Origin: Azolla caroliniana | Taxonomy: Eukaryota > Plantae > Polypodiophyta | DNA length: 18,755 nt | NCBI GenBank assembly: GCA_043228905.1 | Contig: JBHGNT010000632.1 | Location: 1-18,755 of the forward strand | Reading direction: 5' to 3' | Shown here: piece by piece, positions 1-18,755 of the stretch | How the letters are laid out: every line of letters starts with the position of its first letter | Numbering within the stretch: position 1 is the first letter of the stretch | Program-made: the position numbers and the translations under genes | Notes under the pieces: model-generated | What the model saw: only the letters and a program-made list of their open reading frames with translations | Told to the model about the DNA's origin: nothing | Databases searched by the model: none

Positions 1-953
1 ATACATGGGAGCACATGGTGGTCAAAGAGCCTTAGTTATTGAGTTATATAAAGGGGACTTGCAACCCCCTTCGTTATGAAATCTTGAGGCCATCAGTGAG
101 GATAAGCCCTCTTATTTGAATCCATTATTCAACAACCAAAGTATAACATAAGGTATTATTCATGATATGGCACAATAATGGTGTTTTATATTTGTATCGT
201 GTCCTTTGCTCGGGGTGGTCAATGTGGTTAAGTACCCTTTATCTATTATTCTCCTTAATCTCTTGTTCTTTTGCTCATCATTAATCTGATAAACAATATT
301 CGAGAAATTAACATTAGAGTGAGCTATGTGTTTCTATTTGGTCACTAGTCGAGTTCCTTTTACAGGTTACCCTCTTCCCCTATTGCTCATGAGTTTGAGT
401 CTATAAGCCTTGTTGGAGTTCTTCATTACAATCACATGCAAGCACTAACATTAGTATGAGTTAAATTTTTAATGGTTTAAGGATACTTCAGGATTTGAGA
501 AAACTCACATAAGAGGTCATGACATGTGGCAATTATAAAATGCCACATGTCGACTCAAGGACTTAAGGGCTTGCAATTATAAAACGAGGAATAGCTAACC
601 TAGTCAAGGGAGGAAGACAAACTTATTTGCTAAAACATTGCAAAAGACACCGATGGTGAGGTTTGGCAGCTAGCTCTTGCAGCAATAATGTTATACTGAT
701 TGCATCTAATGTAATGATCTTAAGCAACATTTCTGTGGTATAGGATGCCGAGGGTGTTTGAGACACATCTTAATTCCTTCACTTGAGGGTGCTTGGATGG
801 AAAAGTGCAGTTTATTCCATTTCAGTATTACATTTACATGCTTATTTATTTGATCATTAGTTATAACCTTAAATCAGAGGATGTTTAGTGAGCTCGAGGA
901 AGAGCTGAAGCCTCTCTCAATATCTTAAATCTCTTCTAGGTGTAGCCTTGATG

Positions 954-1071
954 TCTATCTCTATCCATCATGCTCTATTCTATCTATCCTACTCTATTCT
1001 TCTCTATGTCTATCTCTATCTATTCTATACTCTTACCTATCTCTCTATCTCTTCTTCTTCTTCTTCTTCTT
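954..1071. repeat. Compound pyrimidine-rich microsatellite (CTAT/CT/CTT)
   Basis: Runs of tctatc and ctct, and a (CTT)n tract at ~1049-1071. Confidence 0.85.
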
Positions 1072-1147
1072 ATGTCAAATGAGATAAAACCTTCATTTTT
1101 AAGTTTTAACTATTCTTTCCATCATATAACATTTATGTACTTTAATA

Positions 1148-1166
1148 CCCCCCCCCCCCCCCCCCC
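1148..1166. repeat. Poly-C tract (C19; G19 on the minus strand)
   Basis: 19 consecutive C residues. Confidence 0.95.
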
Positions 1167-1215
1167 AAAACCTCTCAAACCTTCACACATACACAGACAG
1201 ACAGACACACAGAGA

Positions 1216-1234
1216 GGTTTAGGGTTTAGGGTTT
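1216..1234 (-). promoter_or_regulatory. Tandem telo-box (AAACCCTA) near the PPR gene start
   Basis: GGTTTAGGGTTTAGGGTTT contains two overlapping TAGGGTTT copies ~100 bp upstream of the ATG. The telo-box is an established plant promoter/5'UTR element. Confidence 0.75.
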
Positions 1235-1324
1235 TAAGGCCTGGCACAGTCCTCTGAATCGCGCGCCCGAGAGAGAGACAGAGACGGAGAATGCTGTCTT
1301 CTTCTTTGTCCTCGTTGTAGAGAG

Positions 1325-1385
1325 ATGCATGGCGTCTACAAGCGTGTGGTCTACATCCGTGGCGGGCTGCTCCGTCATATACATG
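1325..1385 (+). CDS. PPR gene exon 1 (MHGVYKRVVYIRGGLLRHIH-G, basic presequence-like)
   Basis: ATG at 1325, donor G|GTAAGT at 1386; phase 1 matches the acceptor at 1876/1877. Arg/Lys-rich with no acidic residues. Confidence 0.7.
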
Positions 1386-4300
1386 GTAAGTAAACGAGAA
1401 CCCGCAGAGATAGATAGATAGATTATATTATCGTCTTCAGAGAGAGAGAGAGAGAGAGGGAGAAAGAGAAAAGACACTCCAGGCTTCTCTTAAAAGGTTG
1501 AGAATGGCCTACGCGACTGATTGAAACTTGTTAAAAAGTTTAGCATCTGTGAAATTCGGAGAAAGTAAAGAAAACAAAAAGTAGAAAATAATGCATACTA
1601 GAAATCAATGGCGGCTGTCAAAGTTTGGAGAAAGAAGACAACGATGTTAACATCACCTAGAGGCCAAAGCCGGGCAATGGAGCAAATCAGAAGGATACGA
1701 ATTAACATCATCTTAGTATCCATTAAAGAATATGTAAAGCAGGAAAATAAATTTGCAATGATACGTGCGGTCATGACTTGTGTGATGGTGTCTTCAATGT
1801 GAGAGAGAAGGCGATGATGATCTATGAGAGTGAGATAGAGATAGAGAGATCTGGTTTGTTTGTTTGTTTGCTGTAGGAGAGGCATTTGATCAGAGAAATC
1901 ATCTCAAGTCCAAAATTTGTGAAGCTATTCAACAGAGAAAAGAGAGGGCGGCATTGTCAGAAGTACACCAATTGTTCAAATTAAAGGATGTTTCTGTATT
2001 AGATTGTAATCAAATATTGCAGGAATGTTGGGTCCATGCCAATGGAAAGGTACTCATTTCTCACTAGAGAGGGTGTCATCTTTCTGCTCACTTATGGTGG
2101 ATATATCTATGCCATACATTGTAAACATGCTACTGTTTAGACTAAAGTCTTACTGGCATAATCAGAAGCTTGTTAGATTGGGCCTTTTAATTTGTGGTGT
2201 ACTTTTTGTACCAGTATATTAAGTATGATATTAAACAAGAGAATGATCAATTTAGTAGAGTAACTTTAAGGTATAGTACACATAGTACCATTCACGAGGT
2301 ATTACGTAAAACTAAATGTTAAATCCGCGTATGTGAACATCCATGGCTACATACGATTTATTTGCATCAATGAAAAGACACCTCTATTCACAATCTGGGT
2401 TCACCATTATCTGTTGTGGTAATCAACGCTGTATTTCTATTACATGGAATAAAATGTTTCATGCTTGCAACAAACATATATAGGCACCATACCATTATGT
2501 TTGGGAGTGTTTTGGTCACCTGAGATCTTCACACTCATTATCCTTCTCTTGTAAATGCTGCTGACATATTCGCCATGGTGGTACAATTGACGACTTCATA
2601 AGCCCATCTTCAATGTCTTTAATTGGTTCTATCCTTGTTGCTTAGAGGAGGGTGCTGGCAGCTGTGCTCCTAGATATGCAGGGAAGGTTGTGACCTATAA
2701 ATCCTTTCCTATCTTGTCCTGTAAACTTTTGCCTGAACAGGTAAACCCTTTTAAAGAGGTGTGTAAATATGTTAGACGCGCGATTCTATACATAGAGATA
2801 TATTTTTCTATCTTCACAATCTCCTTGGATTTTGACGCATCTTTTTCATTCATTCAATTGATTCTTTGCTGGAGAGGCATGGGGAGCAAAACGTTTGTGC
2901 ATGAAATGACACATCCTTTGAAAATGGGGTGAGATTGATGAATCATCATATAGGATTGATTAAAGTATGACGGGAAATTGTATGCCATGATGTTTGCATA
3001 TGATTAGAGTTTCTGGTGACCTGCCAAATTCAAAAATAGAAGATGAGAACGGAACTTTCTTGTTTTATGTTTCAAAGGGAATATATAACCACAAAATTTT
3101 TGCTACACAAGCTTCAAGTTATCATAAGTAATAGTTCAAGTTGGATATGGTTCAACTGAGGATTTACAGTGTCATTAAGGGTCCATATATATCTCACTGT
3201 CTCTCAGCGTATTATGATAGAGTGATAATGTGAACCTAATCTTTTGTGTTGCAGGTTGCACACTCCATGTGGACATCTATGAAAAATGAACGAATAAGCT
3301 TGAATACGTTTTCCATAGCATGTCTTTTGAGTGCTTTGTGCCGGACTGGACTTCTTGATGAGGTAGGGAAAATAAGTCCAGTATTTTCTAAGCAATGTTT
3401 ATAGTGATATGCTTAAAACATTTCTTGAGATTCATAATGCATTAAGAGTTTTATTATGATTAATTATCACAAGCTGAATGAGTGATCAAGATAAAGACGC
3501 CTTCAAACATGCCTTCAAATACAGGATCTTGGTGCTTTCTTTCTACAAATTGGCCATTTGGTAGGCTGTATACACAACAATTCACTCATTGGTGGATAAC
3601 ATGGCTAAATGGCTGAGTATAGCCATTCAATATAAACTAATCCTGATGAATAATTAAAAATTCTGTCCACTTCCCATGCTCATTATTCAACTAGGAAGCA
3701 CTTCAGAATCATGAGTTAATGATGGAAGGATAATACCTCCTTTATCTTACATGGTACTGCTAAAATACATGAACACATGAGTTTATTATCGAGAGAACAC
3801 TTTTGCAATGTCAGACGTTATTTATGCTTAAAGTGTTCGTATACTGACATAAGAGGCCTTAAAACGTGAACAGTTTTAGAAGATAATATTGATATCCATA
3901 GAAGATCTTGGATGGTCAATGTTGAACTGAATCATTTTACTGAATACCTGCACCTTACTCATCTCCCAATTAATATGATATTAATAAAGTGCATGTAGAA
4001 ATGAATGCTTACTAACTAGAGTGCAATATGGAGTTCCAAATGAGATGCAATTAAATATATGGGTTACAACTATAGGTCAAGGAATTGTAACGTCTCTTAA
4101 CATAAGAGCCTTAGAAAGATGACAACTACCTATGTTAACTCGTTAACGTGGTGATGCTAAAACAAAGAAATGGCGCAGGTACAATATTAAGATCTCATGT
4201 GCAAAAGCATGGGACTGAAGCTTGATTGTCTTGACTCTTCAGTTGAGCAGTTGGCACGTGAATATGCAATTACACATGTGGAAGACTAGTAATATATTTA

Positions 4301-7300
4301 CTGCACAGCAATATCTCTTGTTTTCTAAATCATGTCAAAGTGCGGATCATATGACAGGCATTGGAGATTCTGTGTAAACTGGGTCGGGAAATCAATGTAC
4401 AACCAAACATTGTATTTTGTGGAATATTCTTGAGTGGTTGTTCACAAGCTGGAAGCGTGTCCCATGCGGAGAAATGCTTGCGATTTATCAATGAGAAAGG
4501 CATGAAAGAAGATGAGCTGATATATCTTGAACTGATGAAGGTGAGTCTTTTTTTCTATACAGTCATTAGCACATTTTTCAATGAAGTTTCTATATTCTTG
4601 CATCATGGGATGCAAGGATGAAAAGTGTTATAGGATCCGAGGGAGTTTTTTGCAAGCGTTAACCTTCCTTTAGTACAGCTTGCTGGGAAGAGGAAGGATT
4701 TGCCAGCTGTTCATAAAGCATGGTCCTTGATGGTTAAAACATGTAGACCATCAATGCCATGCTTGGAATCCTATTCCACGGCAGTTAAAGCTTTGTGTCG
4801 GGCAGGCTCCTTCCCTGAAGCTCTCGTTGCCTTGCGAGAAATGGTTCAATTGGTCTCAACTAATGATAAATTTACTCTGCTCTCACAAAAACTAGTGAAG
4901 ATTAAAAGTCTCTATGATGATGAGGATATGGCACATTTAGAAGAGATTGCAAGGACCAGAGGTACTTTCGCAAAGAAGGACGAAAACCAAATTGTGGATG
5001 ATTCTACTAAAGAAATGAATGTACAACAGCCTGAGATTAAAGAATCTGAACTCCAGAAGAACTTTCCTTTGTCGGCCAGTAATACAGACACAGATAACAC
5101 CAGTAAAGTGGAAAGTAAAGATATGAAAACTTCTAGCAATGATATGAAAGTGCAAGAATCAAAGGCTAAGATTTGTGACAAACAGAAAAACATTTATTTT
5201 GGAAGTGTTGACATGCAAAATGTGGACTTCCTACGCTCTCAAGCTACAGGGGGCTCGCCTTATGATCAAATACTTGCCTGGACAAGACTTGCAATGATGA
5301 ACTTGCAGCAGTCAGATTCAACAAGTCTTCCTGAGAACTTGCAATCTATGGGAAGTCCTATATCTGGTTTTTTTTCAGATAAATATGCTAAAGTCAAGGA
5401 TATTTTACGGGAGACATTCAATGCAATAATAAATACTGCTGTTAATAGAGGAGATCTGAATTCAGCAGAGGTCATGTTTAGTCAGGTTTATTTACCATAC
5501 CTTATTTTTATTTAAGCTTGTTTGTGATATCTCTTTGTATGTTCGCTGAATTTAATGTTGTAATGGTGTAGATGCGTACCGTGGATTTAAAGCCTGACAT
5601 ATATAGCTACAATGCAATGTTAAGAGCTGTAGTGAGAGGAAGAGGGCTTGACCAAGGATTTGTAGTGGTAAGGTCAATAAGCCACCATTTTCTTATTTCT
5701 CCTCCCAATTTTGCACCGTTCCTAGAAAAAGAAAGGAAATAAAAAACCACCCTTTGTTTTATTTGTAATGTTCCATGTGGCTGTGTTCTTTTTAAATGGC
5801 TTTATCAGTTGTAAATTTTCTGGATATTTTGCTGATGATGAGTATGGTTATGCTGACTCCTGAGTCAGTTAGTAATTGAGGTCACCGAAATTTAAATCAA
5901 AACAGAAATCGAAGATTAATTTTCAGTTAAACATAATATGGTAATATATATTCTCGGTAGAAAGCTATCTTAAACAGATCTTGCATTCCCAAAAATGTAG
6001 TTTCAAAATTTCCAACTGGGGCATGCTCATTGTTAGTCTTGTGTATATTCTAACAATGAAAATAGAGCAGCTTTTGTATGAAAGGTGTGCAAGAGATCCT
6101 TCAAAACATTACCTAGAGTTATATACTAATTCAGTCAATGTTTTTTATTCATTGATCTGACAATGTACAGGTTAAAACTATGGAAAGTGATGGTGTAGAT
6201 CCAGATACTAAAACATATAACGCTATTATAGAGGGGTTCTGTTCTAATTTGGAGTTGGATAAAGCAGAAGCTCTTCTTGAACGCATGCTGACTTGTGACA
6301 ATAAGCAAAAGCCCTCCACTGTATCTTTCAACACAATTTTGAAGGCGTGTGGTGAGTTGGTATGTCATGAAGTTTATCTTGCACAAGGCATTGATTTTAA
6401 ATTGTCAAGATCTGCTAGTTTGACTTCTCATCAATCAGAAATTTAATCTTAATGCTGTTTATCTTTTTGATCCTTCTTTCAGGGCGACCTAATAAGGGCA
6501 TTACGTGTTTTGTCAAAAATGGTCAAAGCAAATGTTACACCTGATAGATGTACGATCTTGTACTTATTATCTGCATTTGGCAGAGTGAATTATCCTTACG
6601 AAAGGGGGACGGAAGAATCACAGAATGAACTTTCACAAAGAATTTCTGCTATTGAAGCTTACATGGAATCTGCAAAAATGCCACACAACTTCCAAACTTT
6701 TAACGCTGTGGTAATTCAGTCAAATCAATTCACTCAGCAATCTATATGATTTTCCTGCCCATGTTAGCATTCTACTTCCATATGCTTTTGAAACATTGAC
6801 TTCTAATCATCATCTGCCATGTCAGAATTACATAATTGAGAAAACTCACAGATAGTTCAAAAGCCCATTTTGAATTTTTAAACATTAACCAGTTAGGAGA
6901 AGATCAGAAAACGGTATAAGAAGGTATTCAATGAACCTTATAAGTTTTTACCATGAAGAGTTACTGTAGTCACTGAATGATTAGCCATACTTTTCTGTGT
7001 GATCCGTTTACACAAATTGTCATGAGGAATGGATGTTTGAGTTATATAATTGAGAAAATTCACAGACAGTCCAAAAGCCTATTTTGTAATTATAAACATT
7101 AACCAGTAGGGAGAAGACCACGAAAAGGTGTAAGAAGGTATTCAGGGAACCCTCATCAGGTTTTACCATGAAGAGTTACTTTAGTCACTGAAAGGTTAGG
7201 CATCCTTTTCTGTGTGATCCTTTTCCACAAATTATCATAAGGAATAGTGTTAGGTGGTTTTTGAAATCAATCTCTTAAAGACCGTGTATGCTGTTGGTCT

Positions 7301-9589
7301 TAGCATCCTTTAAACTACTGGAGTTGACCATTCTAATGGTGGTAGAATCAAATTATTATTATTTATGAGAGGCTTGTTCAGAGAGCTAATTGTTCTAAGG
7401 CTGTTGGTGCCTATTTGGGAATTCTCCAGGATCTCAACCTACTAACAAGACAGAAGACAAACCAAATATACATTCACACCATAATAGTTAATGTTTGGCC
7501 TCTCCCTAATGAGCAGACTATGTGGATTTAAAAGAGTATTCACGATATTACGTTGAAATATATCCAGAATTTTAAAGATGGCTTCAAGGATGTTTGCAAT
7601 AAAACCCTACCATGATGATTGACTAGTTGGAGATACTCTTGCAGCTGCACTTTAGCAAACAAATTCTATAAGAGTGATCAAAGCTTTGTAGAGCCATCAA
7701 TTGGGAATATCACCATTGGTGAATCATTGATTGGGATGTTACCATTCAAGACTATTCAAATGAGCAACTTTTCTGGAGATGTATTAATACCCACACATAC
7801 AAGCGAAGGATAAATCTGCCAAATATTTTGAAACTAATCTACATTTATTCTGTTTCAACATTTTCTGGTTATATGCAGTTTAGAAGAGAGTGTAAGGAGC
7901 AGTAAAGTTTAGATTCTTTTTCATAAAAAAGACTCAAAGAATTCTTTGTTGCTGCTGCTTCTAGATGGTGGCATTAAGTGCAGAAGGAATGGTTGATGCA
8001 GTAATTCATCGCCTACATCTTGCGGAGGGCTGTGTGGGTGGTGATGGTCTTCCCATCCTAACTGCTATTACTTTCAACACAGCGATACATGCATGTAATC
8101 AAGCTAAACAGGTGAGGAAATATCAATCTTTCTGTGAACAATGCCTTTCTCTTTATTTCTCTCTCTTCACACGTTGCTGAATGTAGTGGGCTGCAGCAAA
8201 GGAAGTTTTCAGGAGAATGAAAGATTTAGGTTTAAAGCCAAATACAGAGACATATAATGTCTTCATTGATAGTTGTGCTGCGCAGAAGAAACTTGGTGAT
8301 GCGTTTCAGTACTTAGAAAGAATGCAAGAGGAGGAATTGAAGCCAACATTATATACCTACAACTCACTCATCAAGGTAACATTTAGCTAAAGCATTATTG
8401 TTTGAGTAGTTTCTGAAAAAGCAAGATTGCAAATGGTCTTACTCGATGTGTAGATGGATTTGCTTTAATAAAGCCTTTGTGAAATTTTTATGTTATATTA
8501 ATGCTGCACTTATATTAATACTTTTCTTCTTTTTCAAGAAAAGGAAAGTTTGAGTAATTTCAAATGATCATTGATTAAAAATTTGAGTTATATGAACTAA
8601 TTTTTTTATATATTGTTTGTAATATTCCTATCCAATAAATATAAGGGGAACGTTCCTTTCTCCCCTCAATTTTCAGACTCTCATAAGTTTTCCATTATGT
8701 GCACTACAACAGTATAAGAATGTTGCATTGATTTTCTTATATCTCAGATTTTCTATTTAGAATCCTTTACATACTTTTAGAGTACTTTATTTTCTAAAGA
8801 AACTGAAAACCTCTGGTGATAGTGAATGGATTCTTTTACTGATATTTCTAACCTTGTTCTTAAAGGTATGCTGCTTTTGTAAGAAGTTGGATGCAGCTGT
8901 GAATCTCTTAAAAGAGATTGAGGAGTCTGGCATGGAACCGACCATTGTCACTTTTATTACTTTACTTTCTGCTGCTGTTCATGAGGTATATGTTCCATAT
9001 TTTAAATCCAAAAAATATCTCGTAAGATATAGCTTCAAGAAAGAAAGCTTAGATTAATGATGGAAAAATCCATCAGAATGCCCATGTGGCATAATTCCGA
9101 GGACAGCAACAAAAACTAATAGCATTTGTGTCAGTGTGTATATATTCAATCCTCTTACATATGTGAAACCTACAGGAGCGCATGGACATGGTCGAGTTCC
9201 TGATCGAGCACATGCATAGAAAGCAAATCCAACCAAACATTACCATTTGTGAACTCATAGTTTCTGCATATCTCAACTGCCATGAGATTGATGATGCAGC
9301 CGAATCATTGGGAGTTTTGAGTACCCGAATGCTTCCAAAAGGCCAACATATACCAGGGAAAATGGAAGATATTCTAAAGCAGATCTGCCTTGAGGATAGC
9401 CTTGAAGTTGAGTCTAGTACAATGGAGTTGTTGAAAGACGCCTTAGTTAATAAGGGATTAGCTTCGCAAGCCCTTTTTGCAGCTCGATTATCAGGTTTTG
9501 GCAATGCTTCTATGGATGTCTGGGATACCAATGAAAGCCCATGGGCGAGGCGGTTGAGGATCCAGTATGACCAAATAGTTTCATACTGA
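1325..9589 (+). CDS. P-class pentatricopeptide repeat (PPR) protein, 12 coding exons, ~904 aa, At1g76280-like
   Basis: Exons 1325-1385, 1877-2049, 3255-3362, 4358-4540, 4679-5485, 5572-5667, 6171-6359, 6483-6710, 7965-8111, 8187-8375, 8866-8985 and 9176-9589 splice at GT..AG into one stop-free frame. Repeated PPR signatures: LKPDIYSYNAML, GVDPDTKTYNAIIEGFC, GLKPNTETYNVFIDSC, ELKPTLYTYNSLIK, GMEPTIVTFITLL. The C-terminal ESPWARRL and overall layout match my recollection of At1g76280; orthology not verified by search. Confidence 0.92.
1439..1470. repeat. (AG)n microsatellite in intron 1
   Basis: agagagag... run directly visible. Confidence 0.9.
1877..2049 (+). CDS. PPR gene exon 2
   Basis: (GTTT)n tract plus TAG acceptor; encodes EAFDQRNHLK...HANGK; donor AAG|GTACTC. 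Confidence 0.85.
3255..3362 (+). CDS. PPR gene exon 3 (not in ORF track)
   Basis: TTGCAG acceptor; encodes VAHSMWTSMKNERISLNTFSIACLLSALCRTGLLDE, a degenerate PPR motif; donor GAG|GTAGGG; 108 nt, phase 0. Confidence 0.88.
4358..4540 (+). CDS. PPR gene exon 4
   Basis: CAG acceptor; encodes ALEILCKL...YLELMK; donor AAG|GTGAGT. Confidence 0.9.
4679..5485 (+). CDS. PPR gene exon 5 (large; includes a low-complexity linker)
   Basis: CAG acceptor; encodes LAGKRKDLPAVHKAW...AEVMFSQ; donor CAG|GTTTAT; 807 nt. Confidence 0.9.
5572..5667 (+). CDS. PPR gene exon 6 (not in ORF track)
   Basis: TAG acceptor; encodes MRTVDLKPDIYSYNAMLRAVVRGRGLDQGFVV; donor GTG|GTAAGG. Confidence 0.9.
6171..6359 (+). CDS. 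PPR gene exon 7
   Basis: CAG acceptor; encodes VKTMESDGVDPD...LKACGEL; donor TTG|GTATGT keeps frame with exon 8. Confidence 0.88.
6483..6710 (+). CDS. PPR gene exon 8
   Basis: Pyrimidine tract plus CAG; encodes GDLIRALRVLSKM...TFNAV; donor GTG|GTAATT. Confidence 0.9.
6828..7245 (+). repeat. Diverged ~214-bp tandem duplication in intron 8
   Basis: ATAATTGAGAAAA starts at 6832 and again at 7046; the copies are colinear through ...CAT(G/A)AGGAAT, ending at 7030 and 7245, with many substitutions. Confidence 0.93.
6830..7420 (-). mobile_element. Ancient LINE reverse-transcriptase relic in intron 8
   Basis: Minus-strand translations in LINE RT order: NSLRTISSLN (cf. NYRPISLLN), IDFK..IPYDNLWKRI (cf. 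VDFKKAFDTIP), FSLLVNVY (cf. LSPLLFNIY). Very degenerate. Confidence 0.45.
7965..8111 (+). CDS. PPR gene exon 9
   Basis: TAG acceptor; encodes MVALSAEG...ACNQAKQ; donor CAG|GTGAGG. Confidence 0.9.
8187..8375 (+). CDS. PPR gene exon 10 (not in ORF track)
   Basis: TAG acceptor; encodes WAAAKEVFRRMKDLGLKPNTETYNVFIDSC...YTYNSLIK; donor AAG|GTAACA. Confidence 0.92.
8866..8985 (+). CDS. PPR gene exon 11
   Basis: AAG acceptor; encodes VCCFCKKLDAAVNLL...AAVHE; donor GAG|GTATAT. Confidence 0.85.
9176..9589 (+). CDS. PPR gene exon 12 (terminal)
   Basis: CAG acceptor; encodes ERMDMVEFL...ESPWARRLRIQYDQIVSY; TGA at 9587-9589. Confidence 0.92.
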   Translation, partial: ERMDMVEFLIEHMHRKQIQPNITICELIVSAYLNCHEIDDAAESLGVLSTRMLPKGQHIPGKMEDILKQICLEDSLEVESSTMELLKDALVNKGLASQALFAARLSGFGNASMDVWDTNESPWARRLRIQYDQIVSY

Positions 9590-10252
9590 TATGCATAAGG
9601 TGATTAAACCAATACAAGAAAAAGTTGTTTTATAAAAGATGTCAAAAAGTAGATACAGAAATGTATTTGTTGTTGTATTGGCATTCTTGTTTGGAAAGAG
9701 GTCATTTCGAAGTGCATTGCTCACTACCAGTGGTTTATTTGCCATGGTTGATAATCATTGGAGAATGTAAACATGAATCTGAGGAAAAAGCATGCAATTA
9801 GTTCTTATGCTTGGGCGAACCATCAGCAAGAGGAAGTTTATTACCCTTGAGGTACGTTTCCAAAGATTCACCAAATAATTAATGAATGTTACCTCACACC
9901 ACCTGAAGGGATTGCTAATTTTGCTTTCTCTTTCTGCATCATTACTGTGAGAAGTTCAATGGTGATTTTTATTTATTCATCATTGTGAGAAACAAAGACA
10001 ACGTGCATAGAAAATTGCTCAACGATAACAGATGTACAATGAGATTGTGCATAATATCATCATTATGACAGTATTTCAAAGTCCCAAGCTGAGTTCAATC
10101 CAAACAAGTATATGGGAAAGAGGGAAGTAGTCAAGTGCCAGTGGTGATTGGTTCTAGTGTCACGTATTCAATAAAACTGGATTTAAATACTGTATGATGT
10201 GTCTTGATGTAAATTTAGATTCAAATTTATGACCCTTCAGAATCATCACAAT

Positions 10253-10440
10253 TAGGGATTGGCAACAGTTTGGTTTAGGCTTAACCAGTTTGGCCTTATC
10301 CAAGCTAAACTGGTTAAGCCAAAACCGTTTTGGGGTTCTCAAATCGGAACCAAACCAAACCAAATTGATCCCTAAATTGGTTTAGGCTAAACCGCTTTGG
10401 CCTAAACTGGTTTGTGAATCAGTTTGGGAACCAGCTTGTG
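10253..10440. mobile_element. Foldback / hAT-type MITE-like element
   Basis: TAGGGAT (10253) ... ATCCCTA (10374) inverted ends; internal 23-bp inverted repeat 10272-10294/10304-10326; many AAACC/GGTTT motifs. No 8-bp TSD found. Confidence 0.55.
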
Positions 10441-10739
10441 AACCTCACCATTATTTTTCTTCCCCTCAACCTCTAACATCATCATCACCACCATCTTAGA
10501 TACAAATATATGATGGCTTTGGAGACATGCATGCCAATTTCCTTGCTTCTACAAGACACCTTGCTTGCTAACACATGGACATGGCTTGCTCTAGGTTTTG
10601 CCACCATAGCCACCTTAATCCGAGCTTTATTCACTCAGCCTCGTCTATATGAACCTCTCTCTCTTCCTCCCACAAATCAATCCACTATTTAGTATACAGG
10701 CTCCCTCCTCTCTCCCTCCCTTTCTCTCATGAGATAGAA

Positions 10740-12582
10740 GGGCATGCAAACTCATAAAGATTGGTATCGCACCTTTTATTGGGATGGATGAGATATAATA
10801 GATGATCGTGCTACTAATTGATGCCGTGCGGCCCATTTGATAGAAAAAACACCTAAGATGATGTTATGGAATTGTAACAACGCACTTTGGGCACATCTTG
10901 GCCGCCTAGAGGACATATTAAAGGTATTAGATATACTTTTCTTGGTAGAAACACACCAAAACCTAAATAGAGGACTCCCACGAGTCGAAGGGTTTCATGG
11001 GGAGTCCTTATTTAGACAAACTTCATGTTGACACATTACCAAAGGATTTGGAGGTGTTGCAATATTGTTTTAGAGAGAGCTATATAATTTGGATAGAAAT
11101 ACTAAGGACGGACCTAAAAGCTTGTTTTATGTGGGTGAAAGTCTTCACTAGCAAGGATTGGGCAGTATTTTTTGCCATTTGTTACTTTCCCTTGAAAGGA
11201 TCCCGTTATAATATGGCTGGAGAGGCGAGATTAGTTGATGAAAGAGTGCCACATGGGCCTTCTCCATATGAACCTTTATCGAATGACATAATCTAATATT
11301 CTTCCTATGGAGAAGTCTTCCATGTAGGAGATTTCAATGCGAGAATCCAATCCTGAAAATGCACAATATTTTAGATGAATATAAACCTAGAAATAGTAAA
11401 TGTCGATCTTTTAGATAGGCACCACACGTAGTCAAAAGTTCAAGGTGCAGACGCCATGAGCTTTGGTCATCATCCGCTTGAACTTGGCAATCAACATCAT
11501 ATAATCATATATAATGGTTTAGCCACAAAATAGATGGTATGATGAAGATTGTAGGGACTCACATAGACAACTAAAAGTATCACAACTTAGTTACTATCAC
11601 CTTAGTACAAGCTCACAAATGTGCAAGATGACATGTCGTAAGAGATGAGCGTGGGAAGCATCCCAATATTGGGAACTCTACCATATGCTCATGAGTAGCG
11701 ATTGCGCCATTGTGTGGAAGAGACTACGGGAACCTAGAGTCAAGACCACAAACACCCATCGAGGATCCCAACACTTGGCACACATATACAGAGAGACTTT
11801 ACCAAGACTAAAACTAGCCACCCATTCCAATGCCTTCTACACCCCGACCTACCATGGGGACACTTTTCACGATCTCTAGGGTCATGATGGTCATAAAGAA
11901 ATTATAATATAAGAAGTCCATGGACCACACAGGATTGCGAGTAGAACACATAATATATGTGCATGAGTACCTAGCACCCTTTCTAATTTTAATCTTCAAT
12001 CGAGCCCTTGTCAAGGGTTTTCCACCATAGTGGCCTATGAACACAATTACCCCCATACATAAAGGAGGGGACCCCATGGACCCAAATACATATAGGACCA
12101 TTATGATAGGCCATACACTTGCTAAATTATATGATGCAATAATGGAAGCAGAGCTTAACGAATATATGGAAACCTTAAATCTTTGAGCACCTGAATAGGA
12201 TGGCTTTAGACGAGCCTTCTCTACTATTGCTTAATTGACCAAACAAAGGCTCGCAAGCAGAAATTATACTGTTGTTTTGTGGACTTTCGCAAAGCCTTTG
12301 ACATAGTCCCTAGAGAGCAGTTGTTTGATAGGCTTAAAAGCTTGAAGATGCAAGATAACATGATTTGGGCCACCTATGCACTATATGAGCTAGTCTTCGA
12401 GTGCATACGATACCCAAGTGGCCTTTCCGATTGCTTCACTAGTTCTATTGGTGTAAAGAAAGGTTGCCCCCTCTCACCGACTCCTTTTGGGATCTACATT
12501 GATGAGATCACGGATTTTATTTCTCGAAAGGGGGGTATATAGGTTCATATCTTGCTTTATGCAGACGACATAATTTTTCTCT
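10740..12582 (+). mobile_element. LINE copy A, decayed: ORF1 tail, AP-endonuclease, RT up to YADD
   Basis: EN motifs MMLWNC, ILFLVETH, VGDFNAR. RT motifs PIHKGGD..NTYRTIMIGHTLAKLY, CCFVDFRKAFDIVPR, GVKKGCPLSPTPFGIYID, ILLYADD (YADD at 12558-12569). Many stops and frameshifts; both ends truncated. Confidence 0.93.
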
Positions 12583-13459
12583 GTAAGTTCCAACTAAAAG
12601 TGACTCCCATATATACATATGTTCCAACTACCTCGATTGGTTTATGAGAGAGGATTAGGTGACATTTACTCCTAATGCGAGACGATGTATGAAAGATAAG
12701 GACTTTAGTTTTCGCTAGATTCATTACCAATCCTCATTATGTGCAAAAGTCATCTAGGGCATTAAGGTGCTTTTGTAGGTCGTGTTCAGACCCCAAGAGC
12801 AAAACTATGTCGTCCACGTAGAGTAAGAAACTAACTTGCATACCCCCAATGGCTACTCCGTTGCTTTTGTGACGAGCAATAAAATCAGTGATCTCATCAA
12901 TGTAGATCCCAAAAAGAGTCGGTGATAGAGGGCAACCTTGTTTTACACCAATGGTGCTGGTGAAGCAATTAGATAGGCCACCCGAGCATCTTACACACCC
13001 AAAGACTTACTCCTATAGGGCATAGATGACTCAGATAATGTTATTTGGTATCTCCAAGCTTTTAAGCCTATCAAATAATCGCTCCCTAGGGAATGTGTCA
13101 AAGGCTTTGCAAAAGTCCACAAAACAACAATATAGTTTCTTCTTGCGAGCCTTCGTTTGGTCAATTAAGCATCGAAGTGTGAAGATATGGTCAATAGTGG
13201 AGAAGGCTTATCTAAAACCAGCATGTGCAGGTGCTCGAATACTTAAGGTTTCCATATAATCGCTGAGATTTGGCTCCATTATTGTACCATTTAATTTAGC
13301 GAGCGTATAATGGTCCTATAATGTATTTGGGTCCCCTCCTTTATGTATAGGGGCCAATGTGGTGGGAAACCCTCGGTGAGGGCGCGATTGAAGATTAGAG
13401 TGAGAAATGGGGCTAGGCACTCTTGAGCATATATGATGTATTCGGCCCCCAATCCTGTG
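12583..13459 (-). mobile_element. LINE copy B, RT portion (decayed)
   Basis: The minus strand encodes CCFVDFCKAFDTFPR, GVKQGCPLSPTLFGIYID, FLLYVDD, NLAKTKVLIF and YVYMGVTFS; it is an inverted homologue of 11930-12582. Confidence 0.93.
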
Positions 13460-13465
13460 TGTCAT

Positions 13466-13536
13466 GATATGGTAAGACTTGAACCCATGACCTTATGCTA
13501 CATGGGTCGAGCTCTTGACCATTAGACCATACCTTG
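13466..13536 (-). promoter_or_regulatory. tRNA-derived Pol III promoter-like cassette (A box + B box), antisense in LTR U3
   Basis: Minus strand: A box TGGTCTAATGG (13529-13519), a 33-nt spacer containing the variable-loop-like AGGTC near its end, and B box GGTTCAAGTC (13485-13476). Acceptor and anticodon stems do not pair well, so it is not a functional tRNA. Confidence 0.7.
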
Positions 13537-13643
13537 TAATACGTAGAATATTATTTTCATTTATGTTTTATTATAGAAAATTGATGTATATTCCAGATTT
13601 CTCTGGAACAATCTAGAAACTTTAGGAGTATTCCTCAAAACAC

Positions 13644-13650
13644 TATAAAA
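13644..13650 (+). promoter_or_regulatory. LTR TATA box
   Basis: CTATAAAAGG consensus 34 nt upstream of the inferred transcript start at 13678. Confidence 0.75.
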
Positions 13651-13880
13651 GGAGGCATAAGGCATTATTTCAAACCTAATCGGTTCAACGCCAATCTTAA
13701 GCCTCCTAACTAATATTGTACATTCTATTCACATAATATATATATTTTCTTATCATTACTCTCTCTCTCTCTCTCCCTCTCACTCACTCTTTCCTTCTCT
13801 CGAGAGTTCTTCACCTCTCTTAGTACTAATACTTCTTTTAGTACTAATTCCTTCTCTGTCTTAGTACTGTTCCTTACAGT

Positions 13881-13891
13881 TTGAACCGATT
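13881..13891 (+). other. Self-priming primer binding site
   Basis: TTGAACCGATT, 2 nt after the LTR end, is the exact reverse complement of AATCGGTTCAA at 13678-13688. There is no TGG-starting tRNA PBS. Confidence 0.85.
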
Positions 13892-13972
13892 TCTTCTCGT
13901 TCTTCCTTCCATATCTTCCTTTCCTCCTCTTCCTTTTATCTTCTTATTAATCCTCTTATCCTCCCTAGTAAA

Positions 13973-15086
13973 ATGGAAACTGTTAACGCTTAGGAATACC
14001 AATCTATTTTCTTGGAGCTCTAGTGCTTAAAAGAGAAATTTGTAGCACTAGAACAAGAAAATCATCGTTTGTTGGGGGATCTTCAACAAATAGCATTGGA
14101 AAAACAACATGGGGAGCTGACGTTACGTGTACAACAACTCGAAGCGACTATCGTATCATTACAACAAGGATCAAGCACTCAAGGGATTCACAAAGAACCC
14201 AAGATCGGTCATCCTGCAAAATTTGATGGGTCGATCATAGTTTAGAGGGTTTTTGAATCTGGTACATTTATTCATATAAATGCATCCTTCTCGATATCCC
14301 ACTGATGTATCATGAGTGGGACTAGTAGGCACTCTCCTTAGTGGCTCATCGTTAGCATGGTTTGCTCCATTGTTGGAAAAGGAATCTCCATTACTAAACA
14401 ATTTTGAAGAATTTATAAGTGGAAATATTGACAGCATAAGGATTGCAATCAACAAAATCCGGCGATTACGCCAAGGTGATCGTCTAGCCTTCACATACGC
14501 TGCAGATTTTCGCCTACTTGCTACTGATATCCCGTGGGATGATCACACCTTGATGGAGCAATTTCGTTATGGTTTACTCAACGATGTCAAGGATTTACTC
14601 TTGACCTTCCCCAAAGAGCCAAAGTCATTAATAGAAGCAATAAGTCGCGTGGTGAGATGCGACAACCGCCTCTTCGAACGACGTTCAAAATGACAATTTT
14701 AGATTTCGAGGGCAAGATCAGAGCCTGCCTACGCCTCAATGGTAGCAAAACCTTTTTCGAGGGAGTCATATAATGCGCCTCCAGTAAGTACTCCAATTCC
14801 GATGGAAATTAACACCACACATTGTCGTGGACCGCTATCGGAGGAAGAAAAGCAACAACGCCGAGCAAACCGATTATGTCTTTATTGCGGTGGACTAGGG
14901 CATATCGCGGTAAACTGTTCCCATAGGCCAAGAAGGCAGGTAAACCAAATAGTTGCTAGTTCTAATTGTACTAAACCCGAGTCTATTTTAGTAGGGATAT
15001 TTGATAGTCCTAATAGTACTAATAGCCCAAATCTAGTGAACAAATTTGATGTCCTTAGTCAGTTAGAAGAAGAGTTAAACGACTAA
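13973..15086 (+). pseudogene. gag: gag (disrupted): coiled-coil N-terminus, capsid domain, CCHC zinc knuckle
   Basis: ATG at 13973; KEPKIGHPAKFDG; LRQGD...YAADFRLLA...EQFRYGL; CLYCGGLGHIAVNC at 14877-14918; internal TAG/TGA stops and frameshift. Confidence 0.92.
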
Positions 15087-16730
15087 GTCTAGCCAAAATA
15101 GGAGCCGTTTGGTTGGATAGCCCTAGATTTGTGCAACCCATTAGTGGTTTCATTCCCTCTAAGCAAGTTAGCAATGTGTTCGTAGCCCAAGTAACAATTA
15201 GTACTAAAAGTACCCCTCCAGTACATGTCGTAGCACTTCTAGATTTCGGAGCTAATTCTTGCTTCATGGATAGGAACTTTGCCCAAGCTAATCAAATATC
15301 ACTCGAAAAACTCCCGTGTCCAGCCTCTATAGTAGTCATTGATGGTCGTCCCATTACTTCCAGAAATATCATAGAAGAGTGAAAGCCCGTTAATATTGTC
15401 CTAGATAATCTAGCATGTGTAGTATTATTTAATATAATTAGCATCCCAAAACACCCCATTGTTTTAAGATTACCATGGCTCGAATTACATAACCCAGACA
15501 TAGATAAAGTACAAGCCAATACGCTTCTTGACCATCGATCGTATGATTGCCCCATCGATTTACAACCGGGGAAAGAGCCACCATGGGGATCGATCTACAA
15601 TTTGTCACCAATCGAGTTAGAAGTCTTGCGAGCCTATATAGAGGAGAATTTGGAAAATGGTTTCATTTGGCATTCAAAATCTCTAGCTGGCGCACCCATT
15701 TTCTTCGTCAAGAAAAAGGATGGATCACTTTGTCTCGTTGTAGATTATCGGGGAAAGAGCCACCATGGGGACCGATCTACAATTTGTCACCAATCGAGTT
15801 AGAAGTCTTGCGAGCCTATATAGAGGAGAATTTGGAAAATGGTTTCATTTGGCATTCAAAATCTCTAGCTGGCGCACCCATTTTCTTCGTCAAGAAAAAG
15901 GATGGATCACTTTGTCTCGTTGTAGATTATCGGGGAAAGAGCCACCATGGGGACCGATCTACAATTTGTCACCAATCGAGTTAGAAGTCCTACGAGCCTA
16001 TATAGAGGAGAATTTGGAAAATGGTTTCATTTGGCATTCGAAATCTCTAGCTGGCGCACCCATTTTCTTTGTCAAGAAAAAGGATGGATGACTTTGTCTC
16101 GTTTTAGATTACCGTGGCTTGATTAATGTGACAATCAGAAATAGGTATGCACTTCCCCTTATCTCAAGTCTTTTAGAACGGATTAATGGTGCTAGGTTCT
16201 TCACGAAGATCGACTTATGGGGAGCCTATAACCTCATACGGATCCGACCAGGAGATAAATGGAAGACCGCGTTTCGCACCAAATATGGACACTTCGAGTA
16301 TACAGCCATGCCGTTCGGCCTCACTAATGCGCCAACCGTCTTCAAGCACATGACAAATGATATATTCCGAGATCTCTTGGATGTTTGTTTGATCATCTAT
16401 TTGGATGATCTACTGGTTTATTTGAAGACCCAAGAAGAGCATGATTCTCATGTACTGTTAGTACTAAAATGACTTCGAGAACATGGTCTTTATGCAAAGT
16501 TGGGAAAATGTAGTTTTGGGTGCAACTAGGTGGAATTTCTGGGCTATGTCATTTCCTCGGAAGGCATCTCCAAAATTACATTTCAGGACGCTCGTGTGTT
16601 AAATCGACATCAAGCTCGGTGGGCCCACTTCCTCACGCATTTCGACTTCAAAATTACATATCGTTCGGGGAAGCACCAAGGGAAGGCAGATGCATTATCA
16701 CTGCGTTCGTACCTAGCACCGCGTCCTAGC
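15074..16730 (+). pseudogene. pol: pol (disrupted): aspartic protease, RT, RNase H tail; integrase absent
   Basis: VALLDFGANSCFMD protease motif; [37 protein letters not shown] (16398-16409); QARWAHFL...KADALS RNase H C-terminus. Confidence 0.95.
15567..16112 (+). repeat. 3 x 182-bp tandem repeat inside the RT N-terminal region
   Basis: CGGGGAAAGAGCC recurs at 15567, 15749 and 15931. Confidence 0.97.
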
Positions 16731-16900
16731 TACAATTGTACATTTTCCTCACATAATATATATATTTTCTTATCATCACTCACTCACTCTCTCCCTCCCT
16801 CTCACTCACTCTTTCCTTCTCTTGAGAGTTTTTCACCTCTCTTAGTACTAATACTTCTTTTAGTACTAATTCCTTCTCTGTCTTAGTATTGTTCCTGACA
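16721..16900 (+). repeat. 3' LTR remnant (R/U5 part only)
   Basis: Roughly 90% identical by eye to 13701-13878; U3 and the PPT are missing. Confidence 0.9.
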
Positions 16901-18060
16901 CTATGTGGTCCATGGACTTCCTATTATGTATCTCTCTCTGAAATGGTATTGCAACCCCTCTAGACCCTCGAGTAGTGTGTCGACGTGAGGTTTGTCTAAA
17001 GATAGATTCCTAACGAAACCCTTTAACTTGTGGCAGTCCTCTATTTAGACTCTGATGTGTTTTTACTAAGAAAAGTATTTCAGATACCTTCAAAATCTCC
17101 TCTAGACGGCCAGGTTGTGTTCAAAGTGCACCAGTACAATTCCATAAAGTCATCCTAATTTTATTGTCTGTCACATGGGTCACACGCCATCAATTGGCAG
17201 TGCAATCATTTATTACCACTCGTTTATCTCGGTAAAAGGTGCGATGTCCTTCTTTACAATCTTGTATGACTCATGGCATACAAGTATTACGGTGCTCAAT
17301 TTGCATCTTGGTGAGGTCATCATCTAGGTAGATAGGGTCCCCACCTAGTCCTCGAAGAATTGGTGTCTTCTTAAAAAATGTGATTCCAGATTCCAAATCT
17401 TTAAACTAAAGGACTAAAGCTCTCTTTCTAGTAGTGTCACGTTCGACCCTCCAAGTTTTGGTGATTGGTAGGGCCTCTATGTACCCTAACATTTTCCCGA
17501 GTGTTTGTGCATCTTTATTGGGAGATGCCCCTTCCTTGAACCCAATGACACATACATTTAAACGTCGAGCTTGACGCATTTTCTATTCCTCAAGGGTAGT
17601 GTTTACAATATTTTCATCTTTTAGTTCCTTTTTAATGTTACATTTTACTACATCGACCCAACTGGCTTTTGCTAATTCCATGTCACTTTTTTCACCATCT
17701 TCCCTACATGTCTCGGGGTCATTAAGTGTTTCTGAAGTTTGATGTTTTCTATTTTAAGTTTCACGATTTTAGCTATAAGCATGTCTTTTTCTACCCTATC
17801 TTGTTGCTTTTGAGATTCGGTCTGTTTTGACCATTTTTCTATTTTAACTAAATGGTTAAAGACATCTAAGAATTCTTTCTTATAGTTTCTTCTTGTGTTT
17901 CCTTATGGTTTTTAGTTCATTTAGAAGCCATATTGTATTTCAAAAGATAAAAGAAAAGGACGAAAAAGGATGGAAAACTTAGTTCAGCATCGGTGGATGT
18001 CTCGTTCACTTCTTGAGCTCGCGAGACCTCGCGCGCCAAGTAAAAGCACCCACACCGTAG
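16901..18060 (-). mobile_element. LINE copy B, 5' portion (putative 5'UTR, ORF1, start of endonuclease)
   Basis: Resumes exactly where the LINE was broken by the LTR element. RMTLWNC...GSRGVAI is homologous to 10860-11080. ORF1 relic at 17931-17190. The 5' boundary is approximate. Confidence 0.88.
17190..17931 (-). pseudogene. LINE ORF1 relic (coiled coil + RRM + CTD, L1-ORF1p/Transposase_22-like)
   Basis: Manual translation: MASK*...(coiled coil)...RQARRLNVCVIGFKE...RALVL*FKD...IYLDDDLTKMQIEHR...TFYRDKRVVIND..N*; contains premature stops and a frameshift. Confidence 0.8.
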
Positions 18061-18451
18061 GAATGCACTCTAACGCACTCTACTGAACAACCCACGTATT
18101 CACACCCACAACAAACAATAGCAATGGTCACTCAACAACGACAATAGTCATAAACGACGATTAGTGTGATGTGGAGGCATTACAACAGATGACGACGACG
18201 ACGATGGTAGCACGACATGCAATTAGCACAAAGAGAGCTGTTAGTAGTAGAGAGAGAGGAGTAAGGAGCTGTTAATAGATAATGTTTCTAAGATTTACCA
18301 ACATGTAACGAATGAAGTTTTTCACCTGCACCACTCGACCTCTTCCTTGATGAAGGAGAAAACCAAAGAAGAACCAAACGCCCTCGGATGCTGGGTTTCA
18401 AAGCAACTTGACATGGTGTAGAAACAATTAAGAAAATAAGACATCAGAGGT

Positions 18452-18755
18452 CGAGTATGGCTCTTATGTTGTTACATCAAGACAACTTGATTGTCCAAAA
18501 AATTGGATTATCGATGATTCGGTCCTTTTCGTATTACCGACAAGATTAATGATGTCACGTTCCGCCTTGATCTCCTTCTGCACCTTCAAATACATCCGGT
18601 CTTCCATAGTTCTCTTCTCGAACCTTATCATGCCAACACTATTCTCGATCGTGTTACACCATCGTTGCCCCCGCTTGAGTTGGACACCGACCTGGAGTAT
18701 GAAGTTACTGTTGTCCTCGACTCCAATTTGGTCGCACCAAACTTTATTATTTGGT
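18452..18755 (+). mobile_element. Chromovirus integrase C-terminus (GPY/F region) and start of chromodomain; fragment runs off the window
   Basis: Manual translation RVWLL...KKLDYR*FGPFRITDKINDVTFRLDL..HLQIHPVFHSSLLEPY...EYEVTVVLDS...KLYYL; contains stops and a frameshift; not in the ORF track. Confidence 0.9.

Follow-up and report, generated by a model that had tools for sequence, protein, structure and literature searches.

A conserved antisense tRNA-type promoter unit at the LTR tip of coding chromoviruses and its possible role as a TFIIIC landing site

A protein-coding retrotransposon with the internal promoter boxes of a tRNA gene on the minus strand of its long terminal repeat (LTR) raises two questions, namely whether these boxes are a fixed and selected part of the element, and what they might do there. 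Such an LTR is found in a stretch of 18,755 nucleotides from Azolla caroliniana (contig JBHGNT010000632.1, positions 1 to 18,755), which is referred to as the window. Its minus strand carries an A box and a B box separated by 33 nt, and the B box ends 15 nt from the LTR tip (Table 1). An earlier note on this DNA had described both the tRNA-like spacing of the boxes and a unit ending just inside the LTR terminus defined by the target-site duplication (TSD), and the sequence reads as claimed. The box consensus used here agrees with the motifs named in PMC10886601. The A+B pair is the only one on either strand of the window, where 300 first-order Markov simulations lead to an expectation of 0.01 pairs. 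In a type-2 promoter, TFIIIC bound to the A and B boxes positions TFIIIB upstream, and this geometry predicts a Pol III start at approximately 13539-13546. No tRNA is recognized in the window by ARAGORN, nor by Rfam even at E<=10.

Table 1. Features of the LTR unit and of its host element (window coordinates)
Feature	Position	Strand	Basis or remark
Left TSD, CTGTG	13455..13459	+	right copy CTATG at 16901-16905, one mismatch; inside the minus-strand LINE
5' LTR of a decayed, probably Tcn1-type chromovirus, 419 bp	13460..13878	+	termini, TSD, read-depth steps at both ends
B box	13475..13485	-	sequence scan, cross-lineage alignment
AGGTC, where a class-I tRNA has its variable loop	13489..13493	-	best conserved piece between lineages
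Anticodon-arm remnant, diverged, stem lost	13494..13510	-	5' part pairs with the B box side in a lineage-specific alternative hairpin
A box of the tRNA-derived unit	13519..13529	-	sequence scan, cross-lineage alignment
AT-rich stretch upstream of the A box	13530..13580	-	sequence; putative TFIIIB footprint
TATA box of the Pol II promoter of the element, directed away from the tRNA-derived unit	13644..13650	+	sequence
Self-primer, located where the element RNA is predicted to begin	13678..13688	+	complementary to the primer-binding site
Primer-binding site complementary to the self-primer	13881..13891	+	sequence
Broken gag and pol	13970..16720	+	many stops; RT triplication; integrase wholly and RNase H mostly deleted
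3' LTR remnant, U3 lost	16721..16900	+	LTR-LTR alignment

The host element spans 13460-16900 with a 5-bp TSD (one mismatch), and its uninterrupted insertion site is visible in a second LINE copy at 10743-12582. Remnants of gag, the zinc knuckle, protease and reverse transcriptase (RT) match Pfam, but the frames are full of stops and the integrase is deleted, hence the window copy is old and dead. The deletion of U3 from the 3' LTR, already pointed out in the earlier note, is confirmed; only the last 180 bp are left, aligning to the 5' LTR with 164 identities, 14 mismatches and 2 gaps. The primer-binding site (PBS) pairs with 11 bases located about 30 nt below the TATA box of the element itself, so no tRNA primer is needed, and the previous view of a gag-pol host that does without one holds. 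A self-complementary PBS is also present in the related loci L029, L031 (with compensatory changes), L037 and L061, which amounts to 5 of the 16 LTRs examined, the others being without a readable LTR end. In RT, the nearest relatives (75-89% identity) are metagenomic pol proteins with a chromodomain; the locus L023/P0008 is 87% identical to the window copy in RT and 85% in the LTR over 343 nt. The chromodomain of the relatives retains its aromatic residues, as judged from L023/P0008 because the window copy has no integrase, and box-bearing contigs contain gag frames of 383-431 codons and pol frames of 1044-1235 codons. Self-priming and an aromatic-cage chromodomain are marks of plant Tcn1 elements, found only in mosses and club-mosses according to the available text of PMC6317226, and together they suggest a plant Tcn1-type chromovirus; combined with the PPR gene of the window, they would suggest a moss host.

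Several further features of the region were observed. Two LINE copies lie tail to tail (10743-13459 and 16906-18400) as a 75-84% inverted repeat, the minus-strand copy being the target of the gypsy insertion. Within the element, a 182-nt RT stretch is triplicated at 15567-16112 with 96-99% identity and is much younger than the LTR pair. At 18443-18755 lies a piece of another related chromovirus, with integrase and chromodomain sequence (72% to P0008), whose LTR falls outside the window, and the PPR gene region of the window contains a 214-nt tandem duplication at 6819-7251. In 4 of the 15 LTRs that were scanned, the interval from the unit to the TATA box contains nGAAn arrays resembling heat-shock elements, with arrays recorded at window 13606-13621 and in L023, L031, L035 and L040; at 13611 the window copy is unlike nearly all family copies. 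In addition, the self-primer resembles a lone sense-strand B box (window 13682-13692, L029, L037 and L061), which may be due to chance, and in L031 this B-box-like self-primer is altered together with its PBS.

Whether the unit belongs to the family or to this copy was addressed with the contigs of four DNA sequencing runs (three species labels; 2,784-4,529 contigs each) aligned to 13340-14040. Summed contig depth, which serves as a marker of repeat boundaries and not as a copy number, increases about 20-fold exactly at 13460 (from 28,984 to 596,384 in run X1), remains elevated over the unit and the whole remainder of the LTR, and drops past 13878 in all four runs. The LTR family is very abundant in the runs examined. 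Two additional runs show two kinds of loose ends at the tip, namely mixed flanks (12 contigs each, agreement 0.40-0.42) and the polypurine tract (10 and 20 contigs), which means that 5' or solo LTRs and 3' LTRs both carry the unit. Copies of the unit that follow the polypurine tract are likewise present in 3' LTRs of this family and of distant ones. An independent SINE with its own tail and TSD was not found, as 0-1% of the aligned sequence continues unlike the LTR in the four runs, and the 108 loci scanned as described below contain no such unit outside LTRs save two weak hits. The family variant table is blind at 13460-13491, where even sites that vary in L023 are missing, and so bears on the A box, not on the B box. 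The commonest A-box variant, at 13528 (54% in run X1), exchanges purine for purine at an R position, and 13527 is off consensus in 10%. Positions 13519-13524 and 13529 have no variant row, and 13530-13533 together with six of the seven sites in 13541-13547 vary. One probable RNA run yielded three contigs with a depth below 8, and contigs show no strand.

More distant relatives were collected by a metagenome search with the pol C-terminus (chromodomain), a query that ends at the LTR tip and is therefore blind to the LTR. The best 80 of 449 metagenome matches and one usable locus of a viral contig collection were used. From these 81 loci, 49 have an LTR start of 100 nt or more, 7 are too short, and in 25 no start was found by the script. 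A minus-strand score of at least 16 out of 19 is reached by 13 of 18 ingroup LTR starts and by none of the 31 outgroup starts, the best of which score 15 (twice); three ingroup loci (L032, L059 and L061) score just 14. Among the 15 ingroup loci scoring 15 or more, the A-B spacer measures 32-33 nt in 13, although 28-45 nt was allowed, and the distance from the B box to the LTR tip varies between 15 and 39 nt in the ingroup. A scan of both strands of 108 loci (401,596 bases), with a pattern that includes a loop motif derived from the data, produced 18 hits, 16 of them at ingroup LTR tips and all 16 on the minus strand. The other two are weak plus-strand A/B pairs in the outgroup loci L067:4827 and L099:5449. 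No hit was obtained in 8 of the 24 ingroup loci, comprising four degenerate but alignable copies, three contigs that end early and a rearranged one with the B box only.

On a quick IQ-TREE pol tree of 48 rows, the presence of the boxes requires one change, and 16 of the 17 box rows form a branch with an SH-aLRT of 98. The remaining locus, L061, has weak boxes and joins the box clade at a support of 46, and L036, L040, L059 and L073, with too little protein for the tree, belong to the ingroup by their LTR. The unit is absent from a sister lineage (L056-58, L071 and L091), which indicates that it is dispensable for this kind of element. A weak B box (7/10) was found in L027, a high-coverage contig, and such contigs are collapsed assemblies and not single copies. 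Searches of other collections added no carriers: a DNA-pattern search of the viral contigs returned 22 loci, all short chance matches, an RT query found no match there and a chromodomain query two distant loci, and none of the 26 distant loci from a genome contig search has the unit. The loci L105-L128 are chromovirus-like integrase ends in prokaryotic genome assemblies, probably eukaryotic contamination. Taken together, the family-wide and clade-wide distribution and the conservation of the boxes bear out the proposal of a tRNA-derived promoter of the Pol III type that belongs permanently to the LTR of a coding, self-priming gypsy element. The outcomes by which the earlier note would have been refuted, namely family LTRs lacking the segment, boxes without conservation, or an independent SINE family, were not observed.

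Conservation was measured across six lineages with open pol frames, again represented by collapsed contigs instead of single copies. Their pol proteins are 69-77% identical, and fourfold sites agree in 41% (random 29%). Between-lineage identity reaches 66% in the A box, 93% in the AGGTC loop and 77% in the B box, compared to 37% in the anticodon arm and 41% and 33% in the flanks. Shuffles with the same anchoring attain 32-40% and matched the observed identities in 0 of 2000 cases; the boxes are more conserved than their flanks, a comparison that the earlier note had proposed as a check. Likewise, an A box placed from the B box alone scores 8.3 of 9 (null 4.3, maximum 5.7). The conserved columns are tRNA invariants, including T8 (17/19), A14 (17/19), G18 (18/19), G53 (19/19), T54 (18/19), R57 (19/19) and A58 (17/19), with G10 as an exception (10/19), and changes at the degenerate box positions stay inside the permitted class of bases. 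Close to the TATA box and the start site, the lineages share further short blocks. Coding constraint was rejected as the cause of conservation, since pol stops within 8-15 nt of the LTR tip in the examined loci and there is no coding overlap with the unit. A role of the B box as a second PBS was rejected as well, because it does not co-vary with the self-primer in L031. These patterns make it very probable that the unit is a selected tRNA-type promoter. A reversed promoter that is kept near synonymous saturation, in elements that have their own Pol II promoter and no need of a tRNA, points to another job.

What has been kept is the promoter and not the fold, as the unit cannot fold as a tRNA. 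Its acceptor and anticodon stems are lost (0.41 and 0.47 paired, against 0.40 by chance), whereas the D and T stems are 0.60 and 0.63 paired. ARAGORN reports no tRNA in 19 loci and Rfam none in 16. RNAalifold finds no consensus structure common to the lineages, folding of the sense strand is not shared either, and the mean folding z is only -1.0 across loci. The earlier note had also drawn attention to an alternative stem (ACCCATG/CATGGGT) at the edge of the B box. This stem is real in the window (z -2.6) but confined to two of eight lineages; the long hairpin is strong in the group of the window copy and otherwise present in L034 only. It was therefore rejected as the conserved feature, and a conserved hairpin ending in a T run was not found across the loci.

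The role that we favor, with a likelihood somewhat short of even, is that of a TFIIIC landing site that shields the Pol II promoter of the element from silent chromatin at its predicted insertion sites. The unit occupies the first 70-95 bases of the LTR in a single chromovirus clade and faces out, with the TATA box 100-200 bp further in, and this position between flank and promoter fits a shield. A single tRNA or tRNA-derived SINE may have been captured just behind the polypurine tract and then copied to both LTRs by reverse transcription. With TFIIIC on the boxes, TFIIIB would come to lie on the AT-rich sequence that separates the unit from the TATA box. Their occupancy would keep nucleosomes sparse over a divergent promoter and set up a barrier toward the flank, and a short antisense RNA would be a by-product. 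The tRNA-gene boxes make TFIIIC binding itself probable, while a barrier or promoter-opening effect as the selected role is a guess that may well fail. The broader idea, in which a clade of heterochromatin-seeking coding elements has domesticated a tRNA gene to serve as an insulator bound by TFIIIC at the outer LTR tip, is more tentative still. With regard to precedent, a chromodomain of the same type steers MAGGY to H3K9me chromatin (PMC3350952), and TFIIIC is located at chromatin boundaries of yeasts and of animals (PMC8136502, PMC9540200); for plants, the part of the review available (PMC9540200) shows no such barrier. If true, every new copy would bring its own chromatin boundary and the many solo LTRs would seed TFIIIC sites across the host genome, so that an abundant family could be a large source of such sites overlooked by tRNA finders. 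The question bears on how chromodomain elements stay active after insertion in silent chromatin and on whether TFIIIC makes chromatin barriers in plants.

Several observations count against a shield. A barrier needs mainly the B box, yet the A box and a near-fixed spacing are kept, and the partial pairing of the D and T stems, the sister lineage without the unit and the weak boxes of L027 and L061 speak against it too. Furthermore, 13 of 18 loci have a T4 run no more than 60 nt away from the B box where 6.2 are expected, although these loci are related and not independent. Retention of both boxes and of their spacing together with nearby T4 runs fits real transcription, and the main rival is accordingly an active Pol III gene, unlikely though not negligible, in which the transcript or transcription itself is selected. 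From a 3' LTR, the antisense RNA would run over the U3 tip, the pol stop and the polypurine tract, and could damp the element RNA (self-restraint) or feed small-RNA pathways. The pol frame continues across the polypurine tract to a TGA among the first 8 nt of the LTR, and its end would therefore be covered by the RNA. This supply of the pol stop by the LTR tip can be seen at window 13460-13467 and in the LTR starts of L023, L025, L027, L029 and L034. Precedents exist in the U3 units of foamy viruses (PMC3993851) and in the Pol III/Pol II interference of bovine leukemia virus (BLV; PMC4855707), in the portions available of both. On the other hand, L023, L030/L031, L061 and L082 have no nearby terminator, a conserved hairpin able to yield a small RNA is missing, and the transcribed flank is different at every 5' and solo LTR. 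In the window copy, the unit points into the LINE inverted repeat, as the earlier note had remarked, but any consequence of this is unsupported. T4 and T5 runs at about 13217 and 12915 come before the other LINE arm, which ends at 12582, and a Pol III transcript could not fold back; a fold-back RNA over the inverted repeat was rejected on these grounds.

Less probable is a tRNA relic kept for sense-strand Pol II factor sites or a genomic-RNA signal, with its Pol III likeness inherited and unused. Conservation alone cannot name the protein, and the other short blocks shared near the TATA box and start site, as well as the poor match at G10, would suit such a relic. It is at odds with conserved columns that are tRNA-gene invariants and degenerate positions that vary within their class, with a sense-strand fold that is not common to the lineages, with the lack of coding overlap, and with a U3 B box that does not follow the self-primer in L031. 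Still more improbable is that the antisense RNA forms a D-arm/T-arm elbow and acts as a tRNA mimic, a decoy for tRNA-processing or surveillance proteins. The pairs 11-24 (with exchanges between C-G and U-A), 13-22 and 51-63 to 53-61 are intact in 15-19 of 19 rows; the number of two-sided pair changes is reached by 11 of 500 shuffles, spacing is constant to 1 nt in most loci and the variable loop is conserved. However, the D, T and anticodon stems are no more paired, in percent, than in shuffles, of which 61 of 500 reach the value, most of these pairs fall inside the box consensus, and the low folding z and the lost acceptor stem weigh against a mimic. Lastly, a one-off SINE or tRNA-pseudogene insertion in the window copy, a caveat of the earlier note, or a chance match might be suspected from a 3' LTR without U3 and from the silence of Rfam and ARAGORN, but it has practically no chance of being true, refuted as it is by the family-wide depth step, the 3' LTR copies of the same and distant families, the clade-wide scores and the expectation of 0.01 pairs.

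How the unit relates to known systems was judged from the available portions of the papers cited here. A literature search that covered mainly openly accessible papers found no description of such an antisense unit at an LTR tip, and a sugar-beet preprint (10.64898/2026.03.01.708851) just cites Helenus, the closest parallel. Helenus (TRIMp3, with Cassandra and Ajax) has tRNA-derived, conserved A and B boxes in its LTRs, which likewise contain no working tRNA and have no role in priming (PMC10886601, Kojima 2024). In contrast to the present coding elements, Helenus is short (311-1263 bp) and non-coding, and in its consensus LTRs the tRNA part is in sense orientation near the LTR 3' end, placed to transcribe the element; the present unit lies antisense at the LTR 5' tip, and its coding hosts possess a TATA promoter of their own. 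The PBS of TRIMp3 is complementary to a tRNA, whereas that of the present elements is self-complementary (in 5 of 16 LTRs examined). The same paper mentions that "not a few" Repbase LTRs contain tRNA-like sequence and analyses only TRIMs, thus sequence resembling tRNAs within LTRs of coding elements is hinted at and not described in the part available.

A coding retroelement with Pol III units in its U3 is no novelty in itself, as the miRNA cassettes of foamy viruses sit there as well (PMC3993851), and these cassettes share A/B-box promoters with the BLV miRNA cluster (PMC4855707). These viral units are hairpin miRNA genes with shown transcripts, while the present one, known from sequence, has tRNA-gene geometry and no conserved hairpin. 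Plant Tcn1 chromoviruses, including P. patens RLG1, resemble the host element in their aromatic chromodomain, self-priming PBS, LTRs of about 420-460 bp and 5-bp TSD (PMC2864245, PMC6317226). No tRNA-like or Pol III element of the LTR is mentioned in the available portions of the Tcn1 papers (PMC2864245, PMC6317226, PMC3350952) or of a P. patens transposable element paper (PMC7466625), and identity with the RLG1 LTR was rejected, as the first 400 nt of its transcript (PMC7466625) show no resemblance by eye. Boundaries at tRNA genes, ETC sites and B2 SINEs also place TFIIIC boxes beside a Pol II promoter, and B2 is mobile (PMC8136502, PMC9540200). Those boundaries belong to host loci or to SINEs and were tested in yeasts and mouse, whereas the present boxes are built into an LTR and their boundary effect is putative. 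The comparison of sequences gives good support to a real, clade-wide antisense promoter of the tRNA type that coding chromoviruses carry at the U3 tip and that selection has kept. Known LTR promoters for Pol III drive short non-coding TRIMp3 elements or make viral miRNAs; the present one is reversed and belongs to elements that code for proteins.

What the first reader, a model, noticed from the sequence alone, without database searches (positions are those of the whole stretch)
13644..13891. tRNA-independent self-priming: 11-nt PBS complementary to the element's own mRNA 5' end
Seen: TTGAACCGATT (13881-13891) just after the LTR is the exact reverse complement of AATCGGTTCAA (13678-13688), which starts 34 nt after the TATA box, where the TSS is expected. 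No tRNA-type PBS is present. Established: fission-yeast Tf1 primes reverse transcription with the first 11 nt of its own mRNA after RNase H cleavage, and this has been proposed for related chromoviruses. Inference: this plant element used the same mechanism, which fixes the TSS at about 13678.
Basis: partly seen in the sequence, partly recalled or inferred. Interest (0 to 1): 0.75.

Follow-up and report, generated by a model that had tools for sequence, protein, structure and literature searches.

The report
Self-priming plant retrotransposon with cleavage footprints
This decayed plant jumping gene has a primer-binding site that matches the predicted start of its own RNA instead of a tRNA, a trick known from yeast and already predicted for this group, and faulty copies elsewhere in the genome break off just past that matching stretch, which likely records the RNA being cut there to make the primer.

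Summary
Observation confirmed: 13881-13891 is the reverse complement of 13678-13688, 2 nt after a 419-bp LTR (13460-13878) of a decayed Ty3/gypsy chromovirus (Tcn1-like). Correction: the family duplex is 12 bp (13677-13688 with 13881-13892); this copy has T for A at 13677, so the predicted start is 13677. The match is kept while the sequence changes across three LTR families in this genome (AAATYGGTTCAA, AATTCGAATCAA, AAGGAGATCAA), always 32-33 nt after TATA. Three genomic footprints fit Tf1-type self-priming: (1) bases just after the PBS are hypervariable; (2) 57 of 60 examined copies picked for a templated extension continue from the PBS into inverted U3; (3) their truncated R-U5 pieces start at R+11 to +20 in 15 independent cases and never at +1 to +10, as expected if the first 12 nt are cut off. 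No transcription start was mapped; no cleavage was assayed. Self-priming is already predicted in print for 83% of plant Tcn1 elements (PMC6317226), and this scan noted it before in other moss genomes. Known kind; the footprints are the added value.

The parts
13455..13459 (+). left target-site duplication CTGTG
   Evidence: the element sits in a minus-strand LINE remnant whose empty site is seen in a second LINE copy in the window (I9) and in X1 contigs
13460..13878 (+). 5' LTR, 419 bp, TGTCA...T(T/G)ACA
   Evidence: homology to other copies starts at TGTCA and ends at TGACA
13468..13530 (-). A-box/B-box-like stretch in U3, antisense (resemblance by eye; side observation)
   Evidence: no tRNA call by ARAGORN or Rfam
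13644..13650 (+). TATA box
   Evidence: 33 nt before the primer start in 75 of 85 family A copies
13669..13676 (+). partial PBS copy at the end of U3 that can hairpin onto the primer (weakened in this copy by A at 13672)
   Evidence: 5-bp core in family A, 12 bp in family C, absent in family B
13677..13688 (+). predicted self-primer = first 12 nt of R (11 match in this copy)
13689..13696 (+). conserved C(A/G)CCAGTC after the primer; predicted second duplex with the LTR end (GTC/GAC), broken in this copy
13881..13892 (+). primer-binding site, 12 nt, 2 nt after the LTR
13893..13896 (+). hypervariable junction behind the PBS (predicted 3' end of plus-strand strong-stop DNA)
   Evidence: 10-15 alleles per leader subfamily
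13973..15086 (+). gag remains (stops and frameshifts)
   Evidence: Retrotrans_gag E 6.5e-7, zinc knuckle E 0.004
15059..16726 (+). pol remains: protease, RT, part of RNase H; 182-bp unit triplicated at 15567-16112; integrase and PPT missing
16721..16900 (+). 3' LTR piece, R+25 to the end of U5 only; 164 of 178 aligned bases identical to the 5' LTR
16901..16905 (+). right target-site duplication CTATG (4 of 5 match)

Best explanation
This is a dead copy of a Tcn1-like Ty3/gypsy chromovirus whose primer-binding site is complementary to the first 12 nt of its R region, and the family likely primes reverse transcription as Tf1 does, with the RNA's 5' end pairing to the PBS and likely being cut off after nt 12 to serve as primer. 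Shown by sequence: the 12-bp match, its position 33 nt after TATA, its compensatory change across families, the hypervariable junction, and the breakpoint edge at about R+13. Inferred: transcription starts at 13677; the cut is made by the element's RNase H (by analogy to Tf1, recalled); the primer stays on the minus strand and is copied into the PBS, with cap-derived or untemplated bases added at its end.
For: Covariation: families A, B and C have different primers, each with its own matching PBS 2 nt after TGACA and 32-33 nt after TATA (85, 28 and 30 copies; every position pairs in 74-85 of 85, 23-28 of 28, 26-30 of 30). In a fresh position-ordered sample, position +5 is T:A in 41, C:G in 13 and T:G in 1 of 55 intact LTRs; family C shows G:C in 26 and A:T in 4 of 30 at +6. 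Pairing is 72-81 of 81 at +1..+12 and falls to 13 of 81 at -1 and 0 of 81 at +13. The junction behind the PBS has 10, 12 and 15 alleles in subfamilies of 18, 16 and 34 copies (commonest allele 19-28%), against 72-100% for 4-nt U5 and PBS windows; Tf1 RT adds untemplated bases and about half of Tf1 cDNA keeps a full PBS copy at its 3' end (PMC11042837, passages). PBS joined in register to inverted U3: 27 of 30 examined in A, 30 of 30 in B; one has a perfect 5-bp TSD (L111); the same joint is in a contig of run X2. Breakpoints of R-U5 pieces in these 60 loci: 18 loci (15 independent) at +11..+20, none at -9..+10 (binomial p 3e-5); outside that set, +12 and +14 in family C (11-nt primer) and about +13 in A. 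The central duplex is in the MFE fold of 75 of 85, 22 of 28, 29 of 30 copies; window z -6.5. Full-length relatives carry a chromodomain.
Against: No transcription start or cleavage was measured. The families are only three or four independent lineages, and copies within them are related, so the Fisher p overstates the case; the C:G to T:A change at +5 sits in a CpG and could arise on each side separately. The loci were picked with patterns that include parts of the PBS, which inflates PBS conservation. The breakpoint set was picked for the inverted-U3 joint, which may disfavour pieces that still carry their own primer; one fragment starts at -10 (L256) and one outside the set aligned from +9 (L314, by eye +13). 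The third duplex of the Tf1 'pretzel' (3' of the PBS) was not found in the folds shown. Two-U3-ended copies were also noted for tRNA-primed elements in other genomes (unchecked), so that joint alone is not specific. Family B's junction is much less variable than A's (C in 18 of 19).
Confidence: 0.9

Rival explanations
1. A host tRNA fragment ending in the T loop primes the element, and the match in the LTR is incidental.
For: The family A primer contains GGTTCAA, and tRNA-like genes in this genome have ATCGGTTCAA or ATTGGTTCAA in the T arm (10 of 12 nt; L251, L252, L254, L255).
Against: The PBS does not start with TGG, so no mature 3' end fits. These tRNAs match 10 nt, the LTR 12. The primers of families B and C are not T-arm sequences yet keep the LTR match. 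Best match among 16 fetched tRNA genes was 9 nt, always in the T arm (only 63 of about 58,700 candidates were scored, so the tRNA set is incomplete). It does not explain the breakpoint edge.
Confidence: 0.03
2. The duplex is real and selected but structural (packaging, translation or strand transfer); the RNA is not cut at nt 12 and priming uses something else, such as an uncut 3' end or a nicked second RNA.
For: Complementarity and covariation alone cannot show cleavage; no biochemical data for any plant element were found.
Against: Sharp ends of pairing at +1 and +12, a hypervariable junction exactly opposite +1, and R-U5 pieces that start at +11 or later all point to a primer with these two ends; no other primer site lies next to the LTR.
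Confidence: 0.06
3. Chance inverted repeat.
For: None beyond the AT-rich context.
Against: 8 of 20000 shuffles; kept in three families with different sequences.
Confidence: 0.01

Closest known systems
Plant Tcn1-clade chromoviruses (REXdb; Neumann et al. 2019, PMC6317226; passages and supplementary table row read)
   Same: Chromodomain, 5-bp TSD, about 5.65 kb (their range 5466-9444), separate gag and pol frames, no tRNA PBS, self-primer in the 5' LTR (predicted for 83% of 1500 elements by a match of 10 bp or more).
   Different: In the passages read, their prediction rests on the complementary match alone; here covariation, junction variability and breakpoint position are added. No named Tcn1 reference was available for a tree.
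Tf1/Tf2 of Schizosaccharomyces pombe and the Tf1/sushi group (Tj1, Tosmo1-3; PMC4600332, PMC5341516, bioRxiv 2022.12.06.519325, PMC11042837, passages read; Levin's original papers not held, recalled)
   Same: Primer at the start of R, PBS just after the LTR, a second duplex between the sequence after the primer and the LTR end, PBS copied to the plus-strand 3' end with extra bases.
   Different: 12 nt in families A and B, 11 in C (Tf1: 11, recalled); third duplex of the pretzel not evident; mechanism shown by experiment only for Tf1.
SM-Tcn1 of Selaginella (Novikova et al. 2010, PMC2864245, passages)
   Same: Tcn1-type architecture, LTR of similar size (440 bp), T-rich leader.
   Different: The authors found evidence for neither tRNA priming nor self-priming there.
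TAR-lineage Ty1/copia elements (Houba, Osr-1; PMC6317226 passages)
   Same: Plant elements predicted to self-prime.
   Different: Other superfamily.

Membership tests
Ty3/gypsy chromovirus | gag-PR-RT-RH-IN order with C-terminal chromodomain | tested here: met
   Window copy has gag, PR, RT but has lost IN; a full-length relative, 90-94% identical in pol, has RT, RH, IN, SH3_Tf2-1 and Chromo, E 7e-15
Ty3/gypsy chromovirus | TG...CA LTRs, 5-bp TSD, PPT | tested here: met
   TSD in 3 of 4 full-length relatives, PPT in 4 of 4; window TSD 4 of 5, PPT deleted
Tcn1 clade / Tf1-sushi group | RT falls with Tcn1 and fungal/vertebrate elements, not with seed-plant clades | tested here: inconclusive
   RT is 69% identical to a Cunninghamella protein, 57-66% to frog proteins, 50-56% to seed-plant proteins; it lies outside the well-supported seed-plant plus Closterium branch, but the backbone is unresolved and no named Tcn1 or Tf1 sequence was in the tree
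Tcn1 clade / Tf1-sushi group | chromodomain with aromatic cage | tested here: met
   Y...W..Y present in P0121; cage positions recalled from HP1
Tf1-type self-priming | PBS complementary to the start of R, not to a tRNA 3' end | tested here: met
Tf1-type self-priming | primer begins at the mapped transcription start | not testable with these tools
   no raw RNA reads available; position inferred from TATA spacing and the junction
Tf1-type self-priming | RNA cut at the 3' end of the primer by RT/RNase H | tested here: inconclusive
   indirect support only: breakpoints 15 vs 0 either side of +11; enzyme not tested
Tf1-type self-priming | three-duplex 'pretzel' leader | tested here: inconclusive
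   central duplex met; duplex 5' of the PBS is 7-9 bp in family C, about 3-4 bp in B and A (in A it competes with a U5 hairpin); duplex 3' of the PBS not seen in the folds shown

The most novel reading that the evidence does not exclude
Failed copies in this genome are a fossil record of self-priming: the template's 5' end lies at R+13, the junction behind the PBS records the cap and untemplated bases, and the frequent two-U3-ended elements (about 2.5% of family A junctions, more in B) arise when the second copy of the primer sequence, at the RNA's 3' U3-R end or in nascent plus-strand DNA, engages the PBS. This would give a genome-only test for primer cleavage in any Tf1/sushi, Tcn1 or TAR family, and the first evidence for the cleavage step in a plant.
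Probability: 0.55. Interest if true: 0.55.

Novelty: new member of a known kind. Interest (0 to 1): 0.36.

Why it matters
Self-priming has been shown by experiment only for Tf1 and is assigned to other elements, plant Tcn1 included, from a short complementary match. This family adds little as one more member. What is useful is that a repeat-rich genome holds enough faulty copies to read out both ends of the primer without experiments, which turns a prediction into something testable by computation in other lineages.

Tried and rejected
RNA evidence for the start site: no RNA holder listed; contigs of X1 and X2 cannot show starts. A first guess that the LTR begins at TGTAATA (13536) was wrong; homology runs up to 13460. 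A first guess that the element inserts next to a tRNA-like sequence was wrong; that stretch is inside U3. ARAGORN and Rfam call no tRNA in U3. tRNA 3' end or T-loop priming rejected. Family C gave no true fold-back: the single match has 3 templated bases and then unrelated sequence. The idea that a U3 hairpin suppresses fold-back fits C (strong hairpin, none seen) and B (no hairpin, 5 of 30) but not the A variant with the longer hairpin, which supplies 30 of the 46 A matches; left open. Literature searches for the footprints and for plant self-priming found no description of a breakpoint edge or hypervariable junction in self-priming elements; the library lacks most subscription papers, including Butler et al. 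2001. Left out of counts: fold-back-selected loci L101-L130, and these plus L256-L286; 19 junctions without a leader anchor from the allele counts; three poorly aligned loci (L113, L120, L126) and eight with a whole or nearly whole LTR say nothing on breakpoints.

Full report
Observation. They belong to a decayed Ty3/gypsy element at 13460-16900. The 5' LTR is 13460-13878: 29 of 30 top copies in the genome align from about TGTCA (one has an internal deletion), and they end at TGACA. The element is flanked by CTGTG and CTATG and sits in a minus-strand LINE remnant. It holds broken gag, protease and RT. Integrase, PPT and U3 of the 3' LTR are gone; RNase H sequence joins R+25 through a 6-nt near-homology. 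Full-length relatives are about 5.65 kb with PPT, 5-bp TSD and a chromodomain that keeps the aromatic residues. RT is closest among named proteins to fungal and frog elements and lies outside the seed-plant branch, with an unresolved backbone. The host is a plant (PPR gene in the window), likely a non-seed plant (inferred from the clade).

Correction of length. In the family the duplex is 12 bp. Over 81 copies, pairing is 72-81 of 81 at +1 to +12, 13 of 81 at -1 and 0 of 81 at +13. The window copy has T at 13677 but keeps the third T in the PBS; contigs of run X1 show A there throughout. The predicted start is therefore 13677, 33 nt from the first T of TATA in 75 of 85 copies.

Covariation. 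A gag-domain search brought up two more families with different LTRs, sampled further. Family B has AATTCGAATCAA with TTGATTCGAATT; family C has AAGGAGATCAA with TTGATCTCCTT. In all three the PBS lies 2 nt after TGACA, the primer 32-33 nt after TATA, and C(A/G)CCAGTC follows the primer. Within A, 60 junctions taken in genomic order from the list gave 55 intact LTRs: +5 is T:A in 41, C:G in 13, T:G in 1. Within C, +6 is A:T in 4 of 30. These copies are related, so the counts show concordance, not independent events. The central duplex is part of the MFE fold in most copies. A second duplex between GTC after the primer and GAC at the LTR end is 7-9 bp in C and short in A and B; the third duplex described for Tf1 is not seen in the folds shown.

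tRNA alternative. The PBS lacks TGG. Some tRNA-like genes carry 10 of the 12 nt in the T arm, and 16 fetched tRNA genes match at most 9 nt (the tRNA set is incomplete). Families B and C cannot be explained this way.

Footprint 1, the junction. Right behind the PBS, three leader subfamilies of 18, 16 and 34 copies show 10, 12 and 15 alleles, the commonest at 19-28%, while 4-nt windows in U5 and the PBS are 72-100% uniform (two leader windows in one subfamily are also low, 44% and 61%). This is where plus-strand strong-stop DNA would end after copying the primer. For Tf1, about half of the cDNA keeps a full PBS copy at its 3' end and RT adds untemplated bases (PMC11042837, passages). In B and C the first base is mostly C (18 of 19; 29 of 30 rows) although the LTR base at -1 would template G; copying of the cap would give C (recalled). 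In A it is mostly T.

Footprint 2, two-U3-ended copies. 46 places continue from the A PBS with GGTTC, out of 1806 A junctions; 27 of 30 examined go on as inverted U3, mostly to the first base of the LTR, and 3 return to the leader after 5-9 templated bases. In B there are 40 places and 30 of 30 examined are inverted U3. L111 is a whole LTR, PBS and inverted U3 between perfect TCTAC repeats. A contig of run X2 shows the same joint at 13676/13892, which argues against an assembly artefact. The joint shows that PBS and R start pair in register during reverse transcription. Earlier notes of this scan report two-U3-ended copies for tRNA-primed elements too (unchecked), so I give it little weight alone.

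Footprint 3, the breakpoint edge. In most of these 60 loci the LTR piece before the PBS lacks U3. Its start was placed against natural copies: 18 loci, 15 with distinct junctions, start at R+11 to +20; none at -9 to +10; one at -10; 13 at +21 to +60. Starts at +11 and +12 are explained by 1-2 shared bases. If the template ran to the cap, the edge would be at +1; an edge at +13 is what removal of a 12-nt primer predicts (15 vs 0, p 3e-5). Selection for the inverted-U3 joint may bias against pieces that keep their primer, but it would not create the pile-up at the edge. Among 16 primer-less junctions without that joint, three start at the edge (C: +12, +14; A: aligned from +9, by eye +13), and the rest start further in or are diverged whole LTRs. 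The window's own 3' piece (+25) may be of this class or a later deletion.

Mechanism. Likely steps: Pol II starts at 13677; nt 1-12 pair with the PBS; RT/RNase H cuts after nt 12; minus-strand DNA is made from the freed 3' end and stops at +13; the primer stays attached and is copied into the new PBS with extra bases. The pairing and its boundaries are shown by sequence; start site, enzyme and cut are inferred.

What is known. Neumann et al. 2019 state that most plant Tcn1 elements lack a tRNA PBS and are predicted to self-prime (83% of 1500; passages and one supplementary row). Self-priming is the common trait of the Tf1/sushi group (passages). This scan recorded the same layout in other moss genomes. 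My searches found no paper using junction variability or breakpoint position as evidence, but the key older papers are not in the library.

Verdict. Real, correctly read apart from one base, and a new member of a known kind. Interest 0.36, mostly for the footprints.

Noticed in passing
window 13468-13530 (-); also L134, L147, L155: U3 of families A and B and of a further LTR begins with an antisense stretch that looks like tRNA A and B boxes (TGGTCTAATGG ... AGGTCATGGGTTCRAGTC). Rfam and ARAGORN do not call it. It could be a captured Pol III promoter, as 5S is in Cassandra; one paper search and one look-up in earlier notes found no description.
   Followed up: partly
window 13669-13688; family C loci L161-L190: A partial PBS copy at the end of U3 can hairpin onto the primer in U3-containing RNA: 12 bp in family C (-20 kcal/mol), 5 bp in A, none in B. 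It could mask the 3' copy of the primer sequence.
   Followed up: partly
L111 (G000:C4:19608640-19611661): 656-bp insertion made of LTR + PBS + inverted U3 with a perfect 5-bp TSD.
   Followed up: yes
L106, L124, L125; L271, L272: Identical two-U3-ended copies at separate places, so some of these forms were duplicated or amplified.
   Followed up: no
window 15567-16112: 182-bp unit of RT sequence in three near-identical tandem copies (96-100%), next to a deletion in the protease-RT linker.
   Followed up: no
window 10743-13461 and 16901-17268: Two LINE remnants in opposite orientation; the LTR element interrupts the second.
   Followed up: partly
L032, L038, L041, L046, L054: Subfamilies with a tandem duplication of the last 31 or 73 nt of U5, giving two TGACA ends.
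   Followed up: no
family C leaders, L161-L190: The leader behind the PBS is built of variable CCTT/CTTT units that repeat the 3' end of the PBS, as repeated slipped strand transfer could produce.
   Followed up: no
window 4634-9589 (+): Exons of a PPR protein gene; a 214-bp tandem duplication at 6819-7245.
   Followed up: no
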